Shown piece by piece: positions 1 through 63,950 of a stretch of 63,950 nucleotides of DNA (position 1 is the first letter of the stretch; each line of letters begins with the position of its first letter). The stretch comes from Chloroflexota bacterium. GTDB taxonomy: Bacteria; Chloroflexota; Limnocylindria; Limnocylindrales; CSP1-4. The notes beneath the pieces were generated by a model. That model worked only from the letters and a program-made list of their open reading frames with translations, was not told the DNA's origin and searched no databases. The translations under genes were made by a program, and so were the position numbers. The stretch is taken from contig JANYJG010000039.1 of assembly GCA_025358515.1 (NCBI GenBank), positions 1 through 63,950 on the forward strand. The letters are read 5' to 3'.

Positions 1-75
1 CGTGAGCTGCCGATCCTGGCCGCGGCGCTCAAGCGAGAACTGAAGATCGAGGAGGCGGAGATCCGCACTAACTGA
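1..75 (+). CDS. 3' end of an unidentified protein (partial; ...RELPILAAALKRELKIEEAEIRTN*)
   Basis: Frame 1 is open from the window edge to TGA at 73-75 with GC-rich wobble positions. Confidence 0.55.
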   Translation, partial: RELPILAAALKRELKIEEAEIRTN

Positions 76-146
76 CCGCTATCATCAGCAACTGCTGGAG
101 GTCCTCACCAGACCAAATTCCACGACGAGCGGGACATCCTCCCGCG

Positions 147-848
147 ATGCAGCGAACCACATGCAACCTAGTTTGCAGGAGGTCGACGATGGGGGGCGAT
201 AGGGAACTCACCGATGGTGAGGCTCGAACTGTCAGCAGTCGGGAGGCGACTGCGACGCTCCGGATCTCGGGCCGAGGAAAGCCACGAAGCGCTCGAGCCG
301 GAGTCATGCTCGTCATCGGGCTGATCGCCGGTGGTCTCCTCGTCCAGTGCTCAGCGGCCGGCGCCGCAACCGGCGCGCCAACCAATGCACCTAGCAATGG
401 ATTGCCCACAGGGGCGACCGCCAGTCCGTCGGGAAGCGGGCTATTCCCAGCCCAGGTCGAAGGCAAGCCCGTCTATTTTGGAAACGACATCCTCAAGCAG
501 GTCGCCGATGCGTCGGATGACGCCCCATTCTTCATCGGTGGTTTTGTTTCCGAATTTCCAACGTCTATCGACTGCGCCCCTGAGACAGCACCCCCGGGTA
601 TCGACACTCGCTTCCTCCGGGCTTGCTCCCGTGAAGCCCCTTATCTGGGTAGCACGGACGACGTGGGAATTTCCATGTCTTTGAGTCACCCAGCGGTGCC
701 AGACCTCGGCAACCTCGGCGATCTTGTCGTGATTCGCGTCCACGTTCGAGACAAGGCGTCGGTCACTTGCCCTTCGGACTGGCAAGCCACTTGCCGGAAA
801 ATGATCTTTCTGGATGCCGTGGTCTGGCGGAGAAGTACGCCCGGATGA
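147..848 (+). CDS. Hypothetical membrane-anchored or exported protein with a Cys-containing extracytoplasmic domain (start uncertain, possibly 189 or 307)
   Basis: Hydrophobic segment MLVIGLIAGGLLVQC, Pro/Ser/Thr linker, then a domain with four Cys. Confidence 0.55.
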   Translation: MQRTTCNLVCRRSTMGGDRELTDGEARTVSSREATATLRISGRGKPRSARAGVMLVIGLIAGGLLVQCSAAGAATGAPTNAPSNGLPTGATASPSGSGLFPAQVEGKPVYFGNDILKQVADASDDAPFFIGGFVSEFPTSIDCAPETAPPGIDTRFLRACSREAPYLGSTDDVGISMSLSHPAVPDLGNLGDLVVIRVHVRDKASVTCPSDWQATCRKMIFLDAVVWRRSTPG

Positions 849-991
849 AGACCGTAATGCGGCAGTCCTCGGTTGGGGCGATCGAGCAGTAGGATCGGCA
901 ACGGGCGTATTCTGGATCAAGGCCGTAGGATATCTGCGGTGAAGCGCGCCCCGTCCGCGCTACAGACACGAAACCCGAGGAAGCCGCCCGC

Positions 992-2062
992 ATGACGACC
1001 CTGACCGAAGCCGCCGTCCTCAAAGCCTTGAGCACTGTCCAAGAGCCTGAGCTCGGGGGCGACCTGGTCAGCCGCAACATGATCAAAGACCTCGTCATCG
1101 ATGGCCCTAACGTGGCATTTCTGATCGAGTTGACAACGCCTGCGTGTCCCCTCAAGGACGAGATCCAAACTCGGGTGGAGACGGCCCTGCGACCTATCGG
1201 CGTCGAGAAGATCGATGTCGCCTGGGGCGCCACCGTCCGCCGCGCAACGCCCGCGAGTCCGCAACTCCTCCCCGGAGTCAAGAACATCGTGGCCGTGGCA
1301 TCGGGCAAGGGCGGCGTGGGGAAAAGCACCGTCAGCGTGAACCTGGCGGTCGCGCTTGCCCAGGCAGGGGCGTCGGTCGGCCTCCTCGACGCGGATATCA
1401 CCGGACCCAACGTCCCGATGATGATCGGGGCGCAAGGCCAACCGATAGCCAGCCCGTCGGGCAAGATCACGCCCATCGACGCCCACGGAGTCAAGGTCAT
1501 TTCCATCGGCTTCTTCATCCCGGAGGGCCAGCCGGTGGTGTGGCGCGGTCCGCTCGTTGGTGGTGCTATCCAGCAGTTCCTGCGGGACGTCGAATGGGGC
1601 GACCTCGATTACCTGGTCGTAGATCTGCCGCCCGGCACCTCCGACGCCCAGCTGACACTGGCTCAGGCTGTGCCTATCACCGGTGCCGTTCTCGTGACCA
1701 CACCGCAGGAGGTCTCCCTCTCTGATGTGGCCAAGGCTCTAGCCATGTTCAGGCGGGTCAGCGTTCCGATCCTCGGCCTGGTCGAAAACATGTCCGGCTT
1801 CGTTTGCCCGCATTGCGGCGAGGTGACCGACCTGTTCGGCCGAGGCGGGGGCGAGCGCTATGCCGCTGCGGCCGGCATCGACTTTTTGGGCGGGATCCCG
1901 CTGGACGTGACGGTTCGACAGGGGGCCGACATGGGCGTGCCGGCGGTTGCCCAGTCTGAACGCGGCCCCGCAGCCATCGCCCTTGAGCATATTGCCCGCG
2001 CAGTTGCGGGCAAGGTCAGCGTTGAGGCTGCCCGTCAAAGGCCTGTCCTTACGATTTCGTAG
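992..2062 (+). CDS. mrp: Mrp/NBP35 (ApbC) Fe-S cluster carrier ATPase
   Basis: N-terminal DUF59-like segment (EPELG...LTTPACP), SGKGGVGKST, WRGP, DLPPGT, ENMS and CPHC motifs. Confidence 0.95.
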   Translation: MTTLTEAAVLKALSTVQEPELGGDLVSRNMIKDLVIDGPNVAFLIELTTPACPLKDEIQTRVETALRPIGVEKIDVAWGATVRRATPASPQLLPGVKNIVAVASGKGGVGKSTVSVNLAVALAQAGASVGLLDADITGPNVPMMIGAQGQPIASPSGKITPIDAHGVKVISIGFFIPEGQPVVWRGPLVGGAIQQFLRDVEWGDLDYLVVDLPPGTSDAQLTLAQAVPITGAVLVTTPQEVSLSDVAKALAMFRRVSVPILGLVENMSGFVCPHCGEVTDLFGRGGGERYAAAAGIDFLGGIPLDVTVRQGADMGVPAVAQSERGPAAIALEHIARAVAGKVSVEAARQRPVLTIS

Positions 2063-2156
2063 CGCCGCGTCGCGTCGCGCCCTTTTCGTCAACGAAATAG
2101 TTCCCGACGCGATCATTCGGGGCGTACCATCGAGACGGTCCCGTTCGAGGTCCCCG

Positions 2157-4250
2157 ATGTCCTGTCCCAATTGCGCCACGCCAAAAGTTCCCGGCGCGCG
2201 CTACTGCCACCGCTGCGGCGTCCTTTTGAGTGTGCCGACCGATGGCCTCGAGGCCGGTGATCGCCGAATTGTCAGCGCCCTGTTCGCCGACCTGGTCGGC
2301 TACACGCGTCTCGTGGACGAGCTCGATCCAGAGGAGGTTCGGAGCCGTGTGGACGCGGCCCTAGCTTTGCTAAGCGGCGCGGTATTGAAGTTCGGCGGCA
2401 CCGTGGAGAAATTTGCGGGCGACGCGGTGCTTGTCATCTTCGGCACTCCCATCGCCCACTACGACGACGCTCTTAGGGCCTGCATGTGCGCCCTTGAGAT
2501 GCAGAGCGCCCTGTCTTGGAGCGCCAGCGGCGACGGTCGGCCGCTCCAGCTGCGCATCGGTGTCGCGACCGGCGAGGTCGTGGCGGCCCATCGTGACATG
2601 GCCGGGACGCGGGCCGTGTCCCTGACCGGCGATCCGCTGACAACAGCCGCGCGGCTCCAGCAACTTGCCGAACCGGGCGAGATCCTCATCGACGACGTGA
2701 CCGCTGTCGGTGCCGAGACGCGCATCGGGTGCGTCCGGATCGGCGAGCGTCAATTGCGCGGTCAGACCCGCCGGGTGGGCGTCAATCGGTTGCGTGGGGA
2801 GCGCCGGATTGTGCGGCTACCCGGCATCGACACGGCCCCACTGGTTGGCCGAGAGACTGAGAAGGCGCTGCTGGCCGATGTGATCAAGCGCGCGGGAGCC
2901 ACCGGGCGCGGTGGAACCGTCCTGGTCCGCGGTGAGGCCGGCATCGGCAAGTCCAGGCTCCTGGCGGAAATGGAGGTGGACGCCCGTGCCGCCGGTTTCG
3001 GCTGGACTTGGATCGACCACCCGCCTCACCGAATGGGCGCGCCGTACCACACCGCCAGCGCCCTGGTAGACGTCCTGGCCGAGGAACTAGGCCTCAGGGC
3101 CGGCGTCCTGGCTCGGCAGGCTCTGGGTTCGGACATGGACGATGAGACGGCTCGGCTCTTGTTCGGGGCAGCTGCGATCATCGCCAAGGACTCGGAGATG
3201 CAGTTGCTGGCGGAGGAGGGCTGGGATCAGGGCTTGACCGTTGGCTTGTCGGATCCCGCCGAAATAGTCACCGGCGTCAAGCTGGTGGCCAGTGGTTTCG
3301 TGACCGGGCTAACCGCCCGCCAGCCGCGCTGCATCGTCATGGACGACTACCATTGGATGGACCCTTCGAGCCAGCTGATGCTGGCCGAGTTGGTTCGTGT
3401 ATCGGGCATTCTGCCTCTCGTCATTCTCACGGGCACGCGACCGCCGATCATGCCCGAATGGGTGAACTTTCCGCACGTTCAGGTTATTGAGTTGGGCGGC
3501 CTTGACGAACCAGCTACGGAGCAGCTGGGGACGGCAATTGCCGGCGCTTGCCTGGACTCGGAATCGGCCCATTGGTTGTACCAGCGAACGGCGGGCAATG
3601 CTCTCTTCGTTGGCGAGGTAGTGCGAACGCTGCGAGACGCAGGCCGGCTGGAAACGATCGACGGTGGGGTACGTATCGATCGGGGGGTTGGACGGCGAAG
3701 CGTGCCGCTCAGCTTGCGGGCGTTGTTGGGGGCCCGCATCGATGCCCTGCCCGAGGGTCAGCGCGTTGCTCTCGAGGCTGCGTCGGTGATCGGCACCACT
3801 TTCCCCGAAGTGTTGCTACGGGAGTTGTGTGGCAGCTGCGACGAGGACGACTACCTGGAGCGGCTGTCAGACGCTGGGATTCTGGCCCGCGTCGATGTCG
3901 CGGGCGAGGATGCCATGGCGTCGTCCGCTTCGGCCGAGCCGGGCTGGCGGTTCACCCACGCCCTGTTCCTGGACGCGGCCTATGGTCGCCTGCTGGGGGA
4001 TCGCCGTAGGGCCCTGCATGGCGCGCTGGCGGACCTTCTGGAGACAGCGGAACCGCGTACAGACACGGGTGAAATGGCACGCCATCGAGTTGCGGCCGGG
4101 GACGTTGAACGGGCGTTGCCTTTGCTGGAGCAGGCGGCGCGGGAGGCGGTGGCGATGGGCGCCGTGACGGAAGCGGAGATGTTCCTCAGGACGGCGGCCG
4201 GGCTGCGCGGCGAGAAACAGCCTGGCCAGAAGCAGCCGACGGTTGGTTAA
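2157..4250 (+). CDS. Zinc ribbon + class III adenylate/guanylate cyclase + AAA(STAND-like) ATPase
   Basis: CPNC/CHRC ribbon; LFADLVGYT, EKFAGDA, LRIGVATG, GDPLTTAARL; Walker A GEAGIGKS; Walker B-like MDDYHWMD. Confidence 0.9.
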   Translation: MSCPNCATPKVPGARYCHRCGVLLSVPTDGLEAGDRRIVSALFADLVGYTRLVDELDPEEVRSRVDAALALLSGAVLKFGGTVEKFAGDAVLVIFGTPIAHYDDALRACMCALEMQSALSWSASGDGRPLQLRIGVATGEVVAAHRDMAGTRAVSLTGDPLTTAARLQQLAEPGEILIDDVTAVGAETRIGCVRIGERQLRGQTRRVGVNRLRGERRIVRLPGIDTAPLVGRETEKALLADVIKRAGATGRGGTVLVRGEAGIGKSRLLAEMEVDARAAGFGWTWIDHPPHRMGAPYHTASALVDVLAEELGLRAGVLARQALGSDMDDETARLLFGAAAIIAKDSEMQLLAEEGWDQGLTVGLSDPAEIVTGVKLVASGFVTGLTARQPRCIVMDDYHWMDPSSQLMLAELVRVSGILPLVILTGTRPPIMPEWVNFPHVQVIELGGLDEPATEQLGTAIAGACLDSESAHWLYQRTAGNALFVGEVVRTLRDAGRLETIDGGVRIDRGVGRRSVPLSLRALLGARIDALPEGQRVALEAASVIGTTFPEVLLRELCGSCDEDDYLERLSDAGILARVDVAGEDAMASSASAEPGWRFTHALFLDAAYGRLLGDRRRALHGALADLLETAEPRTDTGEMARHRVAAGDVERALPLLEQAAREAVAMGAVTEAEMFLRTAAGLRGEKQPGQKQPTVG

Positions 4251-5389
4251 GCCGCCGATCGGTTAGTGGACGGAGGCAATCCCGTGGTCGACTCCAAGCC
4301 CGGGTTGCGGGCGGCGAACTGGATGGTGCCCCAGAAGCCTGCGCTCCAGGCCGCGTTGGCCATCTTGGCCTGACCGGTGAGTGAAGGGTGGAAGAAGTCG
4401 ACCTTGCTCAGGTCGCAGATCGAGAAATCCGTGTCGGCCAGGCTGGTGCGGTTGCTTCGGCAGAACAGCCTGCCGGAAGCCCCGTCATGGGTCTGGATGT
4501 CGTCGCAGACACTCACCAGGATCGAGTCGTAAGACGACAGGAATCGCTGGGCGGTCGGGATATCGGTGGGGCTGTCGGCACCCAGGAATGGCGCGCAACG
4601 GCGCGAGTTCTGGCGCAAGGCAAGGGCGGCCTTGGCCTCGGCATTGGCCTGGGTGACCTGTCGGAAATGGGAGAAGTCCGGCACCGAGACCATGAGGATG
4701 CGGCTACCGGGAGGTAATCCGCTCCGCAGAATCTGGACGGCCAATCGAAGGTTGGCCTCGAAGCTCGTCGGACTTGTCTTGGGATCGTCGCAAAGGTCGT
4801 TGGTCCCAAGCGCGAATGTGACCAGAGCCGTCTGGCCGGCCTTGAGGTACTTGGCCGCAGCCACGATCTCGCTGGCCTGACGAGGGGCGTCGTTCATCTT
4901 CTTGCCGGAGGTCGCGGCGTTGACGACGCTCAGCTTGGCTCCAAGCGATTCGAGGCGCTCCAGGATGCTGAATACGCCGTCGCCCCTGGCTGTGCCGACG
5001 ACCCAGGAGTGCTCGGGATGGTCACCCAGCAGGTCAGGTGTCATACCGTAGGCCTGGCTGTATGAGTCGCCGATGGCGCCCAGTAGGGACGGCAGCTGGG
5101 GCGATATCGTCGTCGGCTGGGTCGTCGGCTGGGTCGTCGGCGGATTGGCCGTGGCAGGAGCCGTCGGCGGAGTGTTTGTGGCCGTGCCCGGCCCGGACGC
5201 CGCGGGCGATGGCGAGCCCCCGGGATCCGACTGGCCGGCCGATGCCACGATCGCCGCCGATGGCGTTGGAGATGACTTAGCTGAGCTGCCGGAGAGCGGT
5301 CCAATGACTACCGCGAGGCCCACAACGGCGATCAACACCGCAGCGACGGCACCGCCTAATAGAAACCGTCTGTCAGTTGGCTGCTTCAT
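4247..5389 (-). CDS. Membrane-anchored SGNH/GDSL hydrolase
   Basis: N-terminal TM helix, Pro/Thr linker, GDSYS, GTND and DFFHP motifs. Confidence 0.88.
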   Translation of the reverse strand: MKQPTDRRFLLGGAVAAVLIAVVGLAVVIGPLSGSSAKSSPTPSAAIVASAGQSDPGGSPSPAASGPGTATNTPPTAPATANPPTTQPTTQPTTISPQLPSLLGAIGDSYSQAYGMTPDLLGDHPEHSWVVGTARGDGVFSILERLESLGAKLSVVNAATSGKKMNDAPRQASEIVAAAKYLKAGQTALVTFALGTNDLCDDPKTSPTSFEANLRLAVQILRSGLPPGSRILMVSVPDFSHFRQVTQANAEAKAALALRQNSRRCAPFLGADSPTDIPTAQRFLSSYDSILVSVCDDIQTHDGASGRLFCRSNRTSLADTDFSICDLSKVDFFHPSLTGQAKMANAAWSAGFWGTIQFAARNPGLESTTGLPPSTNRSAA

Positions 5390-5469
5390 GCTCAAATCCT
5401 ACGGGCGGAGACGTGTTTCGTCATAGCGATCTTGGTGCGCCGGCCGGCCGTGACGGTAGGATGTGCGCA

Positions 5470-6165
5470 ATGCAAGCAGATTTCGCGACGGAAGCACTTG
5501 GTCGGTGCCGCCTGTTCGGCGGTCTCGGCGAGGAATCGCTGCGCACGATCGCGCGCAACCTTCGAACGCGGCGGTTTCGCCGGGGGGAGGTCTTGTTCCA
5601 CGAAGGCGACCCGGGAGATGCCCTGTTCATAGTCGCATCGGGGGCGGTGAAGGTCGTCGTTCCGTCCGAGAACGGGGAGGAGGCCATCCTCGCGACGTTG
5701 CATCGCGGCGATTTCCTGGGTGAGCTGGCGCTGCTCGACGGCGCCCCGCGATCCGCCAGCGCCATTGCGCTGGAACTGACCGAGACGCTGGCCTTGCCAC
5801 GCGAGCAGCTTCGGGCTTTGGTGGCGTCGGAGCCGGTCATCAGGGATGCGTTGTTGGCGTCGCTGGCCGGGGAACTGCGGCGTCTGACCGCCCATGTCGG
5901 CGAGATGCATTTCCTGGACGTGACCGGTCGCCTGGCGGCCCACCTGGCGCGGCTGGCTCGAGACCACGGCCAGCGGCTCCCGGATGGCTCGATCAGGCTG
6001 GACGGGCCGCTAACCCAGAGCGACCTGGCGGCCATGATCGGAGCCACCCGCCAGAGCGTGAACAAGCTCCTGGGCGAGTTCGAGGCCGATGGGCTGCTGC
6101 GAATCGACCGCGACAGCATCGTTGTGCCGGACTTGGACGCGCTGCTCGGAGCCTCGCGGCGTTGA
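5470..6165 (+). CDS. Crp/Fnr family transcriptional regulator
   Basis: cNMP pocket FLGELALLDGAPRSA; C-terminal HTH LTQSDLAAMIGATRQSVNK; start chosen from TAGGAT 7 nt upstream. Confidence 0.93.
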   Translation: MQADFATEALGRCRLFGGLGEESLRTIARNLRTRRFRRGEVLFHEGDPGDALFIVASGAVKVVVPSENGEEAILATLHRGDFLGELALLDGAPRSASAIALELTETLALPREQLRALVASEPVIRDALLASLAGELRRLTAHVGEMHFLDVTGRLAAHLARLARDHGQRLPDGSIRLDGPLTQSDLAAMIGATRQSVNKLLGEFEADGLLRIDRDSIVVPDLDALLGASRR

Positions 6166-6168
6166 GGC

Positions 6169-6651
6169 TCAGCCGGCGGAGATGACGCCCTCGCGTCCCA
6201 ACTGAAGCAGCTGAGCTCGGCTTTCGTCCAGGTGATGGGTCGCGATGCCGAAGAGGCGCCGCAACAGCAGTTCCGACTGGGCCGACCCGCCGGTCAGTAG
6301 TGCCAGCAGGCCCGACACCGGCATCGAGACCAGGACCGCCGGCCCGATTGCGCGCGTCGTCGAGAGCGCCTTTGGGTCCTCGCGCAACGCCGACCAGCCG
6401 AGGATGTCACCTGGGTAGAGCGTCGACACCAGCACCCAGCGCCCGTCGTAACGCACTCGCAGTGCTAGCTGACCCTGCTCGAGCCAGAAGACCTCGGAAA
6501 TGGGCTGACCCATCTCGACCAGCGTTTCGCCATCGGTGAGGTGAAGCCGGCGCGATCCACCGGCCAATTCGTCGAGGTCGGCCGGGGCTACGCCCGAGAA
6601 CAACGGCAGGCTGGCTAGCTCCGCCGCGCTGACCTTGTCCGTCGTGCTCAT
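6169..6651 (-). CDS. Stand-alone cyclic-nucleotide-binding-domain protein
   Basis: LPLFSG...GETLVEMG...PGDILGWSAL cNMP-fold pattern; no HTH. Confidence 0.8.
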   Translation of the reverse strand: MSTTDKVSAAELASLPLFSGVAPADLDELAGGSRRLHLTDGETLVEMGQPISEVFWLEQGQLALRVRYDGRWVLVSTLYPGDILGWSALREDPKALSTTRAIGPAVLVSMPVSGLLALLTGGSAQSELLLRRLFGIATHHLDESRAQLLQLGREGVISAG

Positions 6652-6758
6652 CCTTCGCTCCATCTGCCGCAAGCCCGCTCGGTACCTCTGGTTCGTATTG
6701 TCCGCCAGCCAAGGGCTGTGCGCTCGTCGAATCGCCAACCGAATCACGCGCCGGTCAG

Positions 6759-7928
6759 TCAGCCGGCCGAAGCCTGTCGGCGCAGGATGTCGTGCAGGAA
6801 CGCAGCGGCGGCGATGCCCGCCCGTCGCCGACCCTCCGCGCCGCCGAGGAATGCCGTCTGGCTCGTCTCCGCCCGGCCCCAAGGTCCGACGGCGGCCAGC
6901 ATGACCAGCGTGTCATCGCCCGACTCCACGGCCTTCACCGCCAGGCCGATCGAGGCCCCCGTCTCGTCGCGGATTGCGCCGGCAATCACCGCCGGCTCGC
7001 CGTCCGCGGCAGATCCTGCGGCGACGGTCCGGGCGGTGACGAGCCACACATGCTCGCCCAGCAGGGCCGCCGCCGAGCCACCCGTTGCTATCTCCACGAT
7101 GGCCAAGGTCAAGCCCAGTGCCTCGATTTCGCGGCCAAGCGCAACGCCCCAGGTGTCGTCGTCGCGACCCCAGACGTGATCCCCGACAAGGGCCATGACT
7201 GCCGCGGCGGCCTCTTCCAGAATCGCCACAGGCGAACGCCCGGCTTCCGCGACCGCCGAAATTCGAACGTCTACCGCGTCGGCGCGGGCGTAGGTCGCCA
7301 CGATAGGGTTGGAGTCCCGCAGCAGCGTGTCGCCCAGCAGCGCCGCTACGGCCGACTCGCCGATGCCGGTGAGGCGGTATGTCCGCGTGACTCGTTCCTG
7401 GCCCAGGCCGAGGCCTCGCAGGCGGGGGATCACCCAGCCCTCCCACATCGGGGCCATCTCGCGCGGTGGTCCCGGCAGGGCTACGATCACGCGGCCGTCA
7501 TTTCGGTCCACCCACCATCCTGGGGCGGTGCCGTGGTCGTTGGGGATCGCCGTAGAAGACGGAATGAGCCAGGCCTGTTTCAGATTGGTGGCGGGGAAGG
7601 GGAGTGCCCGCCGCTCGAACAGGTTGCGCAGCCAGCGTTCCAGGGTCGGGTCGGCCGCCGGCAACTCCCCCATAACGGCGGCAATAGCCTCGCGGGTCAG
7701 GTCATCCGGAGTGGGACCGAGGCCGCCGGTGGTTACGACGAGATCCGCGGCGGCAAGAGCCCCGTGCATGGCGGCCACGACGGCCGGCAGGCGATCGGGC
7801 AGGGCCGTGGCCCACAACACATCCACTCCCTCCCGAGAGAGGGACCGAGCCAGGTCGCCGCTGTTCGTGTCACGGGTCTCGCCGACGGTCAACTCGCTGC
7901 CGATGGCAAGCAAGACGGCCGTGTGCAT
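6759..7928 (-). CDS. cinA: CinA family competence/damage-inducible protein (MoCF-like N-domain + degenerate PncC-like C-domain)
   Basis: IGSEL..G...DTNS, TTGGLGPTPDDLT, GTAPG, LPGPPREM, GIGES motifs. Confidence 0.88.
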   Translation of the reverse strand: MHTAVLLAIGSELTVGETRDTNSGDLARSLSREGVDVLWATALPDRLPAVVAAMHGALAAADLVVTTGGLGPTPDDLTREAIAAVMGELPAADPTLERWLRNLFERRALPFPATNLKQAWLIPSSTAIPNDHGTAPGWWVDRNDGRVIVALPGPPREMAPMWEGWVIPRLRGLGLGQERVTRTYRLTGIGESAVAALLGDTLLRDSNPIVATYARADAVDVRISAVAEAGRSPVAILEEAAAAVMALVGDHVWGRDDDTWGVALGREIEALGLTLAIVEIATGGSAAALLGEHVWLVTARTVAAGSAADGEPAVIAGAIRDETGASIGLAVKAVESGDDTLVMLAAVGPWGRAETSQTAFLGGAEGRRRAGIAAAAFLHDILRRQASAG

Positions 7929-8120
7929 TTGGCGCGCAGGCCGACCATGAACTCGGGCTTCGGTCGCGGGTTCCACAGGTGGAGCGTAGAGGGTCTGCGG
8001 CATTCCGTCCGGATGCCATGGCGTTGGTCCCTCACGCCGACGGGCACCGGACTTCTCGCCGACGATGGGCTCGCCGCTGGTATGATCGCCATGCTATCTG
8101 ACCATATGGATGGAGGTCCC

Positions 8121-8972
8121 TTGGCTGATCGATCCTCCTCGAAGGATCGGCCCTCTTCTGGCGGCGCTTCTGCCGGTGCCTCTGGCGGCGCTGCCCCGGA
8201 CGGTCGAACGCCCGGCTTGCGCGACCAGTTCGCGCGAACTCGCAGCGCCCTGTTCGGGCTCATCGCCGCCCACATCAAGCTGGCTAAAGCCGAGTTCGCC
8301 GAGATCATCGACGAAATCAAGCGCGCTGCCATCCTGGGCTCCATTGCTCTTGGCCTCGTGATCGTGTCGAGCTCGTTCCTGCTCTTCAGCCTGATCCTGT
8401 GGCTAGACGATTGGGCCTTCGGCTCGATCGGCTGGGGCGCCCTCCACGGCACGGCCTTGATGGTGGGTGTGGCAGTGCTTCTGGTGCTGGCCATCATCGA
8501 CTACGGCTGGCGCCGCGCCTCCGCTTCATTCGCCATCGCGCTGGGCGTGGCTCTCGTGGTAGTCGGCCTGCTCGCGGCCGATTGGACCGGGCTGAGTCAT
8601 CGCAGTGCGGGCCTACCGCCGGGGTGGTTGATCGCCATGGTCGCCGGGGCGCTCGTTCTCGGCCTTCTGGGCGCCGTCCTGGCCTCGCCATTCGGTCGCA
8701 GCCTCGCATTGGCGGGCTTCCTCGCAGGCGCTGTCGCCGGGCTTCTGCTCGGCCTGTTGGGATCCGCCGGGCCTGGGCCGCGTGTTGCCGCCGCCATCGG
8801 CTTCGCCACGCTGCTGCTCCTCTGGCCGATCGTTTCAGCCGTGATGGTGTTCCGCCACGGCATCGACATGGCCAAGCTCAAGGATCGGTTCGTGCCCGAT
8901 CAGACAATCGAGACCACCAAGGAGACTATCGAGTGGGTGCGCGAACAGATGCCGCACGGGCCGAAGTCGTAG
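8121..8972 (+). CDS. Multi-pass membrane protein, holin-X/DUF1469-like
   Basis: GGAGG then TTG; HIKLAKAE motif, many TM helices, C-terminal PDQTIETTKE. Confidence 0.7.
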   Translation: MADRSSSKDRPSSGGASAGASGGAAPDGRTPGLRDQFARTRSALFGLIAAHIKLAKAEFAEIIDEIKRAAILGSIALGLVIVSSSFLLFSLILWLDDWAFGSIGWGALHGTALMVGVAVLLVLAIIDYGWRRASASFAIALGVALVVVGLLAADWTGLSHRSAGLPPGWLIAMVAGALVLGLLGAVLASPFGRSLALAGFLAGAVAGLLLGLLGSAGPGPRVAAAIGFATLLLLWPIVSAVMVFRHGIDMAKLKDRFVPDQTIETTKETIEWVREQMPHGPKS

Positions 8973-9487
8973 CCCGCCGTCAGGTTCTTTTGGTAGAAAC
9001 TGGGAAGCTGGAAGCCGCAGGTCGGTCCGCGGTCGATATTCCGGCCAAGATTCGCCAATCGCCGGCCAAGACCGCCGCACTTGCTGCGGGAACGGCTTTC
9101 ATGATTCTGGGCGGCCCAAAGCGAAGCTATAACGCCGTCCGGCGGGCCATCTGGGGACCCAAGGCCGATCTGCCGAAATCGATGCTGCCCAAGCAGGTCG
9201 ACAAGGCGCTGCGCTCCCTGGGCGACGATGGCGATCGGGTGAGGGGCCTGCTCGAGCGCGAATTCGCCAGATACCTCGAGGAGGGCCGGCAAGAGCGCGA
9301 GGCGCGCGATCTGCGAGGCACGATTTCAGCGCTCGGTGGAAACATCCTGCGACCGGTCAGCGTCGAGGCCGGCAAGCGACTGGCCAGGGAGTTGTTCTCG
9401 CCCGAGGCCGGCGGGTTTGCCGCAGCCACCGAGCGGATAAGCGCCCGCCGCGAGTCTCGCAAAGCCGGTGGCGCCGGCAGAGATTAG
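8933..9487 (+). CDS. Hypothetical protein (DUF3618-like N-terminus)
   Basis: AAGGAG then GTG overlapping the upstream gene; ARAEVVARR..L..E N-terminal helix; usual partner position after holin-X-like genes. Confidence 0.6.
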   Translation: MGARTDAARAEVVARRQVLLVETGKLEAAGRSAVDIPAKIRQSPAKTAALAAGTAFMILGGPKRSYNAVRRAIWGPKADLPKSMLPKQVDKALRSLGDDGDRVRGLLEREFARYLEEGRQEREARDLRGTISALGGNILRPVSVEAGKRLARELFSPEAGGFAAATERISARRESRKAGGAGRD

Positions 9488-9546
9488 GCGCAGCCGCGAC
9501 CGCCCTGCCACTTGTGACGGCCGCCCCCGCTAGACTCTTGGGCCAC

Positions 9547-9634
9547 GGGCGAGTGGCGGAATGGCAGACGCGCCAGCCTTAGGAGCTGGTACCGCGTAAG
9601 CGGTGTGCGGGTTCAAATCCCGCCTCGCCCACCA
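9547..9634 (+). tRNA. tRNA-Leu (anticodon TAG)
   Basis: Cloverleaf: GGGCGAG/CTCGCCC acceptor stem, CCAGC-CTTAGGA-GCTGG anticodon arm, long variable arm, GGTTCAAATCC T arm, encoded CCA. Confidence 0.97.
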
Positions 9635-9738
9635 GATCTGTAGGCTGCGACCTGCGGCGCGCCAGCAGGTTTCGCCTTGCCGGAATGCATGCTGGCCTCC
9701 GTCTGGGGGAGAGCAACTCCGGCGTGGGCAAATGGCTG

Positions 9739-9777
9739 CCCGTCACTCGTCCCGTCACTCGTCCCGTCAATCGTCCC
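9739..9777. repeat. Tandem 12-bp repeat CCCGTCA(C/A)TCGT, 3 copies plus a partial copy
   Basis: Read directly from the sequence. Confidence 0.9.
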
Positions 9778-9947
9778 TTCATATGACGGGAGGCCAGCCC
9801 CCAAATGCCGTCCTGCAGTGACTTATAGGTCCGGGTTCATAGAAGCGCGCGGCGGTAGCATCAACTTCGCCGGCAGCGACGCGGCCACCGGGGCGTCGTT
9901 TGCGCGAGATACGTCCGATTTCGGACATCCGAGACAGGTGGGTGACC

Positions 9948-10889
9948 ATGCCTGCTCTAGAGCAACTGAGCGAAGCTTTCCTTTTCCGCGCGCTGATGGA
10001 GAGCACTGCCGACAGCATTTACTTCAAAGATCGGGAATGCCGCCTGTTGCTCGTTAGTCGGAAGATGGCGGTGGACCTGGGTTTCTCGGACCCGGCCGAG
10101 TTGATCGGCAAGACCGACATCGAGTTGTTCGGTCAGGCGTTCGGCCAGGAGACGCGGCTCGACGATATCCGCATCATGGAGATGGATCGGCCGTTCGTCG
10201 GCATGATCGAGAGCCGCCAGGTGGCCAAAGGCCGTACGAATTGGACCCTGACAACCAAACTGCCGCTCCATGATGAGTCCGGCCAGGTGATCGGCCTGGT
10301 CGGCATCACCCGCGAGATAAATGAGATCAGGCAGGTTGAGGCGACGCTCCAGCATCTTGCCACGCATGATGCCCTGACCGGACTGCCGAACCGGTACCTC
10401 CTCGTCGACCGGATGAACCAGCTGCTGGCGCATGCCAAACGATCGGAAAAGGCGTTTGCGGTCCTCTTCATGGACCTCGACGGCTTCAAGGAGGTCAACG
10501 ATTCCCAGGGGCACGAAGCCGGCGATCTCCTGCTGACCGCAGTTGCCCACAGACTTACCAAATGTGTGCGTCAGAGCGACACGGTAGCCCGTATCGGCGG
10601 CGACGAATTTGTGATCATTCTGGAGTCCGTCCATGACGCAGGGGCGGCCGCAGTTGTCGCCGGACACGTTGAACAGGCCCTGGCCCGAGTCTTCCCTCTG
10701 CAACTCCACAGGGTCAAGGTCACCGTCAGCATAGGCATCAGCTTCTATCCGGAAAACGGCGCAGACGCCGAATCGCTCCTCAAGGCCGCCGACTACGCGA
10801 TGTACCTTGCCAAGAGAAAGGGCGGCAATTGCCATCTGAGCTGTCTCCCAGGCATGCCTCAATCAAGCGCCGTGATCGAGACGCAATAG
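9948..10889 (+). CDS. PAS-GGDEF diguanylate cyclase
   Basis: PAS (IYFKDRE...LIGKTD...TTKLPL), HDALTGLPNR, DLDGFKEVND, intact RIGGDEF. Confidence 0.93.
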   Translation: MPALEQLSEAFLFRALMESTADSIYFKDRECRLLLVSRKMAVDLGFSDPAELIGKTDIELFGQAFGQETRLDDIRIMEMDRPFVGMIESRQVAKGRTNWTLTTKLPLHDESGQVIGLVGITREINEIRQVEATLQHLATHDALTGLPNRYLLVDRMNQLLAHAKRSEKAFAVLFMDLDGFKEVNDSQGHEAGDLLLTAVAHRLTKCVRQSDTVARIGGDEFVIILESVHDAGAAAVVAGHVEQALARVFPLQLHRVKVTVSIGISFYPENGADAESLLKAADYAMYLAKRKGGNCHLSCLPGMPQSSAVIETQ

Positions 10890-11158
10890 CCCTTCGCCGG
10901 CCAGTCGCCCAGGCAGCTTGACGATGGCGCCGCCCGCTGCCGCCGCGGACGTGCGAGGCGCCGGGCGTGGTTTGCGAGGCTGAACCGTGCCCATGATCGA
11001 AAGATATGGCCCGCCGCCGGTCCCGGTCCACACAAAGGCCGAATCGTGCCGGTCCGCGGCACCAGGCGGCCTCGCGGTGGTTCCAGCGATGACGTCCCTA
11101 ACGCCCGCGTCGGGGGAGCCGGGCCCCGTGGCGCTGGGGCCCGTATAATCGGCCGGCG

Positions 11159-12592
11159 ATGCAGACGACCACCACCCCCTTACCAAACTCACGCCTCCAG
11201 ATCGATTTCGAGGTTCCGCCCGAGCGGCTCGACAAGGCCATAGTGCAGGCCGTCGGCCGGCTCTCGCGCCACACTCGAGTTTCCGGCTTCCGGCCGGGCA
11301 AGGCACCCCGGATAGTGCTCGAACGCGTTCTGGGGCCCACCGTCATCCTCGATGAAGCCGTAGACGCTCTTGTTGAAGAATCCTTCCGGGAGGTCATGCG
11401 CGAATCGGACATAGCGCCCCTGACTTCGCCCGAAGTGGAAGTCAGCCAGGCAGAAGAGGGCAAGCCGGTCATCTTCAAGGCGACCGTTCAGGTTCGCCCA
11501 AACCTCAAGCTCGGCGATTTCGATAGCTTCGGTTTCAAGCCCGAGATCAAGCCGGTCGACGAAACCATGGTCGAAAAGGTTCTCGACGAGCTGCGTGACG
11601 GGCAGGCCCGCCTTGATCCGGTCTCGGACCGCGGCGCCAAGAAGGAAGACTACGCAGTCATCTCCTTCGCCGGCACGCGCGACGGCGTTCCGTTCGACGG
11701 GGGCTCGTCGGATCGCATGCCCCTCGTGCTCGGTAACGATCGACTCATTCCGGGCTTCGAGGATCACCTCATGGGCGTCGCCAAGGGCGACACCGTCGAG
11801 TTCGACATCGTCTTCCCGGCCGATTACCAGGAAGAGACGCTCCGCAGCCAAACGGCCCACTTCAGCGTCACTCTCAAGGAATTGCGCGAGAAGATCGCCC
11901 CACCGGCGGACGACGAGTTCGCCAAGTCCGTCGGCAAGTTCGAAACGCTCGATGAGCTCAAAGCCGAATTGCGCAAGCGCCTCGAGGCCAACGCCCTCGA
12001 CCATGCCCGCCACGAGTTCTCGGACAAGATCATCGAATATGCGGCTGCCAATGCCACGGTGGACCTGCCCGATGTCCTGATTGATCAGGAAGTGGAGGTC
12101 ATGCACGACGAGCTGCGTTCCGCGCTGGCCCGCCAGGGCGTCACCGAGGAGGCCTACCTCAAGGTATTGACCAAGACCGAGGAAGACCTCCACGCCGAGT
12201 TCAGGCCGCAGGCAGAGAAACGCGTCAAGACCCTGCTAACCCTGACGGAGATCGCCAAGGTCAAGGGCGTGGACGTTCCCGACTCCGCTATCGAAGCGGA
12301 GATCACCCAGGCGCGGTCTCGCTACGCGGACAACCAGAGCCTGCTCAAGTACTTCGAATCGGAACGTGGGCGAAACTACATCAAGAGCACCATCCGGCGA
12401 TCGCGGACCGTTGAGCAGCTGGTGGACGAGTGGCTTGCCGCTCACCCCGACTCTCCGCGGCTGCCTCACCTGGAAGACAACGCGGAGGCATCGGCCGTCT
12501 CCACCTCGTCGGCAGAGGCTTCCGCCTCGGTCGGCGTGACCGATCCCGGCAGCCTCGAAACGTCGGCCGCGTCCGCGACCTCCAAGTCCTAG
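11159..12592 (+). CDS. tig: Trigger factor
   Basis: GFRPGKAP signature, FKBP domain (LIPGFED...FPADY), upstream of clpP. Confidence 0.97.
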
Positions 12593-12620
12593 CCAAGCCC
12601 ACGACAGAGGAGACGATCCG

Positions 12621-13304
12621 ATGCTAGTGCCGATGGTGATCGAGTCCTCGAGCCGTGGCGAGCGAGCCTATGACATCTACTCGCGGCTGCTGCGGGAGCG
12701 GATCGTGTTCCTGGGCGACACGATCGAGGACAACATTGCCAACCTCGTGATCGCCCAACTTCTCTTCCTCGATGCTGAGGATCCGGAGCGCGACATCAGC
12801 CTCTACATCAACTCGCCCGGTGGCGTCATCACCAGCGGCCTGGCGATCTACGACACCATGCAGTACGTGCGCTCTCCGGTCAGCACCATTTGCATCGGCA
12901 TGGCGGCCAGCATGGCGGCCGTGCTGCTCGCTGCGGGCGCACCCGGGAAACGCTTTGCGCTTCCGCACAGCCGGATCATGATCCACCAGGGATCGGGCGG
13001 ATTCCGCGGCAACACGCCGGACGTCTTCATCCAGGTCAAGGAGATGGAGACGCTGGTCAACACCAATCATGAGATTCTTAGTCGCCACACGGGACAACCG
13101 ATAGAGAAGATTGTTGCCGATACCTCTCGGGACTTCTTCATGGCGCCAACGGACGCCAAGGATTACGGAATCATCGACGCCGTCTACGCGGGTTCGATCG
13201 ATCCGCTGGCGGGCAAGGCTAAAGAGTCGGGTTCCGCCGACGAGAAGACCGAGACCCCGAATGGCGGCGACGGTGCGGCGCCGGCCTCTGCGCCGGGCGA
13301 GTAA
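12621..13304 (+). CDS. clpP: ATP-dependent Clp protease proteolytic subunit
   Basis: [21 protein letters not shown] (Ser), RIMIHQ (His), RDFFM. Confidence 0.98.
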
Positions 13305-13352
13305 CGGATTGGCAGCGATCAGGCAGCAAGCGCGAAGGACAAGGTTAGGCGC

Positions 13353-14630
<1,278 letters not shown>

Positions 14631-14657
<27 letters not shown>

Positions 14658-14746
14658 CCCGGGCAGAGAGGCGGGGATGCCGGCAGGCGCCGCAGCAGGT
14701 GGTACCACGACCCGTTCGTCAGCTGGACGAGCGGGTCCGTTCGTTG
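14631..14746 (+). ncRNA. Putative compact T-box riboswitch controlling valS
   Basis: T-box core GGTGGTACCACG at 14698-14709; competing 11-bp hairpin 14710-14736; candidate specifier GTA at 14654-14656; directly upstream of an aminoacyl-tRNA synthetase. Confidence 0.7.
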
Positions 14747-14759
14747 AATGGAGTTAGCG

Positions 14760-17528
14760 GTGACGGAGCAGGCGAATACGACATCGGGCCAGCCGGCCGC
14801 AACTTCGGCCCCCGCGCAGACCCCCGAAACCGGGCTGCCCAAGGCATACCGACCCGGTGAAGTTGAGCACTCCATATTCGAGCGATGGGTCGACGCCGAT
14901 GTGTTCAACCCGGACGGCAAGGGCTCGCGAGCGGACTGGTCCAAACAGCCGTTCGTCATCATCCAGCCGCCGCCAAACGTGACCGGCTCCCTGCACCTGG
15001 GCCATGCCCAGCGGTCCACTGTGGAAGACCTGATGACTCGCCACGCCAGAATGCTGGGCCGGCCGGCGCTGTTCCTACCCGGCCTGGACCACGCCTCCAT
15101 CGCGGCCCAATACGTGCTGGACAAGCTGCTGGCCAAAGAGGGCGAAAACCGCCAGACCCTGGGCCGCGAGAAGTACCTCGATCGGATGTGGCAGTTCGTC
15201 GACCAGACGCGCCAGACGATCCTTAGCCAGCAGCGCCGCGTCGGGGCCTCGCTGGACATGTCCCGAGTCCGCTTCACCATGGACGAGGTTTCTGCGCGGG
15301 CTGTGCGCGAGGCGTTTACGCGGCTCTATCGCGAGGGCCTGGCGTATCGCACCGAGGCACTCATCCACTGGTGCCCCGGCTGCCGGACCAGCGTTTCGGA
15401 CCTCGAGGTCATCCCGAAGGAGACCACCGGCAGCCTCTGGACGATTCGCTACCACCTGGTGGACGAACTGACCGGCGCTCCCGATCCGGAGGCCTGGATC
15501 GCCGTCGCCACCACGCGCCCCGAGACGCTCCTGGGCGATACCGCGGTCGCCGTCAACCCGGAGGATCCGCGCTATGCCGCGCTCATCGGACGGCGGGCGA
15601 TGATCCCGTTCGTGGATCGTGCGGTGCCGATCATCGCCGACTCCGTCGTGGACCGAGCCTTCGGGACCGGCGCCGTCAAGATCACCCCGGCCCACGACCA
15701 GAACGACTACGACACCGGCAAGCGCCACGGCCTCGCGATGATCACGGTGCTGGACGATGCCGCCCGGGTCAACGAGAACGGCGCCCAGTTCGCCGGCTTG
15801 GACCGTTACGAGGCACGCCGCCAGATCGTGGAGGCGCTGACGGAGCGCGGCGACCTGGACGCGATCCAGCCCCACGAGATGCTGCTGGGCCGCTGCCAGC
15901 GCTCCGATGATGTCGTGGAGCCGCGCCTCAAGACCCAGTGGTTCATCCGCGTGGCGCCGCTGGCCGAGGCCGCGCTCGCCGCCACTCGCTCCGGCGAGAC
16001 GCAAATCCTGCCGGACCGGTTCGTCAAGGTCTGGGAACACTGGATGACCGAAATGCGCGACTGGAACGTCAGTCGTCAGCTGTGGTGGGGCCACCGCATC
16101 CCGGCCTGGTACTGCCCGGACGGCCACGTGACCGTGACTCAGGATCCGGCCGGTCCGGTGGCGTGCGAGGTCTGTTCACGTCCAGCCGCCGAACTTCATC
16201 AGGACGAGGACATCTTCGACACGTGGTTCAGCTCGGGCCTGTGGCCGTTCTCCACGCTCGGCTGGCCCGACAAGACGCCCGATCTGGATCGGTTCTACCC
16301 GGGCTCCGTCATGGAAACCGCGTACGACATCATCTTTTTCTGGGTCGCGCGGATGATGATGCTGGGCATCCACCTGACCGGCGAGGCGCCCTTCCACACG
16401 GTCTATTTGTCAGGCCTGATCCGCGATCCGTACGGCCAAAAGATGTCCAAGACGAAGGGCAACTCGGTCGACCCGCTCGAGACGATCGAGGAGGTTGGCG
16501 CGGACGCGCTCCGTTTCGCCCTCATCAACGGCACCGCACCCGGGAACGACGCCCGTCTCGGCGCCGAGAAGCTCGAGAACGCCCGCAACTTCACCAACAA
16601 GCTCTGGAACGTGGCTCGCTTCGTGCTGGGGGCCCGGCCGGAGTCCATTCCGGCGGGCACGTCACGAGAACTGCCGAACCGCGCCGAAGTTGGCCCGGCC
16701 GATCGCTGGATCCTTTCGCGAGCGGCAGCGACCGTCGCGGCCGTCGACGAAGCGATGCGTCTGTACACGTTCGGCGATGCCAGCCAGATCCTGTATGAGG
16801 CGGTCTGGAACGAATACTGCGATTGGGCGGTCGAACTGGCGAAGATTCGGCTGGCCGACGAAAGCTTGAGCGTCGCCGCGCGAGATGCGACGTGGTGGAC
16901 GCTGGTCGAAGTCCTGGATACCTACCTGCGGCTGCTCCACCCGATTATGCCGTTCGTCACGGAGGAGATCTGGGAGAGGCTGCCGCACACGACGGCCGAC
17001 CCGGCGCTGCTGATCGTGGCCGATTGGCCGGTTGCCTCTGCTGAGAAGGCCGACGCCGCCGCCGAAACGGAGGTGGCCGCCCTGATCGATCTGGTGCGGG
17101 CCATCCGCAACGCCCGCGCCGAGGCCCGCATCGAACCTGCCGCGTGGCTCCACGTAGACGTCTACGTTCCTGCGCGGCTGGGGACGACGTTCAAGACGCT
17201 GAAGCCGGCGCTCGAACGGCTCGCCCGAGCGAGGCCGCTCCAACTCGTCGAATCTCCGGAACTGCAGGGCGGTCTGGCGGTCGTGGTGGGCGAGATGCTG
17301 GCGGCAATCCGGCCGCTCGCCAAAGATGACGCCCAGGGCGATCGGGATCGGGCCCGCCTGGAGCGGGAATTGGCCGACGCCCAGGCCATGCTGGCTTCCG
17401 CCCGCGCCCGGCTCGCCAACGACGCGTTCATCTCCAAGGCCCCACAGGCCGTCGTCGACGGAGCGAAGGCGCGGGCGGCCGAGCTGGAGGAACTCGTCGT
17501 TCGACTGGCAGAGCGGCTACGCCCCTGA
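14760..17528 (+). CDS. valS: Valine--tRNA ligase
   Basis: PPPNVTGSLHLGH, TTRPET, GTGAVKITPAHD, SRQLWWGH, KMSKT, C-terminal coiled coil; GGAG 6 nt before GTG. Confidence 0.98.
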   Translation: MTEQANTTSGQPAATSAPAQTPETGLPKAYRPGEVEHSIFERWVDADVFNPDGKGSRADWSKQPFVIIQPPPNVTGSLHLGHAQRSTVEDLMTRHARMLGRPALFLPGLDHASIAAQYVLDKLLAKEGENRQTLGREKYLDRMWQFVDQTRQTILSQQRRVGASLDMSRVRFTMDEVSARAVREAFTRLYREGLAYRTEALIHWCPGCRTSVSDLEVIPKETTGSLWTIRYHLVDELTGAPDPEAWIAVATTRPETLLGDTAVAVNPEDPRYAALIGRRAMIPFVDRAVPIIADSVVDRAFGTGAVKITPAHDQNDYDTGKRHGLAMITVLDDAARVNENGAQFAGLDRYEARRQIVEALTERGDLDAIQPHEMLLGRCQRSDDVVEPRLKTQWFIRVAPLAEAALAATRSGETQILPDRFVKVWEHWMTEMRDWNVSRQLWWGHRIPAWYCPDGHVTVTQDPAGPVACEVCSRPAAELHQDEDIFDTWFSSGLWPFSTLGWPDKTPDLDRFYPGSVMETAYDIIFFWVARMMMLGIHLTGEAPFHTVYLSGLIRDPYGQKMSKTKGNSVDPLETIEEVGADALRFALINGTAPGNDARLGAEKLENARNFTNKLWNVARFVLGARPESIPAGTSRELPNRAEVGPADRWILSRAAATVAAVDEAMRLYTFGDASQILYEAVWNEYCDWAVELAKIRLADESLSVAARDATWWTLVEVLDTYLRLLHPIMPFVTEEIWERLPHTTADPALLIVADWPVASAEKADAAAETEVAALIDLVRAIRNARAEARIEPAAWLHVDVYVPARLGTTFKTLKPALERLARARPLQLVESPELQGGLAVVVGEMLAAIRPLAKDDAQGDRDRARLERELADAQAMLASARARLANDAFISKAPQAVVDGAKARAAELEELVVRLAERLRP

Positions 17529-17637
17529 GACGCCGCCCGCCAATCGTCTCTAGGAGTTGATGCGAGCGTACCGGGGAATACGGCGAGCGCGCTGCTAGGA
17601 TACGTATGAAGTCCGTGTCCACCCTGCAGGAGTGACA

Positions 17638-18360
17638 GTGCCGCTTTTCGGCCGCCGATCGGGTCAGGAAAAAGTCGCGACGCCGCCGCCGGCGCCGAAA
17701 GCAGTCAACGAGCACGAGTTCACCCTCAAGCTGTCGTACTCGGCTAAATCGAGCGATTCGGTGCGGGTCAAGGGCGTCCCGGAGATGACCGCGCGCCTCG
17801 GCAACATGCTGGCCGGATACGTCAAAGGCGAATTTGAATTGGTCGAGCCGTTGCCCGTAGGCATGGGGTCGGCGACGCCCTTCATCGCGCGCACGCCGGG
17901 CTCGGCCCAGTGGCTGCAGTACCACGACAAACGCGAACCCGTCACCCGGCATACGCTCGTGGTCCTCGAGTCGGTGGATGCGATCGACATGGCCTTCGAG
18001 ACCCTGGTCTGCGGCCTGCTCGACGGCGAGACGGACACGACTGGCTATCCCGACTACAACGCCATCGTCGGCGGTGTCGTCTCCCACTGGGACGAGGCCA
18101 CGGGAGACGTCATCGTCAGGGCGATCGTCGGGTGGGGCGGAAAGGGCGTCCGCGGGGATACTGACCGCAACGCGGCCCGGGTCCTCGCCGGGCTGTTCAA
18201 CAACATCGCCGGTGACCCGCATGCCATCGGCACCGTGAGTGCGGAACGTCCCGTCGCCGCCGGTCCACAGGGCGGCGCCGTATGCGCTCATTGCGGGTTC
18301 AACTCGGGACACGAACGCTTCTATTGTCCAAAGTGCGGTATGCGCCGTCTTCGCGCATAG
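17638..18360 (+). CDS. Hypothetical protein with C-terminal zinc ribbon
   Basis: AGGAG then GTG; coding-like codon use; terminal CAHC...CPKC. Confidence 0.8.
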   Translation: MPLFGRRSGQEKVATPPPAPKAVNEHEFTLKLSYSAKSSDSVRVKGVPEMTARLGNMLAGYVKGEFELVEPLPVGMGSATPFIARTPGSAQWLQYHDKREPVTRHTLVVLESVDAIDMAFETLVCGLLDGETDTTGYPDYNAIVGGVVSHWDEATGDVIVRAIVGWGGKGVRGDTDRNAARVLAGLFNNIAGDPHAIGTVSAERPVAAGPQGGAVCAHCGFNSGHERFYCPKCGMRRLRA

Positions 18361-18381
18361 CGATCACGAGCGGAGACGACG

Positions 18382-18816
18382 TTGCCAACTTACGACTACA
18401 TCTGTACTCAGTGCGGCCATGAGATGGAAGTGACGCACTCGATCCACGCCGATGGGCCGACGGTCTGCCCGGTGTGCGGCGGCCCCATGCGTAAAGGATT
18501 CGCGCTGCCGGCAATCCACTACAAGGGCACCGGTTGGGCGCGCAAAGAGCGGTCCTCGAACCGGTCCGGCAGTCCATCGCCTCGCGGCTCGGCCTCGGAA
18601 TCCAGTGAAGGCTCCAAGGATCCATCGGGCGACTCGTCGCAGGGTTCCGGTGGCACGGCCTCCACCGCCGGCGATCAGTCGTCGAATTCGGGCAATTCGG
18701 CCGGTGGTTCGGGCAGCGCCTCGGACGCCTCGCCTGGAGGCGGCAGCTCCCGCAACCTGGGCAACCCAGGCAGCTCGTCCGAAAAATCGAGCAGCTCGTC
18801 GAAAGATCCGGACTGA
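18382..18816 (+). CDS. FmdB-family zinc ribbon protein with Ser/Gly-rich tail
   Basis: MPTYDYIC..CGH...CPVCG...YKGTGW pattern. Confidence 0.9.
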   Translation: MPTYDYICTQCGHEMEVTHSIHADGPTVCPVCGGPMRKGFALPAIHYKGTGWARKERSSNRSGSPSPRGSASESSEGSKDPSGDSSQGSGGTASTAGDQSSNSGNSAGGSGSASDASPGGGSSRNLGNPGSSSEKSSSSSKDPD

Positions 18817-18819
18817 CCG

Positions 18820-19065
18820 ATGTCGAAGGCACCTTCTGACTGGATTTCCCTAGCAGAGGCGGCCGACCTGCTCGCGGCTTCCAACATCAAGTTCACCCCA
18901 GGCACCATCGGCCGGTGGGCGCGGGCTGGGCAACTCCAGAGCATCAAGCTTGGCAATCGGCGATACGTTCGCCGGGCTCAGATCAGATCCTTATTGCGGC
19001 CGCACGGCGCCCCGGCCCACGGCGATGATCTCCAGCCGGGCCTGTTCGAGGATCTGGACGCCTAA
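18820..19065 (+). CDS. Small MerR-like/excisionase-type HTH protein
   Basis: WISLAEAA.LL...TIGRWARAGQL.SIKLG.RRYV winged-HTH pattern. Confidence 0.8.
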   Translation: MSKAPSDWISLAEAADLLAASNIKFTPGTIGRWARAGQLQSIKLGNRRYVRRAQIRSLLRPHGAPAHGDDLQPGLFEDLDA

Positions 19066-19071
19066 ACCACG

Positions 19072-20616
19072 TCAGGCTTGCTGGGTTCCGCAGCGGCGGC
19101 AGAACTTGGCGTGCGTCGATACCGGCAGCGCGCACTTGTGGCAGACGCGGACGCTGCCCCGGTTCAGGACTTCCTGGGACGATTGAGCCCACATCGAGGC
19201 CGCGGGCGGTTGAGGGGCCTTTGTCGCGGCGATGATGGCCGGGACGTGAGTATCCGCTGGAACCTCCCAGGGGCGCCCGGGATGGGCTTGGGGCTGCCAG
19301 CTGGCGCCGAGGGGCGGCCACGACGTGGCGTCGGGCCGGCCGGGGTTGGCCGCGTCGGAGGACCGCTGGTCCTCCGTATCGAGTCCTGGGCTGACCTGAG
19401 CCGGGGCAGCGGCGCGAATGTCCGCGGCTGGCGCAAGGTCCAGAGCGGTCGGCTGCGGCTCGAATTGCGCGGCGACGGCCGGCGACGCGGTCTCAGATGC
19501 TATCGCGTCGTCGAACCAATCGTGGGTTTCTAGCGGGCGCTCGGACCATCGCGTCGCGTGCGGCCACGGTTCCGAGGGTTGAAGATCGGGCATATGCGCC
19601 AGTTGTGCGGGCAACTCCGGCTCCCAGCTGGCCGCGGTTCGTATCGTATCGCCCGCTGTCGCGTCGCGCAGCGCCGCCGGGGTCGGCGCCTCTGCCAGAG
19701 ATAGTGGCGTGGCCGTGGCTTGCTCGGGCGCATATATCGGCTCCGGGGCGAGGTGGATTCCGTCCGGCCCCGTTTGCCCAAGTTGCGCTTCGACGAGCAG
19801 CAGTTCCTGTGGCGTGAGCGCGAGCTCCTGGCCATCACCTGGAGGTGGCACGAAGGCGGCCACCGCTACCTCGGGCTGCCACTCCGCGCCGCCGGTCGAC
19901 ACCGTCTCAGTAACGTCGGCCTCCAATGTGGCCCCGTCATTCGCTTCGGCAGCGACTTGGGCGATCGAGCCATGCAGAGCTTCGGAGCCTGTTGTCGCGC
20001 TCTCGCGTGCCTCGGAAACTGGCCACAATGTCCAATCCGCCGACCCGATGGGTCCTGCCCACGCCATTGACTCCACGACGTCGGCGCTCTCTCGGCGATC
20101 GTCGCCGTTTGCTTCGCCCTCGCTGCCCGACATGCTGACCAGGAGATCGGCCGTCGGCCAGGACGGCCTCACGGTTTCAGGCTGGAGCTCGAGAGGCGCA
20201 GGATCGGCGGCATGCCCAAGCGGGCGAGGGGAGTTTGCCTCGTAGCGCATTACCGGCGTTCGAACGATCAGGTGATCCTCGGCAGCCATCGGGACAATGT
20301 GCGCTTCGGGGGAGCATGTCAGGCACGCCCCCTGCTTTTCGTTCCAGCACGTGTCGCACGCATACTGCCGGCACGTCATGCAGAAATTGAACGTCCGGTA
20401 GAACTCCGCGGTCATCCGAGCGGAGTCTTCGTGATCGTCGTCGGTGCGGGCCAGAGCGAGCGATTCGCCCATCGACTGTCCGTCGGTGAGGACGAAATTC
20501 TTGAGTCCCTTTGCCAGAACTCGAGCGCCTTTTAGGGATGGCCCTTTGGGCGCGGCGGGACGGAACAAGTAGCGGGTGCCACACCGCTCGCAATACGAGT
20601 CGGTAGCGTCTGGCAT
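19072..20616 (-). CDS. Hypothetical multi-zinc-finger protein with a long acidic Pro/Ala-rich linker
   Basis: N-terminal CERC, CMTC, CDTC, CLTC; C-terminal CHKC...CRRC; GGAG before ATG. Confidence 0.75.
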   Translation of the reverse strand: MPDATDSYCERCGTRYLFRPAAPKGPSLKGARVLAKGLKNFVLTDGQSMGESLALARTDDDHEDSARMTAEFYRTFNFCMTCRQYACDTCWNEKQGACLTCSPEAHIVPMAAEDHLIVRTPVMRYEANSPRPLGHAADPAPLELQPETVRPSWPTADLLVSMSGSEGEANGDDRRESADVVESMAWAGPIGSADWTLWPVSEARESATTGSEALHGSIAQVAAEANDGATLEADVTETVSTGGAEWQPEVAVAAFVPPPGDGQELALTPQELLLVEAQLGQTGPDGIHLAPEPIYAPEQATATPLSLAEAPTPAALRDATAGDTIRTAASWEPELPAQLAHMPDLQPSEPWPHATRWSERPLETHDWFDDAIASETASPAVAAQFEPQPTALDLAPAADIRAAAPAQVSPGLDTEDQRSSDAANPGRPDATSWPPLGASWQPQAHPGRPWEVPADTHVPAIIAATKAPQPPAASMWAQSSQEVLNRGSVRVCHKCALPVSTHAKFCRRCGTQQA

Positions 20617-21033
20617 GTTTGCTCCGAGGTCCGGCTGGGCCAAGTGTCGCGCTGCCAGCACAACACTAGGTGAGGAGGGTAACCCCAAGTCGTTCCAACG
20701 TGAGCCAGCCTGCTGGTACCCGCCGCCACGTCCGAAGGTCCCGCTTCTGCAAGGGTAACCGCAAGGAGGTCGAGGTGTTGCCAAATCGAACAAGCCGGCC
20801 CGATGCCACGTCCTGGTAGGTAGAAGTGTCGATCGGTGGGCCGAAAACGGATCGGGTGGGCCCGACCCTCGCAAGGTCCGGTTCACGGGATCACAGGGTG
20901 AACGGGCGGATCGTCTCGGCGTAGTATGTGGCGGCCTTCCGTCGATTTCGGCAGCGGAGGCCAAGCGGTCCTCAACGGCCCTGCGACCCGGATCGGGGGC
21001 CTTCATCCCCGCCCCGAGGCCTGATAGAGACAG

Positions 21034-22071
21034 ATGAAGACCATTCAAGAGACCGGCGAGAAGGTCGCGGCCAACGTCGAGCGAGTGATCATTGGGAAGA
21101 GTCAGGAGGTTCGCCTGACCCTGGTTGCGCTCCTCTGCCGAGGCCATTTGCTCATCGAGGATGTCCCCGGGACCGGCAAGACGATGCTCGCCAAGGCCGT
21201 TGCTCGGAGCCTTGGATGCTCCTTTCGCCGCATCCAGTTCACGCCGGACCTGCTGCCGTCCGATGTCACGGGCCTCTCCATATACAACCAGAAGACCCAG
21301 GAGTTCGAGTTCAGGCCCGGCCCGATCATGGCCCAGGTGGTCCTCGCCGACGAGATCAACCGCGCGACTCCCAAGACCCAGTCGTCACTGCTCGAGGCGA
21401 TGGAGGAGCATCAGGCCACGATCGACGGCACCACTTATCAGATGCCCGAGCCGTTCCTGGTGATCGCAACTCAAAATCCGATCGAGTACGAAGGCACCTT
21501 CGCCCTCCCGGAGGCCCAGCTCGATCGCTTCATGCTGCGAATTCGTCTCGGCTACCCGAGCCAGGCCGACGAACAGGCGATCCTGGAGCAGCAGAAGATC
21601 ACTCACCCGCTCGATGACCTCCAGGAGGTTCTGGGCGTGGATGACTTGCGAGGGCTGCAAGCATCGGTCCGGGAGGTCTTTGTCGATCCGACCGTGGCCG
21701 ACTATATCGTTCGGCTGGTCAACGCAACGCGAACCCATCCAGACGTCTATCTGGGCGCCTCGCCGCGCGGCTCGTTGGCCTTGTACCGGACCGGCCAGGC
21801 ACTGGCCGCCCTCGCCGGCCGTGATTACGTCATCCCGGACGACATCAAGGCTTTGGCCGAGTCCGCGTTGGCGCACCGACTCATCATCAAGACGAGTTCC
21901 TCGATGCACGATATCGACCCGCGCCAGGTTGTGGCCGAGCTCCTCAGCACCGTGCCGGTCGACGAGTCGCGAGGGGCCGGCCGTATCGGCCAGCAGGCCA
22001 CTGGATCCGGTCTGGGTGCCGCGGTGAAGCGAAGCGCGACCGGCAGCGCGACCGGCAGCTCCGTTCGCTGA
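21034..22071 (+). CDS. MoxR family AAA+ ATPase
   Basis: [44 protein letters not shown]. Confidence 0.96.
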
Positions 22072-22093
22072 TCGACTCGGCAGGCATTTTCCA

Positions 22094-23323
22094 GTGATCC
22101 GACGGCTGCAGTTCCTGATCATTGCGATCGTCCTCCTGATCGCCGCGTTTTCGACTGGTTTGCCGTTCCTGTTCTACATGGTCTACCTCGGGCTGCTGGC
22201 TATTGGCGGCAGCTACCTGCTTACCCGCTTCGGGCTGGCGGACCTGGAGGCGGGCTATCGCGTCGACCATCGCCAGGGGCACGTAGGCGACGATCTAAGG
22301 ACCACTTACAGCATTTCCAATGCCAGCGGCCTGCCCAAGCCGTGGCTTGAGGTCTACAACCCCACCGACCTGCCCGTTCCGCTGCCCGGCCGTGCCCTCG
22401 GGCTTCGGTCGTGGGCCCAGCGGTCCTGGATCGCCATCGTTCCGCTTACCCGCCGCGGGACATTCCGGATCGAGCCGATGGTGGTTCGGACGGGCGACCC
22501 GTTCGGGTTCTTTGAGGCGGCAGCCACGGTCGGGCGTCCAACCGTCGTGACGGTTTTCCCGCGGGTGGTGCCCCTGCCTCGCTGGCGGCTGCCAAATGCC
22601 AACCTCGAAGGATCGCATTCCGCTCCTGAACGGAGCCTCCAGACGACGCCGCTCGCCACGACCGTCCGGCCGTACGCTCCAGGTGACAGCTTCAACCGGA
22701 TCCACTGGCGCAGCACGGCCAGGTTGGGTGAAATCCAGGTCAAAGAATTCGACTTGGAACAGACCGCCGACGTCTGGATCTTCGTGGATCTGGACGAACG
22801 GGTTCAGGCCGGGGACGGCGATATCTCATCTGTGGAGGAATCCCTCCGAGTCGCAGCATCCGTCGCTCACGACGCCATCATGGAGAATCGGGCGGTGGGT
22901 CTGACTACCAGCGGTCACAGGTTGGTCTCGATCCCCGCGGACCGCGGACCGAGGCAGCGTCAGAAGATCATGGCGCTGCTGGCCGCCGTTGAAGGCGACG
23001 GACATATTTCGCTGGCGGAAGTCCTTCTTGCTGGGTTGCCGAAACTGCGCCGAGGCATGACGGCCGTGGTCGTCACGCCGTCGCACGATCGGCAGTGGGT
23101 GAGGGCGCTAACGGGGTTGCGAGCTCGCGGTGTGACCGCGGCCGTGGTCTCGCTGAACGCACCGACCTACGAGAACGTGGCTCGCAAGAGGCCGCATGGC
23201 GAGGATTCCGAGGAGGATCGAGCCGGCCAGGAGCAAAGGGCTTTGCACTTCGCCCTGGCCGAGTACGATCTGAAGACTTACGAGGTTCGCGCCGGCGACA
23301 ACCTGGGACAGGTGCTGGCATGA
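22094..23323 (+). CDS. DUF58 domain-containing protein
   Basis: N-terminal TMs, DPFG, RPYAPGD..RIHWRSTAR, VKEF. Confidence 0.92.
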   Translation: MIRRLQFLIIAIVLLIAAFSTGLPFLFYMVYLGLLAIGGSYLLTRFGLADLEAGYRVDHRQGHVGDDLRTTYSISNASGLPKPWLEVYNPTDLPVPLPGRALGLRSWAQRSWIAIVPLTRRGTFRIEPMVVRTGDPFGFFEAAATVGRPTVVTVFPRVVPLPRWRLPNANLEGSHSAPERSLQTTPLATTVRPYAPGDSFNRIHWRSTARLGEIQVKEFDLEQTADVWIFVDLDERVQAGDGDISSVEESLRVAASVAHDAIMENRAVGLTTSGHRLVSIPADRGPRQRQKIMALLAAVEGDGHISLAEVLLAGLPKLRRGMTAVVVTPSHDRQWVRALTGLRARGVTAAVVSLNAPTYENVARKRPHGEDSEEDRAGQEQRALHFALAEYDLKTYEVRAGDNLGQVLA

Positions 23324-23339
23324 AGGCCGATCGGGGGCG

Positions 23340-25769
23340 ATGAAGATGGCGACTGCAGGCTGGTCCCCACCGAGCCGCTCGGACACCACCAATTCGGGCG
23401 GTTCGCCCATCGATTCGAGCGACGGCAACCCGGTCTTCGCATTCCTTGGCCGGTTGCGGCGGGACGAGGGCTGGCTCGCCTTGCCGCTGGTGATGGTCCT
23501 GGCCGGAACAATGGCCTGGTCAATCGCCGATGCCAGGTGGATCCTCGGCCACGACGAGATGACGGCCTTTCTCATCTATGTCGCGCTCGGCGGGGTGTTT
23601 TGGGGGTACCTGAGTGCCCGGCTGGATATGTCACCCTGGCTGGCCCATGCCCTCGGAGCCGCCGTCGGGGCGTTCGTTCTGATCGAGGTCGTTGGATCGA
23701 TTCTGCCGAACTCGTCTCCGGGCCTGGTCGGCTGGTACAACACCACGGCCAACTCGGTCACTCAGGCATACCTGGACCTAACGTGGCGCCACCAGATCTC
23801 GACGCTCCAACTCGGCCATTTCTGCTTGCTGCTGGGCATAATCGTCTGGGGTACCGCGCAGGCGGCCTCGTACGATGTCTTTGGCCATCACCGGGCCGTA
23901 AACGGCGTGCTGCTAATGGCCATCGTGCTCATCGCCAACATGGCTCTGACGGTCCAGGACCAGTTCTATGGTCTGGTTGTCTTCAGCGGCGCTGCTCTCC
24001 TGGTGCTGCTGATGTCTCATGCCGCCGAAGAGCGCACCAGCTGGCTTCGCCACCGGATCTGGCGAGGCCACGACCTCGAGCCTCCGCATCTCCGAGGAGG
24101 CGTCGCCTTCGCCGGCATCGCTATCTGCTTGTCGCTGCTGCTGGCTAGTGTGGCCAGCTCGGCGCCTCTGGCCAGTGCCTGGCCGGGAGTGAGCAACAAC
24201 TTTCGGGACCTGTCCGATTGGATTACCGGGTACCTGCCCAACGGCGGCGTCACCCGATACCCGCCGGGGGCCGATTTCGGGGCAACCTCGCCGGTCAGCT
24301 CATCCTTCCATGAGAAGTCGACTCCGGTGTTCACGGTCCGGGTTAGCACAGGGTCGGAGTCGTTCCACTGGCGCGTGGCGACGTACGACACCTTCCAGAC
24401 CCTGGGCTGGGCAGTGGGCCCGTCGGCTCGTCAGGACCAGGTGACCGCGGGCGATCTCCTCAACGCCGGCACCATCGATCAGGTCGGCCCGAACAGCCCA
24501 GGCCGCAAGCTGGTCACACTCGCGGTGCACATCCAGGACGCGTCGCTGCGGCATCTTGTCGTTGCCAACGAGCCGCTGAAGGTCAACGTCGACACCAAAC
24601 GCAGCGTGGTCGGTAATCCGGGGCAGACCAATGTAGTCGGCTTCACGACCGACGCCAAGGACTACAGCGTCTCGGCCTATGTGCCGGTCCTGGATCCCGG
24701 CGGCACCGGGCTCACGGAGTGGCGACTCCGGCACGCCGGCAACACCTTCCCAGAGGGGGTCCTGAGACGTTACACACAGGGCGCGGACCTGGTCGGCGCC
24801 GACGGCAAGGGGCTGCTCAGCGAGATAAAGGCCGACGCCAGGTCTCAGGGCAATCCGTTCGACAATGAATTCGACGTAGCCAAAGAGATTCAGGACTATC
24901 TCCACAGTTCGGACCGCTTCACCTACAGCACCGACATTTCCAGCGAGATGCCGAAGTGCGCCGGTCTGTCCACGGTCGACTGCTTCGCCTACATTCGAGA
25001 GGGCTTCTGCGAACAGTACGCGACGACGATGACGATGCTCATGCGGATGGAGGGATACCCGGCTCGATATGTGCTGGGCTACCTGCCCGGTGCCATCGAC
25101 CCCCACACTCTGATCCAGCAGGTCACGAGTCAGCAGAAGCACGCTTGGGTAGAGGTCTACTTCCCAGCCTACGGTTGGGTGCCGTTCGATCCGACGGGCG
25201 GGTCCGTCGGCCAGGAGACGCTCCTGGTTCCAGGGTCGGCCGTCACGACCACCCCGGCGCCATCGATTCCCTCATCCTCGCCGGCTGCGTCCGCGGGTGT
25301 AGCGCCGCACCCAACCGCGACAGCCGGCGGCAGCACTAGCGGCGGCGGCGGCCTGCCCCTACCGCCGACTGTGCCCACGACGATCGGCGGAGTCCTGGTC
25401 ATCGTCCTGTTCCTGATGTGGCGTCGGCGATCACCACGTCCCGACAGCCCGGACATGGTCTATCGGAGCGTGGTTCGGTTGGCGTCGCGACTCGGCTACC
25501 GCCCGCAACCGACCCAAACGGTGTACGAGTACACGGGCATGCTGGCGGAACTGGTTCCGAGTGCACGTGATTCTCTCGGCCTGGTTGCAACGGCGGCGGT
25601 CGAGGTTATCTATGGCAAACGCCAACTCGGGTCTGACCGGTTGCTCGTCCTTGCCGCGGCCTCGAGTCGCGTTCGCCAGGCCCTGTTTAAGCTCGTCTTC
25701 CGATTGCCCGGCGCTCGAGGGCGCAACCGCAAGGCCGCCAATTCGGCCAGGCCCAGGACGCGCGGCTGA
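23340..25769 (+). CDS. Membrane transglutaminase-like protein (TgpA-like, with DUF4129-like C-terminus)
   Basis: Multiple TMs; catalytic triad motifs GFCEQYA, HAWVEVY, FDPTG. Confidence 0.92.
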   Translation: MKMATAGWSPPSRSDTTNSGGSPIDSSDGNPVFAFLGRLRRDEGWLALPLVMVLAGTMAWSIADARWILGHDEMTAFLIYVALGGVFWGYLSARLDMSPWLAHALGAAVGAFVLIEVVGSILPNSSPGLVGWYNTTANSVTQAYLDLTWRHQISTLQLGHFCLLLGIIVWGTAQAASYDVFGHHRAVNGVLLMAIVLIANMALTVQDQFYGLVVFSGAALLVLLMSHAAEERTSWLRHRIWRGHDLEPPHLRGGVAFAGIAICLSLLLASVASSAPLASAWPGVSNNFRDLSDWITGYLPNGGVTRYPPGADFGATSPVSSSFHEKSTPVFTVRVSTGSESFHWRVATYDTFQTLGWAVGPSARQDQVTAGDLLNAGTIDQVGPNSPGRKLVTLAVHIQDASLRHLVVANEPLKVNVDTKRSVVGNPGQTNVVGFTTDAKDYSVSAYVPVLDPGGTGLTEWRLRHAGNTFPEGVLRRYTQGADLVGADGKGLLSEIKADARSQGNPFDNEFDVAKEIQDYLHSSDRFTYSTDISSEMPKCAGLSTVDCFAYIREGFCEQYATTMTMLMRMEGYPARYVLGYLPGAIDPHTLIQQVTSQQKHAWVEVYFPAYGWVPFDPTGGSVGQETLLVPGSAVTTTPAPSIPSSSPAASAGVAPHPTATAGGSTSGGGGLPLPPTVPTTIGGVLVIVLFLMWRRRSPRPDSPDMVYRSVVRLASRLGYRPQPTQTVYEYTGMLAELVPSARDSLGLVATAAVEVIYGKRQLGSDRLLVLAAASSRVRQALFKLVFRLPGARGRNRKAANSARPRTRG

Positions 25770-25789
25770 CCTTCTCCGGGTTGCTGCCC

Positions 25790-26665
25790 CTACAGTGCGC
25801 CGGTCGCGTCCCTGCGGGCGCCTGGTTCTCCCTTCGGGGACTCCAGATTTAGGGCCCGCAAGACCGCACGTCCGGCGCGGATCTCAACGACAGAGATCGA
25901 CGCCAGGCCGAAATCGAAGTTCCAGAAGTGGTCCGGCGAGAGATCCAGGAGGGCGCAGACTGTCACGCGGAAGACTCCTCCGTGTCCCACAATCAAGCCC
26001 CATGGTCGCTGGTCTGGGGACTCGTCTTCGTATCCGAGGACCTGGTGGCGGTCCATCGTGCCTGGTGCGCTATCTACAGACAGCTCGCCCAGCAGTTCCG
26101 TGAGCGCGCCCTCGACACGGTCGAAGACCTGCCCCAGGCTCTCGCCGCCGGGGGCATAGGCACGCTCCGGCCAGCGACGCCACCTGCCCAGGGCGTCTCC
26201 GAACCGCGCGGATATCTCGGTGTCTGTGAGGCCCTCCCACTCGCCCTGGGCGATCTCCGCGAACCCGGCAACGGAGCGGAGTGGGGGAGCGGCGATGCCG
26301 GCGTGGGTCATCGCCTCCGCGGCAATCTCGGCACTCTGGCGGGCCCGTCCCAACGGAGAGTGGATCAGAAATCTGGGCGCTATCGTGGGGATGGGGAGCA
26401 CCGCAGCGCCATCTCGAAACGCCAGGGCATGAGCAGCGCGCCGCACTTGATCGACGCCGGCGGCGCTTAGGGGCGTCTCCATCTGACCCTGGAATTGCCG
26501 CGCCACGATGGCTTCTGTCTCGCCATGGCGCAGCAGAACCAGGATTGCGTCCAGGTCGGAGGGAATCAACCGGGCGGCCCCAGAAGGACGGGTTTCCCCG
26601 CCTTGAGGCCGACCGGCTCCCGCCGGGGAGGAGTTCAACGGTCCGTGGCTGCGCGAATGACCCAC
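25790..26665 (-). CDS. Histidine phosphatase family protein (candidate phosphoserine phosphatase)
   Basis: LLRHGET, SPLGRA, E..QGEWEG, VGHGG; follows serA. Confidence 0.88.
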   Translation of the reverse strand: MGHSRSHGPLNSSPAGAGRPQGGETRPSGAARLIPSDLDAILVLLRHGETEAIVARQFQGQMETPLSAAGVDQVRRAAHALAFRDGAAVLPIPTIAPRFLIHSPLGRARQSAEIAAEAMTHAGIAAPPLRSVAGFAEIAQGEWEGLTDTEISARFGDALGRWRRWPERAYAPGGESLGQVFDRVEGALTELLGELSVDSAPGTMDRHQVLGYEDESPDQRPWGLIVGHGGVFRVTVCALLDLSPDHFWNFDFGLASISVVEIRAGRAVLRALNLESPKGEPGARRDATGAL

Positions 26666-28224
26666 ACATCGAGGACGGCGGGATGGGCGCGGATGGCCTC
26701 GGCGACCTTATCGGGCACGTCGTCGTCCACGGCAAGAAGCATCAACGCATCCTGACGAGCTTCCACGCGGGCCAGGACCATGGCGCTGATGTTTACGTCA
26801 GCCTCGCCGAGAATGAGTCCGATGCGACCCATAGTGCCCGGCTTATCCATATGCCTGGTGACGAGCATCAATGGCGTCGGAGTCATGTCCAGCCAGTTGT
26901 CGTCGATGCGAGTCAGGCGCGGTTCGCCATTGGCGATGGTGCCGGCCACTGTGGCCTTGCCGGTGTCCCCGTCCGCGGTCAAGGTGACCAGCGACGCGAA
27001 CGTACCGCCGTCGGCCGACTTCCGCTCGCTGACGGCCAGGCCGCGGCTCTTCGCCAGGAACGCGGCGTTGATGAGGTTGACCCGCTCCGAGGCGGAATTT
27101 GCCAGGACCCCGCGGAGAGCTGCGGCCGTCAGCTGCGAGACGTCGAAGTTGGCGATGTCGCCGGCGACGTCCACGGTGAGAGTCTTGATGGCGCCGCGGA
27201 AATATTGCGCCAGCACTCGTCCGAGGGTTTCGGTTAGGGGCAGGTATGGAGCGATGGCTCGGGCCGTTTCCGGGGTCAGCAACGGGGCATTGACGGCATA
27301 GCGGGCCGATCGGCCGGCCAGGACGTCGATGACCTGCTCGCAGGCCTCCTCGGCCACGCGTAGCTGGGCTTCGGCGGTGAGGGCGCCGAGGTGCGGGGTG
27401 AGGACCGTATTCGGGGCCTTGAGGATCGGCGAGTCCGTTGGCGGTTCGGTCTCGTAGACGTCGAAGGCGGCGCCGGCGAGCTTGCCGTCAGTTAGCGCCT
27501 GTGCCACGGCAGTTTCGTCGTAGACGCCGCCTCGGGCGACGTTGACGAGCATTACGCCGGGCTTCATGCGGGCAATCTGCTCCGCGCCGATGATGCCGCG
27601 CGTGGCCTTGTTGAGTGGCACATGAGCAGTGATCACGTCGGACTGCTCGATGATGGCGTCGATGTCCACGACGTTGATGCCATGCAGGGCGGCCTGTTCG
27701 GCGGTCACGAAGGGGTCGTACCCCAGAACGGTCATCTCCATCCCGCGAGCCCGATCGGCCACGGCCAAGCCGATTTTGCCCAGGCCGATGATGCCCAGGG
27801 TGCGGCCACGCAGCTCGACCCCGGTAAAGGAGCTTCGCTTCCACTCGCCGCGGCGCATGGAGGCGTCGGCGGCGGCGGTCTTGCGGGCTAGGGCGAGCAT
27901 GAGCGCCATCGTCTGCTCGGCGGCCGAGACAGTGTTGCCGGTCGGGGCATTGACGACCACCACGCCGGCCTTGGTCGCGGCCTCGAGATCGACATTGTCC
28001 ACGCCCACGCCGGCGCGGCCGATCACGACCAGTCGCGTGGCGTGAGCCAGAATATCGGCCGTCACCTTGACCTGGCTTCTGACCAGGAGGGCATCGTAGT
28101 CGCCGATGATGGCGGCGAGTTCCTCCGGCGAGAGGCCGATCTTCTCGTCAACTTCGTGGTGGGCCCGGAGGATCTCGATTCCCTGCTTGGCCAGGGGTTC
28201 CGCAACGAGGATCTTCATCGTCAA
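26635..28224 (-). CDS. serA: D-3-phosphoglycerate dehydrogenase
   Basis: RAGVGVDN, GLGKIG, NVARG, TPHLGA, ASB and ACT domains. Confidence 0.97.
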   Translation of the reverse strand: MTMKILVAEPLAKQGIEILRAHHEVDEKIGLSPEELAAIIGDYDALLVRSQVKVTADILAHATRLVVIGRAGVGVDNVDLEAATKAGVVVVNAPTGNTVSAAEQTMALMLALARKTAAADASMRRGEWKRSSFTGVELRGRTLGIIGLGKIGLAVADRARGMEMTVLGYDPFVTAEQAALHGINVVDIDAIIEQSDVITAHVPLNKATRGIIGAEQIARMKPGVMLVNVARGGVYDETAVAQALTDGKLAGAAFDVYETEPPTDSPILKAPNTVLTPHLGALTAEAQLRVAEEACEQVIDVLAGRSARYAVNAPLLTPETARAIAPYLPLTETLGRVLAQYFRGAIKTLTVDVAGDIANFDVSQLTAAALRGVLANSASERVNLINAAFLAKSRGLAVSERKSADGGTFASLVTLTADGDTGKATVAGTIANGEPRLTRIDDNWLDMTPTPLMLVTRHMDKPGTMGRIGLILGEADVNISAMVLARVEARQDALMLLAVDDDVPDKVAEAIRAHPAVLDVWVIRAATDR

Positions 28225-28227
28225 CTC

Positions 28228-29394
28228 CTACTTGGCCAGGCCGAGGGACTTGAGCGCGGCCACCTGGGCGGCAGCCACGGCGGCTCCCGGCGTAACCGGT
28301 CGGTCCAGTTCGATGAGGGTCTGCTCCAGCACGGCCATAGCGTTGATGATGGCCGGGACCGTTACGTGGCCCAGGTGCCCGATCCGGAAGATCTTGCCTT
28401 TGAGCGCACCCTGACCGCCGGCCACGATCAGGCCGAGCTTGCGGAGTTTGCCGTTGAAGGCCTTCCACTCCAGGTCCTCGGGGATCCAGGCGCCGGTGAC
28501 CGTGTCGGATGCGAATTCTGGGTCGGCCAGGAGCTTGAAGTCGAGGGCTGTCAGACCGGCCCGAACGGCGGCACCGACGGCTGCGTGGCGCTTCCAGATC
28601 TCGTCCAGCGTCTCCTGCTCCATGAGCTGGAGGGCGACATCAAGCTGGAACATGACCGCCACAGCCGGCGTCCACGGAGTTTGGCCCGATTCGGCGCTGG
28701 TCTTGTGGGCAGCCAGGTCGAAGTAGAACTTCGGCATCTTTGCGACCGCGGCAGCCTCCCAGGCTCGCGGCGAGACGGCGACGAAGGATAGGCCGGGCGC
28801 GACCATCCAAGCCTTCTGGGAGCCGCTGACTACTACGTCGAGGCCCCATGCGTCCGTTTCGAACGGCACGGCGCCGAGGCCGCTGATTGCGTCCACGATG
28901 ATCAGGGCGTCGGGAGCGACCGCGCGAACGGTCTCTGCGAGACGGGCAATCGGGTTGGTGACGGCGGTGGAAGTCTCGTTCTGGGTCAGCAGGACTGCCT
29001 TCCAGGGGCCGCCGGCGGCCAGCGCCTCGCGGACCTTGACCGGGTCCGCGGCCTTGCCCCAGTCGGAGGAAATCTTGGTCACGTCGGCACCATAAACGCT
29101 GGCGATCTTGGCGAAACGATCGCCGAAGGCACCGATGGAGACGGCCAGGACTTTGTCGCCGGGGGAGAGGAAACTGACGATCGCCGACTCCAGCCCGCCG
29201 GTGCCAGCCGCGGTGACGATCAGGACGTCATTCGTGGTTCTGTACGCGGTCTTGAGGCGGGCGATGATGCTGTTCTGAAGGACGGCGAACTCCGGGCCGC
29301 GATGATTGACCATCTGACGGGCGCCGGCCTCGCGGACCGCATCCGGAAGGGATGTCGGTCCGGGGATGCGAAGGTTGGGCTCGAAGCGGTTCAC
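28228..29394 (-). CDS. Class V PLP aminotransferase (alanine-glyoxylate/serine-pyruvate family)
   Basis: IPGPT, NETST, VDAIS, GSQK (PLP Lys), FRIGHLG. Confidence 0.93.
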   Translation of the reverse strand: MNRFEPNLRIPGPTSLPDAVREAGARQMVNHRGPEFAVLQNSIIARLKTAYRTTNDVLIVTAAGTGGLESAIVSFLSPGDKVLAVSIGAFGDRFAKIASVYGADVTKISSDWGKAADPVKVREALAAGGPWKAVLLTQNETSTAVTNPIARLAETVRAVAPDALIIVDAISGLGAVPFETDAWGLDVVVSGSQKAWMVAPGLSFVAVSPRAWEAAAVAKMPKFYFDLAAHKTSAESGQTPWTPAVAVMFQLDVALQLMEQETLDEIWKRHAAVGAAVRAGLTALDFKLLADPEFASDTVTGAWIPEDLEWKAFNGKLRKLGLIVAGGQGALKGKIFRIGHLGHVTVPAIINAMAVLEQTLIELDRPVTPGAAVAAAQVAALKSLGLAK

Positions 29395-29478
29395 GGTTCC
29401 ACCTTTCTACGGTCAGCCATCAGCTGCCAGATCAGGAGGGCATGCTATGGGCGTAGCCGCGCGGCCCTCATGTGGTAT

Positions 29479-29492
29479 ATATGACGTCATAT
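29479..29492. promoter_or_regulatory. Perfect 14-bp palindrome ATATGACGTCATAT, candidate TA operator
   Basis: Palindrome overlaps the antitoxin start codon. Confidence 0.55.
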
Positions 29493-29742
29493 GCAGAAGC
29501 GAACGACGATCCTAATCGACTCGGATCTACTGGAACGGCTGGACCGGTATGCGGCCCGGGAGGCCATGACCAAGACGTCCGTAGTCGCGACGGCTCTGGA
29601 CGCATACCTCGAATCTCACGACACCTCGCCAGACCTGGCTTTTCTGGCCGTTGGTCGAAGCGAGCACGGCCGGCTTTCGCTGGACGGGCGATCGATCGCG
29701 CGCCGTGAAGCCGGGCAGCGACCTGGGCCGGACGAGTTCTAG
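29491..29742 (+). CDS. Ribbon-helix-helix (CopG-like) antitoxin
   Basis: KRTTILID..LL..L...A...TKTSVV..AL..YL; directly upstream of a PIN gene. Confidence 0.85.
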   Translation: MQKRTTILIDSDLLERLDRYAAREAMTKTSVVATALDAYLESHDTSPDLAFLAVGRSEHGRLSLDGRSIARREAGQRPGPDEF

Positions 29743-29744
29743 AG

Positions 29745-30158
29745 ATGGCCATCCTGCTCGATTCGAGCGCCATCCTGGCCGCGGCAGATCAGTCGGATCT
29801 GAACCACCGTGCGGCGATTGCCTGGTTCAAGCGGGCAAACGAGCCGCTGATGATTGGGGCTTTGAACTTGGCCGAGCTGGACCTGTTACTGCAGCGGGAA
29901 CTCGGGCTGCGTGCGACGTTCTCGCTGCTGGAGACGATCGCCAGCGGCGCCATAAAGGTCGTGGCGCCGACCACGGTGGATCTCGTTCGCGCCGCTCAGC
30001 TGATGCGCGAAACGACGGAATACCGGCCGCGTCTCACGGATGCCGTGCTGGTTGCCACAGCCGAGCGGCTGGGCGTGACGCGGGTGGCGATCTTCGATCG
30101 GCCGCCGATCGCCATCTTCAGACCGCGCCATGTCCGCTCGTTGGATCTGGAGCCCTAA
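29745..30158 (+). CDS. vapC: VapC-type PIN domain toxin
   Basis: LLDSS, LAE, LTDA, IFD acidic PIN residues. Confidence 0.88.
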   Translation: MAILLDSSAILAAADQSDLNHRAAIAWFKRANEPLMIGALNLAELDLLLQRELGLRATFSLLETIASGAIKVVAPTTVDLVRAAQLMRETTEYRPRLTDAVLVATAERLGVTRVAIFDRPPIAIFRPRHVRSLDLEP

Positions 30159-30201
30159 CAGGCCCGAGCGACCGTGCTCGAACCAGGTGAGGTTGCGTAT
30201 G

Positions 30202-31725
30202 TCAGTCCTCGGGATCGGCGTGGGGTGTCTCGGCGTCGGCGCGCTGGTCCTGGGCGGTCTCGCGTAGATTCGCCTGGCGCCGCCGCATCGCTTCCGAGCC
30301 GGAAGCCATCGGGTTCGTGGCAGGGGCGCCCTCGATCGGGCGCTTGCGGCGCGCCGGCTCCCCACGGGCGACGCGGAGCCGCTCCAGTCGATCACCGATG
30401 CGTGGCTCCACGCCCTGGTCGCCGGGGAAGAAGTAGCGGCGATCGGCCAACTTGTCGGGCAGGTATTGCTGCGCCACGTCGTCGCCCTCGAAGTCGTGAG
30501 GAAAGCGGTAGGATCGGCGAGCGGCGCCGCTGGACCGGAGATGGACCGGTATCGGCAGCGACCCGTGCTCCAGGACGTCAGCCATTGCGGCCCAGTAGGC
30601 CAGCCCGGTCCGATTCGACTTGGGCGCCGCGGCCAGGTACGCAGTGGCCTGGGCAAGGCTGTACTGGGCCTCCGGAAGGCCGACCCAGTCCAGAGCCTGG
30701 GCCGCGGCGACTGCGATCTCCATCGCCCGAGGATCGGCCAGACCAATGTCCTCCGAGGCGAGCACGATCAACCGGCGGGCCACGAATCGGGCATCCTCCC
30801 CGGCCGCAATCATCGCCGCCAGCCAGTACAGGGCCGCGTCAGGATCGTTGCCTCGAACGCTCTTGATGAACGCGCTGACCGTGTCGTAGTGGCCGTCGCC
30901 TGCTCGATCGTAAGACAGGACACGCTGCTGGGCGGCGGCTTCGACGTCCTCCAGGCGCGGCGCCACGCGGCCTTGGGCGTCCCGTACGGATTCGGAGTCG
31001 GCGATTGAGACGGCGCTGTCCAGGACATTGAGGGCCTGGCGGGCATCGCCGGCGGCAAGCGCGACAAGATGATCAAAGGCGTCCTGCCCTATGGCCACGC
31101 CGCCCTTGGGGCCAAGGTCGCCCGCAAGGCCGTGCTCTACGTCCTCCAGTGCCCGCTTCACTACCGTGGCGATCTGCTCATCGGTCAGCGGCTCCAGCCG
31201 GTAGACGCGCAATCGCGATAGCAGAGCGGAATTCATCTCGAAGTAGGGGTTCTCCGTCGTGGCCCCAACGAGTGTCACCGTGCCATCCTCGACGTGCGGC
31301 AGCAGGCCGTCCTGTTGGGCCTTGTTGAAGCGGTGGATCTCATCGATGAATAGGATCGTCTGGCGGCCGTTTAGGCTCAGCCGTTCACGTGCTTCCGCGA
31401 CCAAGGCTCGAACTTCGGCGACGCCACTCATGACCGCCGAGATGGTCACCAGGTCCGCTCCGACTTCATCGGCCAGGACCCGAGCCAGGCTGGTCTTGCC
31501 GCTCCCGGGCGGCCCCCACAGCAGTAACGAGCCGAGCCGGCCGTGCTCGATGGCGCGCCGCAAGGCACCGCGTTCGCCGATGAGGGCCTCGTGCCCGACG
31601 ACCTCGCCCAGGGAGCGCGGCCGCATCCGTGCTGCCAGCGGCTGCCGGTGAGGCGGAGGCGTGAATGCCGGCTGCTGCTGCCCGAAAGGGCCGCCGGTGG
31701 GGCGTGTTGGGCGGCGTGTTGCCAT
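30202..31725 (-). CDS. rarA: Replication-associated recombination protein A
   Basis: PLAARMRP, GPPGSGKT, IDEIHRFNKAQQD, ATTENP, SAFIKS, ASEDIG. Confidence 0.96.
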   Translation of the reverse strand: MATRRPTRPTGGPFGQQQPAFTPPPHRQPLAARMRPRSLGEVVGHEALIGERGALRRAIEHGRLGSLLLWGPPGSGKTSLARVLADEVGADLVTISAVMSGVAEVRALVAEARERLSLNGRQTILFIDEIHRFNKAQQDGLLPHVEDGTVTLVGATTENPYFEMNSALLSRLRVYRLEPLTDEQIATVVKRALEDVEHGLAGDLGPKGGVAIGQDAFDHLVALAAGDARQALNVLDSAVSIADSESVRDAQGRVAPRLEDVEAAAQQRVLSYDRAGDGHYDTVSAFIKSVRGNDPDAALYWLAAMIAAGEDARFVARRLIVLASEDIGLADPRAMEIAVAAAQALDWVGLPEAQYSLAQATAYLAAAPKSNRTGLAYWAAMADVLEHGSLPIPVHLRSSGAARRSYRFPHDFEGDDVAQQYLPDKLADRRYFFPGDQGVEPRIGDRLERLRVARGEPARRKRPIEGAPATNPMASGSEAMRRRQANLRETAQDQRADAETPHADPED

Positions 31726-31820
31726 GGCGCGATGCTACAGGCTGTTGGACCAGCGCGATCGAGCGGGCGAACCGACAGGTACCGCAGCCATCGAGGGCCT
31801 CTTAGGGCGGTCGCCCAGCG

Positions 31821-32210
31821 TCAGAATTTGACGACGTGCAGGACGTCGATCAAGACAAAGATCACGGCCAGGGCACCGATCATCATCAGGCCGACGCGAA
31901 CGATCCGATTGATGTCGCGGGCCACATATCCGTATTCCTCGGCGGCGCGGATCGCCAGAGTGCCCTGGCCCCTGGGTCGGACCGGCGACTCACCGGAGCG
32001 GGACCGATCCCGGGCGGCGGCACGGATGGAACTGGAATCGGCCAGATTGGACTGGGCCACGATCTGCGACTCGAGCTCCGCGGCGCGGGCCTCTTCCCCG
32101 TCTGAGAGGCCGGCGGTTGGGCGCGCGGCCGGGCGCGACTGCGGTCGAACAGGGTTTCGGTCGGCTTGCCGCTGGCCGGGGCGGTTGGCGCCGCGCGTAC
32201 GCTTGGCCAT
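31821..32210 (-). CDS. Hypothetical protein with basic disordered N-terminus and a C-terminal TM anchor
   Basis: GGAGG upstream; EEYGYVARDINRI followed by a hydrophobic helix. Confidence 0.7.
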   Translation of the reverse strand: MAKRTRGANRPGQRQADRNPVRPQSRPAARPTAGLSDGEEARAAELESQIVAQSNLADSSSIRAAARDRSRSGESPVRPRGQGTLAIRAAEEYGYVARDINRIVRVGLMMIGALAVIFVLIDVLHVVKF

Positions 32211-32344
32211 AGGGGTGGAGGGCCTCCGTAGAGTTGAAATCGGATCGATCACATAGGTGCGCGGTCGAGCATAGCATTCCCGCGTGACTCGAAGTCGCCA
32301 TCCGGCCTCGACTGGTAGACTCGCCCCGAAGCTGTGGAGGAAGA

Positions 32345-32935
32345 GTGGCCCAAGTCAACGACGTATTGAGCTCGAACCTGGCCCTGGTCGTGGTCGCCTT
32401 GGTTGGCGTATGCGTGGCAGTGATCATCCTGTTGTCTGTCCTTGTAAGCCGGGTCAGCGTCCTTCGCCGGCGCCTGGACAATCTAACGAGGGGTGTGGAG
32501 GGCACAGATCTCGAGGCGGTTATGACGAAGCACCTTGAGTCCGTGTTCAAGGTCGCCCGGGATCTCGATGCGGCGAGCGGAAGGATCGAGGATCTTGAGG
32601 ATTCGGCTGTTGCCCATTTCTCGCACCTGGGTCTCATCCGCTTTAATCCGTTCAACGACATGGGCAGCAACCAGAGCTTTGCACTGGCCCTGCTCGACGG
32701 CCGTGGCAACGGGTTGGTGGTGAGCAGCCTCCACTCTCGCTCGGGAACGCGCTTGTATGCCAAACCCGTGACCGGCGGTCGAGCCGATGCCGCTCTATCC
32801 GACGAAGAAGCGCAGGCGATAGAGGTCGCCCTGGGGCACAAGAAGCGGGGGGCCAGCACGCCTGTGGTCCGGTCGGCGGCGGTGACCCGAGCGGGCAACC
32901 CTGTGCCACCAGCGGCGGATGCGCCTAGATTGTGA
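32345..32935 (+). CDS. DUF4446 family protein
   Basis: TM plus coiled coil, RFNPF.DMG..QSF.LALLD..GNG, YAKP, LSDEE. Confidence 0.85.
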   Translation: MAQVNDVLSSNLALVVVALVGVCVAVIILLSVLVSRVSVLRRRLDNLTRGVEGTDLEAVMTKHLESVFKVARDLDAASGRIEDLEDSAVAHFSHLGLIRFNPFNDMGSNQSFALALLDGRGNGLVVSSLHSRSGTRLYAKPVTGGRADAALSDEEAQAIEVALGHKKRGASTPVVRSAAVTRAGNPVPPAADAPRL

Positions 32936-32972
32936 CGCGTGAGATGTCACAGGGACCGGCGAGTCTGCACAT

Positions 32973-35900
32973 ATGACACGCCCGAGCCGCAGGACATCGC
33001 CCCGTGAACCGGCACCGCTGGAGCAGCTCCCCGTGTGGTGGGAAGCCGGTGGCCCAAACGACGCAACAGTAGGGCCGAGCGGTGCCGACGCGCTCCTGGC
33101 GGGGCTCAATACAGAGCAGCGTCGGGCCGTCTGTCATGGCGAGGGTCCGCTTCTCGTGGTGGCGGGCGCCGGCACGGGCAAGACCCAGGTAATCACCCGC
33201 CGGATCGCCTGGTTGATAGGCACGCGGCGGGCCAGGCCCTCGGAGATCCTGGCGTTGACCTTCACCGACAAAGCCGCAGAGGAAATGCAGACCCGCGTCG
33301 ATCAACTCGTCCCCTACGGCTACACGGATGCGGCCGTTTCGACGTTTCACGCCTTCGGCGATCGCCTGGTGAGAGAGTTCGCCTTGGAATTGGGCCTGCC
33401 CACGGACACCCGAGTCCTGTCGCGGCCGGAGGTAGTCATCTTCCTGCGGGAGCGGTTGTTCGCCTTCGAGCTCAACGAGTACCGGCCTCTGGGCGACCCC
33501 ACCCGCTTCCTGTCTGCCCTGGCGACGCTGTTCAGTCGCTGCAAGGACGAGGACGTGGCGCCGGCCGCGTATCTGGAATATGCAACGAACTTGGCGACCG
33601 CGGCAGCGGCCGATGCGTTGACCCTCGGACTGGAGGAGGCCGAGGCTCGCAAAGAGACGGCCGGCCGGCAAAGTGAGCTTGCGCGAGCATTCGCCAGGTA
33701 CCAGGAACTGCTCGGCGAAGCCGGCTTGATCGACTTCGGCGACCAGGTGAACCTGGCCTTGCGGCTTTTGCGCGAGTCGCCTTCCGTGTGCCAGGAATTG
33801 CAGCAGCGATTCCGTTACATCCTCGTGGACGAGTTTCAGGACACCAACAAGGCTCAGTCGGAGTTGGTCGAATTGCTTGCAGCCGGGCACGGAAACGTGA
33901 CTGTCGTCGGCGACGACGACCAGTCCATCTACAAGTTCCGCGGCGCCGCAATCAGCAACATCCTCGAATTCAAGAGACGCCATCCGCGCGCCGGCCAGGT
34001 TGTCCTGAAGCGGAACTACCGATCCCGCGCCCCGATCCTTGATGCCAGCTACCGCCTGATCCGCTTCAACGATCCGGACCGGCTCGAGTTCAGGAACGGG
34101 ATCGACAAGCGGCTCGTGCCAGAGCGTTCCGGGATCTCCGCGCCAGTTCGGCATCGGGTGTTTGCGACAAGTTCGGAAGAGTCCGATTGGGTCGCCCAGG
34201 AAATCTGCAGACGGGTTGCCGACGGGGCGCGGCCGCGCAATTTCGCTGTCCTGGTGCGGGCCAACGCGGAAGCGGATGCGGTTCTGCGCAGCTTGAACCT
34301 GGCCGGCATCCCGTGGCGATTCTCGGGCACGTCCGGGTTGTATGCACGGCCGGAGATCAGGCTGCTGCTGGCATTCCTGCGGTCGATCGCCGACCTTTCC
34401 TCCAGCGTTGACGTATACGGTCTGGCGGCGTCGGAGGTCTACGCCCTGGGTGGACCGGATCTGACCGCCATAGTCAACTCCGCGCGCCGCCGCAATCGGT
34501 CGCTGTGGGAGGTCCTGGAGGAGCTGACCCGTCAGCCCGGCCTGTTGCGACTTTCGCCCGAGACCAGGTCCGTGCTGGAACGGCTCGTGGCCGACGTGCT
34601 GCGCTTCACGGATCTAGCCCATGAGCGGCCGGCGGGGGAAGTGCTGTACCAGTTCCTGCGTGACAGCGGCATGCTATCGCGGCTGGCATCTACCGATTCG
34701 GTGGCGGCCGAGGAATCGCTGCAGAACATCGCCCGCTTCTTCGAGATCGTGCGGGGCCAATCGGACCTGCTACCCGATGACAGGGTCGTCTTCGTCGCCC
34801 GCCACCTGCAGACACTGATCGATGCCGGCGACGATCCGGCGACGGCGGAGGTCGATCCGGACGCGGACGCGGTCGCGGTTCTGACCGTACACAAGGCCAA
34901 GGGCCTTGAATTCCCAGTTGTCTTCATGGTTGGGTTGATCGACGGGCGGTTCCCGGCCCGGACCCGGCGGGAGCCACTGGCATTGCCGGCTGAACTCGTG
35001 AACGAGGTTCTTCCGGAGGGCGACGCTCACGTCCAGGAAGAGCGGCGCCTCTTCTACGTCGGCATGACGCGCGCCCGCGACGAATTGATCCTGACCAACG
35101 CGGTGGACTATGGCGGGCGGCGGGCCCGGCGCGTGTCGCAGTTCGTGCTGGAGGCGCTGGACCTGCAGGCGGCCGCGCCGACGTTGCCCACCTCCGCCGC
35201 CGACGGCACGGGCCCGGGGGTTGCCGCGGCGACCGCTGCCGCTTCGGCTGGTCCGGCAGGTCACATTCCCCAGTCGCCGCTGGAGCGGCTGGCCATCTTC
35301 GAGCCCAAACCGCCACCTGCCGAATTGGAACGCGAGCCGGACGAGGGGCCGCTCTCGCTGAGCTTCTACCAGGTGGACGACTATCTGACGTGTCCGTTGA
35401 AGTACAAGTACGTCCACATCCTGCGAGTGCCGATCGCGCCGCACCACTCGATTGTCTATGGCTCGGCCCTCCACAGGGCAGTGCAGGAATTCCACCGCCG
35501 CCAGGCTAAGAACTACACGATGACCGAGGACGAGTTGCTGGAGGCGTTCGATCGGGCCTGGTCCAACGAGGGCTTCATGACTCGGGAGCATGAAGAGGCC
35601 CGGCTGGCGGCGGGTCGGGCCGCGTTGTGCCGGTTCCGTGTGGAGGCGATGCGGCCCGAGGCGGTGGTGCCGGCATACGTGGAGAGGGAGTTCAGCTTTA
35701 CCCTGGACGGCGATCGCATACGCGGTCGAATGGACCGTGTGGACGTGCAGAGGGTTGCCCCCGGCGAGGAGCGCGATGGGGCGGGGGAGCGCCAGCATGC
35801 AGACGTGGCGTCGCCTGCGTTGCCTGGCCTGTATCCAGATCGAGTGACCATTACGGACTACAAATCCAGCGACGTTCGAGACCCCGTCAGGGCGAAGGAA

Positions 35901-36170
35901 CGCGCTCGTGACTCGCTGCAGCTCCAGATCTACGCCATGGCTTATCAGGCCGAGACGGGCCGCCTGCCGGACTCGCTGCAGTTGTGGTTCTTGGAGTCGG
36001 GGCTCGTGGGTCGTGTCGAGGTGGAGGAGAAGCGCTTGGACAAAGCCAGAGCATCGATCCGGCGAGCTGCCGCTGGAATTCGGTCGCGCCGATTTGCGGC
36101 AACGCCCGATTACCTATCCTGCGGCTACTGCGCCTTCCGCGACATATGCCCCTCGAGTGCGGCCAAATGA
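32973..36170 (+). CDS. UvrD/PcrA-like helicase fused to a PD-(D/E)XK nuclease with a 4-Cys cluster
   Basis: AGAGTGKT, VDEFQD, GDDDQSIY.FRGA, TVHKAKGLEF, EERRLFYV.MTRA; GRMDRV, DYKS, QL.IY, CP...CGYC.FRDIC. Confidence 0.93.
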   Translation: MTRPSRRTSPREPAPLEQLPVWWEAGGPNDATVGPSGADALLAGLNTEQRRAVCHGEGPLLVVAGAGTGKTQVITRRIAWLIGTRRARPSEILALTFTDKAAEEMQTRVDQLVPYGYTDAAVSTFHAFGDRLVREFALELGLPTDTRVLSRPEVVIFLRERLFAFELNEYRPLGDPTRFLSALATLFSRCKDEDVAPAAYLEYATNLATAAAADALTLGLEEAEARKETAGRQSELARAFARYQELLGEAGLIDFGDQVNLALRLLRESPSVCQELQQRFRYILVDEFQDTNKAQSELVELLAAGHGNVTVVGDDDQSIYKFRGAAISNILEFKRRHPRAGQVVLKRNYRSRAPILDASYRLIRFNDPDRLEFRNGIDKRLVPERSGISAPVRHRVFATSSEESDWVAQEICRRVADGARPRNFAVLVRANAEADAVLRSLNLAGIPWRFSGTSGLYARPEIRLLLAFLRSIADLSSSVDVYGLAASEVYALGGPDLTAIVNSARRRNRSLWEVLEELTRQPGLLRLSPETRSVLERLVADVLRFTDLAHERPAGEVLYQFLRDSGMLSRLASTDSVAAEESLQNIARFFEIVRGQSDLLPDDRVVFVARHLQTLIDAGDDPATAEVDPDADAVAVLTVHKAKGLEFPVVFMVGLIDGRFPARTRREPLALPAELVNEVLPEGDAHVQEERRLFYVGMTRARDELILTNAVDYGGRRARRVSQFVLEALDLQAAAPTLPTSAADGTGPGVAAATAAASAGPAGHIPQSPLERLAIFEPKPPPAELEREPDEGPLSLSFYQVDDYLTCPLKYKYVHILRVPIAPHHSIVYGSALHRAVQEFHRRQAKNYTMTEDELLEAFDRAWSNEGFMTREHEEARLAAGRAALCRFRVEAMRPEAVVPAYVEREFSFTLDGDRIRGRMDRVDVQRVAPGEERDGAGERQHADVASPALPGLYPDRVTITDYKSSDVRDPVRAKERARDSLQLQIYAMAYQAETGRLPDSLQLWFLESGLVGRVEVEEKRLDKARASIRRAAAGIRSRRFAATPDYLSCGYCAFRDICPSSAAK

Positions 36171-37051
36171 GCGACGCGCGAGAGCCGCGGCGGCGGGGGC
36201 ATGATGGGATCGAACTCGGGCTGTCCATAGAGGCCATCACATTCGACTTCGGCAATACCCTTGTGCCTTTCCCGGCCGCTCCGATGGCCGATGTCCTGAG
36301 CCTGACGGCGGCTCGCGTGGCAGGGCCGCTGTGTGTCTCGACGACGGACTTCGTTCGTGTCTGGGGCGAGGAGCGGCTGCGGCAGTTCGATGAGGACGTG
36401 CCCGAAGGCCGCGAGGCAGACATGGGCGTGCGTGCCCTGCGGGTGCTGGCCCGGCTGCGGGGCCACCCGGAGCCGGCGACTCGGGATCGATGGGACGATT
36501 CGGCCGCGGCGTCGTTCTCGCGAGCGGCGGAGGTCGAAACGATCCTCGAGACTTACGCCGGAGTTTTCGTCCAGGTGACACCGGTTCCGCCCGCAATTGG
36601 GCCGATGCTGGCCCGGCTGTCGAATTTGTACTCGCTGGCCGTTCTGTCCAACTGGCCGCTGGGCCTGGCGGTGGAGCGATATCTGGAGTCGGCCGGCTGG
36701 GCCCGGCATTTATCGGCAATCGTGATCTCGCAGCGGGTCGGTTCGATCAAGCCGTGGCCGGAGATCTTCCTCGAGGCGGCGAGGATACTGGGTGTGCCCT
36801 CTGGGCCTCGACTTTTACACGTCGGCGACGATCTGGGCGCAGACATTAGTGGGGCCCATGACGTGGGTTGGCGGACGGCCTGGGTCACGGTCAAGCCTGA
36901 GGACTCACCGCTTCCGACGGCGCCGCTGGCCCCCACGGTGCGGATGGCGGCGCCGGATGTGGTTCTCGGAACGGTCCTGGACCTGGAGGCCGTCTTGGGG
37001 CTCCGGGAGGGCGGGTGGACCGATACGGCAGCGGGGACGGGGTGCGGGTGA
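36167..37051 (+). CDS. HAD family hydrolase
   Basis: FDFGNTL, LSNW, KP.PEIF, HVGDD..AD..GA. Confidence 0.88.
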   Translation: MSDAREPRRRGHDGIELGLSIEAITFDFGNTLVPFPAAPMADVLSLTAARVAGPLCVSTTDFVRVWGEERLRQFDEDVPEGREADMGVRALRVLARLRGHPEPATRDRWDDSAAASFSRAAEVETILETYAGVFVQVTPVPPAIGPMLARLSNLYSLAVLSNWPLGLAVERYLESAGWARHLSAIVISQRVGSIKPWPEIFLEAARILGVPSGPRLLHVGDDLGADISGAHDVGWRTAWVTVKPEDSPLPTAPLAPTVRMAAPDVVLGTVLDLEAVLGLREGGWTDTAAGTGCG

Positions 37052-37090
37052 AGCCGCACCCGACGCAGCTTGACACGTAGACTGGGCGGT

Positions 37091-37465
37091 ATGGAAGGCC
37101 GAGACCGGCTCATCAACTACGCGTTCATAGCGGCTGCCGTGGCGGCCTGGGCGGTCGTCTTTCAGATCGTCACCACAACCTACCCGCGAGACAACCCCTC
37201 TGCGGGCCTGGCCGGCGCGGGCGCGATCGGTCTGGCCTGCGCTCTCATGACGACGCCACTGTTCTGGCTGGCCCCGTTCGCGCGCCACCGTCGTATCGCA
37301 TTCCGGGGCGACTGGTCCCGGGCCATCCGACGTGGCAGCTGGATCGGGATCGTGACCGCGCTTTTCGTGGCGCTGCGGGTACAGGGCGTCTTGAACTTGC
37401 CGATAGCTGTATTCGTGGTTGTCCTCGTTGTGATGGCCGAGGTCACCCTTTCATTCGAGCGCTAG
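37091..37465 (+). CDS. Small four-TM membrane protein
   Basis: Four hydrophobic helices, AIRRG motif, TAGACT 7 nt upstream. Confidence 0.75.
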   Translation: MEGRDRLINYAFIAAAVAAWAVVFQIVTTTYPRDNPSAGLAGAGAIGLACALMTTPLFWLAPFARHRRIAFRGDWSRAIRRGSWIGIVTALFVALRVQGVLNLPIAVFVVVLVVMAEVTLSFER

Positions 37466-37580
37466 CTGGCCGAGCGCTAGCTGGCCGAGCGGTTGCGCCG
37501 AGCGGTAGCCGCCCAAAGTTCCGGTCGTCCCCTTTGCAGCGTTCTCGTGCTGGACTCAGAGACGCGGTAGGCTTAGGCCG

Positions 37581-38396
37581 ATGTCAGAGTTGCGTCGGGA
37601 TCCAGAAGCTGCGGCTGCGCTCGCCCGTCTGTACGACCTAGACCTGCTCGACGAACCCGGCGATCTCGATCTCTACCTGGCGCTGGCTTCGAGGGTCGGC
37701 GGACCCATCCTGGAGCTTGCCGCGGGATCGGGGCGGCTGGCTGTGCCGCTTGCCGAGGCGGGCTACGACGTCACCGCCGTCGATATCGATCCGGCAATGC
37801 TCGCTCGCCTGCGGACGCGAGCCGGCGAAGCCGAGCCGGGCACCCTGGGTCGCATCCTGCCGGTCCAGGCGGACCTCATCGGGCTGGAGTTGCCGGGCGG
37901 AGCGAGGTTCCGGCTGGCCTTCGTGGCTCTGAATTCGATCCTGTTGCTGTCCGGACGCGAGGCTCAGCAAGCGGCGCTGGACACGATGGCACGCCACTTG
38001 GTGCCCGGCGGGGTGGCAGTGGTGGACGCGTGGCTTCCGGGTGCCGACGAGTTGGCTCGATACGACGGCCGTCTCGGCCTCGAATACGTGCGAGACGATC
38101 CCGAGACCGGGATGATGGTGACGAAGATTGCGGGAGCGCAACACGAGCCGGTCGGCAGCCTCGTCCGGCTGACCTGCATCTACGACGAATTCCAACAGGG
38201 CGGGACCGTTCGGCGGTGGATCCGCCAGGACCGATTACGGCTTCTGGGGGTTGATGAACTGAAGGTCATGGCCGAGTCCGCAGGCTTCGACATTGAGGTT
38301 CTGGCGGGGGACTACGATCTCGATCTTATCGGACCCCATGACGAACGGGTGGTCCTCGTAGCGCGTAGGCGGGGCAGACCCGGCCCGCGTCCTTGA
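37581..38396 (+). CDS. Class I SAM-dependent methyltransferase
   Basis: ILELAAGSGR, VTAVDID.AML, HLVPGG. Confidence 0.9.
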   Translation: MSELRRDPEAAAALARLYDLDLLDEPGDLDLYLALASRVGGPILELAAGSGRLAVPLAEAGYDVTAVDIDPAMLARLRTRAGEAEPGTLGRILPVQADLIGLELPGGARFRLAFVALNSILLLSGREAQQAALDTMARHLVPGGVAVVDAWLPGADELARYDGRLGLEYVRDDPETGMMVTKIAGAQHEPVGSLVRLTCIYDEFQQGGTVRRWIRQDRLRLLGVDELKVMAESAGFDIEVLAGDYDLDLIGPHDERVVLVARRRGRPGPRP

Positions 38397-38408
38397 TATA
38401 GTCGCTTC

Positions 38409-39551
38409 GTGGTTGCACCCACCTCAATTCGATTGGTATTCGCGGAAGACGTTCCGCAGGTAAGTCAGCACGTCCGGAATCTGCTGAGCGTTCAGTCTCA
38501 GGTGAAGCTGCTCGAGGTCCTGAGCGACGGTTCTAAGGTCGTTGAGGCCACCCAACAGCTTCGGCCCGACGTGGTCCTGGTAGACCTGCTGCTTCAAGGC
38601 AAGGTCAAGGGCCCTGAACTGATCGAGAAGCTGCGCGACTCTGGGCTGGAGATTCCCGTGGTCGTCCTGACCGTGCCTCAGCACCCGTTGGCCCGCGACC
38701 AGGCCCGCGGTATTGACGCCGTCCTGACTCTGCCATTTAGTGGGTTCGAGCTCGTCAACACCCTGGCCCACGTTCTGTCGGCTCGCCAGGCTGTGACAAG
38801 CGGCGCCTGCCGAGTCGTTTCCGTCTTCTCGCCGAAGGGGGGCGTCGGCAAGACTACGATCGCTTTCAACCTGGCGGTTTCGCTCGGGCAGCTCGGCGTG
38901 CGCACGGCGCTTATCGACGGCAGCCTCCAGTACGGCGACCTGCGGGCTCTCCTGAAGGTGCCGAGCGACGTGCCCTCGATTCTCGACCTGCCCACCGATC
39001 GAGTCCAGGAATCGGACCTGCGCGAAGTCATGTGGAAGGATCCGGCCGGGATCGACATTCTGTTGGCTCCGCCGCGAGTCGAGATGGCCGAGATGGTCAC
39101 GGTCCGTGACGTAGAAAAGACGATCTCGCTCCTGCGCCGGCTATACGAGGCGGTCGTCATCGACACGCCCGTAGTCCTGTCCGAAATAACCCTCTCGTTT
39201 CTCGATGCCAGCGACGTCGTGCTCTCGATCGTGACCTACGACTCGACCACGATTCACAACACTATCGCTGTTGGCGAAGCGTTCGCCTCGATCGGCTACA
39301 CGCCTGAGAAGGTCCAGTACCTGGTGAACCGCACCGACTCAACCGGCGGCATCAGCCGCGACGAACTGGCGCGAGCTCTCGGTCGCAAGCCCGAGTTCGA
39401 GGTTGTGTCGGACGGGCGGCTCGTGGTTCAGGCCAACAACGAGGGCATGCCGTTCGTCGTGTCCAGCCCGGACGCCGCAGTCAGCCGCGACATTCGCCGC
39501 ACCGCTGCCGCGCTCATAGGCCGACCGGTCGGCGCCGCCGTGAGACCCTGA
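38409..39551 (+). CDS. Receiver domain + MinD/ParA-type ATPase (CpaE/TadZ-like)
   Basis: REC (AED...RPDVVLVD), deviant Walker A PKGGVGKTT, DGSLQYGD, VIDTP, NEGMP. Confidence 0.88.
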   Translation: MVAPTSIRLVFAEDVPQVSQHVRNLLSVQSQVKLLEVLSDGSKVVEATQQLRPDVVLVDLLLQGKVKGPELIEKLRDSGLEIPVVVLTVPQHPLARDQARGIDAVLTLPFSGFELVNTLAHVLSARQAVTSGACRVVSVFSPKGGVGKTTIAFNLAVSLGQLGVRTALIDGSLQYGDLRALLKVPSDVPSILDLPTDRVQESDLREVMWKDPAGIDILLAPPRVEMAEMVTVRDVEKTISLLRRLYEAVVIDTPVVLSEITLSFLDASDVVLSIVTYDSTTIHNTIAVGEAFASIGYTPEKVQYLVNRTDSTGGISRDELARALGRKPEFEVVSDGRLVVQANNEGMPFVVSSPDAAVSRDIRRTAAALIGRPVGAAVRP

Positions 39552-39554
39552 GGC

Positions 39555-40472
39555 GTGTCCGATTCGCGACCGATCGGGGTCTTCGACTCCGGAGTAGGCG
39601 GTTTAACCGTCCTGCGCGAGATTCTGCGCCGCTCGCCCTTCGAATCGACGCTGTACCTGGGCGATAACGCCCGTGCTCCGTACGGCACCCGAAGCGACGA
39701 CGAGGTTCGGCGTTTCAGCGTCCAATGTCTGGATGCGCTGGTGCGCCGTGACGTGAAGGCGCTGGTCGTAGCCTGCAACACCTCCACCTCCGTGGCCCTC
39801 GGCGACTTCCGGCGCCGCTACAACTTGCCCGTACTGGGCGTGGTTAGACCCGGCGCCGCCGCCGCGGCCCTGGCCACGCGCAACCGGCGTGTCGGGGTGA
39901 TCGCCACACCGGCCACGGTGCGGTCGCGAGCCTACTTCAACGCCATAAAGGACGAGAATCCGGCCGTGGAGGTGTACGAGCACGCTACGCCTTCCCTGGT
40001 GCCGCTCGTGGAGGCGGGACGTCTTTCCGGTGAGGAAGTCGAAGCTGCCGTTCGCGATGCGGTTGCGCCGCTGCTGGGGACGCGCAATGCCGACGGGGAG
40101 TTCATCTTCCCGTTGCCACCGTCCGCCCGGATCGACACGCTGCTCCTGGGCTGTACCCACTACCCATTGCTGGCGGCGATTTTGCGCGAGTCTGTCGGCG
40201 ACGGAGTGGCGATTGTCGACTCCGCGACGGCCACGGCGTCGTCGCTGGCGGAGCTGCTGTCCGTTAATGGGCTGGAGGCGCCGGGCACGACGCGAGGCAC
40301 AGCCGCCGACGCGGGCAGGGCAGGCCACGAGCGACCCACGGAGGTCGCGGCCGCGCCGGTCCACCGGCAGTTCACGACAGGTGATGTGACCGCGTTCCGA
40401 GCGGTCGCGGAGCGCATGTTCGGCGAGACATTCCCTGACGTCGAGGCGATCGATCTGGAGGCCGGCGTCTGA
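39555..40472 (+). CDS. murI: Glutamate racemase
   Basis: FDSGVGGLTV, PYG, ACNT, LGCTHYP. Confidence 0.96.
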   Translation: MSDSRPIGVFDSGVGGLTVLREILRRSPFESTLYLGDNARAPYGTRSDDEVRRFSVQCLDALVRRDVKALVVACNTSTSVALGDFRRRYNLPVLGVVRPGAAAAALATRNRRVGVIATPATVRSRAYFNAIKDENPAVEVYEHATPSLVPLVEAGRLSGEEVEAAVRDAVAPLLGTRNADGEFIFPLPPSARIDTLLLGCTHYPLLAAILRESVGDGVAIVDSATATASSLAELLSVNGLEAPGTTRGTAADAGRAGHERPTEVAAAPVHRQFTTGDVTAFRAVAERMFGETFPDVEAIDLEAGV

Positions 40473-41704
40473 TGAGCGGCCGAGCGGGGAACCGCGCCGG
40501 CGCGCGCAGCGGGCCGTCCGGTAGGCGCTCTCTCTGGCGGGATACGTTTCTGCAGGCCGGCTTCCTAATCGGTGCAGGCACCGGAGCGGCGGTCATCTTC
40601 CTCGGGAGATTGGCAGAGCGATCCGCACGGCGCGGTCTGATCGACTGGGACGCTGCTGAAAGAGTCGCGGTTTCGCGGGTCCGGCACGCGCCCGGGACAC
40701 TTTCGCCGGAGGAACTTGCCGCGGCCGGCCCGGCCTACGCCACGGCCATGGAATGTATCGTCCCGGCGCTCAGCGCGGCGCTTCAAACGGACCTGCCAGG
40801 AATTGTGGGCCGGAGCGGAGTGGTCGATCGGGCGGGCTGGATCCACGCCAACGTCACCACCTTCGCGAAGTTGATGACGGGGGTCGAAGGTCGGCTCCTC
40901 GACGAAGTCCTGCCACCCGGCGCTGGACTGGTGAAGTCGACGATGGCGATCGCCAACCGCGCCATTACTACCCGCCAGTTCGGCTATTTGCTGGGGTTCC
41001 TGGGAGGTCGGGTGCTGGGTCAGTACGACCTGGCGATGCTCACGGCCGAGACCACGCCGGGTCGGCTGCTCTTCGTGGAGGAGAACATCCGCCGGACCGC
41101 GGCTGTTCTCGACGTACCGATCGGGCCGTTCCGCACATGGATCGCCCTGCACGAAACCACTCACGCCTTCGAATTCGAGGCCCATCCGTGGCTTCGGCCT
41201 TACCTCTCTGCCCGGTTGGAGCACCAGCTGACCTCCCTCTCCAGCGGAGCGTCGCTGCTGAACCGCGCTGCCATAGGGAGACTCGGCCGAACGCTGCGGG
41301 GCAACGCCACTGGGACGTCCTGGATGGAAGGGCTGATGAGCGAGGATCAGCGCCGCGAGTTCCGCGAGCTCCAGGCGGTGATGAGCCTGCTCGAAGGTTT
41401 CGGCGACTACGTCATGGACGAGGTCGGGCGTGAGTTGGTCCCGGACGTGGAGACGATCAGCGCCCGCTTCCATGCCAGGCGCGAACAGCGCACGACGTTC
41501 GAACGGGCGATGATGCGCATTACGGGCATGGATCTCAAGATGGAGCAGTACCGCAAGGGCGAGGCATTCGTGGCAGCCATCGCTCGGAGCGGCGGAACCG
41601 AGGCGCTGCGGCTGCTGTGGCTCAGCCCGGATACGTTGCCCAAACCGGAGGAGATCGACCTGCCCTCACTTTGGGTCGCGCGGGTAATGGGCGCGGCGTC
41701 ATGA
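40472..41704 (+). CDS. Zincin-like metallopeptidase (DUF2342 / F420-associated family)
   Basis: VLGQYD, WIALHETTHAFEF (HExxH), MSLLEG, KMEQY..G..F. Confidence 0.88.
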   Translation: MSGRAGNRAGARSGPSGRRSLWRDTFLQAGFLIGAGTGAAVIFLGRLAERSARRGLIDWDAAERVAVSRVRHAPGTLSPEELAAAGPAYATAMECIVPALSAALQTDLPGIVGRSGVVDRAGWIHANVTTFAKLMTGVEGRLLDEVLPPGAGLVKSTMAIANRAITTRQFGYLLGFLGGRVLGQYDLAMLTAETTPGRLLFVEENIRRTAAVLDVPIGPFRTWIALHETTHAFEFEAHPWLRPYLSARLEHQLTSLSSGASLLNRAAIGRLGRTLRGNATGTSWMEGLMSEDQRREFRELQAVMSLLEGFGDYVMDEVGRELVPDVETISARFHARREQRTTFERAMMRITGMDLKMEQYRKGEAFVAAIARSGGTEALRLLWLSPDTLPKPEEIDLPSLWVARVMGAAS

Positions 41705-41758
41705 ACGCCGTGCCGCGCGTCACCGTCGTTGGCCGGGCAGGCATCGGGAGGTGCACCC

Positions 41759-42793
41759 ATGGGACCTGAGAACCTCGCTGCGATCGTCGGGCCGGGGCCC
41801 GGACCGGACGGCTCGCCGGTGGCCATCGCCATCTCGCCGGTGCTGACCGGCCGCGATTCATTCGATGACATGCGGTCGCGGATCCTCGAAGCGGTCCCTG
41901 GGGCGCGTTTGATCACGGTCTCCAACGAGGGCCTGGCGGACGAATCGCTGGCCGAGGTGGAAGTGCTGCTGCGCGGCTGGGCTCTGGGCGGCGAGGCGGT
42001 CGATCGCGTCGTTGGACGGTCGCCCAAGCTGCGGTGGATCCATTCTGTCTCGGTTGGCGTGGAAGGTGTCCTAACGTCGATCGTGCGGGCTCGAGGTCTG
42101 ACGGTGACCAACGGTCGCAGCGTCTTCGACAAGCCCATCGCCGAATACGTCATGGCGATGATCCTGGCTATCTGCCATCGCCTGCCGCAGTTGCTCGAGC
42201 TGCAGCGAGAGCGATCCTGGCAGCCGCTGGAAGCCCGAGAGATCTCGTCGCTCACCATCGGGCTCGTCGGCGTCGGCGGCATCGGTCGGGAAGTGGCGCG
42301 GTTAGCCTCAGCCTTCGGGCCGCGGGTCATTGCGGTCAAGCGGCATCACGAAGCCGGTCAGATCGACGGCATGACAGTCCTCGGCGGCGTCGAAGCTCTG
42401 CCCGAGTTGATGGCGCAATCCGATTTCATTGTGCTGGCGCTGCCGCTCACAGTGGAGACGGAAGGCGTCATATCCGAGTCATTGCTGGCGCAGGCAAAGC
42501 GTGGCAGCTGGCTGATCAACGTCGCTCGCGGGGCACTCATAGACGAGCTGGCACTGAGTCGAGCTTTGCGCGACGGGCCTCTAGGCGGCGCGGTCCTGGA
42601 TGCATTCCGGCAGGAGCCGCTTCCGGACGGGTCGGCGCTTTACCGAATGTCGAATTGCATCGTGACGCCCCACACGTCGTGGTCCAGCGGGGCGGTCCTG
42701 GGTCGCACTCTGGACGTTTTCTGCGACAACCTGCGCCGCTACAAGGCCGGCGAGCCACTCCGCTTTGTCGTGGACAACGGCGCCGGGTACTGA
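41759..42793 (+). CDS. D-2-hydroxyacid dehydrogenase
   Basis: GVGGIG, INVARG, LDAF..EPL, TPHTS; GGAGG before ATG. Confidence 0.92.
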   Translation: MGPENLAAIVGPGPGPDGSPVAIAISPVLTGRDSFDDMRSRILEAVPGARLITVSNEGLADESLAEVEVLLRGWALGGEAVDRVVGRSPKLRWIHSVSVGVEGVLTSIVRARGLTVTNGRSVFDKPIAEYVMAMILAICHRLPQLLELQRERSWQPLEAREISSLTIGLVGVGGIGREVARLASAFGPRVIAVKRHHEAGQIDGMTVLGGVEALPELMAQSDFIVLALPLTVETEGVISESLLAQAKRGSWLINVARGALIDELALSRALRDGPLGGAVLDAFRQEPLPDGSALYRMSNCIVTPHTSWSSGAVLGRTLDVFCDNLRRYKAGEPLRFVVDNGAGY

Positions 42794-42870
42794 GCCCGGG
42801 CGACTTCTAGGGCGCCAACGACTAGCATGGGCAGCGCGCAATCGCGTCATCCGGAGGAGGCCACCAGCAC

Positions 42871-43974
42871 ATGCAGATCGCCATCGTCGGGCTAGCCGGC
42901 TCGGGGAAGACAACAGTCTTCAACACACTTACCCGAGGCCACGCCCAGACCGGCGGCTACGGCGGGATGGAGCTGCATATCGGCACCGTCAAAGTGCCGG
43001 ATGAGCGGCTGGATCGGCTGGCCGAGATATTCAAACCCAAGAAGATCGTCCAGGCGGACGTCACCTACTTCGACCTTGCCGCGCCGCCGGCTTCCACGGA
43101 AGGTCGAGTCGGCACCGAAGAACTGCCGGCCGACCAGCTGGCCCGCCTGCGCGAGGCCGATGCGCTTCTGCACGTCGTCCGGGCCTTCGAAGACCCGTCG
43201 GTTCCACACTCGGACGGTTCGGTGGATGCCTGGCGCGACTTAGAGCGCCTGGATTTCGAATTCCTCATGTCCGACCTTTCGCTTGTCGAGAAACGCCTCG
43301 AGCGGTTGAAGGCCAGCGGCCACCACGGAACCCCGGCCGAACGGGACGCGAACGACCGCGAATTGGCGGTTTTGGGGCGGCTCCAAGCGACGCTGGTCGA
43401 GGGCCGGCCGCTCCGCGGGGAGTCGATCGACCCGGAAGAGGAGAAGTCGATCCGCGGCTTCCGATTCCTGACGCAGAAGCCTGTCCTGGTCCTGCTCAAT
43501 GTCGGCGAAGGCGATCTTCCGCGAGAACCGGAAATCTTGGCCGGGATCGCCGAGCGCTATCAGCACGCCCGGACGATCGTGTCCGCGCTGTCGGCCAAGA
43601 TCGAGATGGAGCTGGGTGAGCTCGAGCCGGACGAGACGGCCGTCTTCATGGCGGAACTGGGCTTGACCGAGTCGAGCCTGGACCGCGTCATCAAGCTCAG
43701 CTACAGGCTGCTCGGGTTGATCTCGTTCCTCACCGCAGGCCCAGACGAAGTGCGGGCCTGGCCGATCCCCGATGGCTCGTCTTCCGTTGAGGCGGCCGGA
43801 GCGATCCACACGGACCTGGCTCGCGGCTTCATCCGCGCCGAGGTCGTGCCGTACGAGGACCTTCTGGCTCTAAAGACCATGGCGGAGGCTCGCAAGCGGG
43901 GCAAGCTCCGTTCCGAGGGCAAGACGTACACGGTCAAAGACGGCGACGTCGTCGAAATCCTGTTCAGTAAGTAG
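42871..43974 (+). CDS. ychF: YchF/Ola1-family ATPase (divergent)
   Basis: VKVPDERL, FLTQKP, SAKIE, SFLTAG.DEVRAW, IHTD..RGFIRAE, EGKTY.VKDGD. Confidence 0.9.
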   Translation: MQIAIVGLAGSGKTTVFNTLTRGHAQTGGYGGMELHIGTVKVPDERLDRLAEIFKPKKIVQADVTYFDLAAPPASTEGRVGTEELPADQLARLREADALLHVVRAFEDPSVPHSDGSVDAWRDLERLDFEFLMSDLSLVEKRLERLKASGHHGTPAERDANDRELAVLGRLQATLVEGRPLRGESIDPEEEKSIRGFRFLTQKPVLVLLNVGEGDLPREPEILAGIAERYQHARTIVSALSAKIEMELGELEPDETAVFMAELGLTESSLDRVIKLSYRLLGLISFLTAGPDEVRAWPIPDGSSSVEAAGAIHTDLARGFIRAEVVPYEDLLALKTMAEARKRGKLRSEGKTYTVKDGDVVEILFSK

Positions 43975-44044
43975 GCTGGGTGGCGCCGGGTCGCTGGGGC
44001 CCAGATAGCCGGGCAGGCGCCCTCGGCCGGGCAGCCGTCTCAGC

Positions 44045-44404
44045 CTAGTTCGGGCGCGTTCGATCCGTCGGCATGTCCACAAAAAGGCCGCGATAATCGG
44101 CCCCCTCCAGATCCTCGTAATCTTCCTCGGTGTCGACCGAGGCGAGGTAGTTGTCATCTTCGTTCTTGGACACGTTGACCGAGGCAGACAATCGCTCGTC
44201 GGAAATGGCGATGAACCCGTGGTCCTGCTCCAATTCGTCGGCGATGGCCTCAATCAGCGTGTCCTGCTCGTAGGAGTCCTGCAGGCTCTCGCGGATCGAC
44301 TGGACCAGTTCGAAGAAGGCCTCGGCGGCCATTTCTTCCTCGCGAACCAGGAGCACGTCGGCGAAGACTTCGTCTGTGCCTTCGCGAAGCTCATAGAAGA
44401 ACAC
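44045..44404 (-). CDS. Highly acidic small hypothetical protein
   Basis: GGAG then GTG (MFFYEL...); own TATACT -10 box; coding-like codon use. Confidence 0.75.
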   Translation of the reverse strand: MFFYELREGTDEVFADVLLVREEEMAAEAFFELVQSIRESLQDSYEQDTLIEAIADELEQDHGFIAISDERLSASVNVSKNEDDNYLASVDTEEDYEDLEGADYRGLFVDMPTDRTRPN

Positions 44405-44427
44405 GGTTCTAACTCCAAGGGAGGGAG

Positions 44428-45399
44428 ATGACGCAAGCAACTCCAGTATACGCCGGGCCGCCATTCGATCCGCCAGGCGAACCAGACCTGGTCGTGGTCG
44501 GAGCCGCCTCCCGAGACCTCGCCGCGGACGATCCTAGGGGCTGGCGACTGGGAGGCGCGGCCGCGTATTGCTCGTTGACCGCTGCCCGCCTGGGGCTCCA
44601 TGTTCGGTGCTTGCTGGGCGTAGACGGAGCCGCGGCATCGGCCGATGAACTTGGGATGCTGACGGACGCGGGAGTCGAGCTGCGCCTGGTCCCGCTCAAC
44701 CGCGGGCCCGTATTCCAGAACGTGGAAGTGGCCGGGTCGCGGCGTCAGCGATGGTTCTCCAAGAGCGACGCCGTGGCTCCTTCGGCGCTTCCCGTTGAGT
44801 GGCGGGGAGCCGCAGCCTGGTTGCTCGTGCCGGTGGCGGGCGAGATCGGAGAAGAGTGGGCCGCCGAGCTTGCAGCCATTTCCGGCGCCCGTGTCGGGCT
44901 CGGTTGGCAGGGTCTCCTGCGGGAATTTGGGCCCGATGGGTGGGTCCACAACACCGAGCCTAGACCGTCGCCGCTGCTCTCGATGGCCGGCCTGGTGTGT
45001 GCCAGCCGCCATGATCTTGAGCCGCTTATGACGCTGGGGCAGTTGCGGCCCCTGGCGCCGTTGGCTGCGATCGTTCTCACGAGTGGTTCGGCCGGTGGAG
45101 TCGTGTTCCGCGGCACGGACGAGGCACGTTACCAGTCCCTTCTGTCATCTGCGGAGGTGGACCCGACCGGCGCGGGCGACGTGTTCCTCGCCGCCCTCAT
45201 GGTTGCCTGGCTCGCAACCGGGGAGCCGGCTACGGCGGACGCCCTGAGGTTCGCGGCTGCGGCAGGGTCATGCGCTATCGAGAGGGTGGGGCTGGCGGGA
45301 GTGCCAACTCGCGAAGAGGTGGCTGTGCGGCTAGGTGAAGCGGCGGCGCGTCCCCGAGCTCGGCCGACCGGCGCGTCTCCGGCCGAATCCGGAGCCTAG
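44428..45399 (+). CDS. PfkB family carbohydrate kinase
   Basis: LGGAAAY and DPTGAGDVF signatures. Confidence 0.88.
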   Translation: MTQATPVYAGPPFDPPGEPDLVVVGAASRDLAADDPRGWRLGGAAAYCSLTAARLGLHVRCLLGVDGAAASADELGMLTDAGVELRLVPLNRGPVFQNVEVAGSRRQRWFSKSDAVAPSALPVEWRGAAAWLLVPVAGEIGEEWAAELAAISGARVGLGWQGLLREFGPDGWVHNTEPRPSPLLSMAGLVCASRHDLEPLMTLGQLRPLAPLAAIVLTSGSAGGVVFRGTDEARYQSLLSSAEVDPTGAGDVFLAALMVAWLATGEPATADALRFAAAAGSCAIERVGLAGVPTREEVAVRLGEAAARPRARPTGASPAESGA

Positions 45400-46733
45400 A
45401 CCGCTTGCCGGGCCAGCTTCCTAGCCAGTCTCGCGCGTCGCCCCGCTAGGTCTGCCTCGAGGCCCCTCCGCAGAGTCGGTGTGCCCATGCCGCGGCTGCG
45501 AAATAGCGCCAGCAATGCCTGGTCGGTGGCCGCCCAGGCACCTTCTGGGTCGCGCTGGCGGTGCTCCCGCTCCTTGGCGAGTTCGATCCAGCCTAATGCA
45601 GCGAGCGGCCCCGGAGCCGCAACCAGACGGCTCCAGACAAGTCCAGCCTCCGCCGCTCGCCCAAGGCGCCGCAGCAGGCGGGCCAGCTCCATCGTGGCTT
45701 GGGCCACGTCCGGATTGCCGGCGTCTACGCCAGAACCGTCCGGGCCAACGGCGCCCATCTCCAAGCAGCCGATGGCTTCTTCCATTTGGTCTTCGTGCCG
45801 GTACAGCCGTGCCAGCCGCACCAGGTCCCCAGGCGGCGCCCAGCGCCGCACCTCGGCGTGGCCGTAGCCGTGTTCCAAGTGGGCCAGGATCCGGCCCAGC
45901 GTGACCACGTCCTCCGCATTGTGGCGGGCTACCACTCGGATCGGCCCGGCGGGACCGCCGCGGAGGAACGAGTGATACAGGGCCGGGATCTCCCACGATG
46001 GCAGGTCCGGGGCGCGGTGTCGGCGAAGCAGGCTCTTCTCCACGGTTTGGAGCCGAGCATCGGGCAGGCGGTGCCTGAACAGGCGGCGGACCAGCAGTAG
46101 CAGGTCGAGGTGGCTCGCCAGCGGTGGCGGCGGGCGGCGGCCCATGCGGTAGCGCGTCTCGAGCAGGGGCCAGTCGAAGCTCTTGCCGTTGTACGTCACC
46201 AGGCAGGCGCCGCCCGGAATCTCGGCCGAGAGTGCGTCCAGCAACGCCCCCTCCTCGGACAGATCGGGCAGCAGCAACTGCAGCAGCCGCATGCGATCGC
46301 CATCCCAGCGGCCCAGGCCGATCATGAACGCCACTGTTCCCGCCGCGCTGCCCAGGCCGGTAGTCTCCGTGTCGAGGCAGAGCAGGGGAGCGGAGGGGCC
46401 GGGCATGGCCGGCAACTCGGACAGGCGGGCTCGATCGATGGGCAGGTAGACGGGGCGAAGCTCACGCCGCACGTACCAACCATGAGCCGTCTCGATCGCG
46501 TCGCCGTCCAGACCCTCCGCCAGACGACGGGCCAGGGAAGCCGGGTTCACCTCGCCGATGCCCTGCCAAACTGGTCGCGGCGGTCCGGATGGCTCGCTGG
46601 CCGCGACAATTGCGGCGATGGACCGCCGGATCTCGGGGTCCGTCTCGCCGCCGCGCTCGGCTCGAACGCCAGCCACGCGTCCGCGCCGCATCTCTTCGAG
46701 GCGGCGCTGCAGACGAGTTCCGTTTACGGTCAT
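45396..46733 (-). CDS. YprB/MrfB-like RNase H-fold (DEDDh) exonuclease with TPR-like C-terminus
   Basis: LDTETTGL, TYNGKSFD, HLDLL, HNAEDV, ELAK..EH. Confidence 0.9.
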   Translation of the reverse strand: MTVNGTRLQRRLEEMRRGRVAGVRAERGGETDPEIRRSIAAIVAASEPSGPPRPVWQGIGEVNPASLARRLAEGLDGDAIETAHGWYVRRELRPVYLPIDRARLSELPAMPGPSAPLLCLDTETTGLGSAAGTVAFMIGLGRWDGDRMRLLQLLLPDLSEEGALLDALSAEIPGGACLVTYNGKSFDWPLLETRYRMGRRPPPPLASHLDLLLLVRRLFRHRLPDARLQTVEKSLLRRHRAPDLPSWEIPALYHSFLRGGPAGPIRVVARHNAEDVVTLGRILAHLEHGYGHAEVRRWAPPGDLVRLARLYRHEDQMEEAIGCLEMGAVGPDGSGVDAGNPDVAQATMELARLLRRLGRAAEAGLVWSRLVAAPGPLAALGWIELAKEREHRQRDPEGAWAATDQALLALFRSRGMGTPTLRRGLEADLAGRRARLARKLARQAV

Positions 46734-49081
46734 GCCGCGGCCCCGGGCAGTTGGGCGCCGGTGGACAGCGCCCGATCTCCGGTGGCGGCCCCCAGGCCGG
46801 TGGCGGCCCCCAGGGCAGCGAGCAATCGCAAAGCGAGTGCCCTAGCGTCGATGTCGGGCTCGAGCCTGGGTCCCGTGCAGGCTGGGCAGCCACTCTCGCA
46901 GCCACAACCTCCGATCAGGTCGGCGGCACCGGCCAACAACTCCCCGTGCCGATCGAAGAGCCGCTCGGATAGTCCCACACCGCCCGGCACGGCCTCGTAC
47001 AGATAGATTGTCGGGGCCTGATGATGCGGCGATTTAACCTGGGTCACCAGGCCCAGGTCTCGCGGATCCACCATCAGCAAGACCGCAGCCACGGCCTGAA
47101 TGGCTCGGCCCACGCCTCGCAGTGCAACGTCGAGATCGGCCCGTCGCCAACCCTGGGCTGCGGAGTCCACCACCAGCCAGTAGGCCGTCGTCTGCAGCTC
47201 GATCTCCGGCAGATGAACTGGTCCCCAGCCCAGGTTCTCGTCGGTCCCGAACTTCAGCTTCTTGTACATGCTGACCAGGCTTGAAACCATGACCTCGCCG
47301 TGCGCCCGAGTGCAGCCGATGGCCGGCGCGCTATCGAAGGTCTCCAGCGGCTTGAGCGTGACCGCCCTATCGGCGTAGGTGTAGTGGTCGACGTCCACGC
47401 GCCGCACGTACGCCTTGCGCTCATCCCAGTCCAGCCTGTCCACGTGGAATTGGGCCGTTTCGTGCAGGTAGATCGCATCTTCGTGGACGAGCGTCTGGGC
47501 AGCGAAGATGTCAATCTCACCGATGACTCGCGGTCGGTCGCCGGTGGTATCGATAATCACCACGTTTTCTTCCGCAGCCGCCCGGAGCGAGATCGCCGAC
47601 GCCGGAAAGTTTTCGCTCGACCAGTACCAACGACCGTCGCCGGCGCGATGGACGTGGCCTTCCTCGGCCAGGAACGCCAGCAACGGCTCCGCGTCAGTCG
47701 GCCCGAAGTGTTCGCCCGGCTCAAACGGAAGCTCGAAACACGCGGCCTTGAGGTGGCCCAGGAGGACGTGGACGTTGTCCGGATCCAGGCGCGCTTCCTC
47801 TGGCGTGGAGTCCAGCAGGAACTGGGGATGCTCCACCACGTACCGATCCACCGGGCCGCCCCCCGCTATCAGGATCGAGACGCTCGTCCCAGAACGGCGG
47901 CCGGCCCGGCCCATCTGCTGCCACGTCGCGGCGATGGAACCTGGGTATCCGGCCAGGATCGATACATCCAGCTGGCCCACGTCCACGCCCAGTTCCAGGG
48001 CATTGGTGGTGACCACGCCCAGCAATTCGCCGCTGCGCAGGCCGCGTTCTACGGCCCGCCTTTCCGTAGGCAGGTAGCCGCCCCGATAGCCGCGCACCCG
48101 GCTGCGTGGACCGTTACCAAGCCGCAGGGATTCGCGCAGCGTTGAGAGCATGAGCTCAACGCCGACTCGGGAGCGACCGAAGACGAGGGTCTGGCGGCCG
48201 GCTTGCAGGAACGGCAAGGCCCAGCGAGTCGCAAGCGCCTGGGCGGATCCCCGCGCACCGGTGGAGCGATCGATGAGAGGCGGCTGGACCATCAGAACGT
48301 GCCTCTCACCGGCGGGGGCGCCGTTGCGGTCGATCAGGCGGGGAGCTCGGCCGGTCAGCGCCGCGGCCAGTTCGGCGGGGTTACCGATGGTGGCGGAGCA
48401 GCACACGATGATCGGGTGCGAGCCGTAGTGGGCGCAGATCCGCAGCAGCCGCCGCAGGACGTTGGCCACATGCCCACCGAACAGGCCGCGGTACATGTGC
48501 AACTCGTCGATGACGATGATCTGGAGTTGTTCGAAGAGCTGGAACCATTTGGTGTGGTGCGGCAGGATGGCTGCGTGGAGCATATCCGGGTTCGTGACCA
48601 CGACCTGCCCGGCCGAACGAATCGCCGAGCGGATCGCATTGGGCGTGTCGCCGTCGTAGGTTGATGCGTTGATCTGCAGCGACGATGCGCGGCTCAGTTC
48701 GCCCAGCTCCGCGACCTGATCCTGGCCTAGGGCCTTGGTGGGGAAGAGGAACAGGGCGCGCGCCGTAGGATCTTCCGAGAGCGCTTGGAGGGTGGGCACG
48801 AGGTAGCACAGTGTTTTGCCGGATGCCGTGGGAGTGACGACGACCACGTCCTCGCCGGCGCGGACTGCCTCCACGGCCTCTAACTGATGACGGTACAGGC
48901 CACTTACGCCGCGCGATTCCAGGCCTGCCCTGATGCTCGGGTTCAACCATGACGGGAACGGGACAGAATCGGCGGCGCGAGCGGGTATCCTGGCGTGGTG
49001 GACGATGCCGTTCGCCAGCGACGGTTCTTCAAGCAGCCGGTTCAGCACCTGTTCGACGCCTGCCGGCTCGTAGTACCTCAT
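46730..49081 (-). CDS. YprA/MrfA/SftH-like DEAH-box helicase with DUF1998
   Basis: TPTASGKT, TNPDMLH, DELH, SATIGNP, LELGVDVG, Q.GRAGR, C-terminal C.C.SGCPAC. Confidence 0.94.
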   Translation of the reverse strand: MRYYEPAGVEQVLNRLLEEPSLANGIVHHARIPARAADSVPFPSWLNPSIRAGLESRGVSGLYRHQLEAVEAVRAGEDVVVVTPTASGKTLCYLVPTLQALSEDPTARALFLFPTKALGQDQVAELGELSRASSLQINASTYDGDTPNAIRSAIRSAGQVVVTNPDMLHAAILPHHTKWFQLFEQLQIIVIDELHMYRGLFGGHVANVLRRLLRICAHYGSHPIIVCCSATIGNPAELAAALTGRAPRLIDRNGAPAGERHVLMVQPPLIDRSTGARGSAQALATRWALPFLQAGRQTLVFGRSRVGVELMLSTLRESLRLGNGPRSRVRGYRGGYLPTERRAVERGLRSGELLGVVTTNALELGVDVGQLDVSILAGYPGSIAATWQQMGRAGRRSGTSVSILIAGGGPVDRYVVEHPQFLLDSTPEEARLDPDNVHVLLGHLKAACFELPFEPGEHFGPTDAEPLLAFLAEEGHVHRAGDGRWYWSSENFPASAISLRAAAEENVVIIDTTGDRPRVIGEIDIFAAQTLVHEDAIYLHETAQFHVDRLDWDERKAYVRRVDVDHYTYADRAVTLKPLETFDSAPAIGCTRAHGEVMVSSLVSMYKKLKFGTDENLGWGPVHLPEIELQTTAYWLVVDSAAQGWRRADLDVALRGVGRAIQAVAAVLLMVDPRDLGLVTQVKSPHHQAPTIYLYEAVPGGVGLSERLFDRHGELLAGAADLIGGCGCESGCPACTGPRLEPDIDARALALRLLAALGAATGLGAATGDRALSTGAQLPGAAA

Positions 49082-49094
49082 CGCCATCCTCAAA

Positions 49095-49110
49095 TCGAAC
49101 ATCCGTGCGA
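49095..49110. promoter_or_regulatory. Candidate LexA (SOS) box TCGAAC-ATCC-GTGCGA
   Basis: One mismatch from TCGAAC-N4-GTTCGA; lies between the minus-strand TAGACT -10 (49122-49127) and the helicase start. Confidence 0.65.
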
Positions 49111-49189
49111 AAGTGTGGCCCAGTCTAGCAGCGTGCGCAAGAGGGCGGACGTTGTTGACACGTCAGCTGCGGGCAGCTACGATTCACAA

Positions 49190-49648
49190 ATGCCAGGACA
49201 CGAGATCGACATCCCAGTGGACCAGCAGATCGCACAGCCACCGGTTGCCGCCCGTCCGGCTAGGGGAATCAACGGCCGGCGGTTGGCGGTCCTGGTCGCC
49301 GGCCTAGTCAGCCTGTGGCTCGTGGGCGTCTTCGCGCGCCAGGTTGGAGACGCGGCGACGGCGGCCAATCAGGCCGATCAGATGCGGGCCCGTAACGCCG
49401 CGGTATCGCGCGATCTGACCGAACTTCAAAAGGAACTGGAGTTGATCCAGCAACCGGCATTCGTCGCCAACGTGGCTCGGGGCTACATGCTCGGGTCTCC
49501 GCGTGAGATCCCGTTCACGATCGATCCCAACGCCCCGGCCCTGCCGGCCGACGCGCCCGGCTCGGTCGGCATCAGGCCAGACGACGCGGCTTCGGAGCGG
49601 TCGCCGTTCGATGCCTGGCTGCAGGCGCTCTTCGGCCAGCAGCGGTAG
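49190..49648 (+). CDS. Septum formation initiator (FtsB/DivIC-like)
   Basis: Single TM, coiled coil, P.FV...AR...L..PRE pattern. Confidence 0.75.
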   Translation: MPGHEIDIPVDQQIAQPPVAARPARGINGRRLAVLVAGLVSLWLVGVFARQVGDAATAANQADQMRARNAAVSRDLTELQKELELIQQPAFVANVARGYMLGSPREIPFTIDPNAPALPADAPGSVGIRPDDAASERSPFDAWLQALFGQQR

Positions 49649-49691
49649 CGGAACCTTCGAGGTTCGCCGTCCGTGGCGCTACGATGCGCCA

Positions 49692-50630
49692 ATGAATGTT
49701 GCTGTCGCGGATCGCCGGCGCCCGATCAAGGTCGGCATCCAACTCCCGGAGATCGAGCGGCCCGTCCGCTGGCCCGAGCTAGCGTCGATGATCCGACGGA
49801 TTGAGGAACTCGGCTTCGATTCGATCTGGACCGGCGACCACTTCCTGTACCACATGGCGGACGGCACCTCGGATGCACCCTGGGATGCCTGGTCCGTTCT
49901 GGCGGCCGCCGCGGCAATCACCTCGCGAGTCTCGCTCGGGCCGCTAGTTACTCCGGTTGGGTTCTACAACCCGGCTGTGCTGGCCAAGAAGGCGGCGACG
50001 GTGGACGAGATTTCCGGAGGACGCCTCGTGTTGGGACTCGGGGCCGGCTGGAACGATGTCGAGTTCCGGGGCTACGGCGTGCCGTACGACCATCGGATTT
50101 CGCGGTTCGAGGAAGCCTTCACGATCATTCGAACGTTGCTTCAGGAAGGCGAGATCGACTTTGAGGGGAAGTACTTCAGTGCCCGCGATTGCCAGCTCGT
50201 GCCACGGTCGCGCCCCGGCGGGCCGCCGATACTCATTGGTTCGCTGGGTGAGCGGATGCTCAACATAACCCTGCCATACGTGGCGTCTTGGAACGTTTGG
50301 CATACCGAGACCAAGAACAGCTCCACCGGCGTGGCGCCGCTGCTCACCCGTGTGGCGTCGGCCTGCGGGAAGGTTGGGCGAGATCCGTCGACGGTCGAGG
50401 CTAGCGTGGTGGTTCTGGTGCGGATGGCCGGTGGCCTCGGTCGCCGCCAGGGCGACGGCAACATGGACACCACGCCGAACCCGCTTGAGGGTTCGCCAGA
50501 AGTCATTGCCGAGGAAATGCGCGCCTACGCTCGTGCCGGCGTTTCGGAGGTCCAGCTGGTCGTGGATCCGATCACAATCGAATCGATTGAGGCTCTCGCG
50601 CCGGCGCTGGAACTTCTCGACCGCAGCTAA
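49692..50630 (+). CDS. LLM-class flavin/F420-dependent oxidoreductase
   Basis: GFDSIWTGDH, NPAVLAK.AATVD.ISGGR..LGLGAGW. Confidence 0.92.
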   Translation: MNVAVADRRRPIKVGIQLPEIERPVRWPELASMIRRIEELGFDSIWTGDHFLYHMADGTSDAPWDAWSVLAAAAAITSRVSLGPLVTPVGFYNPAVLAKKAATVDEISGGRLVLGLGAGWNDVEFRGYGVPYDHRISRFEEAFTIIRTLLQEGEIDFEGKYFSARDCQLVPRSRPGGPPILIGSLGERMLNITLPYVASWNVWHTETKNSSTGVAPLLTRVASACGKVGRDPSTVEASVVVLVRMAGGLGRRQGDGNMDTTPNPLEGSPEVIAEEMRAYARAGVSEVQLVVDPITIESIEALAPALELLDRS

Positions 50631-50742
50631 GCGGTGCGGTTCTGCTTCGGCCGGGCACATCCGCTAAACTACGCCGCGCACCGGCGGAGTCGGCCCTCGC
50701 AGCTTTTCGCAGCCGCCGTGGCATGGCATACTCCCGATTCGT

Positions 50743-50817
50743 GGCTGGGTAGCTCAGTGGCAGAGCAAGCGGCTCATAATCGCTAGGTCGTTGGTTCAAA
50801 TCCAACCCCAGCTACCA
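50743..50817 (+). tRNA. tRNA with CAT anticodon (elongator Met, or Ile2; not initiator)
   Basis: GGCTGGG/CCCAGCT acceptor stem, AGCGG-CTCATAA-TCGCT anticodon arm, GGTTCAAATCC, CCA; lacks the initiator's three G-C anticodon-stem pairs. Confidence 0.95.
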
Positions 50818-51129
50818 ACTCCGCGTTTGTTGAAGGCGGTCAGGCAGGAGCCCGGCCGCTTTCTCGTTCATGGCGGCATGGGCGAAGCATCGCACCAGAC
50901 GGCCATCGGCTGATGCGACGGGCAAAACAGGCCTCCTTTTCAGGAAACTGATCGAACATCCGAAGGTCACAGTGAGTCATAGGGATAGAGATGTCGCGCG
51001 GCTCGCGACTATTGCGGTGACCTTTCAAGGCCCAAGGACCCACCGTGCGAGCCGAGAGACCCTCGGGCGTATACTGCGGCGGCCCGTCGGCTACGTACCG
51101 ACCGCCAATTCCGGAGGCACTGCTAGACA

Positions 51130-53076
51130 TTGAACACGCGATTCTTCCGCAACCTGATCGTCATGCTGGTCCTCGTTACCGCCACTGCAGCGCTGCTGTA
51201 TGCCCTCATCCAGCCGACCCAGCCGGACACCAAGTCCTACTCTGACTTCCAAAAGGATGTCAAGGCGGGCCTGGTCGCCAAGGTCGTCCAGCAGGACGCG
51301 AGTCTGACCGTCACCGAGAACGACTCGAACAAGACGACGTACACCACCGTGTCCGACTCCCCCCAGATCGGCATCAAGGCCACCCTGGAGAACTGGCTTA
51401 GCCAGGCCGGCAGGCAGACGGACAGCATCAACTTCAAGGTCAATCTGCCGCCTGACACCGGCTGGATCATGCTGCTGCTCACGACCCTGGTGCCGGTTGG
51501 CCTCGTCATCCTCTTCATCGTCTTCTTCATGCGCCAGGCGCAGGGCACCAACAACCAGGCCATGAGCTTCGGCAAGAGCCGGGCCCGGATGTTCCTGGGC
51601 AACAAGACGTTAGTCACATTCGCCGACGTCGCCGGGGTCGACGAGGCAAAAACGGACCTTCAAGAGGTCGTCGAGTTCCTGAAGTACCCGGAAAAGTTCA
51701 ACTCTCTGGGTGCCCGCATCCCCCGCGGCGTGCTTCTCGTCGGCCCTCCTGGAACCGGCAAGACGCTGCTGGCCCGGGCCGTGGCCGGTGAGGCCGGCGT
51801 GCCCTTCTTCTCGATCTCCGGCTCGGAGTTCGTCGAGATGTTCGTCGGCGTGGGCGCCAGCCGCGTCCGCGATCTGTTCGATCAGGCCAAGCGCAATTCA
51901 CCCTGCATCGTCTTCGTCGACGAGATCGACGCGGTCGGTCGCCAACGCGGCGCAGGCCTCGGCGGCTCCCACGACGAGCGCGAACAGACCCTCAACCAGA
52001 TTCTCGTCGAGATGGACGGCTTCGACACGAATACCAACGTGATCGTGGTTGCCGCCACCAACCGGCCCGACGTGCTCGATCCGGCGCTGCTTCGCCCGGG
52101 CCGCTTCGACCGCCAGGTCATCCTGGATCGCCCGGACCTCCGTGGTCGCATGGCCATCCTGAAGGTCCACACCAAGGGCAAGCCGCTCGACAAGAACGTC
52201 GATCCAGAGAACCTGGCCCGCCAGTCACCCGGCTTCTCCGGCGCGGACCTGGCCAACCTGGTCAACGAGGCCGCCATTCTGGCCGCTCGCCGCAACCGCA
52301 AGACCATCGGCCAGTCCGAGTTCAACGAAGCGTTGGAGCGGATCGTGGCCGGCCCAGAGCGCAAGAGCCGCATCATCTCCGACGCGGAGAAGCGGATCAT
52401 CGCCATCCACGAAGGCGGACACGCGGTCGTTCAAAGGGTCCTGCCCAAATGCGATCCCGTCCATAAGGTCACGATCATCAGCCGCGGTATGGCCCTCGGC
52501 TACACCATGGCTTTGCCGATGGAAGATCGCTACCTGCAATCCAAGACCGAATTCGAGGACAAGATCGCCGGTCTGCTTGGCGGCAATGCCGCGGAGCGGC
52601 TCATCTTCGGTGACACCACGACCGGCGCCAGCAATGACATAGAGAAGGCGACGGATCTGGCCCGCCGGATGGTGACCGAGTGGGGCATGAGCGACAAGCT
52701 CGGCCCGCTGGCGTTCGGCAAGCACGACGAGATGGTGTTCTTGGGTCGAGAGATCGGCGAGCAGCGCAACTACTCCGACGACGTTGCCAAATTGATCGAC
52801 GAAGAAGTCCGCGCCCTCATCGAGCATGGCTACGCTCGGGCAACCCAAACTCTGACCGACAACAAGGCAAGGCTGTTGACTCTGGCCGATAAGCTCATTG
52901 CCGAAGAGACGGTCGAGGGCGAGGAGTTCGAGAAGATCTTCGACGGCCTGCCGCCCAAGCTCAACCTGCACGGCATCTCCGGGCTGACGCCGCTGTCGGA
53001 GCCGTGGCTGCCGCCGACCTCCGCCCCCAGCGCACCGCCGGCCGGAAGCCCAAGCCCAAGCCCGAGCGCGTCCTAG
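51130..53076 (+). CDS. ftsH: ATP-dependent zinc metalloprotease FtsH
   Basis: Two TMs, [21 protein letters not shown] (RPGRFDR), HEGGH. Confidence 0.98.
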
Positions 53077-53099
53077 ACGTCCCACATCCCATAGCAACA

Positions 53100-53135
53100 G
53101 AGCCGGGCGGCCACACGGCTGCCCGGTTTCCGTTT
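53100..53135 (+). terminator. Putative intrinsic terminator after ftsH
   Basis: GAGCCGGGCGGCC-acac-GGCTGCCCGGTTT hairpin followed by a T-rich tail. Confidence 0.6.
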
Positions 53136-53214
53136 GACCGCAGCCAGCGCCCGCGAGCACGTCCGTGGCCCCTGGCTACAATCGAGCTGCTGCGGCCCCA
53201 ACTGGAGAGCCCGA

Positions 53215-54621
53215 ATGACCATTGCGCCTGCCGATTTCGCCCCCGACGCGGCCCTGGAAGCGTTCCTCGCCAAGTCCCAGGACCAGCGCCTGGAGTCGTT
53301 CAAGGCGTTCCTGCGAATAGCCAGCATTTCCGGAATGCCGGCCCATGCCCCCGACTGCCGTGCAGCGGCCGAATTCGTGGCCGCAGACCTTGCGGCCGCG
53401 GGCATGGAGCACGTCGATGTATCCGAAACGGGTGGCCATCCGGTTGTCTACGCCGACTGGTTGCACGCCCACGACAAGCCTACGGTCCTCGTGTACGCCC
53501 ACTACGACGTCCAGCCGGTGGATCCGCTCGATCTGTGGGATTCGCCGCCGTTTGTGCCTGTGGTGAAGGACGGCCGCATGCTTGCCCGCGGGGCTTCCGA
53601 CGACAAAGGGCACGTGCACATGCACACTCGGGCAATCGAAGCCCTGCTGGCGACGCGCGGCTCCTTGCCGGTGAACCTCAAGCTCGTCATTGAAGGCGAG
53701 GAGGAGTCCAGCTCGGTCCACCTGGACGCCTGGCTGGAGGCCAATCGCGAGCGCCTGAAGGCCGACTTCGCCGTCATCTCCGACACGTCGTTCTTTGAGG
53801 GGAACCTGCCGGCGATCACGATCGGGCTGCGGGGCCTGGTCTACTTCCAGCTGGACGTGACGGGCAGCAACTCGGACCTACATTCGGGAGCGTACGGCGG
53901 CGCCATAGACAACCCAATCAACGCCCTGTGCCAGATCGTGGCCGCCCTCAAGGCGCCGGACGGGCGGATCAGCGTGCCGGGCTTCTACGACGACGTCCTA
54001 GGGCTGACGCCTGTGGACAAGGCCGCCTTCGCCAGGCTGCCCCTGGACGAGGAGGCGTACCGAGAGTCCCTGGGCGTGCCGGAGTTGCACGGCGAGCCGG
54101 GCTACACGACTCTGGAACGCACAGGCGCCCGACCGACGCTCGACGTCTGCGGCATATGGGGCGGCTTCGAGGGCGACGGTCCCAAGACCATCATCCCGGC
54201 TCACGCCCATGCCAAGATCAGCGCCCGCCTGGTAGCCAACCAGGACTCGGAGAAGATCTTCGGGCTGATTGATCGGTACATTGCCCAGGTGGCACCCAAG
54301 TCTGTCCGCTACTCCATCCAGCGTCTCGGCGACGGCATGCCGAGTCTCACGCCCATCGACAATCCAACCACCCAGGCCGCCGCTCGGGCGCTGAAGGCCA
54401 CGTTCGGGACAGAGCCCCTGTATATCCGAGAAGGTGGTTCCGTCCCGGTCTGCGCCAGCTTCGAGTCGATTCTTGGTCTGTCGACGGTCCTGCTGGGCTT
54501 CGCGCCGCCTGATGGTCAGTTCCACGCGCCGAATGAGTGGATGTCGATGGCTAACTATGAAACCGGAATCCGTACTATCGCCCGATACTGGGACGAGGTC
54601 GCCGGCGTTAACCTCAAGTAA
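53215..54621 (+). CDS. M20 family dipeptidase
   Basis: YAHYDVQP, ARGASDDKG, EGEEE, DLHSG, HAPNE. Confidence 0.93.
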   Translation: MTIAPADFAPDAALEAFLAKSQDQRLESFKAFLRIASISGMPAHAPDCRAAAEFVAADLAAAGMEHVDVSETGGHPVVYADWLHAHDKPTVLVYAHYDVQPVDPLDLWDSPPFVPVVKDGRMLARGASDDKGHVHMHTRAIEALLATRGSLPVNLKLVIEGEEESSSVHLDAWLEANRERLKADFAVISDTSFFEGNLPAITIGLRGLVYFQLDVTGSNSDLHSGAYGGAIDNPINALCQIVAALKAPDGRISVPGFYDDVLGLTPVDKAAFARLPLDEEAYRESLGVPELHGEPGYTTLERTGARPTLDVCGIWGGFEGDGPKTIIPAHAHAKISARLVANQDSEKIFGLIDRYIAQVAPKSVRYSIQRLGDGMPSLTPIDNPTTQAAARALKATFGTEPLYIREGGSVPVCASFESILGLSTVLLGFAPPDGQFHAPNEWMSMANYETGIRTIARYWDEVAGVNLK

Positions 54622-54738
54622 GGTCCGGCCTATGCGCAATCCACACGCGTGCAACCTGCACCGAGTCATTCACGGGCCGGAGGTCACTGATACGATGCCA
54701 CTCGATGCACGCCCTGTGAAACCTGGCTGGAGGCAACC

Positions 54739-55827
54739 GTGACGACGACCGATCTGCCGCAGGAGGCGGATGCCGCCGTGGAACCGAACACCTGGCGGCT
54801 GGACACCGATAACGGCAGCATGGTTCCGCGTTCGGCTCTGGACGTGCTCGTGGACCTCAATGACAACTTCGCCAGTGGCCGATTCGGCGAGTACCAGCCG
54901 GTCCCCCTCGGTTTCGGAATGCTGGACAAGACCATCGGGGGCGGATTGCGAGCTGGTGAGCTTCTGCTGATTGGCGGCGCTCAGGGCACCGGCAAGACCA
55001 CCATGGCCCTCCAGATGGCACGTAACGTCGCCTCCAGCGGCCAGGCCAACGTCCTGTACGTGTGCTTCGAGCACGAAGAGCAGTACCTCCTCAACAGGCT
55101 TGTGGCCCTCGAATCGGCGCTTGCGCACCTTCCCCAAAAGACCGGTGCGATCAAGATTCAGGACGTTCGCAAGGAGATCATGTCCTCCTGGATGGGCGAG
55201 GGGACTGGCGGCACGAGTTTGACCGCCAACCCGAGGCTACGGCCCAGCCTGGACCGCATCGCTCGCTACGGGCAGAACCTATTTCTGCTCCGAGGATCGC
55301 AAAGCGCCAGCACCGTGGACAACCTGCGCAAGCTCGTGCAGCGGCACCGCGTCCTGTCGGGCGATCGGCGACTGCTCGTGGTCATCGACTACCTCCAGAA
55401 GGTGCCGATGTTCCCGGAGCCTGCCAACGAGTCGGAGAAGGTCACGTACGTGGTGAACGGCCTCAAGGACATCGCCCTATCCGAGCAGGTGCCAATGATC
55501 GCGATCGTGGCAGCGGACAAGGAAGGGCTCAAGGCCCAGCGGCTCCGCAACCACCACCTGCGCGGCTCATCGGCCATCAACTACGAGGCCGATATCATCC
55601 TGATCATCAACGAGAAGTACCACATCGTGGCCAAGGTCAATATCGAGTTCAACCCCTATCAGGCGCAGCGATTCCGCGATTGGGTGGTCGTCTCGATCGA
55701 GAAGAACCGTGGCGGCCAGGACAACGTCGACTTGGAATTCGAGAAACACTTTGAGTTCTCATGCTTCGATCCCAACGGTCGAGCGGTCCAGGAGAAACTC
55801 ATCGAGGAACGGCTTTACAACGAGTAG
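54739..55827 (+). CDS. DnaB-like (SF4) helicase C-terminal motor domain lacking the N-terminal domain
   Basis: GAQGTGKT, VIDYLQ, LRGSSAINYEAD, IEKNRGG; GGAGG before GTG. Confidence 0.85.
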   Translation: MTTTDLPQEADAAVEPNTWRLDTDNGSMVPRSALDVLVDLNDNFASGRFGEYQPVPLGFGMLDKTIGGGLRAGELLLIGGAQGTGKTTMALQMARNVASSGQANVLYVCFEHEEQYLLNRLVALESALAHLPQKTGAIKIQDVRKEIMSSWMGEGTGGTSLTANPRLRPSLDRIARYGQNLFLLRGSQSASTVDNLRKLVQRHRVLSGDRRLLVVIDYLQKVPMFPEPANESEKVTYVVNGLKDIALSEQVPMIAIVAADKEGLKAQRLRNHHLRGSSAINYEADIILIINEKYHIVAKVNIEFNPYQAQRFRDWVVVSIEKNRGGQDNVDLEFEKHFEFSCFDPNGRAVQEKLIEERLYNE

Positions 55828-55857
55828 CGACCCGACGTTCGGTCTGACGGTGCGGGC

Positions 55858-56562
55858 ATGAGCCGCGGCGGTCCACCGGCGCCTCATCAAGGCCGACCCG
55901 GCGCGCCACGGCCAGGGGGTCGTTCGCGCCCGCCGAGCACAGGCGGCTTCGCTAGACCCGAGGACGATCCACCGGGCACAAGCCGGCTCTTCGTGGCCGT
56001 TCCCGTGGCCGACGAGGTCAGGCTGGCCATCGGCGAGTTGATGTCGCGCGTGGCGGGGGCGCCGATAGAGGAGCGGGCATTCGGGCAGCCTCGATGGGTC
56101 CGCGTCGAAGGCTTGCATGTCACCCTGCGATTTCTCGGCCCGACGCCGGACATGCGCCAGCAGGAAGTTGGGGCCGTCGTTGCCGAGGCGGCCCGGGGAG
56201 TGGCTCCGTTCCAGATAGTCCTATCAGGCGGCGGCGCGTTCCCGAATCAATATCGGCCGCGGGTCTTGTGGATCGGCATTGGCGACGGGGCAAGGGAACT
56301 GGCGGGAATCGCCGGCCGGATAAATGGCGAGCTGGCAAGGCTGGGCTGGACCCCCGACGATCGGCCCTTCAATCCACACCTCACCTTGGCTCGCACCGAC
56401 GGCGTGATCGGCGCAGACGGCTATGCGGCGAAACTTCTGGAAGAGGCACGTGACGTGAGGTTGTCCTGGACCGCGGATCGGCTGGTGCTGTACAGGAGCC
56501 AGGTCGGGCACGGCGCTACGCGCTACGAGGCCCTGTCGGAAGCGGTGCTGGGCGCGGACTAA
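55858..56562 (+). CDS. thpR: RNA 2',3'-cyclic phosphodiesterase (2H family)
   Basis: RLFVA, LHVTLRFLG, GAFP..PRVLW, FNPHLTLAR. Confidence 0.92.
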   Translation: MSRGGPPAPHQGRPGAPRPGGRSRPPSTGGFARPEDDPPGTSRLFVAVPVADEVRLAIGELMSRVAGAPIEERAFGQPRWVRVEGLHVTLRFLGPTPDMRQQEVGAVVAEAARGVAPFQIVLSGGGAFPNQYRPRVLWIGIGDGARELAGIAGRINGELARLGWTPDDRPFNPHLTLARTDGVIGADGYAAKLLEEARDVRLSWTADRLVLYRSQVGHGATRYEALSEAVLGAD

Positions 56563-56709
56563 GAGTGCGGCCGCGGGTTTCCGCATCCAGGCCCGGTTCG
56601 CCTTGCACGTCGACGCGTCCAGCCGCTAGGCTATTGGGACCACCGCCGTTGTGGGGCGCGCGATGGTGCCGAGCAATCAAGTCGCCGCAATAACGGCTGG
56701 AGGAGTCGC

Positions 56710-58065
56710 ATGGTCGAGCGCACCCGTTTTCTGCTGGACGAGGCACAGATCCCTCGCGCCTGGTACAACATCGCGGCAGATCTCCCCGTAGAGCAGGCTC
56801 CGCCTCTACATCCAGGCACTCATCAGCCGCTGGGTCCTGCGGATCTCGCCCCACTCTTTCCGATGGCTCTAATCCTCCAGGAGGTCTCGACCGAACGTGA
56901 GATCGAGATTCCGGAGCCGGTCCGCGCCCTATACGCCCAGTTCCGACCCAGCCCTCTGGTTCGCGCTCTCCGACTGGAGAAGGCCCTCGATACGCCGGCC
57001 CACATCTACTACAAGTACGAAGGCACGAGCCCGGCCGGCAGCCACAAGCCCAACACCGCGATCCCACAAGCCTTCTACAACAAGGAAGAGGGCATCAAGC
57101 GCATCGCCACCGAGACGGGGGCCGGTCAATGGGGCAGCGCGCTTGCATACGCCGGCGCGATGTTCGGGATCGAGGTCAAGGTCTACATGGTTCGAGCGAG
57201 CTACGACCAGAAGCCGTACCGCCGCTTGCTCATGGAAACCTACGGGGCCAGCGTCGTCGCCAGCCCGAGCATGGAGACCGAAGCCGGCCGAGCCATCCTG
57301 GCCGAGCATCCGGACAGCCCAGGTTCGCTCGGCATGGCCATCAGCGAAGCGGTCGAAGACACTGTCAAGCGCGAGGATACGCATTACGCGCTCGGTTCCG
57401 TCCTCAACCACGTAATGCTCCACCAGACCATCATCGGCGAGGAATCCATCATCCAGATGGAGATGGCCGGTGAGGAGCCGGACGTAATCATTGCCTGCGC
57501 CGGCGGTGGCTCAAACTTCGCCGGCTTAGCCTTTCCGTGGCTCGGCCGAACATTCCGTGGCGGCCGCAAGTATCAGGTGATCGCGGTCGAGCCGGAGGCC
57601 GCTCCCAGCCTGAGCCGCGGCCGCTACGCTTACGACTACGGCGACACCGCCAAGATGGCGCCGATGGTCAAGATGTACACCCTGGGCCACGACTTCGTGC
57701 CGGAGCCGATCCACGCCGGCGGTCTCCGCTACCACGGCATGTCGCCCCAGGTCAGCCTGCTCAAGCATCACGGTTTCATCGAGGCCCGCAGCCTGCACCA
57801 GCGCCCCTGCTTCGAGGCCGGCATCCAGTTCGCCCGGACCGAGGGCATCGTTCCCGCGCCAGAGTCGACCCACGCCATCAAGGCCGCGATCGACATTGCC
57901 CTGGAGGCCAAGGCGAGCGGCGAAAAGAAGGTCATCCTGTTCAACCTGTCGGGCCACGGGTTCTTCGACCTGACCTCGTATCAGCGTTTCCTGGCCGGAA
58001 AGCTCGAGGACTACGAGTACCCGGCCGAAGAGGTCAAGCACGCCTTGGAGTCCGTCGAGGTATAG
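56710..58065 (+). CDS. TrpB2-type tryptophan synthase beta-like PLP enzyme
   Basis: WYNI.ADLP, GSHKPNTA, ETGAGQWG, GSVLNHV, GGGSNF, HAGGLRYHG. Confidence 0.95.
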   Translation: MVERTRFLLDEAQIPRAWYNIAADLPVEQAPPLHPGTHQPLGPADLAPLFPMALILQEVSTEREIEIPEPVRALYAQFRPSPLVRALRLEKALDTPAHIYYKYEGTSPAGSHKPNTAIPQAFYNKEEGIKRIATETGAGQWGSALAYAGAMFGIEVKVYMVRASYDQKPYRRLLMETYGASVVASPSMETEAGRAILAEHPDSPGSLGMAISEAVEDTVKREDTHYALGSVLNHVMLHQTIIGEESIIQMEMAGEEPDVIIACAGGGSNFAGLAFPWLGRTFRGGRKYQVIAVEPEAAPSLSRGRYAYDYGDTAKMAPMVKMYTLGHDFVPEPIHAGGLRYHGMSPQVSLLKHHGFIEARSLHQRPCFEAGIQFARTEGIVPAPESTHAIKAAIDIALEAKASGEKKVILFNLSGHGFFDLTSYQRFLAGKLEDYEYPAEEVKHALESVEV

Positions 58066-58099
58066 CTCCCGATACCGAGGGCCCTCCAACGCCCCGCAA

Positions 58100-58135
58100 T
58101 CAAAAGAGCCGCGCTGTAAGGCGCGGCTCTTTTGA
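58100..58135. terminator. Intrinsic terminator, potentially bidirectional
   Basis: TCAAAAGAGCCGCGC-tgtaag-GCGCGGCTCTTTTGA perfect inverted repeat. Confidence 0.85.
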
Positions 58136-58248
58136 TTCCCGTTTCCGGGCGCCGATCGCGGGAGGAGGAGAAAGCGACCGGTTCGGGGTGCCCCAGTTGG
58201 CTGGGCCGAAACCGCCTCAAGCGACGGCCGATGACGTACGATCCGCGT

Positions 58249-58485
58249 ATGCCGAGACTCGCTTGTTTCGCATGTGGTCGAACGCTCTGGGCAACCGTTC
58301 CGCTGGCCGAGTTGTTTGCAGAGGAACGCCGCTGTCCGCGGTGCGGCTGGTCTCTCGCAGACGACCGGCGATCATTGGATCGCCGCACGATTCGCCGGCG
58401 GGCAGTCGGATCGGGGGCATCGCCGACGGGGGATGAACGTCGCGATGGAGAACGTCGAACGGTTCGGCGGCGGCGTCCAGCCTGA
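58249..58485 (+). CDS. Small zinc-finger protein with an Arg-rich (D/E)RR-repeat tail
   Basis: CFAC...CPRC; TACGAT 6 nt before ATG. Confidence 0.7.
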   Translation: MPRLACFACGRTLWATVPLAELFAEERRCPRCGWSLADDRRSLDRRTIRRRAVGSGASPTGDERRDGERRTVRRRRPA

Positions 58486-58523
58486 AGGGCTCGGAGTCGC
58501 TAATCGATCGGCGACCTGTAACT

Positions 58524-59219
58524 CTAGAAGAGCCTGTCGTCCGACTTGGGCGGCTCGACCAGCCGGTGCCGCAGGGCGAATGCCACCGCCTCGAGCTTCG
58601 AGTGCACGCGAAGCTTGCCCATGATGTTCTGGACGTGCGTGCGCAGCGTGTTCGGCGCGATATACAGGCGTTCGCAGATGTCCGGCGTGGCCAGACCCTC
58701 GGTCAGGGCCTTAAGGACTTCCAATTCGCGGGGCGTAAGAGGTTCGATCTGGCGGCGCTCAGTGCCGCGCTCCTTGGCAGCCGCGACGCGCTGGGCGATG
58801 CCGACAATCACCGACCGCGGTAGCAGCGTCTCGCCCGCATAGGCGGCCCGCACGGCGGTGACAACCTCGTCGATGGCCCGGTCCTTGGTCAGGTAGCCAT
58901 CTGCGCCGGCCTGGATGGACTCCAGGACCGTCTCGTCATCAGTCAAGGCCGTGAGCATGACGACGCGAGCGGCCGGCCAGCGGGCCTTGATCGAGCGCGT
59001 GGCCTCGGCTCCGGTGCCATCGGGCAGGCGGTAGTCCATAAGAACGACGTCCAATCGCTCACGGGACATCGCCTTAGCCTCAGCAACGCTACCAGCAACG
59101 CCCACGACCATGATGTCCGGCTCGCGGCTGAGAATCTGAGACAGTGCTCCCGTTAGGAGCTGGTGGTCGTCGACGAGGAGGACACGGATGGGACGGGTCT
59201 CGCCAGACGATTCGAGCAT
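58524..59219 (-). CDS. NarL/LuxR family response regulator (no adjacent kinase)
   Basis: LVDDH, VLMDY, MLT, YLTKD, LTPRE.EVL, T.RTHV.NI..KL. Confidence 0.94.
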   Translation of the reverse strand: MLESSGETRPIRVLLVDDHQLLTGALSQILSREPDIMVVGVAGSVAEAKAMSRERLDVVLMDYRLPDGTGAEATRSIKARWPAARVVMLTALTDDETVLESIQAGADGYLTKDRAIDEVVTAVRAAYAGETLLPRSVIVGIAQRVAAAKERGTERRQIEPLTPRELEVLKALTEGLATPDICERLYIAPNTLRTHVQNIMGKLRVHSKLEAVAFALRHRLVEPPKSDDRLF

Positions 59220-59396
59220 GTGCGATTCCCTCTTGGCAGCGGCGACCAATTCTGGTGGGCAGCGTAATAACGCGGCCGGACCGACTGTTGCCATTCTAGT
59301 CGAGCTTTCGGAAGAAAGGCACTCAGCCGTTCGGGGTATTGCATTTGTGGGACCGGCGTCAGATGAAATGGAGGCGACGCGGCCCATAATGGAGTC

Positions 59397-60281
59397 GTGC
59401 GTATATCTATAGTCGGTTTCGGACTGATTGGCGGCTCGATCGCCAGGGCGCTGCGAAGTGTAAGCGGCCCTGGTGCCTGGCAAGTCACAGCCTGGAGCCG
59501 GAACCCCGCTCCGGTGAGGCAGGCCGTCGACGACGGCGTGTTGGACGTCGCGGCAGCCAGGCTGGAAGACGCGGTCGGCGATGCCGACATCATCGTCCTG
59601 GCAGCTCCGCCGCTCATTTGCCTGGATCTGGTGGACAGACTGGGCGCGGACCTGAGCCGCTTCTTGTGCGATGAGGCCACCATCACCGATGTCTCGAGCG
59701 TGAAGGCGAGCATCGTCGATCGGGCCAACAAGGCTCGACTGCATTTCATCGGCGGTCACCCGATGGCCGGCCGGGAGTTGAGCGGCTATGGCGCGTCCCT
59801 TCCGGATCTGTTCGTCGGCCGGCCCTGGGTAACCGTGCCGGGCCAATGCGCCCGTCCGGGCGACGGCGAGCGCATCAACGAACTGGTCTCGGCCTGCGGG
59901 GCCATTCAGATTCCCATGGACGCTGCGGCCCACGATCGGGCTGTGGCAGCGATCAGTCATGTGCCACTGGTGCTGTCCGCGGCGCTGGTGGAGGCCATCG
60001 CGGGCCGGCCCGGCGAACCAGACCGGGGCGATTGGGGGGCGGCCGAGGTGCTGGCGGCAACCGGCTGGGCGGGCATGACTCGGCTTGCCAAAGGGAATCC
60101 GGCGATGAGCGCGGGAATCGCCGCCACTAACACGGCGGCCATAGCCGAGCGACTGCGCGAATTCCGCGATCTTCTAGACGAGTGGTTGGCCGAACTCGAG
60201 CGACCGGACGGCCCCGATCCCGAGCGACTGCGCGAGCGATTCGCGGCCGACAGGGCCCGCCTCGAGAAGTCGGCTCCGTAG
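59397..60281 (+). CDS. tyrA: Prephenate/arogenate dehydrogenase
   Basis: GFGLIGGS, DVSSVK, GGHPMAGRE, HD...AAISHVP, MTRLA. Confidence 0.92.
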   Translation: MRISIVGFGLIGGSIARALRSVSGPGAWQVTAWSRNPAPVRQAVDDGVLDVAAARLEDAVGDADIIVLAAPPLICLDLVDRLGADLSRFLCDEATITDVSSVKASIVDRANKARLHFIGGHPMAGRELSGYGASLPDLFVGRPWVTVPGQCARPGDGERINELVSACGAIQIPMDAAAHDRAVAAISHVPLVLSAALVEAIAGRPGEPDRGDWGAAEVLAATGWAGMTRLAKGNPAMSAGIAATNTAAIAERLREFRDLLDEWLAELERPDGPDPERLRERFAADRARLEKSAP

Positions 60282-60907
60282 TGGCGGAGCTAGCCGGGCC
60301 ATCGGGTGAGTTCGTCTACGCGGTTCCGCGGGACGTCCTGCTGGACGGCATGGCCGTGTGGCGAGGCGTCAAGTCGGACGGGGACGTAGCCGCGATCCTA
60401 AGTCGAATCGACGCGGCCGGAAGTTTTGTGCCACGGGCCGCGGCCGAGGTCGATCGGACGATCAAGCAGATCATCCCGTACCTGGTCCTTCACGATGGGC
60501 AGCGGATCTTCTTGATGAAGCGGACGAAAGCCGGCGGGGATGCCCGACTGCACGATCGCTACAGCATTGGTGTGGGCGGCCACATGAATCCCGGCGATGT
60601 ATCCGTCATCGGTGGCTTGAAACGCGAGTGGCGTGAGGAACTTACCGCGGCTTTCGTACCCGAGTTCTCGTTCCTGGGACTTCTCAATGACGACGAAGTC
60701 GAGGTGGGCGTGCATCACCTTGGCGTGGTATTCATGGCCGATGCGGCAGGGCGTCCGGTCAGCGTTCGTGAAACCCACAAGCTCAGCGGCAGCTTCGAAT
60801 CGGTCCAGGTCGTGCAGTCGGTTCGCGACCGATTGGAGACGTGGAGTCAACTCGTGCTCGACGCTCTCGAGCCGGTCCATTCTGCGACCGAACCTGCGGC
60901 ACGGTAG
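60281..60907 (+). CDS. NUDIX-like phosphoesterase
   Basis: KQIIPY, RL...YSIGVGGH, GLKREWREE, VG.HHLG, LETWS; TAGTG overlap with tyrA. Confidence 0.82.
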   Translation: MAELAGPSGEFVYAVPRDVLLDGMAVWRGVKSDGDVAAILSRIDAAGSFVPRAAAEVDRTIKQIIPYLVLHDGQRIFLMKRTKAGGDARLHDRYSIGVGGHMNPGDVSVIGGLKREWREELTAAFVPEFSFLGLLNDDEVEVGVHHLGVVFMADAAGRPVSVRETHKLSGSFESVQVVQSVRDRLETWSQLVLDALEPVHSATEPAAR

Positions 60908-61034
60908 TCGAGTCTCACGTATGGAAGACCGAGTTGGCCCGCCACAAGAGCGTGGGATGTTCGCGAAAGACACATTCTTGAACAACGATGTTGCATTGGC
61001 GCCGGTCAAGTCCGCGATTGTGCGTGACCGGACG

Positions 61035-61523
61035 ATGGATGCGGAGTTCGCCTCTCGGCTGGAGGGCGAGCTACCGATGGCCTACCGGCTGGCCGGATAC
61101 TTGCTTGCCGACGCGACGGAAGCCCAGGACGCGGTCCAGGAGGCGTCTGTTAGGGCCTGGCGTGGCTGGCCCGGTTTGCGCGAGCGCGATCGATACCACG
61201 CCTGGTTCAGTCAGATCTTGGTCAACGTTTGCCGGACCCGGCTGCGTCGCCGCAGCCGACAGCGAGCTCTCGATATCGACGACATGCAGCTGGTCGGGGC
61301 CGATCCGTTCCGCGCGGCACTCGCTCGGGATACGGTCGGGCGGGCTCTTTCGGTTCTAAGCAACGAGCTTCGAATGGTCGTGGTGCTCCGTTACTGGGGC
61401 GAACTCTCGCTCGCCGAGATCGCCGACCGGCTTCGCATTCCCATCGGCACGGTGAAGTCCAGGCATCATGCCGCCATTTCGGCATTGCGCCGCCGGATAA
61501 CCCCGGCCGAAGGTGGGACCTGA
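61035..61523 (+). CDS. ECF RNA polymerase sigma factor (start could be as early as 60921)
   Basis: Sigma2 (AYRLA...EAQDAVQEA...AWF..I.VN) and sigma4 (LSLAEIA..L.IP.GTVKSR). Confidence 0.93.
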   Translation: MDAEFASRLEGELPMAYRLAGYLLADATEAQDAVQEASVRAWRGWPGLRERDRYHAWFSQILVNVCRTRLRRRSRQRALDIDDMQLVGADPFRAALARDTVGRALSVLSNELRMVVVLRYWGELSLAEIADRLRIPIGTVKSRHHAAISALRRRITPAEGGT

Positions 61524-63112
61524 TGAACGATCCCGAGTCGGACCTCGAGGCCAGGCTCCAGGCCGTCGCGGCTGCGAGCCCCACGCCGCCACTGCCGCCG
61601 GAAACCGCGGCCCTGCCGTGGACCGTCCAGAAGCAGCGACACGGACCGGGAATCCTTCAAGCGCTGTTCGAGCGGCGCTCCTTTGGGGCGGGAATTGGGC
61701 GAGCCGCGGTGTCGGTGGTTCGTCTTGCGGCGACTTTCGCGGTGGTCGGAACCTTGCTGGTGTTTGCGAGTCAGGCCCGGTCTGGGTCTTCCGGAACGGC
61801 CCTCATCCGGCCCGCGACTACTCCTCTGGCCTCGGCCGGCACCGTTGCCGCCCCGGCCGGTCCAGAGGTTCTCGTAGTCCAGACCAGTGGCGTCGTCGAT
61901 CAAGTGATGGCGGACTATGTGACCGAGGCGGTGCACCGGGGGGAATCTGACGGGGCTGCCGCGGTGATCATCCAACTGGACACGCTGGGCGGATCCGAGA
62001 GCGCGATGAGCGAAATTGTCACCGCTCTCGACGCCAAGGTTCCGACGATCGTTTGGGTCGGGCCGGCGGGGGCGAGTGCGGCCAGCGCCGGGACGTTCAT
62101 CACTCTCTCGGCCAACCTCGCCTTCATGGCGCCCAGCACCAACATCGGCGCGGCCTCGCCGGTATCGGCCGGCGGCGGAGACATTGCCGCGGTCTTCGGC
62201 CAGACCGAGGCCGCCAAGGTCATGGAGCACGCCAAGTCCCTGATCCGAGGGATCGCCCAGCAACGCCATCCCGCGTCGGTCGCCTGGGCCGAGAGTACCG
62301 TCGCGCAGGCCCGGTCGTACAGCTGGCAGGAAGCGCTCGATGCCCAGGCCATCAACGGCGTGGCCTCGACTTTGGATGACGTGCTGACCCAGGCGGACGG
62401 CCAGTCGGTCACGACAAAGGCCGGCCAGGTCGTGCTGCACACCAAGGGCGCCACCAAGGTTGCAGTCAGCGAGAACTTGATCCAATCGTTCTTACACACC
62501 CTGGACGACCCGAACATCGCCTTCATTTTGTTGGTGTTGGGCATCCTGTTTGTGCTCCTGGAGTTGTTCCACCCGACGCTGCTCTTCGGGCTCGTCGGGG
62601 CCGTTTCGCTGGTTCTATCGTTCTACGGGTCGGGCAGCCTGCCGCTCAATGTGCTGGGCGTGGTCCTGGTGGCGTTGGGGATCGGGATGCTGACCCTGGA
62701 GACGAGCGTCCCGAGTCACGGCCTGTTGGCGATCGGCGGTCTGGTGGCGTTCGTTGTGGGCGCCGTGGCCTTCTACGGCTCCCCGGGCCCCTACCTGCCC
62801 GCCGTGGTCGTGGCCTGGCCGATCATCGCAACCATGTCCGTGATCGCGGCGGCGTATGCCCTGCTGGTGCTGCGTACGTTGCTGAAGATGCGAAGTCTGG
62901 CGGTTCCGGTGGGCTCGGGCATGGTGGGCACGGAACAGCTTGTCGGTCAGATCGGAGAAGTCCAGTCGGACCTGTTGCCCACAGGGACTGTCTATGTTGC
63001 CCGCGAGTCATGGACGGCGCGGCTCGCCTCCGGTGGCACGGCACCGCGTGGTAGCAGGATCAAGGTGACCGGACAGGAGGGCCTGACACTTATCGTGGAG
63101 AAGGTCGGGTAG
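61523..63112 (+). CDS. nfeD: NfeD-type membrane serine protease with an N-terminal anti-sigma-like extension
   Basis: TGATG coupling to the sigma gene; LDTLGG, AASAG, MAPSTNIGAA, TM bundle, C-terminal OB-fold (G.V...ESWTAR). Confidence 0.88.
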   Translation: MNDPESDLEARLQAVAAASPTPPLPPETAALPWTVQKQRHGPGILQALFERRSFGAGIGRAAVSVVRLAATFAVVGTLLVFASQARSGSSGTALIRPATTPLASAGTVAAPAGPEVLVVQTSGVVDQVMADYVTEAVHRGESDGAAAVIIQLDTLGGSESAMSEIVTALDAKVPTIVWVGPAGASAASAGTFITLSANLAFMAPSTNIGAASPVSAGGGDIAAVFGQTEAAKVMEHAKSLIRGIAQQRHPASVAWAESTVAQARSYSWQEALDAQAINGVASTLDDVLTQADGQSVTTKAGQVVLHTKGATKVAVSENLIQSFLHTLDDPNIAFILLVLGILFVLLELFHPTLLFGLVGAVSLVLSFYGSGSLPLNVLGVVLVALGIGMLTLETSVPSHGLLAIGGLVAFVVGAVAFYGSPGPYLPAVVVAWPIIATMSVIAAAYALLVLRTLLKMRSLAVPVGSGMVGTEQLVGQIGEVQSDLLPTGTVYVARESWTARLASGGTAPRGSRIKVTGQEGLTLIVEKVG

Positions 63113-63154
63113 TCGTTCGCCCGCTTGGGCAGCCGCGGAGTTGGAGGTTTGGGG

Positions 63155-63950
63155 ATGGAAACTGGCAATGTTGTTCTGGCGGTCCTTATCGGGCTGGCCG
63201 TGGTGTTGATCGTCGTCGTCGTCACCTCGATGCGCGTCGTGGCCCAGTGGGAACGAATGGTCGTTAAGCGCTGGGGCCAGACGAACCCCGGCCTGGTTCG
63301 AGAGCCGGGCCTGCGATTCCTGATCCCGATCGTCGACCAAGGCATTAAGGTTGACCTGCGCGAGCAGTTCATCGAGGTTCCGCGCCAGACGGCGATTACC
63401 AAGGACAATGCCCCGCTCAGCGTCGATTTCCTGATCTATTGGAAAATCGCGGACCCGCTCATGAGCATCGTCAACGTGGCCAACTTCGCCGGCGCGCTGC
63501 AGGGCGTGGCCGCGACTTCGCTCCGATCGGTCATTGGCGATATCCCTCTCGACGACGTGCTCTCACAGCGCGAACGGATCAACGAGACGCTCCGGATCAA
63601 GCTCGACGAAGTCACCGAGCGGTGGGGCGGCAAGGTCACCACAGTTGAAATCCGCGAGATCCTGCCCCCGCCGGCCGTTCAAGAGGCGATGAACCGCCAG
63701 CTCTCCGCGGAGCGGACGCGGCGGGCCGTCATCACCGAGTCGGAGGGCACGCGCCAGGCCACGATCAACGTGGCCGAGGGCGATAAGCAATCCAGCATTC
63801 TCCGCGCCGAGGGCGATCGGCAGGCAGCTATCCTGCGCGCTCAAGGCTTTAGCGAAGCGCTTCAGACGATCTTCAAGGCCGCTCATGGCATCGACCAGAA
63901 GACGATGACACTTCAGTACCTTGATGCGCTCAAGACCCTCGGAGCCGGAG
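63155..63950 (+). CDS. SPFH/Band 7 (stomatin/QmcA-like) protein, partial at the window end
   Basis: Manual translation METGNVVLAV...VDLREQ...ITKDN...LRSVIG...WGGKV..VEI...AMNRQ.SAER; missing from the ORF track because it has no stop in the window. Confidence 0.93.
   Translation, partial: METGNVVLAVLIGLAVVLIVVVVTSMRVVAQWERMVVKRWGQTNPGLVREPGLRFLIPIVDQGIKVDLREQFIEVPRQTAITKDNAPLSVDFLIYWKIADPLMSIVNVANFAGALQGVAATSLRSVIGDIPLDDVLSQRERINETLRIKLDEVTERWGGKVTTVEIREILPPPAVQEAMNRQLSAERTRRAVITESEGTRQATINVAEGDKQSSILRAEGDRQAAILRAQGFSEALQTIFKAAHGIDQKTMTLQYLDALKTLGAG

Follow-up and report, generated by a model that had tools for sequence, protein, structure and literature searches.

At the 3′ end of the window (the whole stretch of DNA that was analysed, 63,950 nt of a Chloroflexota contig, JANYJG010000039.1), three genes follow one another on the + strand: a gene for an ECF sigma factor, a gene in which an N-terminal tail precedes a complete NfeD1b protein, and a gene for an SPFH protein. 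The host organisms of this arrangement are uncultured Limnocylindria-type Chloroflexota.

Genes and domains of the locus

The sigma factor gene lies most probably at 60957..61523 (+ strand; alternative start 60921) and encodes a protein of 188 aa. The initial annotation had placed its start at 61035; this was corrected, because orthologues do not conserve the Met at 61035, whereas the Met at 60957 is invariant in 32/32 of them. The protein consists of sigma regions 2 and 4 only (Pfam Sigma70_r2, 50.9 bits, and Sigma70_r4, 52.9 bits), and was assigned to the ECF type by NCBIfam (sigma70-ECF, 71.7 bits vs a cut-off of 42.9). The best NCBIfam subfamily, TIGR02983, scored 105 bits, under its cut-off of 141.55, and the SigW family 76 bits, far below its cut-off of 209; the best match to a solved structure was, nevertheless, SigW (5wuq, E 1.1e-14). 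As for the ECF groups, none that fits this sigma factor was found among ECF273 and the 12 Chloroflexi passages of the accessible part of the supplement of Casas-Pastor et al. 2021, and the main text of that re-classification contains no passage on NfeD, SPFH or Chloroflexi.

Upstream of the sigma gene, at 60890..60914 (+ strand), we observed an ECF-type promoter-like motif, GAACC-N15-GAGTC. In the form GAACC-N15-G[AG]GTC, it occurs in the same place in 10/10 loci of the genus and is missing from the matching intergenic region in 19/19 loci with an unfused nfeD (n = 19, locus L023 being left out owing to a run of N). When the genome itself was scanned with the looser form GAACC-N14-16-G[AG]GTC, 53 matches were found against ~53 expected, hence without enrichment, and this loose motif is too unspecific to define a regulon. 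One of the matches precedes another ECF sigma gene and one precedes a gene for a membrane protein. A search for expression data listed 20 runs, none of them of RNA. The gene further upstream (60182..60907, + strand), which matches no Pfam family at E<=0.01, belongs to the neighbourhood shared with the unfused loci and is also present in relatives devoid of the sigma gene.

The sigma gene overlaps the following gene, as already noted in the initial annotation (TGATG): the ATG at 61523-61525 uses the A of the sigma stop codon TGA (61521-61523). The overlap amounts to one base at this locus and to four bases, ATGA or GTGA, in the 9 other loci of the genus that were examined, so that stop and start codons overlap in 10/10. 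The second gene is a single open frame (61523-63112, 529 aa) and encodes, in this order, a cytoplasmic tail of ~62 aa, one TM helix, a linker of ~30 aa, an NfeD1b Ser/Lys protease domain, five TM helices and an OB fold. The initial description of about 60 cytoplasmic residues followed by one TM helix was thus close to what we found, a conserved coding tail of ~62 aa and then the helix.

The tail (aa 1-62, 61523..61708, + strand) contains a conserved block, aa 4-38, which conservation and a complex model suggest to be a putative sigma-binding, i.e., anti-sigma, segment, and ten residues of the tail are invariant (L12, A16, P22, L24, P25, L31, P32, W33, V35, Q36). Residues 1-95 of the protein matched zero Pfam families at E<=10, and NCBIfam returned no relevant family; judging from these searches, the tail lies outside the known anti-sigma domain families (zf-HC2/RsrA-like class I, RskA-like and CnrY-like class II). 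A profile of the tail searched against 1.84 billion representatives gave 16 matches at E<=0.001. Among the 11 of these 16 that were examined no standalone form of the tail was found, 9 being fragments, or pieces with frameshifts, of this sigma-NfeD locus, and 2 being spurious repeats; another of the 16, P0070, is a 535-aa member of the fusion family.

TM helix 1 (~aa 63-86, 61709..61780, + strand) has its hydropathy peak at aa 63-81, corresponds to a helix at aa 54-87 in the model, and would act as a signal anchor replacing the signal peptide. We also considered a Tat signal, which was rejected by eye, as no more than part of the proteins in the alignment A1 have an RR pair ahead of TM1, and its spacing is unusual. 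The helix is followed by a variable extracytoplasmic linker rich in Pro, Ala, Ser and Gly (~aa 87-115, 61781..61867, + strand), a candidate cleavage region to which we return below.

The rest of the protein is a complete NfeD, and the domains proposed for it initially, i.e., a ClpP-fold protease with the Ser of AASAG and the Lys of AAKV, further TM helices and an OB fold, were all recovered. The protease domain (aa 116-296, 61868..62410, + strand) matches Pfam NfeD1b_N at aa 116-222 (52.5 bits, cut-off 40) and aligns over its whole length to the protease domain of PH1510 (2deo, 3bpp; E 1e-21). The catalytic pair, S188 of AASAG (codon 62084-62086) and K232 of EAAKV (codon 62216-62218), is invariant in 23/23 family members; since both residues are also invariant in 50/50 class-wide NfeD cores, the protease is probably active. 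The integral membrane domain (aa 331-457, 62513..62893, + strand; Pfam NfeD_membrane, aa 331-446, 67.4 bits) has five predicted TM helices, modelled with low confidence at 330-348, 351-368, 373-393, 399-419 and 428-457. The C-terminal OB fold, the putative partner-binding domain (aa 468-527 and the stop codon, 62924..63112, + strand), matches the Pfam NfeD domain at aa 471-527 (54.9 bits) and aligns, at aa 468-526, to the 'stomatin operon partner protein' 3wwv (E 4.7e-7). The model of the full-length protein is poor (mean pLDDT 55, pTM 0.39) and was used for secondary structure only; therefore, the count of five helices, and with it the topology, is only moderately secure. According to this topology, the tail, the OB fold and the SPFH domain are all predicted to lie on the cytoplasmic side. 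This fusion gene is the sole NfeD found in its genome.

The SPFH/Band 7 gene named in the initial annotation as the next one is indeed there (63125..63950, + strand), starting at 63125 (TTG) or 63155 (ATG), 13-43 nt downstream of the fusion gene, and cut at its 3′ end by the end of the contig at 63950. Its product has a hydrophobic segment at residues 16-34 and a Band_7 match at residues 38-208 (126.8 bits).

Integrity and origin of the fusion

Such a gene could in principle result from a misplaced start codon, from a frameshift or from chimeric assembly of the metagenome near 61780-61870, the point at which the initial annotation had advised caution, and some support for an artefact comes from the contigs of three low-depth public runs (X3, X4 and X5), which end at ~61785-61790, while only the contig from run X1 bridges that point, X1 being possibly the source sample. 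We treat these ends as graph breaks at the variable linker in low-depth runs, not as evidence for or against; the X1 contig spans 60800-63379 with 4 differences and 0 gaps. Against an artefact, the ORF is uninterrupted in 10/10 loci of the genus, each independently assembled, and the tail was found in 50/51 genomes of the genus, always within a long open frame, the single miss being a genome 64% complete. Moreover, 118 of the best 120 database relatives, which come from several sources, have the full length of 526-544 aa, and coding composition spans the junction: the third-position GC of the fusion frame is 0.87 at 61523-61612 and 0.77 at 61583-61672, already high in the 5′ extension, which is therefore coding. 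We consider an artefact of any of these kinds extremely improbable. An internal start just before the TM helix, which would have restored an ordinary signal peptide, was also rejected: the alignment A1 of the fusion proteins shows neither conservation of the GTG codons at aa 63 and 65 nor any conserved internal start codon, and the preceding tail is coding in composition and carries the invariant residues.

Outside the genus the picture is different. The order ECF sigma, tail::NfeD, SPFH, the synteny for which the initial annotation had proposed to search related genomes, is kept in 10/10 loci of the genus; the tail was found in 0/68 genomes representing 48 further genera of the family, and the sigma gene is absent from this position in 20 other loci of the family. 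The sister genera have the same neighbourhood without the sigma gene, and their NfeD starts with an ordinary signal peptide. These unfused relatives retain pdh, the upstream gene, nfeD and SPFH in this order, with an SPFH gene downstream of nfeD in 18/20 of the other loci of the family, as in 10/10 of the genus. The distance from the upstream gene, which marks the left edge of the insertion, to the NfeD core is 87-203 nt in the 19 unfused loci and 887-980 nt in 10/10 loci of the genus. These comparisons indicate that a block of ~800 nt, comprising the ECF-type promoter-like motif, the sigma gene, the ~62-aa tail, the TM helix and the ~30-aa linker, was inserted in frame 5′ of nfeD, that it took the place of the cleavable signal peptide and that the resulting arrangement is fixed across the genus. 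A separate anti-sigma gene adjoining nfeD, which would have pointed to a local deletion or a misassembly, was found in none of the 10 loci of the genus and 20 other loci of the family; since the homologues are either fused or lack the sigma gene there, the fusion is neither.

A second sigma::NfeD fusion, with an unrelated sigma factor, was found in another family. In the NfeD tree the two fused clades (support 100/100 and 100/99) nest within different unfused families, which indicates that an analogous fusion arose a second time, independently; the architecture thus appears to have been built twice from unrelated sigma/anti-sigma pairs. In this second lineage stop and start codons overlap in the four loci examined, and a fifth and a sixth locus carry sigma and tail. 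In one genome, an in-frame deletion of ~530 nt takes most of the sigma gene together with the tail and leaves the TM helix and NfeD. Sigma factor and tail were therefore gained together, twice independently, and lost together once, which suggests a real functional link of the NfeD-SPFH complex to ECF envelope-stress signalling.

Sigma binding and routes of release

The binding of the sigma factor to the N-terminal segment, proposed at the outset, was evaluated by modelling the complex. The three runs scored 0.28, 0.77 and 0.78 (median 0.77), and the best of 3 controls scored 0.00. In the models, tail residues 4-38 contact residues 26-68 and 117-181 of the sigma factor, i.e., regions 2 and 4, and 10/10 invariant tail residues fall within the interface; as the complex model sees the alignment, this match is not independent evidence. 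The pLDDT of the partner was 47-67, so that its own fold is uncertain, and the alignments were shallow, unpaired and limited to close relatives. The tail is thus predicted to clamp sigma regions 2 and 4 and, therefore, to keep the sigma factor at the membrane; we infer that it would inhibit it.

Further indications come from the paralogous sigma factors. At 29/34 of their loci a partner gene overlaps by 4 nt, and the 12 partner proteins that were scanned all have a similar tail; 9/12 also match propeller, Kelch, BNR, PD40 or AMIN domains, that is, varied sensor domains. By hhalign, the tail of the fusion matched the tails of these partners with a probability of 79.9% (E 1.4e-5), in a set, A4, which leaves out L054 and L056-L060 (different tail type), L036, L039 and L049 (no clean coupled start) and L043 (a duplicate of L042).

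Taken together, these data make it rather likely that the locus is a three-gene operon of an ECF sigma factor, an anti-sigma::NfeD1b fusion and an SPFH protein, and that the fusion is a membrane-anchored anti-sigma factor which uses NfeD as its extracytoplasmic 'sensor'. A different reading, to which we give a low probability, is that the tail serves NfeD itself, as a signal anchor or regulatory extension specific to this lineage and involved in targeting, turnover or oligomer control, and that the sigma factor, controlled otherwise, just drives the operon. It would agree with the lack of any match of the tail to known anti-sigma families, with the nature of the sigma-tail complex, a model and not a measurement, and with B. 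subtilis, in which, according to the part of PMC8144471 accessible to us, an ECF sigma factor controls nfeD-flotillin operons in trans. On the other hand, the predicted interface coincides exactly with the conserved block of the tail, and the sigma gene has no further anti-sigma candidate next to it, the upstream gene being common to relatives without a sigma gene there; the joint gains and loss described above and the same coupled tail-TM-sensor layout in the partners of paralogous sigma factors also speak against this reading.

If the fusion is an anti-sigma factor, release of the sigma factor may be controlled by the protease or by the SPFH partner. Under stress, either an adjacent NfeD subunit, through its Ser/Lys protease, or a different site-1 protease would cut the linker, a step that we propose only tentatively. 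This would produce mature NfeD of the ordinary kind and leave in the membrane a short stub, which a site-2 protease could remove together with cytoplasmic proteases; M50 homologues are present in the genome, although they are near-universal and 14/14 control genomes also have them. The freed sigma factor would then transcribe its own operon, supplying more NfeD, SPFH protein and fresh anti-sigma factor. The linker from TM1 to the first protease strand measures 25-32 aa in 14/14 fused loci of both lineages, vs a median of 5 aa (range 2-23) for the same spacing in 34 unfused NfeD loci. In a more speculative and somewhat unlikely version, the NfeD protease would itself make the fusion an autoproteolytic anti-sigma factor, and the state of the SPFH-NfeD complex, i.e., substrate load or membrane perturbation, would decide whether a neighbouring subunit cuts the linker to give mature NfeD and free sigma factor. 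What speaks against cutting of the linker by NfeD is that the known substrate of the archaeal homologue is its stomatin partner. If true, this version would give NfeD-SPFH complexes their first direct signalling output.

Release could also occur without proteolysis, the tail binding the sigma factor and being hidden or exposed by assembly and disassembly of the SPFH-NfeD complex, as a partner-switch or by sequestration in or beside the SPFH cage. Since tail, OB fold and SPFH domain are all predicted on the cytoplasmic face, the assembly state of the complex could mask or expose the tail, sigma binding is backed by the complex model, and an SPFH gene comes next in 10/10 loci of the genus; however, both independent fusions acquired the long extracytoplasmic linker, missing from unfused NfeDs, which a cytoplasmic switch does not need, and we regard this route as improbable.

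Comparison with known systems

Few membrane gene pairs are as widespread in prokaryotes as NfeD-SPFH, and the function of the NfeD-SPFH complexes is debated. The present locus suggests that this poorly understood membrane complex may feed straight into gene control, in which case sigma-dependent transcription would offer a simple genetic readout of its state.

Single-pass membrane anti-sigma factors released by regulated intramembrane proteolysis are well known, such as RseA of E. coli (DegS, RseP), RsiW of B. subtilis (PrsW, RasP) and RsiV. Like their genes, the fusion gene directly follows an ECF sigma gene, with translational coupling between the two; in its product, a putative sigma-binding segment at the cytoplasmic N-terminus precedes one TM helix and a domain outside the membrane, and the same genome encodes a homologue of M50 site-2 proteases. 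Unlike them, it has a tail of only ~40 conserved residues without a known anti-sigma domain, and on the outside it carries a Ser/Lys protease, behind which come another five TM helices and an OB fold in the cytoplasm, so that after cleavage a whole enzyme with a membrane anchor of its own would remain. No description of an ECF-coupled anti-sigma::NfeD fusion was found in the literature searched, and the fusion would widen the known range of anti-sigma factors to an enzyme-bearing, multi-pass architecture.

With the long NfeD1b pairs (PH1510/PH1511 of Pyrococcus, YqeZ/FloA of B. subtilis) the locus shares the protease, membrane domain and OB fold, the Ser/Lys pair and the adjoining SPFH gene. 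In ordinary NfeD1b, however, a cleavable signal peptide ends ~5 aa ahead of the protease domain, whereas the fusion has its ~62-aa tail, an uncleaved-looking anchor and the ~30-aa linker; it stands behind a sigma gene and an ECF-type promoter-like motif, and ordinary NfeD1b behind a TAnnnT-type -10 element.

Links between ECF sigma factors and nfeD-SPFH genes have been described. In the accessible part of Casas-Pastor et al. 2021, genes of the SPFH and NfeD-like types belong to the conserved neighbourhood of ECF273 of Xanthomonadales, but the anti-sigma factor of this group is a separate RskA-like protein at position +1, and a fusion to NfeD is not described there. In B. subtilis, the sigma W regulon includes the yqeZ-floA-yqfB and floT operons, as given in the accessible part of PMC8144471, so that there, too, an ECF envelope-stress sigma factor, and indeed the best structural match of the one studied here, is linked to nfeD-SPFH genes; yet the Bacillus link acts in trans, and RsiW, the anti-sigma factor there, is a protein of its own without relation to NfeD, whereas at the present locus the putative anti-sigma segment and NfeD are parts of one polypeptide.

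Architecture of the sigma, fusion and SPFH genes

The window, one whole contig of a metagenome-assembled genome that is 93% complete, closes at its right end with three genes, all on the + strand; close protein relatives are labelled in the databases as Candidatus Limnocylindrales or Limnocylindria (Chloroflexota). The first gene encodes an ECF sigma factor with Pfam regions 2 and 4, which scores 71.7 bits against the NCBIfam model sigma70-ECF (cut-off 42.9); the best of the NCBIfam subfamilies, TIGR02983, stayed below its own cut-off. The start at 61035 proposed in the initial annotation is not conserved among orthologues and was replaced by the Met at 60957, invariant in 32/32 of them, with the ATG at 60921 as an alternative candidate. 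The second gene, the tail::NfeD fusion (61523-63112, 529 aa), does overlap the first, its ATG and the sigma stop codon having one base in common, and in its frame the GC content at third positions is 0.87 already from the first 90 bases. The SPFH/Band 7 gene follows the NfeD gene as described (126.8 bits in Pfam) and is truncated by the contig end. In another member of the genus (locus L009, G020:C5), nfeD is followed by two SPFH genes, 82% and 37% identical to that of the window. On the minus strand, at 58524-59200, the C-terminal part of a long ORF resembles, by eye, a receiver-plus-HTH response regulator.

The fusion protein is composed of a hydrophilic tail (residues 1-62), a hydrophobic helix, TM1 (63-86), a variable linker rich in Pro/Ala/Ser/Gly (87-115), a ClpP-fold domain (116-296) alignable with the protease domain of PH1510 (E 1e-21), the Pfam NfeD membrane domain with five predicted helices (330-457) and an OB-fold partner-binding domain (468-527). 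The protease assignment, made from a Ser in AASAG and a Lys in AAKV, is supported by this alignment: the residues aligned with the catalytic Ser/Lys pair of the archaeal enzyme are S188 and K232, and both are invariant in 50/50 NfeD cores of a class-wide alignment. Among the structure matches, one solved entry has Ala in place of the aligned Ser. The fused NfeDs of the genus have four extra residues just ahead of the catalytic Lys (62204-62215, aa 228-231), an insertion that is absent from all 40 other NfeD cores aligned.

Two independent origins of the fusion

Taken together, the sequence comparisons establish the architecture, the conservation and the evolutionary origin of the fusion. Elsewhere in the family, 15/20 loci from outside the genus show the order prephenate dehydrogenase, unknown-family gene, nfeD, SPFH, as do 5/6 loci of a second family. 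In these unfused loci 87-203 nt separate the upstream gene from the NfeD core, a TAnnnT-like -10 element can be recognised by eye upstream of nfeD, and the N terminus of the protein is a signal peptide of the ordinary kind, with a median of 5 aa between the end of its hydrophobic segment and the first protease strand. In the genus of the window this distance is 887-980 nt in 10/10 loci, and the extra DNA consists of a GAACC-N15-G[AG]GTC motif (10/10 genus loci vs 0/19 unfused), the sigma gene, the tail, the TM helix and a linker of 28-32 aa. The synteny of ECF, tail::NfeD and SPFH suggested from the single contig is present in 10/10 genus loci, and most loci of related genera carry the nfeD-SPFH pair, with an NfeD that has a signal peptide. 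Since the fused gene encodes the only NfeD in the window's genome, its product must still do the normal job of NfeD.

The conserved gene upstream of nfeD in the two families (60182-60907 in the window) has no Pfam match at E<=0.01 and shows, by eye, a Nudix-box-like stretch. A looser form of the motif, GAACC-N14-16-G[AG]GTC, was scanned across the window's genome, where it is not enriched; matches lie directly upstream of another ECF sigma gene (G000:C128, about 724-760) and of a small membrane protein gene (G000:C28, about 29781). One further match, at 61749-61772 inside the TM1-coding region, is probably due to chance, since relatives do not share the protein sequence at this place.

In one genus of another family of the class, 6/7 loci examined carry an ECF sigma factor distinct from that of the window (35-37% identity). 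In the four loci checked its gene overlaps the NfeD gene by GTGA, and the NfeD starts with an unrelated tail of ~42 aa, a TM helix and a linker of 25-27 aa. Proteins of this type form 36 full-length clusters in the database, and their nearest relatives, 68-81% identical, have no tail. A maximum-likelihood tree built from 50 NfeD cores places the two fused clades, supported at 100/100 and 100/99, within different unfused families. In the seventh locus (L089, G082:C42, about 1790-1935, to be compared with 1351-2023 of L086), an in-frame deletion of ~530 nt joins the first ~18 sigma codons to the region just before the NfeD TM1, so that the tail is lost along with the greater part of the sigma gene, but the TM helix, the linker and NfeD are kept. 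That sigma and tail were gained together on two occasions and lost together on one argues for the pair functioning as a unit. The class tally (140/151 genomes with NfeD, and 11/13 for the second fused genus) includes four unpublished genomes (G123, G087, G106, G091), which enter only these counts.

The tail as a putative anti-sigma module

The stretch of about 60 residues noticed before a single TM helix is a real and conserved part of the protein. Whole-protein coverage, at 526-544 aa, was obtained for 118 of the best 120 database relatives, and in a 23-sequence alignment the tail shows an acidic helix and, after it, a Pro-rich block with ALPW-x-VQ at its end, with L12, A16, P22, L24, P25, L31, P32, W33, V35 and Q36 invariant in 10 genomes. 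It is present, each time within a long open frame, in 50/51 species genomes of the genus, the sole exception being 64% complete; these are kin, and their counts show the fixation of one event rather than repeated evidence. The tail was not found in 68 genomes from 48 other genera of the family, and a search of its profile against 1.84 billion representatives gave nothing beyond the sigma-NfeD locus type among the 11 of 16 hits inspected. As to the read check proposed for ~61780-61870, in three public sediment runs of low depth the contigs stop at about 61785-61790, where the variable linker starts, and only one run bridges this point.

The anti-sigma layout originally proposed for the tail is supported by modelling, which predicts sigma binding. 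Three runs of the sigma-tail complex gave 0.28, 0.77 and 0.78 (median 0.77) vs 0.00 for the best of three controls; this mark was reached by 116/157 solved complexes and 2/215 mismatched pairs, counts that apply only approximately here, alignments having been supplied for both chains. In the model, where the tail has a pLDDT of 47-67, its helix 8-16 would lie on region 4 of sigma (residues 142-148) and its Pro-rich block (22-36) on region 2 (residues 31-64). Moreover, the sigma and fusion genes overlap by 1-4 nt in 10/10 loci, and besides the fusion protein no anti-sigma candidate adjoins the sigma gene. Against this reading, the tail matched none of the curated anti-sigma families.

At E<=1e-15 the sigma factor has 8 matches in the window's genome, and in the family a partner gene with a 4-nt overlap is found at 29/34 paralogous sigma loci. 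In all 12 partner proteins scanned the N terminus consists of an acidic helix, a stretch containing Pro and a single TM helix, after which 9/12 have BNR/sortilin, Kelch, PD40, regulator-propeller or AMIN-like domains; profile comparison of their tails with the NfeD tail gave a probability of 79.9% (E 1.4e-5, 24 columns). On the basis of gene coupling, complex model, family context and the lack of another candidate beside the sigma gene, the tail is probably an anti-sigma module. The partner genes (L033-L066) encode a large family of sigma-coupled single-pass proteins with a common unannotated N-terminal tail; a second tail type occurs in L054 and L056-L059, and no Pfam family covers either.

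Possible sigma release and known systems

With the tail inside, one helix leading out and five leading back, tail and OB fold are predicted to be cytoplasmic and the protease domain extracytoplasmic; by the positive-inside rule the SPFH domain would also be on the cytoplasmic side. This topology is only moderately secure, since the full-length model has a mean pLDDT of only 55. The main alternative to proteolysis would be a switch without any cut, operating on the cytoplasmic face with the OB fold and SPFH taking part. We tentatively favour a cut in the linker, possibly by the active site of NfeD itself, as a possible way of releasing sigma, because both fusions gained a linker that is missing from ordinary NfeDs. 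Cleavage there would leave a protein identical in form to an ordinary mature NfeD and a short anchored stub, which a site-2 protease could be expected to accept; the genome does encode M50 homologues, but their presence is unspecific.

The function of NfeD is reported as unknown, and floA-nfeD as important under stress, in PMC11222466. The fusion had been considered undescribed, and no sigma/anti-sigma::NfeD fusion was found in the papers returned by full-text searches on NfeD/SPFH and anti-sigma/extracytoplasmic function, covered mainly at abstract level and including PMC6193735. The nfeD-flotillin operons of B. subtilis are controlled by the ECF sigma factor W (PMC8144471), and the neighbourhood of ECF273 includes SPFH and NfeD-like genes, with a separate RskA-like protein as the anti-sigma (PMC7826278).
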